Assembly: GCA_964016885.1 (NCBI GenBank)
Contig: OZ024740.1
Span: 408,022,001-408,086,000, forward strand
DNA from: Eledone cirrhosa
Lineage: Eukaryota
DNA length: 64,000 bases
Direction: 5' to 3'
The translations under genes were made by a program, and so were the position numbers. The notes beneath the pieces are model-generated. The model searched no databases, was not told the DNA's origin, and saw only the letters and a program-made list of their open reading frames with translations. Of this stretch, positions 1 through 64,000 are shown in pieces. The first letter of the stretch is position 1. The number at the start of each line of letters is the position of its first letter.

Positions 1-267
1 TTTGAGTTTTAGGATGGTTAGAATTTTTGAAATTGATACCTGTATGTATAACTTTTCAATTCCAATTCCTTGTACAAAGCTAACTTTGATTTGTAAAACT
101 GGAGGGGGGAGGGGGTGCTGTGTATTCTAATTATGTATGTGGGACCCCCCAAGGTCTAGTCCAAAATTTCACTGTCAATGACTTTTTACCTTGTAGCATG
201 ATATATGTTTACAAGCAGCACAAAATATGATTAGTTAGCTTTATAGTGAGGAATTCAACAGCTAAGA

Positions 268-529
268 TTAACCATTATGATACCAACCTGCTTTAAACTG
301 CTGCTGATTCTATCAAGAAAATCACTTGTTTTAAATTGTTTAAATCTAAGTCTTTCATTATATATTTTTGCATGAATCATATCTTAAGTTATGATCCAAA
401 TGCTAACTTAATAATCAAGTTATTTTACTAAATCCCTCAATTTAAAATTTATTATTTTAAGAATTAATTGAAAATAATATGTAATATATTTCATATATTA
501 TATTAGAAATATGATAGCAAAAGGGTTAA
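268..529 (+). mobile_element. piggyBac-type TTAA MITE, family 2 (degenerate)
   Basis: Starts TTAACC...GATACCAACC and ends AAAAGGGTTAA; similar to copies at 2240, 13444, 35258 and 59003. Confidence 0.65.
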
Positions 530-864
530 TATAGTGCGTTTTCATTATAATGAGGTTTGGCAGAAAACCATCCTCATAAAACATTAAAGTGCTGCAGATA
601 ACAATAAGATGAGTGTTTGGTGGATGAATAATGAAGCAGGCTTACACAACTAATATCCATATTTACATTGTTTTTGTGGAGGTGGAGGAAGTAACTTTAT
701 ATGTCAATATGTCAATATGTACATTATTATACAATATTATCTGTCATTTGATACCAAGTTGGCCTTTTGGTTCACTATTCTAACTTATACTGATGATATT
801 TCATTAGACTGTATCAGAATATTTATAGTAATATCTGTTTATGACTGTAGAGAACAATGTAATA

Positions 865-903
<39 letters not shown>

Positions 904-905
<2 letters not shown>

Positions 906-1074
906 CAAAGGAATTGTGGTAAGGAACCAATACTGTGGTAAGGGTACTCAATACTTAGGGTGGGAAATAGGAAAAAGTATGACCCCGACGGCAGAGCTCA
1001 AGCCATTTCGACGGCTATTTCCAGAAATAGCCGTCGAAACGGCTTGAGCTCTGCCGTTGGGGTCATACTTTTTC
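904..1074. mobile_element. Short PLE-like terminal fragment with a 51-bp-arm fold-back, between (TA)n tracts
   Basis: Arms 971-1021 and 1024-1074 with 2 mismatches; related sequence at 23933-24060; GAAATAGCCGTC at the apex resembles a hammerhead stem III plus GUC site. Confidence 0.55.
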
Positions 1075-1105
<31 letters not shown>

Positions 1106-1185
1106 AATCACTACCTCCCTACGGACAACTGACGCTGCACACCAGGTCTGAAAACGGAAGAGCCAAATTCTCACTATTATTACTT

Positions 1186-1373
1186 GGTGAATTGGCAGTA
1201 TCGGTAGAGGGTCGGACGCCATGCTTTCCAGCATAGTTACGTCCCTTTACGGTCTGAGTTCAAATCCCGCCGAGGTTGACTTTGCCTTTCATCCTTACGG
1301 GGTCGATAAAATAAAGTACCAGTAATGCACTGGGTAATTGCTGGCCTTGTGCCTAATGTAGAAACAATTATTA
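1186..1373 (+). mobile_element. tRNA-derived SINE, family A
   Basis: Box B-like GAGTTCAAATCC, central TTTGCCTTTCATCC...GGGGTCGATAAAATAAAGTACCAG, tail GTAGAAACAATTATT; target duplication ATTATTACTT. Confidence 0.85.
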
Positions 1374-1406
1374 CTTCATCTCTCTTGCCCTTTCCATCTC
1401 TCTATA

Positions 1407-1628
1407 TTATGAGCAAATAGAAGTGTTTACATCTTTGGCAAGGAGAATCTGTGACTCACTTTTGATTCTCAATAGGAAGCATTTCACTTCATTTGGAAAA
1501 TTGTGGAGTTTCCATACTTGATAAACACATGAATGTTTCAACTTTTCCTGCTTAAAGTTAGAGCCAGCTCTAGGGTTGCTGGGGCCTAAGGCAAGCTGAG
1601 TTTCAGTACCTTTCACTAGGAAGAAAAC
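1407..1628 (-). CDS. Candidate terminal exon, product unknown
   Basis: Acceptor-like TTATCCCTGCATTTGCAG precedes an open frame VFFLVKGTETQ...ICS*; no recognised homology. Confidence 0.15.
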   Translation of the reverse strand, partial: VFFLVKGTETQLALGPSNPRAGSNFKQEKLKHSCVYQVWKLHNFPNEVKCFLLRIKSESQILLAKDVNTSICS

Positions 1629-1730
1629 CTGCAAATGCAGGGATAAAGTGTTTATTAATATGTTGTTAACCAAAAAGAACAGTTCAAACACAGCATCAAT
1701 ATTAAAATACTTTCATTAATATATATAGTG

Positions 1731-1925
1731 AGGGCAGTAGATTGGCAGTGTCAGACATGCTTGTGGCATATAGTTACGGCCCTTTACATTTCAAATCTTG
1801 CTGTGGTCAGCTTTGCTTTCATCCTCACAGGGTCAATAAAATGAAATACCAGTAATGCACTGGGGTCAATTTAATCTACTTTACCCTCCCCCAAAATTGT
1901 TGGCCTTGTGTCTAAATCAGAAATG
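1731..1925 (+). mobile_element. SINE family A, older variant
   Basis: Diverged copy of the same head, core and tail. Confidence 0.7.
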
Positions 1926-2239
1926 ATAAATATATATAGTGGAGAGAGAGAGAGAGAGAGTGTGTGTGTGTGTGTGAGAGAGAGAGTGTGTGTGTGTGTG
2001 TGAGTGCACGCATGTGTGTATGAGTGTGTCTGTGTGAGTATGTGTGAGTATGTGTGTGTTAGTGACCATAGCTACAGTGCTGGCAATCATCTCGAGACTG
2101 TTGTAAACAAACAGTGTGTGGCAGCTGGATGGGTGAGAGAAAGTTTGAAGGATGTCATTGATATCCTGTTGATGTCAGGAATTTTCTTATAGATTAAAGA
2201 ATATAAGCAAAAGAACAGATGCTTAGAATATATGTTATC

Positions 2240-2458
2240 TTAACCCTTTTGATACCAACCCAGCCAAAATCTGCTCTGGTTTCATGAACCAAAACATCCA
2301 TTTTGAAGAGTTCCAATTTAAATAAAAATCTTCCAACATAATTTTATATAAAAACCACATGTTAAGTTGCTATCTTACTGAAATAATAATCTTAATAATT
2401 TCATTAAATTCTTCATTAATTAATTGAAACAGAGTGTATTGCATTAGAAATGGGTTAA
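2240..2458 (+). mobile_element. piggyBac-type TTAA MITE, family 2
   Basis: TTAACCCTTTTGATACC...GGGTTAA. Confidence 0.7.
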
Positions 2459-2518
2459 CTAATACATTTTCTTCTTAACTTTAGGATTGCAAATGTTTTC
2501 ATAGTACTTTGTACATTT

Positions 2519-3230
2519 TTATATTTTTACAATGTCATTTTCTATTGATGAAATTGGCAAACATAAATATGTCTTTATAAGTTTTAGTATACTAAATCTT
2601 CTCTCTCTCTTGTGGCCACAGTTATAAGTATTGTAAGCATTATTTTTAATGCAACTCCCAGATCTGGCATGAATGCCATCCTCTAACTTATTACCGTTGA
2701 TGAATCTATTGACATTTATTGGAAGCTTTATATCTTCTGAAAATAATTCTTTTACACTTTCTAATTCAGTCAAGAGATCACAACTGTTAATAACACTATT
2801 TTTCTGGTACCTTAACTTATCCACCGAACCTTGACATGTAAATCTCAGTTTACTTTTATCTGACAAATCTTTCATGTTATTTAAAAGTCCTTATATGTTA
2901 TTGAAACTTTGTAACTGTCCAAATCTCTCTGATAAAGAGTAATATTACATTGAACATATGACTTTTTAATCTTCTTTCTGGATTTAATTGTAGTTGAAGC
3001 TTCATCAACACACAACCAAGTGGAATTTTTTTCAGCATTTTTTTTACTTCAAAAAATAGGTTTTGAATCAAATTTTGTTGCTAATTATTTTGCTGATGCT
3101 CGTGATCTTTCATATCCATTTACATAATAATCAATGAAAGTAACATTGTACATTAATGAAATTATGATAGACATTTCTACTGAGGTCCTCTTATAATTTT
3201 GCTGACGACATTTGCTTTTCATTCCAACAC
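2519..3230 (-). pseudogene. Degenerate hAT transposase C-terminal region (dimerisation domain)
   Basis: Frameshifted IMLTILITVAT.ERRFSILKLIKTYL matches the hAT ERSFSKLKLIKTYL motif; upstream ERFGQLQ and NGYERSRASAK fragments contain stops. Confidence 0.75.
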
Positions 3231-4624
3231 TCATCTGCACAACATTTTAACCCTTTCCTTTCAATATTTCTATTGAAATAAACTGCCTATTTCAACATCA
3301 ATTGATGAGAGAGATTTGGTAATATAGCTAACTATTTCATTATCAAGCTGGTGTTTGGAACATAGCTCAACAAAGGTTTTTACCTTAAAATATAAAGAAA
3401 AGCTTTTCAATAGATCTAACCATTATAAAACAAGCAGTTTTGTATTGTAGAACCAGAACCAGTTTCAGGCAGTTTAGTTTAAAAAGTTGACTCCACAAAA
3501 GGAACTTTCACATTTTCTGTTTATTTCATTTTACTATTTTCACAATTTTCCCTTTGCATTTAGAAAAACACAAACACATAAGGTGGTTCCCACTAGCATG
3601 TAATACCCATGGCAACTGCTTGAATTGTGAGTAACCAGGCCTAAGGTTTCATACCTAAACTTAAATGTAGAGAAACAAAACAAACTTTCAAAGGATTATA
3701 TTTCTTCATTCATCATCATCGTGTTTATGTTTGCTTTTCACACTGGCTTGGATTGAATGGGTTGTCATAATCCAAGGCCAGACAATCTTGCTCATTACAG
3801 TCCATATTTGGCATGGTTTCTACCGCTGGATGCCCTTCCTAACGTTGACTGCCTTACAGTATGTGCTGGGTATGTTTTTCATTATACCATCACTACTACT
3901 TTACAGGGTGTACTGTGTCTTTTATCATGGCATCAGCACTAAAGATACTGTCAAATACTAGACAAGACTGAAGAGTCCTTTCAAGCCCTACATTTTCTCT
4001 ATTTGATTGCCAAACTCCTTTGCCTCCTCCTACTTATTCCTGAGAGGAGTGTGGAGGCAGAGCCCTCAAACACTCCTTCTAGCAGTTCCTGTCAGAAGCA
4101 ACTGTCTCCAATTGTTCTAGCTGTATCTCCAAGCAAGATCAGCTGAAAATATGGATGTTATCCAACCCCTCTTGCTCGAGGTCTACTCCCACAACAGGTC
4201 ACATGCCCATCACCAGTTTTTTACAGCATGACATAGAGACTGCTATATATTTTTCAAACAAGCCCCTCTATCTAAGGCCTGAACATGTTTCTTCTAAACC
4301 TGTGTGAAGGATGATGCAATATGATTATTTTTGTTACCTCTCCCCATATTGCAGTTTTGGGGGTCTTATTCATGCCAGTCACTAGCCTGGTACTTTCCTC
4401 AAACCCGCAAATTTTCATGTTAGCCAACCAAAACTAAAATTTATTAGAGCAGTAGAAAGAATTCTTTGCAATATTTAGTTATGTCACTTTATATACTGAG
4501 TTTAAATACCACTTGGGTTAGTTTTGTCTCTCATCCTTTAGAAGACAGGAGGGCAGTAAAATAAATACCAGTTTCTTTAATCTTTTTAATGCCAATCAGC
4601 TTGAGACTACTTCAAATTCAATTA

Positions 4625-4795
4625 CCGTATTTCCCAGTGCCGAAGACACTTCCTCCTCGAGGATGCAGCCTAAATTTTGACAACCAAAAATAAAAAAAAA
4701 AAAATAATAAACAACCTTCGGCCTCCAGGATGCATGGTAGATTTTTGAGACTTAATTTAGGAAAAAAGCAGCGTCTTTGATGCCGGAAAATACAG
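4625..4795. mobile_element. Tc1/pogo-type MITE
   Basis: TA|CCGTATTTCCCAGTGCCGAAGAC ... GTCTTTGATGCCGGAAAATACAG|TA imperfect TIRs with TA flanks. Confidence 0.65.
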
Positions 4796-5719
4796 TATAT
4801 AAACCTTTCACTTTAAATTGTTTATAGCTAAATCAAAACATTTTTTACCTATTTCAGCTGGTGGGCTGTGGTATGATTTTATGTAAATTCTTTTCCCATT
4901 AAGTTATGTTCCAAACAATACCTCAATAATCAAGAAGTTATTTTATTAAATCTTTTCAAATTATGATCATTTTCAAAATTAATTTAAAAGAAATAGTGAT
5001 ATCTATTTTATTAGAAATATGATCAGGAAAAGGTTGATCCACTGTTTCCTCCCACAAAATATGTAGCCATGTACTTATGTTAGAAATCATTATGTCAGAT
5101 AATAACTACAGTATCATTGGTGTAGAAGTTTCTGATATCTGCAACACACACACATATACTGTGTATACAGAGAGAATATCTATTGACATTAAAGAAATTG
5201 TCATTTTCAGAAAATATTTGCAGAACACCAATTAGTAGATTATTTCTAATGATATTATATAGTTATACTATTTTATTTTCATGTCCATTGAGGCAATGAC
5301 ACTCATTGTATTAAATGCAGTAAAGTATTACTTGGGATTCTATATGTAATACTTAATAAATACTTAATCTTGTGTCTGAATATTTTTAATCTTTGTTATA
5401 ATTTGTCAATACTGCAAGTATTATATTCAATGAAATAAAAATGGCATAAGAGAAAATGAAATTGTCCATTGCTGGTTTCCACTGTCATGGCAACAAACGT
5501 ATTTTATGACCCAGAGCAGAATCTAAGTAATAGGTCATTTGCGGAAATCTTCGTTAATAATTCTGAAACTGAATTTCATTAAGTTAACCACTACAAGTGG
5601 TGCAGAGTGCTACAGTTCCATCTATTAAGTAACAAATAAACATTAATCTATCCACAGGAAGGCTTATGAGGATAATCATAATTGTAATGACCCTCATCCG
5701 CATCCTTGTCATTGTCAGC

Positions 5720-5860
5720 TTCATCATTATCATCATCATCATCTCTATCATCATCATCACCACCACCACCACCACCACCACCACCATCATCATCACTATC
5801 ATCACTATCATCACTATCATCACTACCACCACCACCACCACCACCACCATCATCATCATC

Positions 5861-5894
<34 letters not shown>

Positions 5895-5954
5895 TTTTCC
5901 CCATCACCATCATTATCACCATTACCATCACCATCATTATATCATTATCATCAC

Positions 5955-5987
<33 letters not shown>

Positions 5988-6075
5988 TTTCCCCATCACC
6001 ATCAATTTCATCATTATCGTCACCATCATTACCATCATTATCATCACCATCATTATCTTAGTCATCATGGTCATT

Positions 6076-6116
<41 letters not shown>

Positions 6117-6120
6117 TATT
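5720..6120. repeat. Compound (CAT)n/(CAC)n trinucleotide repeat
   Basis: Direct reading of the sequence. Confidence 0.95.
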
Positions 6121-6548
6121 GTTATTTTAAAGTCTACCTTTCTGCAGAAGCAGGATATTTTCAGGTTACAACATATTTAACTGAATCCTGAAGATTGAAA
6201 GACTAAATTCATCTCAATGTAATTTGAATTGAGAACATAAAGAGATATAACAAGGAATTTCAATTAGTTCTCTCATAATTGTACTAATCAATCCACAGTA
6301 TTCAAAGGATACAAATTGATACTCAGAAATTGCACGCATTGACAATCTAAAGATAATATTCTGATCCACTTGAAAATTCTTCCTCTTTATCCAATAGTGT
6401 TATGTCACTCAAAGAATTACCACAGCTGATTGACAAAGTAGTTTGTTTTCATAACCATGAAGTAGAGGTCACTTCACTTACCATTTCAACTATTTTTGCC
6501 TCAGTGGCATGGATGAGTATTTTTGTTGATTTTTTTAATGTCACTAGC

Positions 6549-6800
6549 TCTGTGTGTGTGACAGCTCACACCTATGCAGGTTTAGCTGGCCTCCTCCAAG
6601 GTATATCTCATTGGAGGTGTCTTGGGTAATTTAATGATAGGGACCCCAGTCCTATCATCTCATTTCTACAGCTGAGTAAACTGGAGCAATGTGAATAAAG
6701 TGTCTTGCTCAAGGAAACAACACATCACCCAGTCCGAGAATTGAACTCACAACCTTTCGATTGCAAGCCCGATGCTCTAACCACTAAGCCATGCGCCTTC
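6549..6800 (-). mobile_element. CORE-type tRNA SINE, family B
   Basis: Reverse complement of 24967-25216; CCTTGAGCAAGACACTTTATT...CAGTTTACTCAGCTG core; flanking TCACTAGCTCT duplication. Confidence 0.8.
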
Positions 6801-6913
6801 ACTAGCTCTTTTTATCACCACCAGGTGAAATATTTATGCATCTAGCAGTGACATATAAAGTGCCACTTGCTTTCCTCAGCCCTTATTACCTGTGATCAGG
6901 GTTGGATTAACCA

Positions 6914-7339
6914 TTAACCCTTTAGCATTTAAACCGGCTGTATCCAGCCAGAATTCTCTCACCTCTTTCTGTTCAAACTGGCTGTAACCAGCTGCTTATA
7001 CAGATGTTAAGGTATTTTTCACAAAATTATTTGAGATTATGAAATTATGTGAGATTAGTCTGTAAGATAAAGCCTTTACCACAAAGATACAATAGTATAT
7101 CTAGAGTAATGTAAATGCTAAAGGGTTAAACCGGCCATATCCAACCTGAATTCTTTTACCTCTTTTTGTTCAAACCAGCCATAACTGAGTGCTCATACTT
7201 ATGTGAAGGTATTGTTCTCAACATAAATAAAATCAAAATCTTGTAGAGTTTATATTATGTGAGATGATTATGTGAGGTAAAATGTTTACTGTGAAAATAT
7301 AATAGTAAATATAGAGTAATGTAAATACTAAAGGGTTAA
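6914..7339 (+). mobile_element. Two adjoining or nested piggyBac-type MITEs, family 1
   Basis: TTAA CCCTTTAGCATTTA...TAAATGCTAAAGGG TTAA (6914-7129), then a second body 7126-7339 that lacks its first ~11 nt. Confidence 0.8.
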
Positions 7340-7364
7340 GCAAAATAATCACATGCTTAGAGCA

Positions 7365-7700
7365 TAAAAGGTTTGCAGTTGGGCCAATGGCAGTGGAGAC
7401 TTCTGGTGTCCTTGACCCTAGGGCCACCTCACTGCTCACCACCATCGGTACAGAGTTGGCTACCTGCAGGTGTGAGCCTTGTGAGCTGGAATGGATTTTC
7501 CAGCACATCTCCCTCACCATCATCTGGGGAAATGCCTTCTGTCTGCTGGGGCCACAGGGTAGCCAGTACATGGGCTCTCATTTGCTCATAATAGTGAGAG
7601 ATGGGGAGAGCAGGAGAGATGGAGGCAGTGACAGTGGGAGTTGGGTTCTTTTGTGTTTGGACTTTGTGTATGTGTATATGTTTCACTGACACATACTCAT
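7365..7700 (+). mobile_element. CRE-like non-LTR retrotransposon 3' fragment (restriction-like endonuclease C-terminus)
   Basis: PMAVETSGVLDP...WIFQHISLTIIWGNA motif; second copy at 48250-48530. Confidence 0.7.
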
Positions 7701-8019
7701 GTGTTTTTCCAATAATTTATTATGTTTAAAAAAAAAAGAATTTGATTTCAAGGGAAGAAGTACAACCAGAGGTGATTGTTACATCACACACCCCTTGCTA
7801 CACTTCTACACATTACAACACTCAACAGGTGGACCTAAACCTCCAAAATATGGCTATCAGCAAAAGTATTGATGATAGTTGCACATTAAAACAATGAGCA
7901 GCCCAAGATGTATAGGAAACAGATCCCTTCCATCCAGGCATTTGCCCTTGTCGTCCAGTATTGTTAAAATACATGTAATATCTAAACAATATATCTTTAG
8001 TGTAGCTTCTGTTGCCGAA

Positions 8020-8260
8020 TGGAATAAAATCCTAAAATACTGGGAATTACCAAATAACTATTTTTTCTAGCCTGTGGTGCTTGAGAGATTTGGTGGAGCT
8101 GGGCTGGTGACAATGAAGTTCTTGTCATCCTTAGCGGCTCACCTTATTGAAGTGTCAGGTGATGCCCATGAAGGTGCCTGGTTGTTTCAGTGTCTTAGTC
8201 TCACCATCACCTGCAGTAATGCTGCGAGCATGTTGGCTTGCCCCAAAAATTTCTGTCGAC
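8020..8260 (+). mobile_element. CRE-like RLE fragment, second family
   Basis: KILKYWELPNNYFF*PVVLERFGG...GAWLFQCLSLTITCSNAASML; homologous to 30410-30706. Confidence 0.7.
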
Positions 8261-8539
8261 TTTGTGATGAATTGATGCTTTTTTTTTTCTCACTTTGATC
8301 ATATATATTTGTGATTGTATTTATAAGGTTCCTAGTAATAATTAATTGTATTTATTATATGTCTTTATATTTTCGTTTTGTAAGAATTATATTATTATAT
8401 TCATCGAAAAGTAATAATGATGATATTTTTTGGTCATAATTTAATAAAAATTAAAAAAAGGATAATAGTTTTATTTAGTTTTCCTTGTTTACATTAAATA
8501 ACTCAGTTTCTTACAAACAATGGAAAAATTGAATTTTCT

Positions 8540-8728
8540 ATAATTGTTTCTACTTTTGGCACAAGGCCAGCAATTATCCCAGTGTATTACTGGTACTTTA
8601 TTTTATCGACCCCATAAGGATGAAAGACAAAGTTAACCTCGGTGGGATTTGAACTCTGAACATAAAGGGCCGTAACTCTATGCTGCAAGGCATGGCGTCA
8701 GACCCTCTACCGAATACTGCCATCCACT
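8540..8728 (-). mobile_element. SINE family A
   Basis: Reverse-complement copy; TTTTCTATAAT target duplication. Confidence 0.85.
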
Positions 8729-9032
8729 CTTTTCTATAATAGTTTGTAATGTAGGCACAAGGCCAGCAATTTGAGTGGGTGGCTAGGGGGTCAATTGAAT
8801 TAACCCCAGAACTTGACTGTCACTTTATTTTATACAACCTGGAAGGGTGAAAGATAAATTATAAAAAGATTAGGAGGCATCTAACTTTCTCATTAAGTTG
8901 GAAAATAACTTTAAAAAGGTTCTTACAAATAATTATGATAGAAAGATTTTATATAAATATATACACTTTAAAATAAACAGTTTTATGTCATAGAACTAAA
9001 AGCAGCTTCAGGTGGTGTTTGTATCAAAAGGG

Positions 9033-9251
9033 TTAACCCTTTAGCATTTAAACCGGCCATATCTGGTCAGAATTCTCCCACCTCTTTCTGTTCAAATCAG
9101 CTCTAACTGGCTACTTATACTGATGTTAAAGTATTGTTCTCAAAATAAATAATATCAATCATAGATTCGATATTATGTAAGATAATTATGAGGTAAAACC
9201 TTTACCGTGAAAATATAATAGAAAATATACAATAATGTAAATGTTAATGGG
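9033..9251 (+). mobile_element. piggyBac-type MITE family 1, abutting a family-2 MITE end at a shared TTAA
   Basis: GTATCAAAAGGG TTAA CCCTTTAGCATT junction. Confidence 0.75.
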
Positions 9252-9583
9252 AAATGATATTTTTTTTCCACTTTTGCAGTTCTTTTTTCATGTTTACCTA
9301 CAAACAAAGCAACACCACTTTCTCTTGGTTCTTCATGTTCAAAGAAATGGCAAACACCCAAAATGTTAGATTCTTTACTTCTTACAGCTATCGATCTTAT
9401 CTAACAGTTCACAAACCATTGTATGGAATAAGTGCTGCCAATGCAGACCATCACTTGTTTCCTCAGATTCTCGATTTTACATTAAGTTTGGAATAGTGTA
9501 TTTGTAGGAGCAATTAATTCTACAGATGGATGACCTGTCTTTCTACTGCTGACCACTCAGCTATGAAGTAGAGAGTAGTACCT

Positions 9584-10260
9584 GAATGAATGAATGAATG
9601 AATGAATGAATGAATGAATGAATGAAATTATTGTGTACAGTGCTCAGGTGCACTACAACTCATCAAAGGTGCATGTATAGTACATAGAATAATTGTTTCT
9701 ACTTTTGGCACAAGGCCAGCAATTACCCAGTGCATTACTGGTTCTTTATTTTATCAGCTCCGTAAGGATGAAAGGCAAAGTTAACCTCGGTGGGATTTGA
9801 ACTCAGACAATAAAGGGCCGTAACTCTTTGCTGCAAAGCATGGCATCCAATCCTCTACCGATACTGCCAATCCACTGCCCTCATACAGTACATAGAATAA
9901 TATACAAATGTCAGGGAAGTGAACAGTGTATGAGTTATGATATACATGTGTGCGTGTGTATGGTGGGGGAATATTAGGTGTAGTGTTGGTGAATCTCAGG
10001 AAGCATGGAGGTTTTAAAGGATGCAGTATCTCGACAGCTAACAACTGATGCAGGTAGTTTGTTCCATGCTTCAGCAACTCTGAGCATGAAAAAATGTTTC
10101 CGAAAGTCATGGGAGCTGTGCTGTTTTCTGACTTTGTGGGCATGCCCCCGTGTGTTTGACACATGGAAATCAAAAAGGTACTCAGGGTTGTTGTTGGCAA
10201 GATGGTTAATAATTTTGTGGGTGTTTACCAAGTCAGTTGCCAGACGTCGGAGCTTCAATG
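9584..10260 (-). mobile_element. CR1-clade LINE 3' end (ORF2 C-terminus, 3' UTR, (TTCA)n tail), interrupted by a SINE
   Basis: LRRLATDL...TRGHAHKVRK...RKHFFMLRVAEAWNKLP is typical of a CR1 ORF2 end; SINE A at 9688-9880 with AGTACATAGAATAAT duplication. Confidence 0.85.
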
Positions 10261-10773
10261 TTTTTGTTCATTCAGGAAAACTATAGCAAGTAGAGTTCGG
10301 TGCCAACAAGATATGACAATGAAAGTAGTATGATGAACTTGTGGCCATGTGATCAGTAGTCCAGACTCTTAACTTCACAGTAAAAAATTGTTGTTAAAGT
10401 CACAGAAGCCATTTAAAACAGTGTTACATTCATGTTTTGTTTTTCTTTGTAGTTTAGTATGTTACAAACAACAACACAACAATCATTTTAACTCTTTCAA
10501 TATTATATTTCCAATGAAAGATACTGTCAATGATTCTCAAATAATTTCGAAAATAATCAGGAATTCAAAGGGATCTTAGTACTATAACAACCTTTATCAT
10601 TATTAAGCTGGTGTTTGGAATATAACTTAACAAATGTTCTTATATAGAATTATGATGGAAGGTTCTTAGATAAATATAAACATTAAAAAAAAAACAGTTT
10701 TGTATCATAGAACCATGGGTGGTTTCAGGCAGTTTAGTATCAAAAGAGTTAAGTCCATTTTCCCTAACTATAG

Positions 10774-11960
10774 AAAGGGTCTTAAAGTCAACCTGACAAA
10801 GACTAAGGTCCTTGTAAGTAGACTAGAAAACAGAACCCAGATCCCCTCAGGGAAATGGCCTTGCTCAGTATGTAGGAAAGGTGTAGGTAGGAACTCCATT
10901 CTCTGCCCCAAATGCAAACAATGGGTACACAAGAGATGTAGCGGGATCTCAGGAAGCTTAATTAAGAATGTAGGCTTCACATGTAGCAGCTGTGCTGGGA
11001 CAGCAAGCAGAAAACAGCCACAGGAAACAAGTACCACCAATCTCTGGGAGGGCTCTGTAGAAACAGTAGACAGCTTCTGCTACCTAGGTGACCGAATTAG
11101 CAGCGGAGGTGGGTGTTCAGAAAGTACAATAACTAGGGTAAGAACGGGTAGGAAAGATGTTCAGGGAACCACTGCTAACTGCAAAAGGCTTTTCCCTCAA
11201 AATGAAAGGCAAACTGTATGATGCGTGTATCCGAACAGCAATGTTACATGGTAGTGAGACCTGGGCGCTGAAGGTGGAAGACTTACGTAGATTAGAAAGA
11301 AACGAAGCCTGCATGCTCCAATGGATGTGTAATAGTAATATACGCAAATGGCAAAGCATAAATGAATTGAGAGAGAGACTGAGCATAAGAGGAATCAAAT
11401 GCGGTGTGCAGGAGAGGCAGTTGTGTTGGTATGGACATGTGATGCGTATGAAGGATGACAGCTGCATAAAAAGGTGCAGAGCACTAGAAGTCAATGGAAA
11501 CCGCGGAGTGAGGAGACCCAAGAAGACCCGGGATGAGGTGATAAAAGCCGACCTTACCCAATTACACCTCTCAAAGACGATGACACACGACTGTGACCTC
11601 TGGCGTCACGCAGTAATACAGAGTACCCGACCTCCCATGGGTACAAGCTGAAGCATATAGACAAATATGCCCCCACACCCTCTTACTGCAAAGTGGTCGT
11701 GGAGCTGCCACGGCAAAAAAGCACCCAGCCCACACTGTAAAGTGGACGTGTAGGCACCATGGAAAAAAAGCACCCAGCACTCACTGTAAATGAGGTTGGT
11801 GTTAGGAAGGGCATCCAGCTGTAGAAATCAAGCCAAAATCAGTTCCTGTATGAGCAAGGCATGGTCAACCGACCAGACACTGCCCACAACAGGACAACTC
11901 GTCTAACCCATGCTAGCATGGAAGAATGGACGTAAAACGGTGATGATGATGATGATGATG
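10774..11960 (+). mobile_element. 5'-truncated RTE LINE (RT C-terminus, 3' UTR, (GAT)n tail)
   Basis: KGLKVNLTKTK...FCYLGD...MLHGSETW...WYGHVMRM...RPKKT; one frameshift. Confidence 0.9.
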
Positions 11961-13131
11961 ATAGTTAAAGAAAAGCTAGGAGGTGAGTGTGAAAATATAA
12001 TTTGTGAACACCCTAATATAAGCTGCTTATCAATCAGTTGAAGAATAAAGATAATACAGTTAGTTCTATGTCTGGACTGTATCTCAGTGGCTTAGTGTCT
12101 AATTATTTTCAGACACTTTCTTTTCTTTTTTTAATGAATCAGAATAGAATAAACGTTGGTTGAATGAAAGAATTCTTAAAGCTAATCTGTTATGTTTCAC
12201 CATCTGCTGAAACCTTTCAGAAAATAAAGTGATTATCAGAAAATGGAATATAAAATTGATAATGATGTAATTGTCATTACATCATTATACTGCAGATATC
12301 TTTACAGTTAATTACTGACTGATAATCAAGATATACACAGAATACTGTGCTAGGATTAACACAACTTGAAATTAATGCATAAGAAAGTCAAAAGCTGCAC
12401 TCTGATCATGTCTATTGTGTATGCTTTTGTAGTGGTTTTCACAGAAGCCTGAACTTCTGGAGCTAACAAGATAACCTCTGCATGATGACACTTCTTGCAA
12501 ATCACACCTTACTCTCTTAACACATTCATTACCAGATTTTGAATGATTTTCAAATAATTTCCCTTCCCATTCTTCTGTCACACTAGAGTCCTTGCCAGTC
12601 CCCACCTTTTCCGGTTTTTTTTTCTTTATATTTTCCTATTTTACACTCCATTCTTTCTTCTCGATCTAAATTTTCTTTTTTTCGTTTTCTATTTAACTGT
12701 ATTTACATGATATATTCCATTGAAAAAAATTGAAAATAATCAGGAATTTGGAAAGGTTTGGTATAATATAAGAACATAAATATTCCGGCATAAAATTATT
12801 ATGGAAATTATTTAGATATTTCAAACACAGTTTTATATCATAGAACCACAAGGCAGTTTCAGGTGGTTTGGTATCAAAGGAAGGACACATTAGATAATGT
12901 AGCCCTACATGCCGCCAAAATTATTAACACTGTTGTTTTACCCAACCTGGCATCAACACCTGTTAATTCACCTCTTTGCTTTTCTTTAATTATAGCTAGG
13001 AAAAATGGCCTTAACTATTGTGATACTTAAACTGCCTGAAATCACCCATGGTTCTATGATTGAAAACTGTTTTGGTCTTTTATCTAAAAACCTTTCATCA
13101 AATAAGAACCTTTATTAACACCAGTTTAATA

Positions 13132-13281
13132 ATAATTGTTTCTACTTTTGGCGCAAGGTCAGCAATTACCCAGTGCATTACTGGTACTTTATTTTATCAA
13201 CCCTGTAAGGATGTAAGGCAAAGTTAACCTCGGCGGGATTTGAACTAAGCATGGCGTCCGACCCTCTACCAATACTGCCAA
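13132..13281 (-). mobile_element. SINE family A, internally deleted
   Basis: Core and tail match; inserted in a family-2 MITE. Confidence 0.8.
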
Positions 13282-13443
13282 GTACTAAGATCCTTTTGAA
13301 TTCTTGATTATTTTCAAAACTATTTGGCAGTGTCTTTCATTGGAAATATAATATTGAAAGGGTTAAAATGTTTGTGTTGTTGTTTGTAATATACTAAACT
13401 AGTTACTATATAGTAAAATAAAAAATGAATATAAAACTGTGTT

Positions 13444-13682
13444 TTAACCCTTTTGTTGCCAACTGGCCAAAACAAGCTTTGATTCTATGAAACAAAACTA
13501 CCCATTTTAAAGGTTTCCAATTTAAAGTAAAATTTTCCAACATAATTTTATATAAGAATCTTACATTAAGTTACTATCTTAGTAATGAAATAATTAATAA
13601 TTTTAGTAAATCCCTCAAAATTCTTCATTAATTAATTGAAATAGAGTGTATTTCATTAGAAATACAGACATAAAAAGGTTAA
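13444..13682 (+). mobile_element. piggyBac-type TTAA MITE, family 2
   Basis: TTAA at both ends; empty single-TTAA site seen in the inverted paralog near 10411. Confidence 0.8.
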
Positions 13683-14061
13683 ATGGCTTCTGTGACTTTA
13701 ACAGCAAAACAATTTATTTTTATATTCATTTTACATGCTGGTTATAAATAAGGCGACATAAAGTTTATCTTGAAAGATAATACATGCTGGAATATTGCCA
13801 AGAGGAAGAAAGATTACAGAAATAGTGTATGTTATTTTACGACACAAAAACTTCTTTCATTTCTATCCACTATAACAAACAACATTATTATGGTTTGTTT
13901 AACTGTACAACCTTTTGCCTTTGGTACAGCAGACAAATGTAGATTAGCATCAATGTGTAGGTCTAAGGTGGTGCAGGAAAATGCAACAGCTGAATATGCA
14001 ATGGTATAATTACTTCCTAAATATGATTGCAGTTTATGTAGACTAGTGTATTGAAGAATTT

Positions 14062-14240
14062 AATAATTGTTTCTATTTTAGGCACAAGGCCAGCAATTAT
14101 CCAGTACATTACTGGTACTTTATTTTATCGACCCCGTAAGGATGAAAGGCAAAGTTAACCTCAGCGGGATTTCAACTCAGATCACAAAGGGACGTAACTC
14201 TATGCTTCAAAGCATGGTGTCCGACTCTCTACCGATACTG
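14062..14240 (-). mobile_element. SINE family A
   Basis: TGAAGAATTTAATAAT target duplication on both sides. Confidence 0.85.
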
Positions 14241-14399
14241 TGAAGAATTTAATAATGATGAAATAAACCTTGTCAAATAAAAATTATTTGTTTATTGTGT
14301 TTCATAATAAACACACAGTTATGAATTCTACATATGCTACCCCACCATCTTCCTTGGCATCATCATGTCTACGCCAGTATCTCCCAAGCATCTTCTGTA

Positions 14400-14775
14400 T
14401 CCCCACCATTAACAGCACCACCACCACCACCACCACCATCACCATCACCACCATCATAACCATCCATTAACAGCACCACCACCACCACAACCAACAACAC
14501 CACCATCACCACCATCTATTAACAGCACCACCACCACAACCACCATCACCAGCATCCATTAACAACACCACCACCACCATCACCACCATCTATTAACAGC
14601 ACCACCACCACCATCACCAGCATCCATTAACAGCACCACCACCACCACAACCAACAACACCACCACCACCATCTATTAACAGCACCACCACCACCACAAC
14701 CAACAACACCACCACCACCATCACCACCATCTATTAACAGCACCACCACTACAATCACTACCAACAACAGCAACA
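14400..14775. repeat. CAC-rich minisatellite (unit about CACCATCTATTAACAGCACCACCAC)
   Basis: About 8 variable units anchored on ATTAACAGCACC. Confidence 0.85.
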
Positions 14776-16856
14776 ACTCCAAATCATTATCATCCTCCTT
14801 CTCATTATCATCACAGTCATTACCATTACAATTCCCAATCATCATTATATACTATCAACATCATTAACATAGAATCCTCATTATCATTATAAACCTCAGT
14901 TACCCACTACCCCATCTTTCTCATTAATGTTGTCATTAGTGAGTCTCTCCCTACACTAGATATTATATTTAAAAATATCTCTAAACATATCTTCTCAACA
15001 TTAACTGTAAATTCCTTCATAGTTCTAAAATTAAACTGTTCTTGGTTCTATAATACAACAGTTTATTTAAAGTGTTTGTTTTTATCTAAAATTCTTCCAG
15101 CATAATTTTATGTAAGAACCTTTGTTACATTATGTTCCAAACATCAACTTAATGCGCAAGTTAGTTATATTACTAAATCCTTCCAAATTCTTGATTTTCA
15201 AAATTATTTGTAAATCATATTCGATCATTAACCTTTTTAGAGGATGTAAACACATACTGGGGTGAGTTTAACTCTTAACATCCTGTACTGCATAAAACTA
15301 CATTAGCAAAGTATTCTTGAAAATTACAGCACTATGACTGCAGCTCATAAAAAAACTAAAGTCTCTACTCAAATACTGCAAATTTTCCAAATGATCTGTC
15401 CACTAGTAAAGACATTACAAACATTTGAATTAACAGATTTCATTTTATAATATTTTCTATTAAATCATTACAAGCTGTTAAGAGTTAATTCCCTATACCT
15501 CAGTCCTTTGTACCTATGAATGAAATCACTAATTAATCAGGTGCTGTTTCCATTGTCTCTGATTAACAAGGGAGAAATCAAAGTTTTAAAATTATCTTCT
15601 CCAATAATTCATATGCAGACTTTATAAAAATAAAAAAAAACCAAAGAACAAGCACACGCTAGTTTAGTATTTTAAAAATAAGTAGAACATTTTTTTATAA
15701 ATATTAAAAATTCATCAATATTCTAACAGATCAGTGGTATTTATTGAAACAGAATAACTAATGAAATATTATTCAATAAAAACAAGTATTTCTTTTGACC
15801 AAGCCTGACGCTAATCTTTGTTGAGGAGGGTACAACTTTTATTATTCCAATTTTTATCCTTCTTCAACTACAATGGAATGAACTAGAAAGGTAGGCTGTT
15901 CATGCCATCATCCAGCTAATCTCATTCTATAAATAATAATGAAAAATCTTGAGAAAAGTCTTGAGAAACAAAATGGATGGTCACTACTGAAATGTCATTT
16001 ATCATGGTTTCTTCTATTCTGGTAGACTTCAGGATAACAACAACCTAATCTTGTATATGAGCCAAAAGTGCTTCTGCATGTCACTGACTAAAAACAGCAA
16101 CAAAGTCTTCCTTGAAGCACACCCTATTATTATCTTAAACAAAGAAATATTATATTAGATAGTGTAGTCTTAGACACATCTTCATCATCATTTAACATCT
16201 ATTTTTCATGCTAGTGAGGATTAAAAAAGAAAAGATGATTGTTGTGGCTAGAACAACCTTAAAAGGCTTGTCAACCTTCAGGCATTATGCAGAAATTTCC
16301 AGCATTTGCTTCATCATCATGCATTCACACATTTTTCTGAAAATTTAGCATTTTAGATTTCCAGATTTATGATATTTTATTGTTTTGCTCCATAATGTTC
16401 AACTCCAGTGGTCTTCCAGCTTATTCTGAAGTCTGTAAAAAACGGTTGCTCTTCGTTTAAACAGGACCCTCTTGTTATTGTATAACTAATCCAAAAATAA
16501 TACAAAGGTGAATGGATAGTTTCTGATGCTGTTATATAAGGATGTCATTTAATATGTTAAAATTCATCATCATCATTATATATCTATTTACCCTGCTAAG
16601 GGTTCAACTGAAAAAAAAGATGTCAGCACTCAAGTGAAGCTGCTGACCTTTCAGGTGGGTTGGGCACCTGCATCTTACTTACCAAGTACTCAGGTAGGCT
16701 GGGGTCCCACATCTCAGTTACAAAACATCCCACACTCTACTGAGTGTAGTTTATCATGACATCAGCATTAGGGAGGTTATCATGTGAGCTGTCATCTTGA
16801 CTCTTTGTTTGGTAGGTTTATGTACAGATCTGTTTATAACCTCTGTTATGTTTGTG

Positions 16857-18182
16857 ATGCAGGAAAATATCAAACAACAATATGCAATCAAATTTTGTGT
16901 GAAACTCAATAAATCTACCACCAAAACATAAACCTTTAGCATCTAAACCAGTCATATCCGGCCAGAATTCCCTCACCTCTTTCTGTTCAAACCGGCTGTA
17001 ACCAGAGCTCATACTGATGTTAAGGTATTGTTCTAAAAATAAATAATATCAAAATCTTCTAGATTCAATATTATGTGAGATAATTATGTAAGATAAAGCC
17101 TTTATCATGAAAATATAATAGTACATATAGAGTAATGTGAATGCTAAAGGGTTAATTCAAATATTTAACACAAGCTTCTGGAGATGCCACACTATTGAGA
17201 AGTCAGGTTTTTAAATATCACAAAGCTTTCAAAGAAGGCCGAAAAAATGTAGATGATCCTTGTTCAGGAAGGCCAATCTCATCAACAAATGAACAAAATG
17301 TGGAAGTGGTGTGAGCAGTGATGGTGAAATATCACTGATTAAGTGTTAGAATGATTGCAGAAGAAACAGGCTTGGATAAAAATACAGTTCACAAAATGTT
17401 AACAGACCATTTGCACATGAGAAAAATTTGTGCAAAACTAGTGCCCAAACACTTGTCTGTGGAGCAAACAGTGAACCGGTTGGAAACTTGTCAGGATTTG
17501 CTAGAAACACTCGAAATTGAGTTAAATTTCTTGGATAATGTTATAACAGGGGATGAATTATGGGTGTTTGAGATGATCCAGAGAAAAAACGTCAAAGTCA
17601 GGAGTGACACATGAAAAATTATCCTCATCCGAAGAAAGCACACATAAACAGATTCAGGGTGAAATTGACGAATATCATTTATTTTTTTGACAGCCGTAGT
17701 ATTGTTCACAAAAGTTTTCTACTCCAGGATAGAGAGTTAATCACATCTTCTACAAAGATGTGGAACGATTTTGGAAACATGTTCAGCGAATCCAAAAGGA
17801 CATTACAGGAGATTGGGTACTGCACCATGATAACATGCTTGCCCACACAGCACTTTCAATTAGAGAATTTCTGGAGAGAGAAAACATTCCCACTCTTCCA
17901 CATCCTCCTTACAGCCCAGATCTACCTCCATGGGATTTCTACCTCTTCCTTAAGTTGAAAGTTCATTTTGTGACTGTGGAAAACAGAAAAAATTGTAACC
18001 TAGGAGTGAAGAACACCTACAGAAAATGACTTTTGGTATTGCTACAATCAATGGAAAAAACATTGGAACCACTGTGTGACTTATCAAGCATCATATTTTG
18101 AAGGAGATAACTGGTAATTTCATGTACGTCTAATATACATTTAAATAAACCATCAGTATCCCAACTTTTTTGACAGGCCTCG
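16857..18182 (+). mobile_element. Degenerate mariner transposon with a nested MITE
   Basis: MQENIKQQYAIKFCVKL...ICAKLVPKHL...VITGDE.W...WVLHHDN...HPPYSPDLPPWDFYLF; 3' TIR-like AACTTTTTTGACAGGCCTCG|TA; several frameshifts. Confidence 0.9.
16929..17155 (+). mobile_element. piggyBac-type MITE family 1 inserted in the mariner ORF
   Basis: CCTTTAGCATCTAAACC...GCTAAAGGGTTAA interrupts the transposase N-terminus. Confidence 0.85.
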
Positions 18183-18246
18183 TATATAAACTAAGATACA
18201 TAGATATGTATAAACTAATATACAATTTACCATTTCTCTTTTTTTA

Positions 18247-18626
18247 AATAATTGTTTCTACTTTTGGCACAAGGCTAGCAATAACCCCAGTGCATTACTG
18301 TTGTTTTATTTTATCGACCCCGTAAGGCTGAAAGGCAAAGTTAACCATTGCGGTATTTGAACTCAGACTGTTAAGGGCCGTAACTCGATGCTGCAAAGCA
18401 TATTGTCCGACCCTCTACCAATACTGGCAATCCACCGCCCAGTTTATATTACCATTCCTATTTATCTACATTATTTTTTTAATAATTGTTTCTACTTTTG
18501 GCACAAGGCCAGCAATTACCCAGTGCATTAATTGTACTTTATTTTATCGACCCCATAAGGATGAAAGGCAAAGTTAACCTCGGCGGAATTTGAACTCAGA
18601 ACGTAAAGGGCAGTAACTCTATGCTG
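18247..18626 (-). mobile_element. Two adjacent SINE family A copies (18247-18440 and 18481-18626)
   Basis: Reverse-complement head, core and tail matches. Confidence 0.85.
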
Positions 18627-18699
18627 AAAAATTAATTTTTAAATAATATAGATAGAATAGGAATGAACTTTTTTCCTGTGTTAACAGTTATAAAGATGT

Positions 18700-19290
18700 C
18701 TGTTGCCTTTGTTTTTGTATTCTTCAGATTCACTGCACATGGAGTTACAATTGCAGCCATTTTCTCTACTGATAGATAGCTCAAACAATGCATGCAAAGA
18801 CATTAACTTAGAATTTTTATATGAATACACACATAGTTATTACATTATTACAGAGTTCTTTGACGTGTCTTCTATGAGTGGTTCCTATTGTGACAAAGCA
18901 GAAATATATAAGAAAATTTAAGATGATATGAGTACAAGTGAAATACCATGGGTCAACTGTGTTGGCTTTGAGGTAGAAAATTGCAGCATAAACATGGAAT
19001 GATATAATTTAGTCATGTCTAGAATTTACAGTATAAATGTTTGTTTTTTCATAGGATGCTCTTGTCATTTCATACATAACATTGCTTCCTTTGTTTCAGC
19101 CAAATTTTATCATGACTTCCACTTAAAAATCTTTTTCAATGATTTATTTTTCTTTCTTGATAAGAGTATAAAATGAACAGGACAGTTAAATAAGCTCTGT
19201 AGCTTTTGTGATACAAAATAGAGACATTTTGCTGAATGTGTCAACAAGCTGGTCAAGTCTAGAAATGGCTATTGATAGGATTTTTCTAGT
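18700..19290 (+). pseudogene. Degenerate hAT-like transposase (catalytic region)
   Basis: PFSLLIDSSN, WVNCVGF..N, IGCSCHFIHNIA and VSTSWSSLEMAIDRI resemble the hAT D, CxxH and RW motifs; contains stops. Confidence 0.65.
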
Positions 19291-22017
19291 TTTTGATGTC
19301 ATGCAATGTTTGATGTCATTCTAGTTTTTTTATGTCATGCAAGGTTTTATCCCTTTGAAAACCTCTTTTAAACCCTGCCAGATAAAATAATTTCCCTCAA
19401 TGTTTGGGGTGAACAGAGGGATAACTAGGGAAAATAGCGCCTATAACAAGCAGTGAAATTGTTTTCCTGCTCAGCACTGTATTTTTTACCTATGGGCCTA
19501 ATAATTTATATAAATGGTTTAATGATCCAGCCACCATAGTGTTCTCACCCATGATAATCAGAGACAGATCATACATCTGAAGGAGTTTCTTTTTTCACTC
19601 TTATTTGACTTTAATAGAACATGCTCCTAGATCAAGTGGTGTCCCCTTCATGTGGGGCCCATGGCACGTGCCATGCTTGCCATACCCTACTTTCCTGCTT
19701 TAGTTTCTGAATGTGTAGATGATCCAAATGTAGCATCAAGTATGAATGATTGTGATGTAAAGTATCAAATTGATGTTTTAGGGAATTATTTACAATCTTT
19801 TTCACTGATCGATACCAGTCAGAGTGGCCCACGATGACCGTTTTTAATTTTTACCTTGTAGGCTTATTTAGATTTTTTTTTTGTAACCGTAATACAATTT
19901 TCTGTTAGTTGCCCGATACTAAAGGGATTCACTGACAGGGTTATGTGTTATAATTTCCCAGTTTCATGTTATGGAAAGAAGCTGTGGTGAATATTTGGAA
20001 TCGTGCTTAATAAATATTAATGGCCCTAATAGTTGTTCCAATGTTAAAAAGTGGCCTGCCAATGGAATATGTTGTACACCCTTGACCTATAGCTAAACAA
20101 CAGCAAAAACTAGAAAGAAATTAATGAAACACTCTTTAAGTAAATTTTGTATCACCCACAATTCATTTTTACTGACACACAAATGATGAAAGCCAAAGTT
20201 AACCTCAAAAGGAACCTGACAATTATGTCACTGTTCTAGAAGAAAAACAACAAAACTTTAAAAATAGAAAATAGAAGGCAAAACACGTGGACGATATCAA
20301 TACAAATTATTCAGAAAAACAAAAACATACACAACCACTCAGTTGCACTCTAAAATTGGGAATACTGGTATTGCCCTCTAAACTTTTTGAGGCTCTCTAA
20401 AAATGGGGTGTTGGAACAACCAAGTACCCTAGTGAGCACCACCTAATAACAGACGAGTAACAAAAATGACAAAAACGTGGTCAGGCTCCCGCTCTCACAC
20501 CGAACGCAACAGGTTGAAAAATATAATTCGCTAACAAAGTACGGCATTTCTGTTATTTATTCTGTTCGTATATGGATACAGTAACTCCCAACTTCCCCGC
20601 CACATCATTTAGGGTGTGATGGCATGGAAGTGTCACTGGCTGTAGCGTCTCATATGCAGCATCTACTTTTAAGCCTAAGAGCAAAAGATATGTTCGTCAC
20701 GAGAAATGTAATATGCTGCATCAGAATATATGAAGCGTATAATCGTTTCTGTGAAATCATATTCTAGTTTATAAGCAGAATAACAATGAAATAAAATAAC
20801 AAATTTATGAACAAGTTATCCTAAAGGTTATCTATTATCGAATATTCGATCAGCATCAATTAAAGGAGGGGTGGATCAACCGTGTTATTTACCAGGGGTC
20901 CTGACGTTATATTAAGAAAATCGAATTACATAAAACAATTCTATAAGTGATATGGATTGATGTGTACGTGTGTTTAATAATGAGTTATCTAATACGCGTA
21001 TCAATAAATTTCCTGATATTTAATAATGCCGTATATTTCTTTACGCATGTTATAATGTCTCCGTTTTGACTATCCACGCCAGTGTTTAATATAACTAATT
21101 TTACGTTGTAATAAGAAAAGCATTATCGACAAATAGTTCTGTTCCTTTAGGCTTATATACATTCGAAATCTACTTTCTTAACTATATTTTACTACACTTT
21201 TAGTCTTCCGTAAGAATAATTTGCCAATCAAAATCATATACTTTCGGCTCCTTGGATACCGGAAGCTCTTTCTAATTACATTACTCTAAAGTTTCTGCTG
21301 TTATTTTCTTCACGTTTCTATCAAAATAGGATATACGTGGCTAAAAAGGTAGGGATGCTGCTCATCTTTCAAGCTATCGCTAACTCTTTAAAAATAGTTT
21401 TAGGTTAAAATAAAAGGCTGTTTATTTATACATCTCTATGTAAGGTTCTTGAGACTGCCACCAGCTTTGACGGAGATAACGTGTATTTGGTTTGTGTGTA
21501 CACCCACATATGTGAGTGTATGTATTCATACAGCAGTTGGAATGATGTTTTATTGTTTTCGCTTGGTCTAGTTTTTTGTTTAAGATAATTAAAACTATTA
21601 ACAAAAGGAACACCCCTCCCTCACATAAAATAAAGAAAAAGAGAAAAATACCCATATATTTTAATTTAATTATGAAATGTTATGTTAGGTTAAAGAGGAT
21701 ACTCTATTTATTTCCCCACTCCATCCCATATATGTTTATTATAAAAAAACAATAGCTTTCCCGCCCACTTTCGAAAAACATCCATTCATGATAAGGATTA
21801 TAATAATTGTTTCTACTTTTGGCAAAAGGCTAGCAATCTACCAATACATTACTGGTACTTTATTTTATCGATTATAATAATGTTATAATTTTAACGATAT
21901 AATATTCCTTGCGCTGTCTGAATGGTGTCGGGTTTTAATTGTTGATTGATTTTATGCCTATCTTCCGTAAAGTGATGAAAGGAATGTAAACAATGATATC
22001 GAAATTTTCCGTAAATT

Positions 22018-22050
<33 letters not shown>

Positions 22051-22670
22051 CACACACGCACACAACCATACATACACACATACATCAGAAAAATGTCGAT
22101 TCTATTGTTTACATTCCGTCTACCAGTTCCGAAAGATTGCCATTTTTATTGTTGAGATTGTGTAATTATTATAAGATGTTTTCCCGTGTTAAGTGAAGCT
22201 AGTTTATAAAAAGAGTTTTCAGGTTCGCCGAAAAATAACCACTGACAACACTGGTCTTTACGAAGTACCTTTATGTTGTCTTTTGACTGGTTAGAAATAG
22301 TAGCCAATTCATCCCCCCTATCACACCTTACCGTCTTCTTTAGTAAACAAGGCTATGTTGAATAATGTCCATCATATACGAAAATACGATGTGGCAACAG
22401 TTAGAGGAGTTTTGATCAAACGTCTACTTTATCACTGCTAACCTGCTACTAAACAACAGGTAGTCCTAATTTGTTGTATATGTTGATACGGAAACAATGT
22501 TTTCAGTAAAAAACATTATTTTTAAATAGAAGTCTCATATCTCGATAACAAATCTCATCCACACACACATATACACATATGTATATATCTTATAAATTAT
22601 GGAAACGGTGGGTGATTTAAAAGTGTGGGAATGACAAACGCAGAAAATTACTGTAACAACAGTCAGTCAT

Positions 22671-22855
22671 TTTGGCACCAGGCCAGCAATTATCCCAGTG
22701 CATTACTGGTACTTTATTTTATCGACCCCGTAAGGATGAAAGGCAAAGTCAAATCCCGCCGAGGTTAATTTTGCCTTTCATCCTTACGGGGTCGATAAAA
22801 TAAAGTACCAGTAATGCACTGGGTAATTGCTGGCCTTGTGCTAAAAGTAGAAACA
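22671..22855. mobile_element. Fold-back pair of SINE A 3' halves
   Basis: About 80-bp inverted arms joined at ATCCCGCCGAG. Confidence 0.85.
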
Positions 22856-23212
22856 TTTATAAATAATAGTTTAGAAAATCTGATAAAATACCCTAAGAAA
22901 TGGAAAAAGTGGCCAGCAGCCGTTATATATATATATGTGTATATGAAGGTATGTGTGTGCGCTTGTTATATACGTATTTATTTATTTATATACGTTTATA
23001 TAATTATTTATTTATTTGTATACACGCATACATATTTATATGTGCGGGGTTTTGTATACCTATGGTAAGTTTTTGCGTATGCTCGTTATGTACGTATTTG
23101 TTTGTGTGTATGTATTTATTTGTTTCTATTACTTCTGTATTGTATTTATTTACTTTGTTCTTAACTCTGTAGCGGAGATTCATTCGGTCTCCTAGTTAGA
23201 ATTGTAGTCTAT

Positions 23213-23607
23213 GACTTCTGCTATACCATTTACGTGGTTTTGTCTTTGCGTGCTATTGTTCTCTACGTTCCACATATGACGTATTATCTTCGTTTTTTCG
23301 TTCATTGCCAGAGAACGCCTCTATGCACCACCTAAGAGAACATTAGTCTACGACCTCTTTTATACCATAAACGTGGTTCTGTCTTTGCGCGTAATTGTTT
23401 TTCACCGCTCCTATTAATGACGTATTATTCCTTTTTTCCCGTTCTTTGCCAGCGAATGTTACCACGAACCAAAGTATCGTCTTCCTCCGGTTGCAACGTT
23501 TTTTGAAATATCCAGTTCTGCGTTTACAGATTGACTTTGTTAGTTTCAGAAGATCCCGTTAAGGGCGAAAGCAGCGATTCTTTGCTTAAACTTTAATCTG
23601 TTATTTA

Positions 23608-23612
<5 letters not shown>
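23213..23612 (+). mobile_element. Non-autonomous Helitron internal fragment with two ~140-bp subrepeats
   Basis: CACGAACCAAAGTATCGTCTTCC and GATCCCGTTAAGG...GCTTAAAC are shared with the Helitron at 32606-33366. Confidence 0.6.
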
Positions 23613-23657
<45 letters not shown>

Positions 23658-23751
23658 TAAATAACAGATTAAAGTTTAAGCAAAGAATCGCTGCTTTCGC
23701 CCTTAACGGGATCTTCTGAAACTAACAAAGTCAATCTGTAAACGCAGAACT

Positions 23752-23813
<62 letters not shown>

Positions 23814-24161
23814 AAATATGATAATAATGATGGCTGCGCGTTGCAAATGGTGGTGCATATGAAAAAGTAAGTCCTTCATCAGTGACCCTCCAACCGTCCC
23901 AGGCATTTCATCGCTACATCAACGTTCAAGGCCCCGACGGCAGAGCTCTGCCGTTGGGATCTTGAAAATTTTCCTATTACCCACTGTAGTACCCAAAGTA
24001 TCAAGTACTCTGGTGCGTTATGGTCCACCTGGTTCCTTACCACACTTCCTTCGTTACATCAAAGTTATATATATATATATAACTTTGATAGGTTTTAGTC
24101 AGCATTGGCCTAGGCTGTGTCTAACTTAATAACACCTATATATATATAATATATATATATC

Positions 24162-24430
24162 CTCATCATCCTATCCTCATATCTGAGGGTCATGGACTTA
24201 TGGACCAGCACTCTCTATCTTTTCCTGTCTCTTGCCATTGCCATACATTCCACCAAACTCCCTCCTGTCCATTCCTTAATCTCTGTCCATCTCCTTTACT
24301 GCCGTCCCCTGGCCCTTTTCCCCTGAATTCGTCCATCAAGGATGTGGTTAGTCACATTTTTTGACCTGATGACATGACCAAAATACTGAGGTTTCCTTTT
24401 CCTTACTGTTTCAACAAACCGTGTGTCACC
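24162..24430 (-). mobile_element. RTE-type LINE 3' fragment
   Basis: YFGHVIR...ILDGRIQGKRARGRQ.RRW...ARDR. Confidence 0.7.
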
Positions 24431-24966
24431 AGAGTTTAGTTTAAGGGGACTTTAGAACTGCGCAAAATTTTGAGGTGGGTGCTATTGCACTTTTTGTCCC
24501 AATGTTCTCTGAGTTTGATAAATCTAATGGCTATTTTTAGCATTTTATGAGTGTTTTAAGTCTTTAACCATCATTTACTATGTAAGCTCATAAACTATAT
24601 GACAAAAAAATGTAAACTTAGATTTAGAACTACAAAAGCAGGGGTAAACTGCACGTTAAAATAATCATATATATGCAATCGCTCTAGTGTTGGTGCCATA
24701 AAAAATGCACCCATGACACTCTGTAAAGTGGCTGGCGATCGATCAGAGACAACGTTTGGTAAAGAGGACTCTTTAATCTTATTGAGGATACAACTTCTCT
24801 ACTGTTAGTGCTACGATAAAATGCACCCAGTACACCCTTTAAAGAGGATTGTGTTAGGAAAGCATCCAGCCGTAGAAACCATGTCAAAATTTAGACCGTA
24901 TTGGCATAATGGAACCCCCTCCCCTCTGAAAAAGTGACACTTCATGCAACTGATATGTCTGTAGCT

Positions 24967-25216
24967 GAAGGCGCATATCTTAGTGGTTAGAGCATTGGGC
25001 TTGCAATCGAAAGGTTGTGAGTTCAATTCTCGGACCGGGTGATGTATTGTTTCCTTGAGCAAGAAACTTTATTTCACGTTGCTCCAGTTTACTCAGCTGT
25101 AGAAATGAGATGATAGGACTGGGGTCCCTATCATTAAACATTACCCAAGACACTCCAACGAGATATACCTTGGGGGAGGCCAGCTAAACCTGCATAGGTG
25201 TGAGCTGTCACACACT
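24967..25216 (+). mobile_element. CORE-type tRNA SINE, family B
   Basis: tRNA-like head (TAGTGGTTAGAGC...GAGTTCAATTC), CORE-like middle, tail shared with 6549-6800. Confidence 0.8.
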
Positions 25217-25808
25217 GTAGCTGATTTGACAAGTGCCGATATGTTGGTTGCACCCAGGTCAACTTGAGATATTAAGGCATGAAGAGTGGATGGGATCCTA
25301 GCAATGAAAACATGGAAGAGAGAAACTCATTAGATGTTACTACCTGTTAATGCTGGAATCACGGAAGGTTGGTGATATCCCACTGTACTGAGTGCGAAAA
25401 TCACGGATCTTATCAAATAGTTTATTTGTGCATCCCAAACTTGTTCAGGATATTTTTACATTCTCTTCTCAATGTCATCAGCTAGTTATCCCTGTCCACT
25501 CTGCAAACATACTCTAACTTAAAGAGCTGACCTCGCCATACACCGTCACACTGAATCTACCTCAGAACTACGTTAAGAGTACGCGTGTCTGTGGAGTACC
25601 CAGCCCCTCGCACGCTAAATTTACGAGCAGGTTCTGTTGTTCATACAATTGGAACCCTCGTCGAGTTCGGTCCATGTCATGATTTCAAACTACAGCCTAC
25701 TAGAGCGGTCCTTGATTTGTTCGATCTTATCGACCCAGGTTCCTACTTTTTTAAGTCTGGTATTTTTTAACCCCTATGTTACGAAACAACCGTAAACACG
25801 CACACACG

Positions 25809-25891
<83 letters not shown>

Positions 25892-25894
<3 letters not shown>

Positions 25895-26451
25895 TGCAAT
25901 GAAGAGGCGGATTTTTAGGTCTTTACGAAGGTCCGTCTTCCACACCGATCTCAAGCTGTGGCACGCCGCCCAGGCTTTGCTCTTCCTCTCAACCACATCA
26001 TCTTCCGTATTCCCAATCTTTGCTCCCAAAGATTGTAGTGGAGTCTGTGCTGCTGTACGGGTCTGAGACTTGGACACTGACCAAGAAACTCACTCAGATG
26101 GTGGATGGGTGCTACACGAGAATGCTGAGGATGGCTCTGAACATTAATCAGTATACACTGAGGATGAAAATCTCAGAGCTGTATGGGAGCCTCCCAAAAG
26201 TCAGCTCAAAAGTGACACAGAGGAGACTGAGGTTAGCTGGACATGCTCACCGACATCCAGAGTTGACATTGCACTCAGTGCGCCTGTGGGAGCCCCTACA
26301 TGGACACACTGGAAGAGGAAGACCAAGGTTAACGTATGTTGATGCCCTAAGGACAGACGCTGGTCTGTTGGAGACGCAGGACATGGCAGCGATAATGAGG
26401 GACAGAGACCGCTGGAGAGAACTCGTCCATGGATCTCGCCAATTTTACCCG

Positions 26452-26455
<4 letters not shown>
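25892..26455 (+). mobile_element. RTE-type LINE 3' fragment with an inverted 5' segment, inside (TA)n
   Basis: Minus strand 26030-25892 encodes LGAKIGNTEDDVVERKSKAW...KIRLFIA; plus strand continues VESVLLYGSETW...LAGHAHRH...GRPRLTY. Confidence 0.9.
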
Positions 26456-26497
<42 letters not shown>

Positions 26498-26635
26498 ATG
26501 CTTTGGGAGGGTCATGTTGCCAATAAGAAATACACGTGTATTTCTTATTGGCAACATGACCCTCCCAAAGCATAACAATATCGGTTTCAACACACGTTTT
26601 CAGATAAAGAATCTTGCTAAACAAATTCAGAAACG

Positions 26636-26682
<47 letters not shown>

Positions 26683-26850
26683 AAAGTTCTATTTAAATTG
26701 TTGGGATACAACAAGCAAATATTTTTATAACTGATATAAAGCACTCGACAAGTATTTGGAGTAAATACACTATCCCTGATGTCTTCCAAAAGTAACGGTT
26801 GCATTTTGAAAGGGTATGTCAATATTTATTTATAAAACTGGTATATATTG

Positions 26851-26915
26851 TATTTTGTCTGATGAAAGCATACCGTAATTTAACATGGTATCCTTGAAAT
26901 ATGTATAATAAAATA
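26851..26915 (+). ncRNA. Minimal type I hammerhead ribozyme motif (AUA triplet)
   Basis: TATTTTGT-CTGATGA-AAGCATACCGT/ATGGTATCCTT-GAAA-TATGT-ATA-ATAAAATA; 8-bp stem I, 10 of 11 bp in stem II. Confidence 0.8.
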
Positions 26916-26954
26916 GATATGGTTTTATAAATATAGTTTCCATTTGTTAATATC

Positions 26955-27004
<50 letters not shown>

Positions 27005-27476
27005 ACAAATATATATATGTGTGTATACAGTTTCCATCTACCAAATTCCACTCACAGAGCATCTGTCAACTCGAAGCTCTAGTAGCAGTCACCTGCCCCA
27101 AGTGCAACTCCTTAACCACACAGCCATGGCTAACAGCATTGGTTGTTTTGAAAGGACTCTATTAAGTCAGTCAGTTGCTGCCTGTTGACTGTATTTGATG
27201 ATGACATTTAACATTGGCTAAGAAACATCAAATATAAATAAAGTTCAGAACGATTTATCATTCTAAGAAACGACACTGACACTCAGATTTATTATTAATT
27301 GGAAGTTTCCTTTACCAACCCCTCCTTGAAATCTATAGATATAACAACGATCTCGTTACTTTTTCTTATAATACAAACAACAGAAAAAACAACACATTTC
27401 AATTAACACTTCATTTACCGTATTTCTAATAAAGGATACTGCCTATGATTTTCAAATACTTTCAATAATAATAATG

Positions 27477-27932
27477 AAATTATTGTGTACAGTGCTCAGG
27501 TGCACTACAACTCATCAAAGGTGCATGTATAGTACATAGAATAATTGTTTCTACTTTTGGCATAAGGCCAGTAATTATCCCAGTACGTTACTGGTACTTT
27601 ATTTTATCGACCCCGTAAGGATGAAAGGCAAAGTTAACCTTGGCGGGATTTGAACTCAGGACGTAAAGGGACGTATCTATGCTGTAAAGCATGGCGTCCG
27701 ACCCTCTACCGATACTGCCAATTCACCGCCCTGACAAATGTTAGGAAAATGAACAGTGTACGAGTCATGATATACATGTGTGCGTGTGTATGGGGGGGGG
27801 GGATCAAATGTAGTGTTGGCGAATCTCAGGAATCATAGAGGTTTTAAAGGATGCAGTGTCTCGACAGCTAACAACTGATGCAGGTATTTTGTTCCTTGCT
27901 TCAGCAACTCTGAGCGTGAAAAAATGTTTCGA
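27477..27932 (-). mobile_element. CR1 LINE 3' end with a SINE A insertion (27540-27731)
   Basis: Closely matches 9626-10105. Confidence 0.85.
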
Positions 27933-28794
27933 AAATAATCAAGAATTTTGAGCGATTTAGTAATGTAACTTTCCCATTATTAAGTTGGTGTCTGGAACGT
28001 AACTTAACAATGGTTCTCACATAGATTTTGATGAAAGTTTTTTTGTTTTTTTTTAGATAAATATAAATACTTAAAAACAGATCTGTGGCTTAGAATAATT
28101 TGGGTTGAAAAGATGCACCTTTCACCCATATAGTCGGTCGCAAAGCCTGGTAATTGTAGTTCATCATTCACTCTTGCCAAAGGGAGTTATCCAACCTGCT
28201 AGATAAAGGAGCTAAACGACCCTTAAACAAAACATAATAATAGGGGTAGAAGTTGCAACCAATAGTGCTCTCACAAAAGGAACACTATTTCGTCGCTAAA
28301 GGAACTGCTTAAAAAAAAACGGTTTAGCTATACGATGTTTGAGAGAGAAAAAATAGACAGGATGGTGGAGGATGGAATGTCCTTGATTGTATTCTGTGCG
28401 GTTGGGGCTGACTTGGAGTTAAGCATCAAAAACAAACTTCGTATTATCTTTGAATAATGGATGGCCAGTGGCGGACTGGCCAAGTTGCCCAATGACAAGT
28501 GGGCTCCAGGGGAACAACGGTAGTATTGCAGAGCCCACTATAGTATTTTAGGGGCCATTGCTTTGCTTTCAAAAAATACCTGCAGTCTAAGAGAAAGAAT
28601 AAATAAAAAACTAAAAAAAACAAAAACAATTAAGCAAAGCATTTGGTCAACCAATTCCCCACGGAATTAATAGAAAGCAAGATATATGACAGTGCAAATA
28701 GCTGGAATCAGCGGTTGTACATTCTACTGAATCTAAAACTTAGTGTATTCAGTCTTGCATGCAAACATACATATATAGACACACACACACACAA

Positions 28795-28839
<45 letters not shown>

Positions 28840-28913
28840 TATATATATATAAAAGATGTAGACTGAACACTTTCTTGTTAACAAGTTGTTTTAGGCCTCA
28901 TATCATGTTACAT

Positions 28914-28983
28914 TATTTTATCTGATGAGAACACAATTTTTGTCCCAGGATAATATTGTTTTTGAAATGCGCATAATAAAATA
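28914..28983 (+). ncRNA. Minimal type I hammerhead ribozyme motif (AUA triplet, palindromic stem III TGCGCA)
   Basis: TATTTTAT-CTGATGA-GAACACAAT...ATTGTTTTT-GAAA-TGCGC-ATA-ATAAAATA. Confidence 0.8.
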
Positions 28984-29320
28984 TAGAACTTTTTTTAACC
29001 ATCTTTTAATTTCTTCTTTAATATATACTCCAGTTCTACCAATTGTTGAGTGCTACTTATCTGATATATGCATAGTTTTATTGTTCTACAATATTACTCA
29101 CCTTCTACACACACACACATATATATATATATATTTTTATTTTATAGAAGGAGCTTCCTGTAGAAGCTCCTTCTATAAAATAAAAAATAAAATTTTTTTA
29201 CTCTGCCATGTATTGAGTACCTTACTTACTGTGGTTATCCCCGACTCAACCCGGGACCTACGTATATATATATATATCAATGATATTAATAAATGGAAAC
29301 TATATTTATAAAACCATATT

Positions 29321-29381
29321 TATTCTATTATATATATTTCAAGGGTACCAAAACTTTGGTACGCTCTAATCAGATAAAATA
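29321..29381 (-). ncRNA. Hammerhead ribozyme motif with a mutated core (CTGATTA)
   Basis: Minus strand: TATTTTAT-CTGATTA-GAGCGTACCAAA/TTTGGTACCCTT-GAAA-TATAT-ATA-ATAGAATA; host unit 29278-29540 is homologous to 26680-26955. Confidence 0.7.
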
Positions 29382-29558
29382 CAGAGCTTGTTTTATAAAT
29401 ATTGACATATCCAGGAATGAGACCTTAACGGTCCAAGTTTTACCTGACTATCCAGAAACTTGTCGAGTGCTTAGAAACTGTTATAAATATATATATTTGT
29501 TGAATTACCAACAAATTAAATATCCCTTTGCTTATATATATAAATGAAAATAGAGAAA

Positions 29559-29700
29559 TTAATTGTTTCTACTTTAGGCACAAGGCCATCAATTACCCAG
29601 TACATTACTGGTACTTTATTTTATCGACCCGTAAGGATGAAAGGCAAAATCAACCTCGGCGGGATTTGAACTCAGATCGTAAAGGGACGTAACTATACTG
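29559..29700 (-). mobile_element. SINE family A, 5'-truncated
   Basis: Core and tail match. Confidence 0.85.
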
Positions 29701-30289
29701 GAGAGATTAATGTGAGCAAGAAGCCAACAGTATTTCATAATATATAAGTGACTATAACGTCAAAATGGAAAATATTTCACGTAAGATATGGGAAAATAAT
29801 TCAAACTCAATTTAAAAAAAAAAATATATATATATATATATGTTTGTTAAAATAATCAAATTAAATTAATTCAACAGTTAAACACACACAGAAATAATAA
29901 GGTTGTTACCAAAGAGCCATAAAATCGACAAATTGATCCTAAATATGACTAATAGCTCTAGGAAAGACATGAACGAATAACAACATTTTAACTTTGATTT
30001 TGAAAGTAGGCTTATAATTATCAGTTTTCATTATACTATTGTAGCTGTCTCGGTGGCCTAGTTGGAGGAATCATAGACGGTGGTGATCCTAGTCGGGAAT
30101 AGGGTTCCCGGTAAACCTTTTCAGTTTTTTTTCTATTGGTTGTAAAATAAAAACTGATAAAGATTACATGTACCTCTCGGCCTGGATTAAACCCAAGACC
30201 AGGAACTCCACCGTCTCTAGTACCTACCGCTAACCTAGTGAGACAACTACCAAAATCTACGGAAAATGTATACTTATAAACCTTCTTTA

Positions 30290-30750
30290 AATTTCTTTTA
30301 TGTTGCAATATTGAAGAAAATGTAAAGGAAGGGTGAACAACAGAGCCAACACCAGAGCAAAAGACAGCAGCGTCGCGAGGAGTACCGGGCAACCTCTCTA
30401 ATGATTTTTGAGGCAAGCCAGGACACTCGCCGCTTTGCCTCGGGTGATGACGAGGCTAATGCGCTAAAACAACCAAGCGCCCTCGCGAGATTCGCCAGTT
30501 ACCTCTATTAGGCGAGCCGCCAGCAACGAGAGGAATCTCGCAGTCAGTGGCCCGCGAGATTCGCCAGTTACCTCTATTAGGCGAGCCGCCAGCAACGAGA
30601 GGAATCTCGCAGTCAGTGGCCCGACTCCTCCAAACGTCTCGAAAGCCACAGGCTGAAAAATGTAGCTGGCCGACAGATCACAGTATCTGAGGGCTCGGTT
30701 ATTCACCCCTTCCTTTACATTTTCTTTAATATTGCAACATTAAAAGAATA
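30290..30750 (-). mobile_element. CRE-like RLE 3' fragment with a 69-bp tandem duplication and flanking inverted repeats
   Basis: RYCDLSASYIFQPVAFETFGGVG...GAWLF*RISLVITRG; duplicated units start at 30484 and 30553. Confidence 0.75.
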
Positions 30751-32605
30751 TATCCTTCTGGAAGAATCGCGAGCAATTTATAATGTTATCTCCGGTAAGC
30801 AATTGTAATGTTATTTGTGTATATATTTGGAACATATTTGTTATGTGATTCTACTGTACAATATAATTAATAAGTTATACATTTAAGGATGGTATATCCG
30901 CTCCCTGAATTACGTGAAGACCGGCCTATACCGAAACTTGAGCCTTATCCGTGGGGTGGCAAGTGGGTTAACTCCAGGCACTCAAGAGGCTACATCTGTG
31001 CTTATTACTCTTTGCTTAAACGTAGCTTAGGCAGGCACTCAACAACTACCACGATCATCGTCGTAACACACGAGTGGTTCTCAAGTTTCCATTCTTACCA
31101 TATAAGTTCGCAAGTTTTTATGTGTCGTAACCTGCTTCAACCACATCTACTTATTTTATATATTCTAGCAGTATCTTACTAAGCTGTGCATTTTCCCATT
31201 TTCTTGTGATAGAAACTGTGTAGGTGTTTATTAATGTAAATTATATGTAGGCGATGTTTTTGTCAGCCTTGATTGATAAAAGGCACTCCAATTGCGATCA
31301 TCTCGTCTTTTCTCAAACATAATGTATCTAGGACTATATCGTCCAACGTGTCCTTTTTAAAAAGACGGTAGTGTGTAATTGAGAGTTATTTGGCTGCTAT
31401 TTCTAGTAGCTCGGCTCGTATAAACTGGCGTTCATTACTAGGCAGTCTCTTCCGATTTAGTTTATAGCTGTCAAGCCTTCTTAATTAAATACATTTTCTG
31501 TTGCGTGGAATCAATATCATGGGCATGGCATTATTTTCATAATAATAATATCACCGAAGTTAATTTACTTGGAGTTGAGGGGTCAGGAGAAATATTTTTC
31601 TTTTCTATATATAACTTAAATTTACTTTCATTTGTAGTTAGTGTTAATCAAAATATCTTCCGGGATTTGTTCTCGGCTTTTTATGTTTTAAGTTCAAACC
31701 CCGTTGAGATGAACGTTACCTTTCATTCTTCTGGGGTCGATGAACTCATCATTACTGTTAGTAAAATCATAAACGTTACATATCATTTCATTGACACTGT
31801 ATTTCTGAGGTTCTGTGATTATTTTAGAGTTGTTTTTTTTCTCCTTTCTTTTTCGTTTTTTCTTCTTCTTCCATTACACCATAACCACCACCATCTTCTG
31901 TTTCTCATTTTCCTTCCAAACTGCAATTTGCTCCAGATCAACCTTGGTCGAACAAACCTATAATGATCAAAGTCGTTCCAATCATGAAGATTCTTCTTTT
32001 TCTCAGACATAGTTTATCTAGAAATACAGTTTCCAATTAATCCGCCCACTCCATTTTGGAGGATAGGTTGTTATTCGAGGGAAATTTGGCAGGTCGATCG
32101 TCTATGAGAGGCTTCTTCATTGTCTTGTTTTACAGCAAATTGACAGAATTGTCATCAACGTTTCATTCTTTCAGTAAAATAAATATCACTAATATACTAC
32201 AATTGATTGAAGCGACTATACCCGAGAGAAGAAAATATCATTAGTATTGTTAATATAGTTTCATTTTGGCCAATGTTAGAAATCGATATTTTAAATACAT
32301 TGTGGTAGTTTCGGATTTAGGACAAATGAGGCCCCTTAACTAGTTAAGTTATAAGGCCCCTTACTTGGGCTCTGAAGGAAGTAAAACATTTTTAGGGGCA
32401 GGAAGATGGGCTCATCTGGCCTACAGGGTCCTGTGCTTAAGCACACCTAAACACAATGGTAAATCTGGCTCTGTATTTTGAGCAGTGGTTAGTAGAATGG
32501 GTAGAGAGCTGAACAAATTGCCTTGTGGTGTTTAGTTACATCTCTTTACGTCCTTTCAATGACGATAAATAAGTACCAGTCAAATCTGTTGATTTTATTT
32601 ATCTA

Positions 32606-33366
32606 CTAGCAGAATGGCCCGGCGTTGCTCGGGATTTGCTATAGGGTTCTTATATATTTGATATATATTTATCCTTATCGAACCTCGTGAAATAAATACG
32701 TTTGTTTATATTTTGTTATTGTGTATGCAAAAATATCTGTCCATAAATATATAATTATATATATATATTAAAATAACAGACTAAAGTTTAAGCAAAGAAT
32801 CACTGCTTTCACCCTTAACGGGATATTCTACCTAAAAGCAGTATGAAGTACATACACTAAGACTAATTGATGTAATCTTTGGTCTTGTTTGTTTACATTT
32901 TGTTTTTGTGTATGCAAAAATATCTGTACACGAATATCTATATTAAAATAACATATTAATGTTTAAGCAAAGAATCGCTGCTTTCAACCTTAACGGGATC
33001 TTCTGAAACTAAAAAAATCAATCTAGAAAACAGGAAGACGATACTTTGGTTCGTGAAGACGTTCCCTGGCATAAGAATATGTATACACACACACACTGAT
33101 CGCGTCATAATGACGTAATGCAGACAGTCAGGCATACAGACAGATATTATGAAGGCGCGACGTCATATCTATGTATCTATCTAAAAAGAGAAAGACTAAA
33201 TCGCCTAATGCGGTCCCTAGGGCATTGAAAATTTGAAATTTGTTTTGCTCAAAACACTTCCGGGGTCATACGAGTTACATGTATAAAGTTTGAAAAAAAC
33301 CGGTTGGGTACTTCTCGAGTTTTAGGGAAACAGACACACAGACATCCTCTGTTTTATATATATAGA
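32606..33366 (-). mobile_element. Non-autonomous Helitron, complete
   Basis: Minus strand starts TCTATATATATAAAACAGAG and ends CCCGAGCAACGCCGGG hairpin...CTGCTAG|T. Confidence 0.8.
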
Positions 33367-33402
33367 CTAGCAGAAAACCACGCGTGGGCGGTTTTCTGCT
33401 AG

Positions 33403-33716
33403 TCTATATATCTAAAACAGAGAATGTCTGTCTGCCTGTCTGTCAGCTCACTAAAACTTGAGAACCACCCAACCGATTGTTTTCAAACTTTACACATGTA
33501 ATACTTAGGGTCCTGTGAGTGTTTTGAGCAAAAATATTTCAAATTTTCAATGCTCTAGGGACCGCATTAGGCGATTTAGCGATCTCTCTCTATAAGTCTT
33601 AGTCTTTCTTTTTAGATAGATACATAGATATAACGTTGCGCCCTTATAATATCTGTCTGTATGTCTGGCTGTCTGCATTACGTCATTATGACGCGATCAG
33701 TGTGTATATATATGTA
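33403..33716 (+). mobile_element. Helitron 5' part, inverted paralog of 33080-33366
   Basis: Starts TCTATATATCTAAAACAGAG; aligns with the reverse complement of the left copy, with substitutions and indels. Confidence 0.75.
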
Positions 33717-33719
33717 TCG

Positions 33720-33921
33720 TAATGCAGACAGCAAGACATATAGCTTTCCTTCCCCTCTTCCAGCGTCTCTCTCTCTCCCGCTATCCCCCTCTTGTAGTCT
33801 GTCTCTTTCTTTCACTCTCACTCTCTCTCTACGCGTGCGCAAAAAACATTCGCACGCGCGCACGTGTTTCCACTGTCGGACAGACAGACAGAGAAATTGC
33901 TGGTTATATATTATAAGGAGA
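33720..33921 (-). mobile_element. Possible 5' end of a second Helitron family
   Basis: Minus strand A|TCTCCTTATAATATATAA...TCTGTCTGTCTGTCCG resembles a Helitron 5' end. Confidence 0.4.
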
Positions 33922-34976
33922 TTAGCTTGCAGTTTCTACAAATAGCTCTGTGCCAATATTAAAAATCGATAATTATCATCATCATCATATATTATTTTCA
34001 TTATTGTTTTTTTTTCTTCTATTTATCTTAAGAACCATTTAGAGAGTTACATGTGAAAATATAAACAATTATAAAATATAGCATAAATATTATATTACTT
34101 GAATTATTGATATGTAAGGATGTGTTTGTGATATAATAATGAAAATTGATGTTCTTTTTAGATGAAATAATATGCATTTTATCATACCACAAGCATTCAA
34201 AATTTACCCCACTGCCATTATATGCAATACTTTTTTGTTTATAAAGATATTTCAAATGAGTTGGATGTTTTTAATTTACTATTAAAAAAAATACAACACA
34301 GAATGAATTTTAAATGTGATTTTAAAGCAAACTATAGATATAGGCAATGTATTATGATATAACTTGAGGTTTAAACCTATCGTTATTATATTTAGGCACT
34401 GCCTATTAATTTTAAATGATTTTGTAAATAATACAGAATTTGAACGTATCCAGTAATATACTCATTATCAAGTTGGCATTTGAAACATAACTTAACAAAA
34501 GTTCTTATATAAAATTGTAATTGAAGATTTTAAATAAATATAAACATTTAAAAATAAACAGCTTAGTATTTCAGAAACAACAAAATCTCTGAAGCAGATT
34601 CTGAACATTTGACATTTTACTTTTGTTTAGAGTTTAGTTTGTTTGTTGTTTAGCATGATTTTGTTGAGATGAAGACATGGGCAGAAGGGTGAAGTTCTTA
34701 GAAGAAAAGTTTAGACAAAGAGCGTAGTGTAGGACTTTTGGAGATGTGACATTATATAGATGATAGATGATGGGAGAAACTGAAGTTTTCCCTTCTGTTG
34801 ATATTCTACTGTTTGAAGAACAATTATATCCAAGACAGAAAATAAAAGATTCCAAAGCTTTTATTTATTTAATTTAGCATTCTATAGATTAAGATTTCAA
34901 ATCCCATTGGAACTGACATGTCTTTCATCATGCCAAGATTACTAAAATAAAGTACAAGGAAAATATGAGCATTTAT

Positions 34977-35185
34977 TTAACCCTTTAGCATTTAAACCGA
35001 CTGTATCCAGCCAGAATTCTCTCACCTATTTCTGTTCAAACCGTTCATAACCAGCTGCTCATATGTTAAGGTATTGTCCTCAAAAATAATATCAAACTCT
35101 AATAGACTTGATATTATGTGAGATAAAGCCTTTACTGTGAAAATACAATAGTAAATATAGAGTAATGTAAATGCTAAAGGGTTAA
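34977..35185 (+). mobile_element. piggyBac-type MITE family 1
   Basis: TTAA flanks and CCCTTTAGCATTTA TIRs. Confidence 0.85.
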
Positions 35186-35257
35186 TAAACTATACTTTTT
35201 ACTAACCAAACATTGACTTTGTGCCTGATGAAATGAAATCAATATTTATCAAATGTT

Positions 35258-35475
35258 TTAACCCTTTTGTGACTGTATCTCTAGTGAAATACACTCTATT
35301 TCAATTAAATAATGGAGAGTTTTGAAAGATTTACTAAAATTATCAATTATTTCCTTTCTAAAGTAGTATCTTGATGTATCATTCTTAGATAAAATTATGT
35401 ATGAACCCTTTAAAATGGATGGTTTTGTTACATAAAACCAGTCTTTTTGGGCTTGGCTGGTATCAAAAGGGTTAA
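35258..35475 (-). mobile_element. piggyBac-type MITE family 2
   Basis: TTAACCCTTTT...AAAAGGGTTAA. Confidence 0.8.
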
Positions 35476-36590
35476 AGATGGTTGATAGCAGAAACATTTG
35501 AATACTAGACTAAATTCCTTGCAGTATTTAGTTACACTCTGTATGTTCTGAGTTCAAGTCTTATTTTAGGGTAGTCTTTCAACTTTATGGGAGTGGAGGA
35601 GGGGGTAACAATAAATTAAATATCAATAATGTGCTGGGATTGTTTTAATTGGGTTCCAAATAATAAGGGGTGTGTGGAAAATCAATAATTTTTCTAGGTT
35701 GTCTCAGTGAGATTTTTAAAAATCAGAATTAGTTTAGTTTACATATTGAGACCCCAACCCATCCTATTTATTTTATAACATGAGATTTCTAATAATTTAC
35801 ATTTTTGTCATGTTAATGTTTTTTAACGTATAAAGAAAATTGTCACAGGAATGCAACCACTTAAAATAAAATTTTGCCAGAGATAGATTAGCAAAATTTA
35901 ATGAGCAGAGGTGGAATAAGAGGGTGGGGTGGGGGAAATTATTCGAGATCTGAGTGTATATCATCTCTCCTTTAATTTTTGTGGCATTGAGCCAGTGCTA
36001 TTTATCAATATTATAAAATTTCCAGCCTTAATTTTTGCATATAAGAATCTGACATCTAACTTTGGCACATATACACATTTATGATTTTTACTTTTGATTA
36101 ATGTTCTAAGATGATTTAATTAAATAAAAAAAACTTTGAAAATATTGTTAAAACGTTGATAAGTTAATCTCATTCTACAACATTACTATAAAAATAAGAA
36201 CAACACAGACATGATGCACATTTCAAATATTTTAATTTTGAGGATTGTAAACATGTGATATGACACATCTTTTTACATGATACTGAGTTACTAGATGTTG
36301 ATTAACCCAGAAAAGTGCTAACTAAAAGTCTTCTAGTCATCACCAGTTCAACTTTTTTAAGGTGACAAATTTTGTTAGATTTTAGGTAAATTTGGCTGCT
36401 GTTTCTAGCACTTTAACCAGGCAGATACATGCTACTCTGTTGGGTCACTGAGATATTGGTAATTTAAGTTGGTTCTGCTAGCAATTCAATGTTTGGATCT
36501 TTAAATTTATTGTTAACATAGATATTATAATGCCATTGTCTAATTAACAGCATGAATTATTGTGTAAATGTTGTACATATCAAAGGGACT

Positions 36591-36795
36591 TTAACCCCTT
36601 AGCATTTAAACCGGTGGTATCCAGTTAGAATTCTCTCACCTCTTTCTGTTCAAACCGGCTGTAACTGGCTGCTTATACTGATGTTAAGGAATTCTCAAAA
36701 TAAATATTGAAATCTCATAGCTTCAATATTATGTGAGGTAAAGCCTTTACCACAAAAATATAATAGTATATATAGAGTAAATACTAAAGGGTTAA
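36591..36795 (+). mobile_element. piggyBac-type MITE family 1
   Basis: TTAA flanks and TIRs. Confidence 0.85.
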
Positions 36796-36809
36796 TTTTG
36801 TTTTACATG

Positions 36810-37165
36810 TTAGAGGAAGAGGAGGAGTGATAATGATCTTTGCAGCTCCTCCAAGACTGGTATTGATGTGGTTAGTGTTTGGTTTGAACATCTGTAAGTT
36901 GATATCTACAGCAAAACCTTTGGTGAGGAGGAAATTCCAGTGAGTAGCAGCTGTGAGGAGAAAGGAATGGATGTATCTAAGAGGCAAGACATGTGGGGAA
37001 TGACAAGAGAAGGAGTGACAAATGTAAAAAATGAACCTCATTGGAAGGGATATGCAGTTAACTAGTTCAGAGAATTGGAAGCCATTATAGTAGAGGAGAC
37101 AGAAATGGAAATTACTTTTCTGTGAGCTAGTAGTTGAAATGTGCTGGTGAGTGAATTTTACCAAG
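36810..37165 (-). mobile_element. Degenerate CR1/Jockey-like LINE 3' fragment
   Basis: YNG...SELVNCI...HSFL..AATHWNFL....NLQMFK resembles a LINE ORF2 C-terminus. Confidence 0.45.
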
Positions 37166-38521
37166 GTTTGGTGTAGTCTAATCTGTTTGTGAGTTCAACT
37201 TTACATAGTATCAGTTCATAGCCAATCTGGGTCTATTAACTGCAATAGACTGGTGTCATATCATGGGTTTAGATTTACCTCCCATTTGCTTAACATCATA
37301 AAACAAGAGCAATATATGCATTGACACTTAAAAACCTCCTGTTATGTAAAAGGTATATTTACATTCTTGATAAAAAAAATGGACTGTTCCTATCCTATTC
37401 TCAATGTGGTGTTATGGCAAAAACAGCTTAATTTTTAATTTTCAATTAGTGCTCTTTTTTTAAATAAATAAACATAAGTTGTTAATATTGATGAGTATTT
37501 TGTTATCTAGTTTTGGTTGACACTTTATGTTGATTTCTAATTTAGGCACAAGGCTAGCAATTTTTGAGGGAAGAGCAAATTAATTATTTTATCAACCCTG
37601 AAAGGATAAATGGCAAAGTTGACATTGGCGGGATTTGAAATCAGAGTTGTAAAGAGCCAGAAAACATACCACAGTGGCATTTTATCCAACAGCCTACCAT
37701 TTCTGCCAATCCACCACCTTTTGTCGAAACTTTATATTGATAATATTGTTAGCTTGTTTTAGTGAATCTTTATATTGACAAAACCATGTACAGTTTATTG
37801 TCCTATCTAATTTGGAAAGATACTTATCGGCTTCTAAATGCCATTTAGACTACAGGAAAAGTTATATCAAACTGTGACGCTATCCGATAACTGATGGACA
37901 GAAAGGAAAAGCATAATCTTGTATACATGCTAAATTTTCCAAACAGCCATATCATTTTCTGACAGTTTTATTGATTTAGATTCTCTTTTTCTGTAAATGA
38001 TACAATACATGAGTGATGTTTAGCTTTTACTAAATATCCTTAAGCTTATATGTCTTTTTACGAACATTATATTATATTATGTTATCAATTGTCGTTATTG
38101 AACATTGATATATTGCAGTGTTAAAGTCTTAAAGTGTTATGATTAAAGTTCAAATAAAGTTAACAGTTCAAACCATTATCATTACTAAAAGTCATTTTTG
38201 TGAAACAACTACTTAGCTTTATTTTTTTTACATATTTACTTTTTGTTTTGTTTTATTAAAATTAAAGATAAATGTTTTTATCTTGTTTGGGAAGAGTTAC
38301 AGTATTTTAAATTTATCTTTCTTTTATTTTCAACTAAGATAAATGTTTGTACTATTCTGTAAAGGCTGTTAGTTTTTTGACACTTTAAAACAATTTCCTT
38401 GAAAACTATTGTCAATTGAAGACTACTTTCAAGATTTTGTATAACTTCTCTAGATAAAAGCATATTTTTTACTAAGATTTATATATTTATATAAATGCAA
38501 GCAGGGAAAAGCGGACGTAAA

Positions 38522-38557
<36 letters not shown>

Positions 38558-38656
38558 GATTTGGAATTAGTCAGTATACATGTGTGTGTAGAGGGGGTGC
38601 ATGTACCCACCCATATATGATTCATACTTGCAGCATCACCACATATATATAAGACA

Positions 38657-39089
38657 AGGTGATAAAAACTGACCTTGCCCACCTACACCTCTCTAAGACA
38701 ATGACACTGGATCGAGACCTTTGGTGCCATGCAGTTGTACAGAAGACCCGACTACCATTGCATACAAACCTAGTCAGTAGGCACCTCTTAGCTCAATGTA
38801 CACCCCCACGCCCTACCCCATCCTCCCTCTCCCGTTCCGTCCACTGTGTCAATGACACACCAGTCACATTGTAAAGTGGTCATGTAGGAGACACAGTGAA
38901 AAGGCTCCCAGTCCACACTGTAAATGTGGTTGGTGTTAGGAAGGGCATCCAGCTGTAAAAAAAACCTGCCAGAGATGCTTCCGTGCAAGCGAGACACGGT
39001 CTCCCGACCATTCCTGCATTAAATGGAACAAAACCGTCTAATCCATGCTAGCGTATAAGTGGACGTTAAACAACAATGATGATGATGAT
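38657..39089 (+). mobile_element. RTE LINE extreme 3' end with 3' UTR and (GAT)n tail
   Basis: Homologous to 11535-11960. Confidence 0.8.
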
Positions 39090-39118
39090 TATATATATAT
39101 ATATATAGAGAGAGAGAA

Positions 39119-41590
39119 GAAGTTTATGAAACGGAAATGCGGGTATAAAGAATTTATTAGGTAACAATTGTTTCTATAGTGTATGGGTTACCTATACCTC
39201 GCTATTTGAATAATATAAAAATATTATCATAAACCGAAGGTACACTGCAAGCAAACACACCATGTCGTCAGACCTTTGTATTGGAATGATATGAAAATAT
39301 TTGATACACTAGATAAAAGAGAAAGAAGGAGGAGAGGGAAATGAGTAAGGGGGAGGGAGTCCTAGGATTTAAGACTGTCAGACTAGTAGAGATTGTAAGG
39401 AGAGAATGTTTTGGCAGCAGTTAGCTTAATGAGGCGTGTTAGGGTTGGCGGGGGAAGTAAATTCTTCTAGTGGTGTTGTTCGGACAAAATTTAGTTAAAG
39501 GGGTCAAAGTGGTAGAGAGTTACAGACAAGTTATTGGGGCTATTATAGTAGCAGGTTATTTCTAAAGGGGTCCAGAAAACAGTGTTTAGTACTATTATTA
39601 TAGAAAGCCATATCTTGTGTATAAACATATAAAACAGAAATTTGCAAACAGTGGTGTAAAAAAGTAACATATGCATTTAAAAAAAGAAAAAGTCGTTTTC
39701 AAACGATGGTTACAGTATAGTGAACGTTCAATTTTGCTGTTCAAAAGTTTGTTTACCGATGTTAAAATGCAGTATATCTCCAAATTGCATAATTTGCAGA
39801 ATCGATGATTTTGCTTATATGCAGGCGCAGCTGCAAAAATTTGCCAATCAAGGGAGAATGCTTGATTGTTCCTCCGGAGCTGCCAGGCTTTATCGGCGAG
39901 GGTTGTTACGGAGCGCATTTTCTCGTGCTTGATCGAAGATCGATGTTGGTATAGGCGAGCTTTGAAAGAAGTTGTGGTACATTCGACGTAATACCATTTG
40001 TTGGTTCCGGAATTTATTGTACATCGGTAGACAATATTGCGTGCTAGGCACTGGTTATTCAGTGGGCACGTACCTAGTTTGGTGCAGTTACAATTATTTT
40101 TATGTTTTGCAGTAGAATCCTGGATAGTTTGGTGGGGTTGTAGTTGCGTGTTAGTGCATTGTATGTTGCTATGCTGGTGCGCTGAGTCATTAGGGATGTA
40201 CTTATTTAGTATTGCTGAGTTGAGTTTTTTAATTAGTTGCTCTATGTTAGGTGCAGTGGAGTATGAGAGTCTAATGGTGCGCTAGTTAAAGATTTTATAG
40301 TATTTATGTGAAGTTGTAAAGTGTTTATTGATTAGTGTATAGAATTGTGAGATAATCTTAGTGCTAATAGAAATATTGTACTCGGGGTTATACCATATGT
40401 ACTCTCTACGTCTGACTCTATTTGCTGGTTTGCACCTATTAGTATGCCTATTGATGTGTGTGTGTGTGGTGCAATACTAGTTCGACTTAGATGTGTTTTA
40501 TTCATAGTACTTATGTGGTTATCGTCTAGATATTCTATTTTCTCGCATAACCAGCTTTTCTAAGTGCGTCATTATAATATTCAGCATGCTCGTTGAAGGT
40601 CTGCAAATTAGACGACAGTCGGGAGATCCTTATGGATATATTTTTAGGGATAGATTTAATAATGGAATGGGGATGGTTCGATTTTACATTAACGTACTTG
40701 AGATTTTCATTAAGTTTGTGAAATGGCTCTATATTACCATTATTAAGGTTGAAGGTGACATCCAAGAAGTTGACCACCTTAAGATTGTGTTCGAAGGTAA
40801 TATTAAGCCCTAGTTCTAAGAAAAGTTTCCTAATGTTTTTACGTCGCCTTTCTAGGTTTTGTTTGTTCATATTCTTGACTAATAGAAGTGTATCGTCGCG
40901 GTATATTCCTCCGTGGAGGTCCGTAAATTCGCTCTGGAGTCTGTGGGCTATATAGATCCCAACCAGATCCGTGACCTCCGCCGAATCATTAGAACCCATC
41001 GTAATGTCGAATTCCGAGGGTCTATCTCTGCGGACCCAATAACTATTTTCAAAGTGCACTACTGTGCGTCTAGCTTCAAGTATAATATTAATTTCCTCGT
41101 TTGTGAGGTCCGAGTTAGTCTTAGCGAATGAGAGGGCCTTATGCAGGGTTTCGGGTGAAATAGAGGAATAGTATTCATCTATATCGAATTGAATAAAAGA
41201 AGATTTGTTCTTGTCCCTAATGTTATTGAACCATCTTATTGCCTGTTGAATATTACCCCATAATTTAATATCTACCTTAGCCTTAACTTGGGGGATAATG
41301 CGATCTAATATGTACTTACTGATTCTACCTATATCGGACTTTGAAGGACATATTAATCTAATTTTAGGGTTAGTATCGAAGTTATCCTTATGGTCCTTCA
41401 GATTAAAAGTCGGTGTAGCTGGAGATAGGGGTACCGTTCTGTCGTCAATTTTCAGTTTCTTAACAATATCACATGCTGCGTTATTAATGTTGGTTAGTGT
41501 AGTTGCGTTTGTTTTTTTGTACTTCCTATGTAATTCCTTACGTATAAAATTATTATATGTTTCTACATCAAGGGTGTATAGATTCGATGT
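39119..41590 (-). mobile_element. 5'-truncated Penelope-like retroelement (RT plus C-terminal GIY-YIG endonuclease)
   Basis: RT motifs LKDHK, RLICP, FDIDEYYSSI, TMGS, YRDD, NFLDV, SNHP; downstream WYNPEY, CNCTKLGTCPLNNQC, IVYRC...YYV, CKLCNLE; few stops; both ends abut GA/TA microsatellites. Confidence 0.9.
39159..39275 (-). ncRNA. Hammerhead ribozyme motif with a 90-nt stem II in the PLE 3' terminal region
   Basis: Minus strand: AGGT-CTGACGA-[90-nt hairpin]-GAAA-CAATT-GTT-ACCT; palindromic AACAATTGTT. Confidence 0.65.
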
Positions 41591-42132
41591 ATAGAGAGAG
41601 AGAGAGAGAGAATTATTAACAAAGCCCCGGCCTATGTCTTGCTCACTCAGTAATGAATCTGCCAAGTTGTAGTAATGCAACTGCAACCAGCATTTCAGAG
41701 TGCACACATTTTAGTTTATAGCAGGTAGGGTGGTGTCTGTGTTTTGGTAATATATATATTCATCATCATCATATACCAAGGACATGGCATCTTCCCTTGT
41801 GGTGGTGCCATGATAAAATGCACATAGTCTGTGACAGCATGCCCAACCCTAGTCAGGAAAACAGATGTTAAACAATGATGATGATATTTGTAAATCTAAA
41901 TGAGATGATATTTAAGGCACCAATTTAAGTAAAAAGCTATACTTGTAATACTTTTTACTCATTGTATTTTATCTTTAGATTTTATTTTTCCTAATTTTAA
42001 ATGGTTGTGTATATAGAAATTTATATTTTTTAGAGGGCTGTACTATGTCACTGTCCTTGAAGAACTCAGTCTGCAATTTGTTTTCAATTCCCACAAACAT
42101 CATTTACACAATGGAGAAATACATGGGTATCA

Positions 42133-42360
42133 TTAACCCTTTAGCATTTAAATCGGCTGTATCAGGCCAGAATTCTTTCACCTCTTTCTGTTGAAACCAG
42201 CCATAACTGGCTTCTCATACTGACTTTAAGGTATTGTTCTCAAAATAAATAATATCAAAATCTCATAGATTTGATATTTGTGAGATATGTATGTGAGGTA
42301 AAACCTTTTCTGTGAAAATACATTAGTAAATATAGAGTAATGTGGATGTTAAAGGGTTAA
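42133..42360 (+). mobile_element. piggyBac-type MITE family 1
   Basis: TTAA flanks and TIRs. Confidence 0.85.
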
Positions 42361-43446
42361 CTCATACTAAGTTTAGGAAAGAAAACAAATAACCTTTACT
42401 TGTTTGTTCTGAGTTACCTTTTCAATTTACTGTTTAGTTTTTTCCTTCTCTTCTCTCCATCTCTTTATCATACTTTATGTATCTCTTGCATAATAGACAC
42501 ATTTTACTACAAAGGTTTTACATTAGTTCTGTTGTAAATTTAATGATTTTTTTTTTGTTATTTTCTTTATTTTCTTTATTAATAACTGTTACACTGTTAT
42601 TGAAAATACTATACAATCTTTATAGAATATTTTCCTAAGATGTTGGAATGTATCTTAGGTCCTAAGGTTGATATATTTCATCACAGTTAGATGTGATATA
42701 TTTTGAAAAAAAATATCCTTATATCAAATAAATGCATCAATGCACATATACTTATTTAATCCTTTAGTCACTGGTTGAGAGAATACTTGAATTTTTTCTC
42801 CTTCCTATACATTAGATATGTAGAAAATTGTAAATTTTCTATTTCATTTCCTTAGTTAATATATATATTTGAATAGTTTAAATGTTTCTAAAAACATTAT
42901 ATTTTTTCCTATGAAAATCCTTTTTAAAAAATATGGCTGCAGGCTTATTGTATAAAAGCTGACAAATATAGAAATTTAATCATACAAATGATGATGATAA
43001 TGATGACAACAACAATGAACATTTTCCACATCTAGCTACTGTTAGGCACATTTGCTGCTCAGCTTATTGTTCCATGACTAATATGAATTTATTATTCATT
43101 TATATATAAAATAGGGAAAATATATTTCTAGATTTAGCAAGTCTTGTTTCTGAATCAACAAAAAGAAAGCTTTTCAGATTCTATTTAAAGTATTAGGTAA
43201 TCTAAGAACCCCTAAAAGTTAATGATAGTATGTATCACGTGTTTAGGCTCATAATGTTTTACACATATTTTCTTACGACCATTTTAATGAAGCTGGATAA
43301 AGACTGGAGAAAGAAATTTGAGTAAATGAATTTGATACTGTTCTAATTCTGAAACATAATTTTGAAGTATATTATTCTCTCTTTTACTATTAACATACTT
43401 CTTTTAAAGGGAATTCTAACAATAAAAATATTTGTTTTATATATAT

Positions 43447-43507
<61 letters not shown>

Positions 43508-43647
43508 AATTAAAATACTAGAGTGTGTTGGAGTTAAACACCCTCTTCGTATTATAGAAATGACAGTAAAGGTATAGCTCAATGTAATTAAACAGAGCCG
43601 AAGAATTATGAAAATAAACCAAAGAAGCCGTCAATACATCAAAAGTC

Positions 43648-43693
43648 ATTAGCCAACAATGTTTCGTCATATTAAGGACTCATCAGGGCAATT
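43648..43693 (-). ncRNA. Minimal type I hammerhead ribozyme motif
   Basis: Minus strand: AATTGCC-CTGATGA-GTC CTTAATAT GAC-GAAA-CATT-GTT-GGCTAAT; about 140 nt from (TA)n. Confidence 0.75.
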
Positions 43694-45429
43694 AAAGCTA
43701 TAAGAAGCACTATCGGCCAATACAAGCCAAAAACTCAGAAGAACATGGAGTGTACATACATTAAAGCATAGGAAAATTATCGAGTAAAAATTATCAAGTA
43801 AAAATTGCTAAGGAAGTGAATAACATTTTGAACCATATTACAAATATAGTACAATGCATAAACTAAAGCTAAACAAAGGTGGTGATATAGAGTGGGAATT
43901 ATTGTACTATATATAATATAATATAATATAATATAATATAATATAATTGATAATGATAATAATAATAATATTAAAAGGCCCAATATACATATATATATAT
44001 ATATATACATATGTACACATATATACATATATATCAATACACATTTCCATCAATACAAGCACAAACTAACACTTATTAAGAGTTTAAATATAAATAAAAA
44101 TAATAAGAATAAAAATAAAAATAACAATAAAAATAAAAATATAATACATATATTATTTACAGTATAAAATGAAGAAGAAATGAGTATATAATGAACATAT
44201 AATATATAATATACTATATAATTATATAATTATATAATTGATAATCTCCGGTTAATTTGCACAAACAATATAAATGTTACAATAACACTATAATAACAAT
44301 ATTATAATATATTGGCATATAACTTAACAAATCATATATAGTTACAGACAGGGTGAGAAAAAATATCATACAGAACTAAATTATGTTGAAAAAATTGTGC
44401 TGGAAAAATATCAATACCATTGCAAGAAAACAGATGGAGGTCAAGTTTTTATACAATTGGTATAAATAAATATTATCCAAACATTACAAAAATTATAAAA
44501 ATATAAACATATTACAGAATTTACAAAATTTAACATAATGATACATTTAATAATTGGTAAATAATTAAGATCAATAGTACGTTTACAAAGAGTGGAATGA
44601 TATAACAACTTCAATATCAAATAATGAATATAGTATAATATACATAATTACATGGTCAGTGGACAGACATTTGTGAATAAGTGAATAAGAACCAGACAGA
44701 AAACTACGCACTGTAGTATAAATATATAAATAAAATCAACCGGAAATCGAAAAACAAAAACAAAAGTATTTACTTAGGTGTCACATGCGGTTAAGTAAAA
44801 AATTTAGGAAACAAACCCAGATAAATGACTAGAAAACCCTATTAGATTAATTAATATTGAAAGTATTTAAAATACAAAAGTCAATACAAAATTAGCTATG
44901 GTTTAAGTAATCAAAATCTCCAAAGTTTAAGATATCTCAATAAAAATATCCAGAAAAGAATGAAATATTCTACTATCAGTTGAATAACGTTATCTAATAA
45001 ACGGACTTTAAATAGAATTATGGTAGGCCAATGGGGACAGAAAAAAGAAATGTATGAAGGATACGAAGGAGCATAAAATCATAATCAATATACTGTATTA
45101 TACAATAGAAAGGAGCATAAAAGGGAAATAAATATAATTATAGTATAATTGAAGGGGCGAATGACAAGTGTGTGTGTGTGTGGGGGGGGGGGTAATTATC
45201 TAAAGAAGAATCCAAATAAAATAAAATAAGATAAAATAAAATAAAATAAAATATATAATCAGATATAAACTCATAAGGTGTTAATAGTGAAAATATAATA
45301 TTTAAGAAGATAGATATGGTATGGTAGCTAAAAGACTATGAAAGCTAGATTGAAAAGCTGTTAAAAACCAATAATAATAATGATGGTGGTAAACATTTCA
45401 ACATCATTTAAATATATATATATATTATC

Positions 45430-45620
45430 AGTACAGATTAAAAGTTTAAGCAAAGAATGTCTGCTATCACCCTAAGCGGGATGTTCTGAAACTGAGAAAA
45501 ATTAATCTCTTGATGTAGAAGTAAATATTTCAAAATAGTTACGACCCGACCAAATATTGTCTTTAGAAAACAGGAAGACATGACTGCAGTATGTGAAGAC
45601 ATTCTCTTGAGATGGGCGAA
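45430..45620 (-). mobile_element. Helitron family internal fragment
   Basis: AGTTTAAGCAAAGAAT...CAGGAAGAC shared with 32940-33060. Confidence 0.6.
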
Positions 45621-45721
45621 ATCTATATTTTCTCTACGGGCTTATATATGCTTATATATATATATATATACATATATATATACACAATCCTTATTGAGTC
45701 CTTTTCGGATTTTGATCTTTA

Positions 45722-45819
45722 AATGGCTTCTCCGGGACTAGAACTATTTCATTCATATGAAATCATCAGGAATGCCCTGATAATTTCATACGAATGAAAC
45801 AGTTCCTGTAGAAGCCATT
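45722..45819. ncRNA. Head-to-head inverted pair of degenerate hammerhead motifs
   Basis: Plus: CTGATAA-TTTCATACGAAT-GAAA-CAG TTC CTG-TA-GAAGCC; minus: GGCATTC-CTGATGA-TTTCATATGAAT-GAAA...GAAGCC. Confidence 0.55.
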
Positions 45820-45828
45820 CCTGCATTA

Positions 45829-46020
45829 AATAATTGTTTCTACTTTTGGCACAAGGCCACCAATTACCCAGTAGATTACTGGTACTTTATTTTATCGACC
45901 CCATAAGGATGAAAGGCAAAGTTAACTTCGGCGGGATTTGAACTCAGAATGGCAAGGGCCGTAACTCTATACGTCAAAGCATGGCGTCCGACCTTCTACC
46001 GATACTGCCAATTCACTGCC
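45829..46020 (-). mobile_element. SINE family A
   Basis: Full length; TTAAATAAT duplication. Confidence 0.85.
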
Positions 46021-47554
46021 TTAAATAATGATGTTCACACTCTACTAATGTTTTGGGTCCCTTATTTACTATGGTTACCCCTGATTTAACTCAGGATCTT
46101 CATATACATATATAAAGAATGATGTGTTCATGCATAGAGATGCTAACAAAAATAACTTATAAAATAGGGTGAAGGGCCTTAAAAGACGAATGAAGAAGTA
46201 GCCATCAGCTGTCATGAGGAAATCAAATGCCAAATCTCCTAGATACCAACTAGGCACCATTAATCAAAAGGACCATGACAGATCTTACCATTTTAAATTA
46301 GATAGCTGAATCACACACAGCTTTCACATGAAAAAACAATTCTTTTAGAGTAATTATGTAAATTAGCAAAGTATTGTTTTAAAAATGTTTTCTGAGAAAA
46401 TAAACTAAAATGTTTAAGAAAAATTTATTTGGGGTTTAGAGCTTTATTTTTTTCTATTTTTATGAACCTCAATTTGAAATGTCTTCTGAATTACTTAGAT
46501 ACAACAATTCTGAATAAATCAAAATTCCAAGAGCAATTGAAAATCCTTTAAAAGCAATTTATCCAAAATATATTTTGGGTAAGGCCAGCTCCTGCAGCTT
46601 GTATATATGAAGATTTATTTTTAAAAAATGTTTTCTCATTAGTGAACTATATATATTCCTATTTCTATGTTGGTATGAGTAAGAAGGCTTTTGTAAATCT
46701 AGACATGTGTATATAGTTTGAATATATTGGTTCTACAACCAGATATCCTTCCTACTGTTAACCATTCATATCTCAGGCATAAAGACTAAGGCCAAACAGT
46801 TATGTTTTTTTTCTGGATGAAACCTATTATGATCCGTCTGGATTAAAGAAACACACTGTGTGGTTCTTTCTTCTCTTCTTTCTGCATTTGACATCGCAAA
46901 TGGTTATATTTTTTGTCTCTACTTTTTCTTTTACATTTGACATCACAGGTTGTAACATTTGTTTATGCTCTGTATAAGCAGGGATCCCACTGCTTTGCAG
47001 TTAGATTTATGAAGATTTGTACCTTATTTATTTTTTTTTTTTTTAAAGTGAGGATTGGCATCAGTAAGGGCATTCGGTCATGGAGTTCTGCCTCAGGAAA
47101 TCATGTCCAACCCATGCCAGTGCAGAAAAACATATGTAAGACAGACGATGATAATGTGATGATTGGCTCTGTTTTGGTTTTTATATTTTTATGAGTGAAA
47201 TGATAATGGTGATAAACTTATATTGAGTAACCTGAAATTGAAGTATGTTTATTACTTTGGAACTGCTGAAAAATTAAGCAAGTAAACATGATCCCAAATA
47301 CCCAGATAACTGGTCATAAATATTTTCTTATTAAGTAAGCTAATAGATGTGATTGAGAGCAGAAATTATCAATTATTTGTTTGTTCAATATGATGCAATT
47401 AATTACTAGAGTTGTCCAAAGCATAACAATGGAACATTTGAATTACAATGACAATAGAGTTTTATCAATAATAAAAGGTGTATTTCAGCTATATCCTGTA
47501 TTTATTATAATAAAAGCTGAAGCTAATTTACTCATATTTATATATTAGGGAGGA

Positions 47555-47585
<31 letters not shown>

Positions 47586-48249
47586 GTTTATATATATATA
47601 TAAAGGGTAGACAACTATCTATGCTTATCTAGGTAATTATGTACATACATTAATATGTGTAAACTATTCACACACATATATATGTTTTCTCCCTCTATAT
47701 ATATAAAACACACACACATTGATGTATACTCATAAGTAGTGTTTATTTGTATTTTAACTTAGTTAGAAGATAATATATTATTACATATCTCTTTTCAAAG
47801 ATTGCTGAATGAAGTAAACATGAGGTAACTTAATATGGGTTTTGTTTAATAAATAACCACTCAGCCTAGCAACACCCAGCCTATTGTAAACATTAAGATA
47901 CTGTTTTACCTTAATAGGTACTTTACATTATACAATGGACAGAAACTAATTTCTTTTCTTTCCTTTCCTAACAGTTTTCTTTATTATATATATAACTAAC
48001 ATAAAAACGAAATTATTAGAGTAACATATAAAAAAAAAATAACATTAGTAGTGACAAAAAAACAAAAGAAAATGTGCTTTCTTCTCTTAGCTATTGGCCA
48101 CTGTGACAAGGTAGTAAAACACCTGTAATTTATAAAGTACACCTATAAAAAAGAAAGAGTGTCTTCTAATGAGTTAGGCCATTGGAAGATGTCTTTCAGA
48201 GAGCTTTGTGCAAATCTGATGACAGGATACAAACATATTTTGGCAGCCT

Positions 48250-48530
48250 TCTGGTGTCTTTGGCCCTAGGACCACCTTCCTGCTCACCATCATCAGCACA
48301 GAGTTGGCTACTTGCAGGTGCTCACTTCGCGAGCTGGAATGATTCTTTCAGCGCATCTCCCTCACCATCCTCTGGGGCAATGCCTTCTCTATTCTGTCTG
48401 CCAGGGCTGCTAGGGTGGCTAGCGTGTGGGCCCCCATTTGCTCACAATAGTGAGAGATTGGGAGAGTAGGAGAGATGGAGGCAGTGACAGTGGGAGTTTG
48501 GTTCTTGTGTGTTTGGACCTGGTGTATATA
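48250..48530 (+). mobile_element. CRE-like RLE 3' fragment
   Basis: Homologous to 7400-7680. Confidence 0.7.
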
Positions 48531-49147
48531 TGTGTATATAAGAGAGAATGAGTCTTTCCCACTAACTTAACAGATTTGTTTAATTGTGCTTACTACATCA
48601 CAGTAAATATTGAAATCTTTATTTTAGCTGTTACAGTCTCTCCCTCCTGACTTTGTCAGTTACAGTTTAGAATTTCTTGCAGTTAACATTATATTGATAC
48701 TAGAAAGGTGGATATTAGAATGAGTAGACCATTGGTTAAAATACCTTGCTTTATTTCAATACATCCTTTTATATTTTGATATCACATCCCACAGCAGTTA
48801 AATTAGTTATTTAACCTTCCCAGGTTCATAAAATAAATACCAGTCAAGTAATAAAGTTGATATTATTATCTCTTCTCCCCACTAAGATATTATATTGATA
48901 CTGATGTGTGGTCTGAAAACTTATAAGTAAAGAATTTTGAATTTATTGTAGGTTATCATAGAGCTTCTGCTGTAACCTCAGGGGATAGAACACACACTCT
49001 CTCCCCCCTTCTCCCTCTCCCCCTCTCTCTCTTTCTTACTTTTATTAATTTATGATGGGCTTCCAAACAGTTTTTGACTACTAATTTCCACTCACAAAGT
49101 ATTGGTCAATCTGAAGACAGTTGAAGACCCTGACCAAATTCTGGTGA

Positions 49148-49327
49148 AATAATTGTTTCTACTTTAGGCACAAGGCCAGCAATTACCTAGTACATTACTG
49201 GTACTTTATTTTATCGACCCCGTAAGGATGAAAGGAAAAGTTAACCTCGGCAGGATTTGAACTCAGACTGCAAAGGGACATAACTATGCTAGAAAGCATG
49301 GTGCCCAACCCTCTACCGATACTGCCG
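49148..49327 (-). mobile_element. SINE family A
   Basis: GGTGAAATAAT duplication. Confidence 0.85.
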
Positions 49328-49339
49328 GTGAAATAATGA

Positions 49340-50060
49340 TGGATAAAGAACTACAGCAAATTCATCTTGATGAATTTATTGGTTTTGATATCCCTTGAAC
49401 TTAATTAAAAAGGTAAAGGAACTGGGTATATCTATAAACTTAGCACGCCTAGACAAAAAATTGAGAAAGTTATTATTCCATTTACCAACATTTATGATCC
49501 AGGGGTATCATATTTGCCACCATTAAAACAAACCTGCCAAACTTGTTCCAAAGCACAAAAATGAAAGATCTAGTGAAAGAAACCTCAATCATCAACAGCA
49601 AATGCCAACCAACCAAAGAACCCTTCAAAACATCTCACAAGGATAAGTTATGTAAGAAAATAATTCCAAATGTTCCATTGGAATTTGTAGAGATATCAGG
49701 TATTGGATATACAGTAGAGACATATGTAACTATTTGAAAACTGTTTCCAAAATGAAATTAAAAAACAAACAATCCTTTAAAATAAATGCAGAAATGAACA
49801 GCAAAACAGAAAATCTAATATATTGTATAGTCTTAGCATGGCTGCAAAGAGAATTATATTGGTCAGATCGGTAACTCTGTTTGAACGAATCAGAATACAT
49901 AAATAATATATTTAGAACCAGAACTAAGAAATCCCACTGAGTAAACATTTAGAAATTTGCAGGAACTGTAAATTTAAAATATTTCCTTCTTATAAATGCT
50001 CAAGAGATGGACATGGAGAAATATTATATAAACAAACTCAATCTGAAACTAAACCATAAC
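49340..50060 (+). pseudogene. Degenerate second Penelope-like element (linker plus GIY-YIG)
   Basis: IPFTNIYDP, INSKCQP, NLIYCI..CKENYIGQ, ERIRIHK and EKYYINKL..LN in broken frames. Confidence 0.6.
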
Positions 50061-50262
50061 AGCTCTAGTTAATAGGATGTGAAAATACACACAGTAAACT
50101 TCCAATTTCACTTTCCTTTTAACAACAACTGACTTTACATCTTAATGAAGAATGAAAGCACTAGACCATATTTATAAATAGTGTTTTATATTACTTCTTC
50201 TGACATTTATACCATTCTTTACATAACTGGCTTACACACACAGATGCACACACACACACACA

Positions 50263-51272
50263 CATCATCATCATCATCATCATCATCATCATTGTTTTTA
50301 TGTCCACTTTTCCATGCTTGCATGAGATGGATGAGTCCTTCTCAGCCGGGCATCTCTCAACAAGTCATGATTCTTTGTCATCACTCCTGTGAGTGTCAGT
50401 GATTTGAGCTCAGTTCTCACAACCTTTGCCCAGGTCTTTCTTGGTCTATCCCTAACATGGCTGCCTTCCAATGGCATTTCTTTGCCCAATGATCATTGTC
50501 CATGCATATCACATGTTCAAATCAATGTAATCTTCTCTCCTGCACACCACCTCAAATTCCTCTTAAACCCAGCTTCTCCCTCAACTCGTCTAAGCTCTGC
50601 TTTTCTCTCACATTTACATTGCACACCCAATGGAGCATGTTTGTTTCATTTCTCTCTAGTCTACACATGTCCTCTGCAGTCACAGCCCATGTTTCTCTAC
50701 CATGCAGCATTGCATTTTGCACACAGGTGTCATACAGTCGCCCTTTTGTACGTAGAGAGAAATTTTTTGTGGTCAACAGTGGGAATAGCTCTCTAAACTT
50801 TTTCTATCCTATCCTTATTCTAGCCATTATGCTCTGAGAACACCCTCCTCCATTTCTAATTACATTGCCTAGATTGCAGAAGATATCAACCACTTGAGTC
50901 TTTCCTGTGACTAGGATAGGTTTACATCACAGGCTGTCTCCCTCTTGGTTATTCCTGTGCATCTTCTACAAACAAAGTCTTCTTGTCTTGTTAGTCTACC
51001 CATTATCCCACTACATCTCTTGTGCATCTAAGATTTACATTGTGTACATCATATAGAGTTTATGTCTACTCCTTATCTACACAAGGCCACTTCCCTGAAG
51101 GAATCAGGGTCCTATCTTCTCTCCTACTTATTAAGACTTTAGTTTTGGATAAGTTTACTCTCAGGCCTTTTAATTCTAAATTCTGTTTCCATAGTCGGAA
51201 CTTATTTTCTAGATCTCTAGTTGATTTGGCTATAAAGACCAGATCATCTGCATAGAGAAATTCCCATGGCCA
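50263..51272 (-). mobile_element. 5'-truncated RTE LINE
   Basis: PWEFLYADDL...KGLRVNLSKTK...SGKWPC...LHGRETW; (GAT)n tail. Confidence 0.9.
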
Positions 51273-51900
51273 TACAAACATAGCCTACACACACATATGT
51301 GCACGCTTATTATTTAATCATCATATTTGATTGTCAAAGCTCTTTCATCACACAGTCTGTAACCTTCTCATTGGTCATTTGCTTTCTCAGTGACTATTGA
51401 CAACATCACAGAATGTATGATGAAAGTGCTTTGACAATTAAATAACCATCTAGTTATTAAACTAACCAAGGAATTGAGTAGCCAGCTGATTATTAATGAT
51501 TTCTAATATAGACACAAGGCTTGTAATTTATGGGGAGGGATGAGTCGATTTTATTGTCCTCAGTATTTGACTGGTACTCTATTCTATTGAGTATGGAAGG
51601 ATAAAAGCCGATGTTGACTTCAGCAGTATTTGAACTCAGAATGTAAAACGCCGAAATAAATACTTCGAAGCTGATACAATAATAATTCTGCTAATCTACT
51701 GCTCTATCTAACTAATAATAAAACAAAAGTGAAATTCAACAACTGTCAACTGATGCATGTGTTTTTATTGGCACCATGATCCTCCCAAATTATGATATCT
51801 GTTTCAACAAACAATTTTACTTCAAGAATCTTGCAAAACAAATACAAAACCCCGAAGTGTGTATGTGGGTGGGTGTGTGTGTGTATGTATATATATATAT

Positions 51901-52960
51901 CATCATCATCATCATTTTACGTCCGCTTTTCCCTGCTTGGAAGGGTTGGACAGGTCCTATTCAGCATCTCTCCACTTGTCACGGTCCTTCGTCATCTCCT
52001 CGGTGAGTTTCAGCGATATGAGGTTTGCTCTCACCACCTCTGCCCATGTTTTTCGTGGTCTTCCTCTACTGCATCTTCCCTCCACTGGGACTTCCTGGCA
52101 CTTCTTTACCCAGCGGTCATCCTCCATGCGCATCACATGTCCATACCATCTCAGCCTTTTCTCCCGCACACCACAACTTATCCCTCTTATACCCAGTTTC
52201 TTTCTCAACTCGTCTATGCTTGTTGGTCATTCACGCACATTGGCATTGTACATCCAATGGAGCATACTTGCTTCATTTCTCTCCAGCCATCACATATCTT
52301 CTGCAGTTGCTGCCCATGTCTCACTACCATGTAGCATCGGGCATCTCACACAGGCATCATATAACCGTCCTTTCATACGCAGGGAAAAACCCTTCTTTGT
52401 CAACAGAGGAAGCAGCTCTCTAAACTTCTTCCAACCCGTCCTTATTCTAGATACTATGGCCTCGGAACACCCCCCTCCCATGCTAATCTGATTACCTAGG
52501 TACCGGAAGCTATCCATCACTTCTATAGAACCCACCTGCATTGGAAAAATGTGTCTATCACTGTGATTACTACTGCCAACTTTCCCTGTACATCTACTGC
52601 ATACGTAGTTTTCCCTACCTGTTAGTTTGCCTGCTATCCGACTACATCTCTTGTGTACCCAAGATCTGCATTGCGTACATTTTATGGAATTTATGCCAGT
52701 TCCTTTCCTACATATCAAACATGGCCATTTCCCTGATGGAATCAGAGTATTGTCCTCTCTTCTACTTATCAACACTTTTGTCTTAGCTATGTTCACTCTC
52801 AGGCCTCTTGATTCCAACTGCTGTTTCCATAGCCAGAATTTATTCTCTAGCTCCTCTACTGATTCTGCTATAAGAACCAGATCATCAGCATAGGGAAGTT
52901 CCCATGGGCAGCCAGTCTTAAACTCCTCTGTTATGGCTTAGAGGACTATAATGAACAAAA
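51901..52960 (-). mobile_element. 5'-truncated RTE LINE
   Basis: GCPWELPYADDL...SGKWPCLIC...HGSETW...RLRWYGHV...RGRPRKTW; (GAT)n tail. Confidence 0.9.
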
Positions 52961-53146
52961 GCGGTAAATTGGCAGTATTGCTAGAGGGTCGGATGCCATG
53001 CTTTGCAGCATTGAGTTACGGCCCTTTGCAGTCTGGGTTCAAATCCTGCCGAGGTTAACTTTGCCTTTCATCCTTACGGGGTCGATAAAATAAAGTACCA
53101 GTAATGTACCAGTAATGGCCTTGTGCCAAAAGTAGAAACAATTATT
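52961..53146 (+). mobile_element. SINE family A
   Basis: Head, core and tail match. Confidence 0.85.
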
Positions 53147-54904
53147 ATATATATACACACACACACACACACGATTCTCCATCCGGGAGGGAGGCGGGTA
53201 TACATGCTTGCATTGGTTGATTTTCCTTTTCTATTTATCTAACTACTCGTAAACTGCCTATTCAGATATTGTTTTACAATATATTTCATTCATTTGTGAC
53301 ATATTTTGTTTTCTCTCCTCAATTCTAGTGTTATATTAGCCAAATCTGTGACATAGTTTGGAAAACATTTGGGTTTATTGCCTTTCAATTGGTCCTGCTT
53401 GGATTTATGATTTGCAGATATGTTAAACAATGATTTGTAGTTTGTAAGAATGCCTGTAAATAATGTATATGCATTTTAACTTAGATTTAATCCAATCAAA
53501 GTTAGAGAAGTGTATAAAAATTAGTTGCATAAGTTAAAAGTTGTGTAGTCTTCATATAGTAGAAATTCAACATTTAACACTACCAGATTTATTTAACTGT
53601 ATAGTAAGCTTGGTATAGTAGTCACTCTCACTAAATCACTAGAGTATATTTGAACATCCCATTTGAATTGACAAAGGTAAAATAATAATAATCTTCTTCT
53701 TCTTCTTCTTCTTCTTCTCCTTCTCCTTCTCCTCCTCCTCCCTTCAATTTTATTCATTGCTCTTGACTAAACCATCAGCACAAAAGTTGATTATGATTAT
53801 TTTGTTTTTATATATTTCATATAATAGGCAGATCCATTAAAACGTCAGATAGAATGCTTTGCTGTATTCGTTCCACCGCTCTGTGTTCAAATCCCACTGA
53901 GGCCAACTTTGCTTTTCTTCCATTCGAGATCAATAAAAAATGTACTAGTCAAGTACTGGGCTCGATTTTCCCTCTATATATCTTTCTTACTGCCATTCTC
54001 TCACTCTTTATCCTTCTCTGAAAGAAGTCTGCCATATTCAGACCTGGATAGGATTGGACTTTGCTAGGTTTAAGAATGCCCTAGAAAGGCTGTATGTCAA
54101 AATAGTGCCCCTACGACACCTTCCTTCAGATTGCTGGCCTTGTGCCTAAATCAGAAACCATTATTATTGGTTTTCAGGAAGTGCAGTTATGTTTACATCT
54201 GTTCTCTCCTTATCATTTAGATATTACCATAGTTTTCAGAAATTGGAAAATATTTTTATACATTGTGTCATGTAAGCCTGTTTACAAGTCAAGCAAGGTT
54301 TATTTATTAAGTCACGCTCTATTTAAAATAAAGAATTTTTTTTCTTATATATTAGATATATGACGTCATTGGATATTACCACCTTTTTCAGAAATTGGAT
54401 GATATATTTACATTTTTACTTACTGTGCTGCATAACCCCATTTTATAAGGCAAGTAGAGATTATTTCATTTATTTTTGAATACTTTTTATTGATAACTTT
54501 GAACTGTGTTTAAGTTTGTCTTGATATGCAATCGTAAGAAGTCAATGAGAAAATATACACCAAAAGAAAACAAGCGTTCTTGCATATGCCAAATGGAAAG
54601 ACATGAACAAGTCTTATGTCTATTTTAGAAATTATTATCATCATTATTGTTGTTGTTGTTATGATGTTCTAAAGTCCTGTCTTTCAATTTATGTTGTTGC
54701 TTTAACATGTTTCATTGGATAATTATAATTCATATTAGGGAAATTCTATATATTCACACAATGTACATACATTCAGTGTTTGTATGGAATGGAAGAAGTT
54801 GTTTGGGATTGTATGTAGCTTACTTTCATATATTTTTTATGTAAGAAATATTTATAAAAATGTGTGTACTTGCTGAAATAAATATTGCTTGCAGACAAGT
54901 TTTT

Positions 54905-55260
54905 TTTTTTATGTGGCTACAGCAATACAAATAGAACATTAAATATAAGAAATAACAATAAAAAAGGTTTTGAAATGTTACCTTGGAAATCTATAATTAG
55001 TCTTTTATATTCCTAGGTGTGCGTGGGGGTGAATATTCCCATGTCAAAATCTTTAAGGAACTAAGGTAGTACTGAGAACTGTGTTTGCTTACTATGGTGG
55101 CATGCTGAATTATTTAAGTTCCTTAAACCTTTTGACAAAAGGATAGTTCTTGAAATATAAAGTATCAGTCAAATATTTCCAAGGTAGCATTTCAATATCT
55201 TTGTTGTTATTTTTGATACTTACTGTTCTATTTTCATGTCTGTAGTCTTATTAAAAACCG
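54905..55260. repeat. Old imperfect long palindrome (fold-back or MITE-like)
   Basis: TTGAAATGTTACCTTGGAAAT pairs with ATTTCCAAGGTAGCATTTCAA; TTTAAGGAACT pairs with AGTTCCTTAAA; AAATAGAACA pairs with TGTTCTATTT. Confidence 0.7.
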
Positions 55261-56460
55261 TTTTCTATATTTTCACTATGCTTCAAGTAAACTACAACAC
55301 CCTTCTATCCTTACACCTGACCTATTTTCTGCAGACTTGAAAGAGTATTATTCTGCTGAAATGTTTATCTCCGGGTCGATTTCTTTTTTCATTACTCAGC
55401 ACAGTTTTATTCACATCCTTATTATGATAAGCACTTTTATGGCCTAATAGTTTTATCTGTAGATATTTATATTTAGGCATTTGTTTCAATATCTTTGATT
55501 GATGTGTTTTCAACATATTAGTTAAAGTATACATTTTCTTTTAATAATGATTTTATGTTTATTGTGCTGTCAGTTTGCCATGGAACTTCCCTCAATTGCT
55601 GATTTAGTTAACTGTAATGCCCAGTTGAAAATGATATAATTTGCCAGCCTGGCTGCTGTTTCTATGTGAATATTCACTCTTGTCTTCTTCAAGACAACCA
55701 TTATGTGAGTGATTATTTCTTTAAATTCTCTACATCTTCACATCCTTTTAAAATTAATTTGCATGATAATCAATAACTCAATCAAGTTTCTGTAATTGAT
55801 ACAGTCATTGTGATGTCATTCTAGATGTTTGACTGTGTATCCATCTTGGCATTTCAGTGGGTCTTAGAAATGCTTGGCAGTGCTTATTTCCTCTCCAAGC
55901 ATTCAGTCCCTCATCAAGTTTAGCTTGCCAGCAGAAGTAGGTATTGCGGTGTAGCTGTAAAATATCCCAGGGCCAGAAGTGAGAGTCAGGTGAGAACAAG
56001 TGTATCTGTTCACCCTTAAAAATGCCACTGCTAGGTATCAAGGTATTATTTCTACCCAAATACACTGGATTTGACATGTTTCTTCAAATCCTGGATGATG
56101 GTACATCCAGTATTGAAATAATGTTTCTGCAAAACACTTCATTTTATTTTCAAAGAAACAGTAAAAAGCGCTATTTCTAGTATTAAAATAACTTCTCTTT
56201 AAACCATTTCTCTCTACTTTCAAAGAGACAGTTGGTAATGGTACAACCGGTATTGCAGTAATGTCTCTTTAAATTCACTCGCTTTTCAAAAGAACTTTAT
56301 ATAATGCATGATAAATCATAAATAAGGTGGGTCAGCATTTCAATATGAAAGGCAATCATCTAATATGTGCAGGAAAGATAACTTAATTGTAAGAAATGTG
56401 ATGTAAATGGATAATATCTCCTAAAGGAAAAATTACTGTATACTTTATATCTGGATAAGT

Positions 56461-56688
56461 TTAACCCTTTAGCATTTAAACCAGCCATATCTGGCCAGAA
56501 TTGTCTCACCTCTTTCTGTTCAAGCCGGCAATAACTGGTCACTGATACTAATTTTAAGGTATTCTTCTTCAAATAAAGAATATCAAAATCTCATAGATTC
56601 GATATTATATGAGATATTATATAAGATAAAGCCTTTACTGTGAAAATACAATAGTATATACAGAATAATTTAAATGTTAAAGGGTTAA
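56461..56688 (+). mobile_element. piggyBac-type MITE family 1
   Basis: TTAA flanks and TIRs. Confidence 0.85.
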
Positions 56689-57027
56689 GGAAGATATGCA
56701 AAAAAATGGTGAGATTAGATTTCAGAATTGTGAGCCTCATGAGTAAGATGTCACAGGATTGAGTAGAGATGTGTTGTGCTGTATACATAGTCAACCCAGG
56801 GCAACATGAAAACATAAGTGTTAAAATGATGCTGAGAATAGAGATAGTGATGCTGAGCTACATATTGAAGTTCTTTTTTTTCTGTTTCTGTATAAATTGT
56901 CTCAGGTGGTTGTTTCTAATAACTTGTTTATTTCTTCTCTTGGATTATTTTTAACCAAGGAGTGGTTTATTCATTATTATTTCTCTTTACATCACATTCT
57001 TTCATTTTGCTTCTTGTCTTTTAACAG

Positions 57028-57070
57028 GTGTGTTCACTGTAACACCCAATTAGCTTCTACCTATGCCTAA
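57028..57070 (+). CDS. Candidate terminal coding exon (xCVHCNTQLASTYA*), CxxC motif
   Basis: Long polypyrimidine tract plus TTAACAG acceptor; short frame ending in TAA; no upstream exons found. Confidence 0.25.
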
Positions 57071-58027
57071 ACTTCAGCTATACAAATGCTGTTGCTTATT
57101 TAGGAAAGAAGCTTCAAGTTTTTCATATTTCTCTATTAATTGCATCAGTTTTTGTGGTTTTTCTCATAGGTATTCATTTGAAGGCATTCTAATTGAGACA
57201 GATTTATTATTGGCTACTGTTTGTGTTAAATATCTGTCACTATTATCTGTCATCTTCATCATTTGTGTTTTTCATAGTGTAATGTTTTTCCTTTTTTGTT
57301 CATACTCTTGTAATGAGAATGTTGCTGTTATAACAGTAGTGAATTAACAGAATTTCTAAGAGCGTCAGACAAATTACTTTACATTATTCATTCTGATATT
57401 TTTTTAAAGTTCTGAGTTCAGTTTCTACTGTGGCCAACTTTCCCTTTCATTCTTCCAGTGTTTATAAAATAAAGTATTAGTCAAGTACTTGAGTGATTAT
57501 TTCAACTCCTCACTCAAATTACTGGCCTCATGTCTAAATTGTTGTTGCTGTTGTTTGGATTAAATGGGAATTATTTTTTGTCCTTTCTCCTGTTAAGGTT
57601 TTTCTATATTGTTCATAGCTGTCCTCATTTTGTGTGAACACTTTCTAGATAATTCCTGCTGACCCAATTAAGCATCTACTTTTTTGCACCACATCCATTC
57701 TCAGATTCAGGTATAGCTTTCAAGGTTTACTTTGAAATTCTTTGTCATGGTTTCAAAAGCAAATTGGCAGATTTGTTAGACTGTCAGATAAAAATGCATT
57801 GTAGTATTTATTCCAGCTCTTTACATTCTGAGTTCAACTTTGCCTTTCATCCTTCAGAAGTTGATGTAATAAAGTGCTAATCAAGAACTGAGGTCAGGTT
57901 GATTTAATCAGCTTTCCTCCCCAGCCCTTCAAATAACTGACCATTAGATTAAGTTGTAATAACCTCACTAATTAATTGCTATGTTATTCAACTATCAATA
58001 CAGTAATTAATTATTGGATATATTATG

Positions 58028-58218
58028 GCGGTGGATTGGCAGTGTCGGTAGAGGGTTGGATGCTATGCCTTGACGCATAGAGTTACGGCCCTTGCCATTC
58101 TGAGTTCAAATCCCGCCGAGGTTAACTTTGCCTTTCATCCTTACGGGGTTGATAAAATAAGGTACCAGTAACACACTGGGTAATTGCTGGCCTTGTGCCA
58201 AAAGTAGAAACAATTATT
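58028..58218 (+). mobile_element. SINE family A, full length
   Basis: ATTATTGGATATATT duplication. Confidence 0.9.
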
Positions 58219-59002
58219 GGATATATTCTCCCATTGGGCTGGTGCCATGGCAAAAGCACCCAGTTCACCTTGTACAGTGGTAGTACTAGTGTCACAACAA
58301 CAAAAAGCACCCAGTCCACCCTGTTAAGTGGTCATACTGGTGTCATGACAAAAGGACTCAGTTCACCCTCTAAGGTAGCCATGTTGGTACCAAGACAAGA
58401 GAAACCCCCAGTCTACCTTATAAGCTGGTCGTACTGGTGCCATGACAAAAACAGCCTGTAAATTTGTAGTGGGGATGCCACAAAAAAAGCTCCCTGTACA
58501 AGCTGTAATGTGGTTGATGTTAGGAAAGGCATTCAACTTCAGAAAACTAAGCCATAAACATTAGACAACCTATCTAACCCATGCAAGCATGGAAAATAGA
58601 CATTAAATGGTGATGATGATGCTCAATTTCTTCTACAACACTTGGAACACGAACTATAAATAATAATTTAGAAAAAATACATTTGTAAATGACAAATATT
58701 TGCATAATGTGCCAATTATAATCCCAAATGAAAATATTCTAGAAGAAAAGTATTTAAAGAACAAAATTACTCATTAACCAAACTAATTATATTCGCAATT
58801 ACCACTGCAATAAATTTAATCACCATTTATTTACGTTTTTTAAACTGCAAATATATTTTATTATGTCTATAAGATAAATCTTCCATTTAAAGCTACAAAT
58901 AGATGTCTTATAAGAATGTTTATTTTTATCATTTTTTTCTAACATATATTTTGGGGATTGGTTTTATATAAATAAAACAAAAATATGCAAGAATAAAAGT
59001 AT

Positions 59003-59311
59003 TTAACCCTTCCATGCCCATATTTATAAAGAAAATTAATGTAAAATTTTGAGGGATTCATTAAAATTATTAATTATTTCATCTCTAAGATTATAACTTC
59101 TTTTTTTTTAATATTGAGTTTTATTTATTTGTTTATACAGATATATAAAAGGAAAAAAACTTAACATGTGGTTCATCATCATCATCATCATTTAACGTCT
59201 ATCTACCACGCTAGCATGGGTTTAGAATGGGTTCTCATATAAAATTATTTTGGAAGATTTTTTGCATAGAACTAGAGCTGGCTTTAGCTGGATTGGTATC
59301 AAAAGAGTTAA
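59003..59311 (-). mobile_element. piggyBac-type MITE family 2, interrupted
   Basis: TTAACCCTT ... GGTATCAAAAGAGTTAA. Confidence 0.6.
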
Positions 59312-60947
59312 AGAACAGAATTACTTATTTATGAAACTATTTACATTCATGATTAACTCTTTGATATCTTTTTTATTGGGTAATCTTACTGGATACATTG
59401 CATGGTTAAAAATGAAACTAACAATAATTACTTGTTTTTTTTTAATTAATGAAACAAGTTGTTAGTCATATTTTAGCTTCAAAGTTAACTAAATGTAATA
59501 CAAATAATAAAATGAAATTATTTTCTATATACATGAAATGTTAAGTATATTTTGTCTGTGAGGATGAAAAATTCACAAATGCAAACTGGATAACTTTTAA
59601 TGCCATGCACAATTTAAAAAAAAATCTATATATCTTTGCATTTGTAATATAATTTTCATCCTTGGAAACAAAATATACAGTTTATGTATATGTAAAGTTA
59701 ATCTGATTTTAAAAGCATATGCTAAAAATAACTGTGGCAAGATATTAGAGATTACATAGAATAGAGTGGTCCTTCTTAGCCTTTGGTGGATGAGACAAGC
59801 TGTCTAGTAATTACTGTCCCAATGGAAGCACACTCAGTACCTCCCAGAAAAGTGGTTATGAGCAAACCAAGACAACATCAGTTGGAGAAGACTTAACAAT
59901 CTCTCTAGTGTTGTTGCCATGATAAAGTACACCCAGTAGACTGGAAAGTGGTTGGCATTAAGAAGTAGATCCAGCCATAGAAACCATGTCAAAATATGCA
60001 ATGCATGAGCAAGACATGCTTCTGTGACCTGTCTAATTTTGGATTGCAATGGCCCATCCAACCCATGCCAGTATGGAAAACAAACTTAAAGTGATAATGA
60101 TGATGATGATGATGATGTGTATTATGAAAAAAACATTTAGTTAGCTTAGAAATATTCACACTAATACAACAACAAGCAGCATTTTAAGGTCATTTTCCAC
60201 ACCTAACCTGGTATGGATTGAATGGGTCAGTGGCTTTGAACTTCACAGATGAGATGATAGAAGAGAAAGACATGAAGAAAAGTAGTTTTTCGTAACCATC
60301 CAACCTATAGTAATATGGAGCATAACATGTTATTGCAGTAATGATGTTGATGATGATGATTATGTTGTTTGGTTATTACATTAATACAATTATTCAGCTA
60401 ATGTGATTTCCTGAGTAATGTCAGAAGTAGTTTATTTTTTCAGTTATAAGCAGATAAAAAATGCTCTTAATTAGTTGAGAAAATACAGTGTTTAAGTTGA
60501 TTAGTAATACAAAGTTTATTTTCTTTAACATATTTTCCTACCAATTATTTCTTCATTTCATTTCTTATTGATTTTGTTTGGTGTGTTGTAAGAAAATGTG
60601 CTGTCAATTGTTTCAAATAATTGATTCATATTTGGTTTTTAACCCTTAACGTCCTTTATTACATGAAACCACATTAACAAGATGTTCTTGAAAAGTATAA
60701 AACAACAATATTACTGCATCACACTAAAAATCAAAGTTTTTAGTTTACTACAAATTTTCATATGTTAACTTGTCAATAGGTTTTCATTTCATTCATCTTG
60801 AACATTTGTCTTACTTTCATGGTTTCATGAAGTCACTATAGCTTCTGCCTTATTCATCCAATGAAAATGTTCTGTTGTGCTATGACAGTGTTTATTATAG
60901 AAACATAGATACATTCTTACTATAAATCATGATTCCTATATTTAGCA

Positions 60948-61160
60948 TCAATATCTAAGGCACATAAACTTAGAATACCAGTTATAGCTATAATACAAGG
61001 ATGAGTGACAGAAATATGGCAGGTATGTAGGAAACAACATTCTCCTAGTTTTCAATTTCTCATACTGGGGTGGGGGAGGAGTTATAGCATCTAACTCTTC
61101 TCTTTCTTCACAGACATTAGCACACTTTTGAGTTAGTTCCTTAAGAAGCACATCAACATC
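60948..61160 (-). CDS. Candidate exon, product unknown
   Basis: T-rich tract plus TTCCCATCAG acceptor, then open frame DVDVLLKELTQKCANVCEEREELDAITPPPPQYEKLK... Confidence 0.25.
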   Translation of the reverse strand, partial: DVDVLLKELTQKCANVCEEREELDAITPPPPQYEKLKTRRMLFPTYLPYFCHSSLYYSYNWYSKFMCLRY

Positions 61161-61751
61161 CTGATGGGAAAGTTCATTTAAAAAAAAAAAAATTAATAGG
61201 TACATTTGCATTCACTACCTCCAAAATATATTTTTCATTGAGGTAAATGTTCATTATAAAATAAAGTACCAGTAATGTACTGGGTAATTGCTGGCCTTGT
61301 GCCTAAAGTAGAAACAATTATTTCAAAGATGTTAATTTGAATGATAGTCTTAACAAACAAACAAAAAAGTTAGCTGTCAAAAGGAAGAAAAAGAAAAAAA
61401 ATTATGAGAAAATTATTCCTCTTTTCCTCAGAAGATATGCCATTAAAACAGGGAAGCTCAAAAGCATGTTAACATGTTTCACATAACCTGCACATTTTCA
61501 ATTAAAGAACAGCATATACCTTCAATAGGATATTAATAGTTTGAAAATATGTAACTTGGTTTACCTAAGTTTCATTATTAGCTGGAATACATTCAAATAA
61601 GAAAACAGAATGAAGAAGAAAACCAAACTTCTATTCACTGTTCAATTGAAACTTTCCTCACTTAGTGTAATAATCCATTCATCTTTTCATACTAGACAGA
61701 ATATTCAGAAAAAAAAAATCCTCCATTTTAATTTTTATAACTTGTCTTTGA

Positions 61752-61802
<51 letters not shown>

Positions 61803-62332
61803 TGTATGTATATACACACACACACACACACGTGTGTGTGTGTGTTTATATCATTTATTCATGAGGTTATGTTCAATCATCATTGAATTATCTTCACAAT
61901 GTTTATATTCATGTTTAGAATTAATTGTGAGAAAAACTGTGAAATATCTGTTAGTAAAAGAAGTTTGTACATTACCATGTTTGGAGGTATTCTTACCTGG
62001 AAATGAAAAAGAAAAGTATAAATAAGTATTAAAAGTATAAATGTAAAACAGTCATGAAAATAACATATAACAAATATGCAACAGACACACATAGACACAC
62101 ACATATATATATATATACATACATACACACACATATATATATACATACACACACATATATGTAATAAATATTTATGCTTAAACAGAGAACATATTAATAT
62201 ATTCAAAGATTCGGGGTAAACTTAATGGAGATATACCTACTGTTTTTTAATTAGAAGTTTTAACTGTGAAAAAGGACTAACTGTGAAGTGTAAACACTTT
62301 CAGCTATTCTTGTGTATGCAGAAAAAACATCC

Positions 62333-62396
62333 AGAGGTTATTCTTATGCCTTCATTTCAGTAATTCTTGTTGTATCATCAGAGAATAACTACCTCT
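62333..62396 (-). ncRNA. Minimal type I hammerhead motif (AUA triplet, weak stem II)
   Basis: Minus strand: GTTATTCT-CTGATGA-TACAACAAGAATTACT-GAAA-TGAAGGC-ATA-AGAATAAC; 8-bp stem I. Confidence 0.6.
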
Positions 62397-63028
62397 ATAA
62401 TTCTATGTAAGGCGGCAAATTGGCAAAGTCATTATGACGTCGGATAGAATGCTTTACGGTATTCGTCCCACCTCATTGCACACTCTAAATTCAAATCCCT
62501 CCATGGTCAACTTTGCCTTATATCCTTTCACTGTCGATAGAAAGGCACCAGTCCAGTACTGGGGCTGATTCTTCCTCTATAGAAAAAATCGGCTGTGTTC
62601 AGACCTGCAGAGGGTTGGGCTCTGCCAAGTTTAAAAGTGCCCTAGACATGCCATATGACAGTGCCTCTATGACTCTACAAGGAGTTATGGATAATTCTAT
62701 GTATAGGAATTGCCTGACACGGTCCGTCTAACTTGCAAGACATGCATGCTCTTGGTGGCGCATCATGCAAATTTGACAATTTCAAGCATTTGCATCATCA
62801 TCATCATCATCATCGTCACACCGTTTAACGTCCATTTCTCCACACTAGCATGGGTTAGACGAGTTGTCCTGTTGTGAGTATTGTTAGGTCAGGTGATCAT
62901 TTCTTGCTCATACAGAACTGATTCTATATATTCATACATACACACACACTCTCTCTCTTTCTCTCGCACACACACAGACACGCATATGTTTATATATAAA
63001 CAGAAACACAGTAACTAGAATAAGAAGA

Positions 63029-64000
63029 GGATGGAAGAAGTTTAGATAGCTATTAACCCTGTTGACAATAAAAAGGGTAGTAGCTAGGATGGAAGAAGTT
63101 TAGATAGCTATTAACCCTGTTGACAATAAAAGGGGTAGTAGCTAGGATGGAAGAAGTTTAGATAGCTATTAACCCTGTTGACAATAAAAAGGGTAGTAGC
63201 TAGGATGGAAGAAGTTTAGATAGCTATTAACCCTGTTGACAATAAAAAGGGTAGTAGCTAGGATGGAAGAAGTTTAGATAGCTATTAACCCTGTTGACAA
63301 TAAAAAGGGTAGTAGCTAGGATGGAAGAAGTTTAGATAGCTATTAACCCTGTTGACAATAAAAAGGGTAGTAGCTAGGATGGAAGAAGTTTAGATAGCTA
63401 TTAACCCTGTTGACAATAAAAAGGGTAGTAGCTAGGATGGAAGAAGTTTAGATAGCTATTAACCCTGTTGACAATAAAAAGGGTAGTAGTTAAGATGGAA
63501 GAAGTTTAGATAGCTATTAACCCTGTTGACAATAAAAGGTGTAGTAGCTAGGATGGAAGAAGTTTAGATAGCTATTAACCCTGTTGACAATAAAAAGGGT
63601 AGTAGTTAAGATGGAAGAAGTTTAGATAGCTATTAACCCTGTTGACAATAAAAGGTGTAGTAGCTAGGATGGAAGAAGTTTAGATAGCTATTAACCCTGT
63701 TGACAATAAAAAGGGTAGTAGCTAGGATGGAAGAAGTTTAGATAGCTATTAACCCTGTTGACAATAAAAAGGGTAGTAGTTAAGATGGAAGAAGTTTAGA
63801 TAGCTATTAACCCTGTTGACAATAAAAGGGGTAGTAGCTAGGATGGAAGAAGTTTAGATAGCTATTAACCCTGTTGACAATAAAAGGGGTAGTAGCTAGG
63901 ATGGAAGAAGTTTAGATAGCTATTAACCCTGTTGACAATAAAAAGGGGTAGTAGCTAGGATGGAAGAAGTTTAGATAGCTATTAACCCTGTTGACAATAA
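63029..64000 (+). repeat. 58-bp tandem satellite, about 17 units, runs off the window
   Basis: Unit GGATGGAAGAAGTTTAGATAGCTATTAACCCTGTTGACAATAAAAAGGGTAGTAGCTA. Confidence 0.97.

Follow-up and report, generated by a model that had tools for sequence, protein, structure and literature searches.

Within the window, a 64,000-nt stretch of the Eledone cirrhosa genome, a structural descriptor of type I hammerhead ribozymes (HHRs) found exactly three motifs, with cores at 26859 (+), 28922 (+) and 29373 (−) and with predicted cleavage after position H17 of each (26907, 28975 and 29329). No match was obtained in 200 dinucleotide shuffles (0/200), a control that is biased toward the motifs because the post hoc descriptor was designed with them already known, and an Rfam search of the window at E ≤ 1 returned no hammerhead match. 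The three motifs are as follows:

26851–26915, + strand: type I HHR of family A with an intact core and an AUA triplet; cleavage predicted after 26907
28914–28983, + strand: type I HHR of family B with an intact core and the palindrome ATGCGCAT; cleavage predicted after 28975
29321–29381, − strand: type I HHR of the third family; CTGATTA core lesion, site after 29329

All three motifs have an 8-bp stem I, a paired stem II, the string GAAA-T-N4-A-TA and a self-complementary stem III. The initial annotation had described three Penelope-related type I HHRs with an AUA triplet, a paired stem II and a palindromic stem III of the dimer type, and this description stands. Two of its details hold in part. 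The core CTGATGA, given as common to the three, is present in motifs 1 and 2, which have the CUGANGA and GAAA cores, three helices and an NUH triplet, but motif 3 departs at G8, which is changed to U; a literal pattern matched only two of the three motifs because motif 3 reads CTGATTA. A C mismatch at the fourth stem II pair does occur throughout, with C as its partner in motifs 1 and 3 (C.C) but U in motif 2 (C.U). The term "minimal" does not apply, as the minimal HHRs of Penelope-like elements (PLEs) have a 4–5-bp stem I and no stem III (Cervera and de la Pena 2014, PMC4209133), whereas those described here combine the 8-bp stem I with a 2-bp stem III, a 4-nt palindromic loop and AUA. The damage to the motif 3 core is private to that copy, since the cores of its relatives mostly read CTGATGA (24 of the 27 cores parsed in its 30 closest family loci, with 3 reading otherwise and 3 loci unparsed). 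From its core, motif 3 is likely inactive; a G8C mutation abolishes HHR cleavage (PMC11167929).

The ends of all three units adjoin TA or CA runs, in agreement with the microsatellite boundaries and (TA)n insertion that had been annotated. Units 1 and 3 align along their length, and unit 2 has chiefly the ribozyme in common with them. The insertions are built as follows, with end positions counted in nucleotides from the scissile bond:

26638–26679, no strand: (TA)n target tract, left of insertion 1
26680–26773, − strand: inverted arm of insertion 1, the family A 3′ tail in reverse complement, outer end (about +139); 94–96% identity to the sense tail of L177/L242/L244
26768–26955, + strand: sense arm of insertion 1, 5′-truncated family A 3′ UTR plus HHR, inner end (+48); 96% identity to L177 and 87% to full-length L241/L242
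26956–27018, no strand: (TA)n target tract, right of insertion 1
28796–28851, no strand: (TA)n tract, left of insertion 2
28856–29108, + strand: insertion 2, 5′-truncated family B 3′ end, outer end (about +132), then (CA)n(TA)n; 95% identity to L033 and 81% to L099
29269–29450, − strand: sense arm of insertion 3, third family (A-related HHR region), inner end (about +59); 92–95% identity to 30 genomic loci
29451–29531, + strand: inverted arm of insertion 3, the element's own tail, outer end (about +142)

The discrete ~250–280-bp units of the initial annotation are thereby replaced by inverted tails joined to truncated sense arms (units 1 and 3) and by a 5′-truncated stub (unit 2). Bases 1–94 of unit 1 are the reverse complement of the post-ribozyme tail found in longer copies (94–96%), and unit 3 is likewise made of two such arms. 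Nearly all of the 30 best genomic matches to unit 1 have both ends in common and lie in (TA)n; their junctions could be parsed in 28 of 30 cases, and any one junction string occurred at most three times. Units 1 and 3 appear fixed-ended because each is an inversion insertion, made of a short sense arm and the reverse complement of a ~90-nt tail. Among the best 30 loci for unit 2, 14 show mutual upstream similarity in the same sense, 3 of them to the edge of the 1.5-kb flank, and the upstream sequence leads into a GIY-YIG ORF; unit 2 is thus the 3′ end of an element that has lost its 5′ part. Several other unit 2 loci carry an inverted partial copy, and at the left edge of insertion 2 there are 4–8 bases that may be the remnant of an inverted arm from the inner site, too few for proof.

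All three sequences extend 5′ in other copies, through a 3′ UTR of 1–1.8 kb and into a GIY-YIG ORF. Families A and B include copies with the layout pLTR(HHR), tail, 5′ UTR, single RT+GIY-YIG ORF (715–760 aa), long 3′ UTR and HHR, with the ribozyme ~180 nt upstream of the start codon. In family A, ~1.5–1.8 kb of 3′ UTR is crossed in walking 5′ before the EN is reached, and the full-length copy L242 has an HHR at 2549, a 743-codon open frame and an HHR at 6846, an HHR-to-HHR spacing of 4297. The family B copy L099, a sister subfamily (81% to unit 2) with a spacing of ~3670, contains a 618-bp direct repeat flanking a 715-codon frame (pLTR-ORF-pLTR); L033 (95%, pLTR-type) also shows this tail-to-5′-UTR join, and loci related to unit 2 carry RT+EN frames of 713–760 codons with that HHR ~1 kb downstream. 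The third family could be followed only as far as its EN end, in an ORF ~1.2 kb upstream and in the same sense at 7 of 30 loci, and this EN is 45–56% identical to that of family A in the six best-aligned loci. Family A and B proteins are ~48–54% identical, and the best named protein relative, from Argonauta hians, is at 39%. Paired pLTRs inside one insertion are 95–99% identical over 130–620 bp (5 copies measured). Since the HHRs are alike in three distinct ORF-bearing families, these families have one ribozyme design in common.

With all three sequences continuing 5′ into a GIY-YIG ORF, the proposal of a non-autonomous, retrozyme-like or solo-pLTR family is not sustained, and neither is the suggestion that the window's own PLE, annotated at 39–41.6 kb, mobilised it. 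That element (39.6–41.7 kb) belongs to a separate, fourth family, with ~50% (RT) and 32–34% (EN) identity to the A and B proteins, and on these low identities it is an unlikely driver of the three insertions. Pfam searches of its RT and EN frames gave no match.

The three families carry Hydra-clade signatures, as judged by motif likeness. This clade is defined by RWK, DKT, CxCx5C, the lack of CCHH, CxxC/CxH, (TA)n insertion and an HHR (PMC8557442). Families A and B encode a single ORF with RT (YRDD) and then a C-terminal GIY-YIG EN (Y(V/F/L)GST), seen in frames of 743–760 codons, and the CxCx5C linker lies before the EN (CNCRNKSNC, CNCPVRTKC). SDKTN was found in 4/4 scanned ORFs and RIRWR/RLRWI in 3/4 open frames, with RW kept and K replaced; the RW motif of L099 sits upstream of its open frame. 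CxxC (CDLC/CNLC) and CxH (CRH/CLH) are present in the scanned ORFs and, as judged by eye, CCHH is absent from the EN and the motifs resemble those of the Hydra-1_Obim protein. The published Hydra elements (Craig et al. 2021, PMC8557442, including Hydra-1_Obim) likewise have an RT + C-terminal GIY-YIG ORF with RW/DKT, CxCx5C and CxxC/CxH, insert into (TA)n, carry a type I HHR near the 3′ end, and form pLTRs and inverted 5′-truncated copies. The HHRs described here, in the pLTR and near the 3′ end as in that clade, differ in their triplet: Hydra-clade rows in File S2 all have AC...GU-H in stem III (GUA, GUU or GUC), whereas here it is AU...AU-A, with a longer stem II and a fixed C.C/C.U mismatch, and Hydra-1_Obim itself carries a different HHR. 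Size also differs, as Hydra elements are generally <3 kb (listed at 2.0–3.0 kb) and the units here are 3.7–4.3 kb with 3′ UTRs of 1–1.8 kb. Two other placements were rejected. Octopus Naiads (Naiad_Ovul) have a (TA)n preference and widely spaced core halves (flagged "HHR_half_core"), but their EN is N-terminal and the EN here is C-terminal; Nematis was set aside on the CNC..CPL motif, which belongs to Hydra according to the PMC8557442 supplement.

Across the 3.0-Gb genome, intact cores with 24–38 nt spacing gave 66,129 matches compared to 5 in the control, the genome-wide count that had been suggested with the initial annotation, and the 3′ half of the motif gave 56,991 exact matches (control 5). 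Most motif copies adjoin TA repeats, and two random 10-kb stretches (L117, L118) contained no family motif. A tolerant pattern allowing one core mismatch, with a bias toward close homologs, collected 248 motifs, of which 224 have the CTGATGA core and 241 have UA at 16.1/17. The main stem III variants in this set (TGCGCA, 109; TATGTA, 76; TATATA, 28) are each self-complementary, and the stem III octamer is self-complementary including its two central bases, which are pairable only between molecules. Across 138 distinct stem II sequences, pairs 1–3 and 5–9 are paired in 111–135, whereas the fourth position has a C.C or C.U mismatch in 125 of them and a pair in 2.

In an alignment of 20 motifs hand-picked from the 248, two-sided change was seen in 6/7 scored stem II pairs, and 97.4% of 380 cells were paired, compared to 34–62% for slid stem II controls. 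The covariation score was reached by 0/500 shuffles, and the count of pairs changed on both sides was equalled by 67/500. Compensatory pairing is thus seen for stem II and one stem III pair, though not for stem I, which in this alignment shows wobble changes and no two-sided change; the signal represents few independent events, as only a few related subfamilies lie behind it. Hammerhead folds were more stable as a dimer than as two monomers for motif 1 (−21.2 vs −9.6 kcal/mol), motif 2 (−14.5 vs +5.4 kcal/mol) and motif 3 (−26.2 vs −13.6 kcal/mol), and the hammerhead fold was the predicted minimum-energy structure in 0/3 motifs, monomer or dimer. The modelled folds and the palindromes fit the published dimer model (PMC4209133, PMC6765202), and the motifs would probably self-cleave after AUA only as dimers or with protein help.

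The 3′ ends of copies are bimodal, lying about +45 or +135 nt from the scissile bond, ~90 nt apart. Most of 98 position-sampled motifs, in all three motif groups, end at +32 to +60 or +122 to +147. At loci taken in chromosome order and selected by presence of the motif's 3′ half, 133 arms comprised 62 inner, 65 outer and 6 other ends, and a microsatellite (TA or CA run) lay within 25 nt of 114 of the 127 inner or outer ends. Divergent pairs (n = 36) combined an inner with an outer end in 32 cases and two outer ends in 1, with an unclassified end in 3, such that 32/33 classified pairs were inner+outer against an expectation of 50% (p = 4 × 10−9). A homology-picked set of 183 loci with 99 pairs gave 49 inner+outer, 4 outer+outer and 46 with an unclassified end. 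The end sites in pLTR copies have the context CG|TATAT and GC|ATATA in family A and CT|TATAT and CC|TACATTA in family B, both being short UA-rich stretches within the element. UA-rich stretches are frequent in RNA as AT-rich as this. The inter-arm gap is 106–132 nt in 9/16 family B pairs, and this preferred joining point explains part of the uniform stub size. The pairing of ends suggests that in each jump copying probably begins at two set positions on a single RNA.

We also asked how exact matches change as the search pattern crosses the scissile bond. In one B subfamily, successive counts were 6250, 6055 and 5927, compared to a mutation-only expectation of 5946; matches lost across the bond were thus 128/6055 vs 109 expected, an excess of 19 (0.3%, about 1.9 sd). 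On this difference, copies stopping at the scissile bond make up well under 1% in that subfamily. Since there is no clear excess of copies ending there, the template was likely uncut or religated.

Taken together, we consider it highly probable that the motifs are the pLTR HHRs of 5′-truncated copies of three ORF-bearing PLE families with Hydra-clade signatures. In the proposed insertion scheme the element's EN would cleave a (TA)n tract on both strands. The TA-ending strands set free would anneal to UA-rich stretches of a single template RNA, one strand at the inner and the other at the outer site, and would prime reverse transcription there. Head-to-head joining of the two cDNAs, in many cases at an early stage and at favoured positions, would then leave stubs of ~250–280 bp that mimic a short element. 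We infer twin priming aided by TA microhomology on an unbroken template, which would be continuous across the scissile bond, most simply as an uncut read-through transcript; the ribozyme would serve another step, for example cutting tandem transcripts into units of ~3.7–4.3 kb. The in vitro system of Poseidon_Ac from the green anole (PAc; Frangieh et al. 2024, PMC11167929) is similar in having two internal RT start sites that define a "tail", both target strands cut and extended, an HHR upstream of the start sites, and a template that is uncut; its HHR is protein-assisted and dispensable for insertion. It differs in its tail (30–40 nt, vs ~90 nt here), in its HHR, which overlaps the start codon rather than lying ~180 nt upstream, and in start sites that are unlike the target and not homologous to the cut DNA, whereas those described here resemble the (TA)n target.

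A continuous template could also be a religated, unit-length circular RNA, on which reverse transcription from two internal sites runs round to give pLTRs and partial tandems, a reading we regard as possible but doubtful. It too gives copies continuous across the scissile bond, it is in line with the 95–99% identity of paired pLTRs in the five copies measured and with the core intact in 224 of 248 motifs (one core mismatch allowed), and animal retrozymes have circular intermediates (PMC7229834). Uncut read-through, however, covers the same data in fewer steps, and the main substrate in the PMC11167929 study was unprocessed RNA, with zero reads ending at the HHR site. An extension of the circle that we think unlikely holds that these families are an undescribed and hugely amplified lineage of long Hydra-clade elements with obligate twin priming, in which the two cut (TA)n strands anneal to two dedicated UA sites ~90 nt apart on a circle made by the dimeric AUA HHR, the conserved C-pyrimidine mismatch being a protein or tertiary contact; were that true, the insertions, numbering tens of thousands, would be a direct record of how Penelope rolling-circle copying and inversion proceed. 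It is quite improbable that the HHR is instead catalytically poor or dead and retained as a protein-binding platform or part of the pLTR promoter. Such a role would suit the insertion ends, which lack a clear cleavage trace, the frequent A-U or G-U first pair of stem II (96/138 variants), the AU-only stem I and the AUA triplet, the slowest of four after purification and slower than GUC (PMC1636495). Yet three hammerheads of plant RNAs have a natural AUA triplet and are active (PMC1636495), and the core boxes, U16.1/H17, helix register and stem III palindrome are kept across families ~50% identical in protein.

We find it very unlikely that the motifs mark a short non-autonomous HHR element, retrozyme-like or a solo pLTR, moved in trans by, for example, the PLE at 39.6–41.7 kb. 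The shared ends in (TA)n of nearly all of the best 30 unit 1 matches would suggest one, non-LTR retrozymes are reported as derivatives of PLE pLTRs, including monomers (bioRxiv 10.64898/2026.07.22.740005), and transcribed stubs are remobilisable in principle. Against this, what looks like a common 5′ end is the outer 3′ end in inverted orientation, junctions vary, with no string seen more than three times in the 28 parsed, and the window PLE belongs to another family. A tail-to-head junction pattern had 11 genomic matches vs 5 in the control, with a TA spacer in only 2, and the 133 arms yielded a single same-strand neighbour pair within 600 bp, joining different subfamilies; on these two counts, head-to-tail HHR repeats of ~200–400 nt are essentially absent. 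A mini-circle with a TA spacer, considered for family A, was rejected in view of the inverted-tail "5′ end" and of tandem junctions near background. Retrozymes are tandem non-coding HHR repeats (PMC7229834; bioRxiv 10.64898/2026.07.22.740005), and the label is inapplicable here because tandems are near background and the sequences are continuous with ORFs. The likeness to non-LTR retrozymes (Cervera and de la Pena 2020, PMC7229834; Li et al. bioRxiv 2026) lies in the type I HHR with a short palindromic stem III, the dispersed few-hundred-bp pieces and the PLE connection, and the difference in having no head-to-tail arrays, no fixed monomer and continuity with an ORF.

Hydra elements, their HHRs and their (TA)n targeting are already published, including one octopus element; the present sequences are new families and a new ribozyme variant inside this known clade. 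The PLE HHRs of PMC4209133 also share the pLTR location, the dispersed truncated copies, the dimer architecture and opposite-strand pairs 100–700 bp apart. Nine HHR or 3′-end strings (10–15 nt) had no match among the HHRs of the PMC8557442 supplement, in which line breaks could mask one, and the excerpted text of a 2026 paper on Octopus vulgaris repeats (PMC13282606) counts Penelope-like elements with zero mentions of hammerhead or Hydra. The papers searched, as distinct from Repbase, Dfam and several supplements, describe neither an AUA HHR whose long stem II covaries around a fixed C-pyrimidine mismatch, nor 3.7–4.3-kb units, nor the inner/outer end rule.

The value of these families is mechanistic, bearing on how PLE tails and inversions form and what the ribozyme does, for which we found one in vitro study. 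Thousands of young copies show a near-strict rule of one inner and one outer end, UA-rich starts and an unbroken template, and near-intact ORFs are suited to biochemistry. The AUA HHR with its long stem II, missed by Rfam in the window, widens the PLE ribozyme repertoire. As a caution, top-hit searches make inversion stubs resemble a fixed-length non-autonomous family. The core spacing of these HHRs exceeds the 7–17 nt range of one published core search.

Near-identical copies of family A, one of the three families of Hydra-signature Penelope-like elements (PLEs) parental to the window hammerhead motifs, occur in large numbers in the genome (G000), about 100-300 kb apart at 3.5-5.3 Mb on C20 and 13-15.4 Mb on C27, and a large segmental repeat is the likely carrier of these spaced copies. 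Group C, a further group with copies at four sampled loci (L127, L137, L210 and L211), has two end sites as in other AUA families, at +50-59 and +146 nt past the predicted scissile bond. These copies share the AUA hammerhead design of the window motifs.

The window contains a fourth Hydra-type PLE and several other repeats.

Additional features of the window
39598-41710, minus strand: fourth Hydra-type PLE, RT and EN frames
43662-43686, minus strand: small motif resembling a hammerhead, with a stem II of 3 bp, GCC/GGC as stem I and the triplet GUU
45712-45830: two decayed motifs of a different hammerhead family, inverted relative to each other
~27543-27735, ~29560-29700 and ~45830-46000: an abundant SINE-like repeat, with copies at these sites
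63028-64000: tandem repeat, 58-bp unit, 16.8 copies, 97% matches
10670-11651 and 25903-26526, plus strand: LINE-like reverse transcriptase fragments
52290-52937, minus strand: LINE-like reverse transcriptase fragment, weak RVT_1 and PHD matches
23520-23760, 26492-26579 and 29136-29184: near-perfect inverted repeats in or beside (TA)n
33343-33426: near-perfect inverted repeat

The fourth PLE has an RT frame of 391 codons and, beyond a break, an EN frame of 227 codons with CNCx5C; identity to families A and B is ~50% for RT and 32-34% for EN. The small hammerhead-like motif resembles listed Hydra hammerheads, and the family of the decayed pair has intact copies at loci L018 and L044, with triplet GUA.

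The SINE-like repeat, which we presume is the one known from octopus genomes, also interrupts family B 3' UTRs, and the tandem repeat continues past the window end. The four inverted repeats give rise to spurious Rfam microRNA matches in the window, and they may be inversion stubs (a short sense arm joined to the reverse complement of the element's own tail) of other TA-targeting families.
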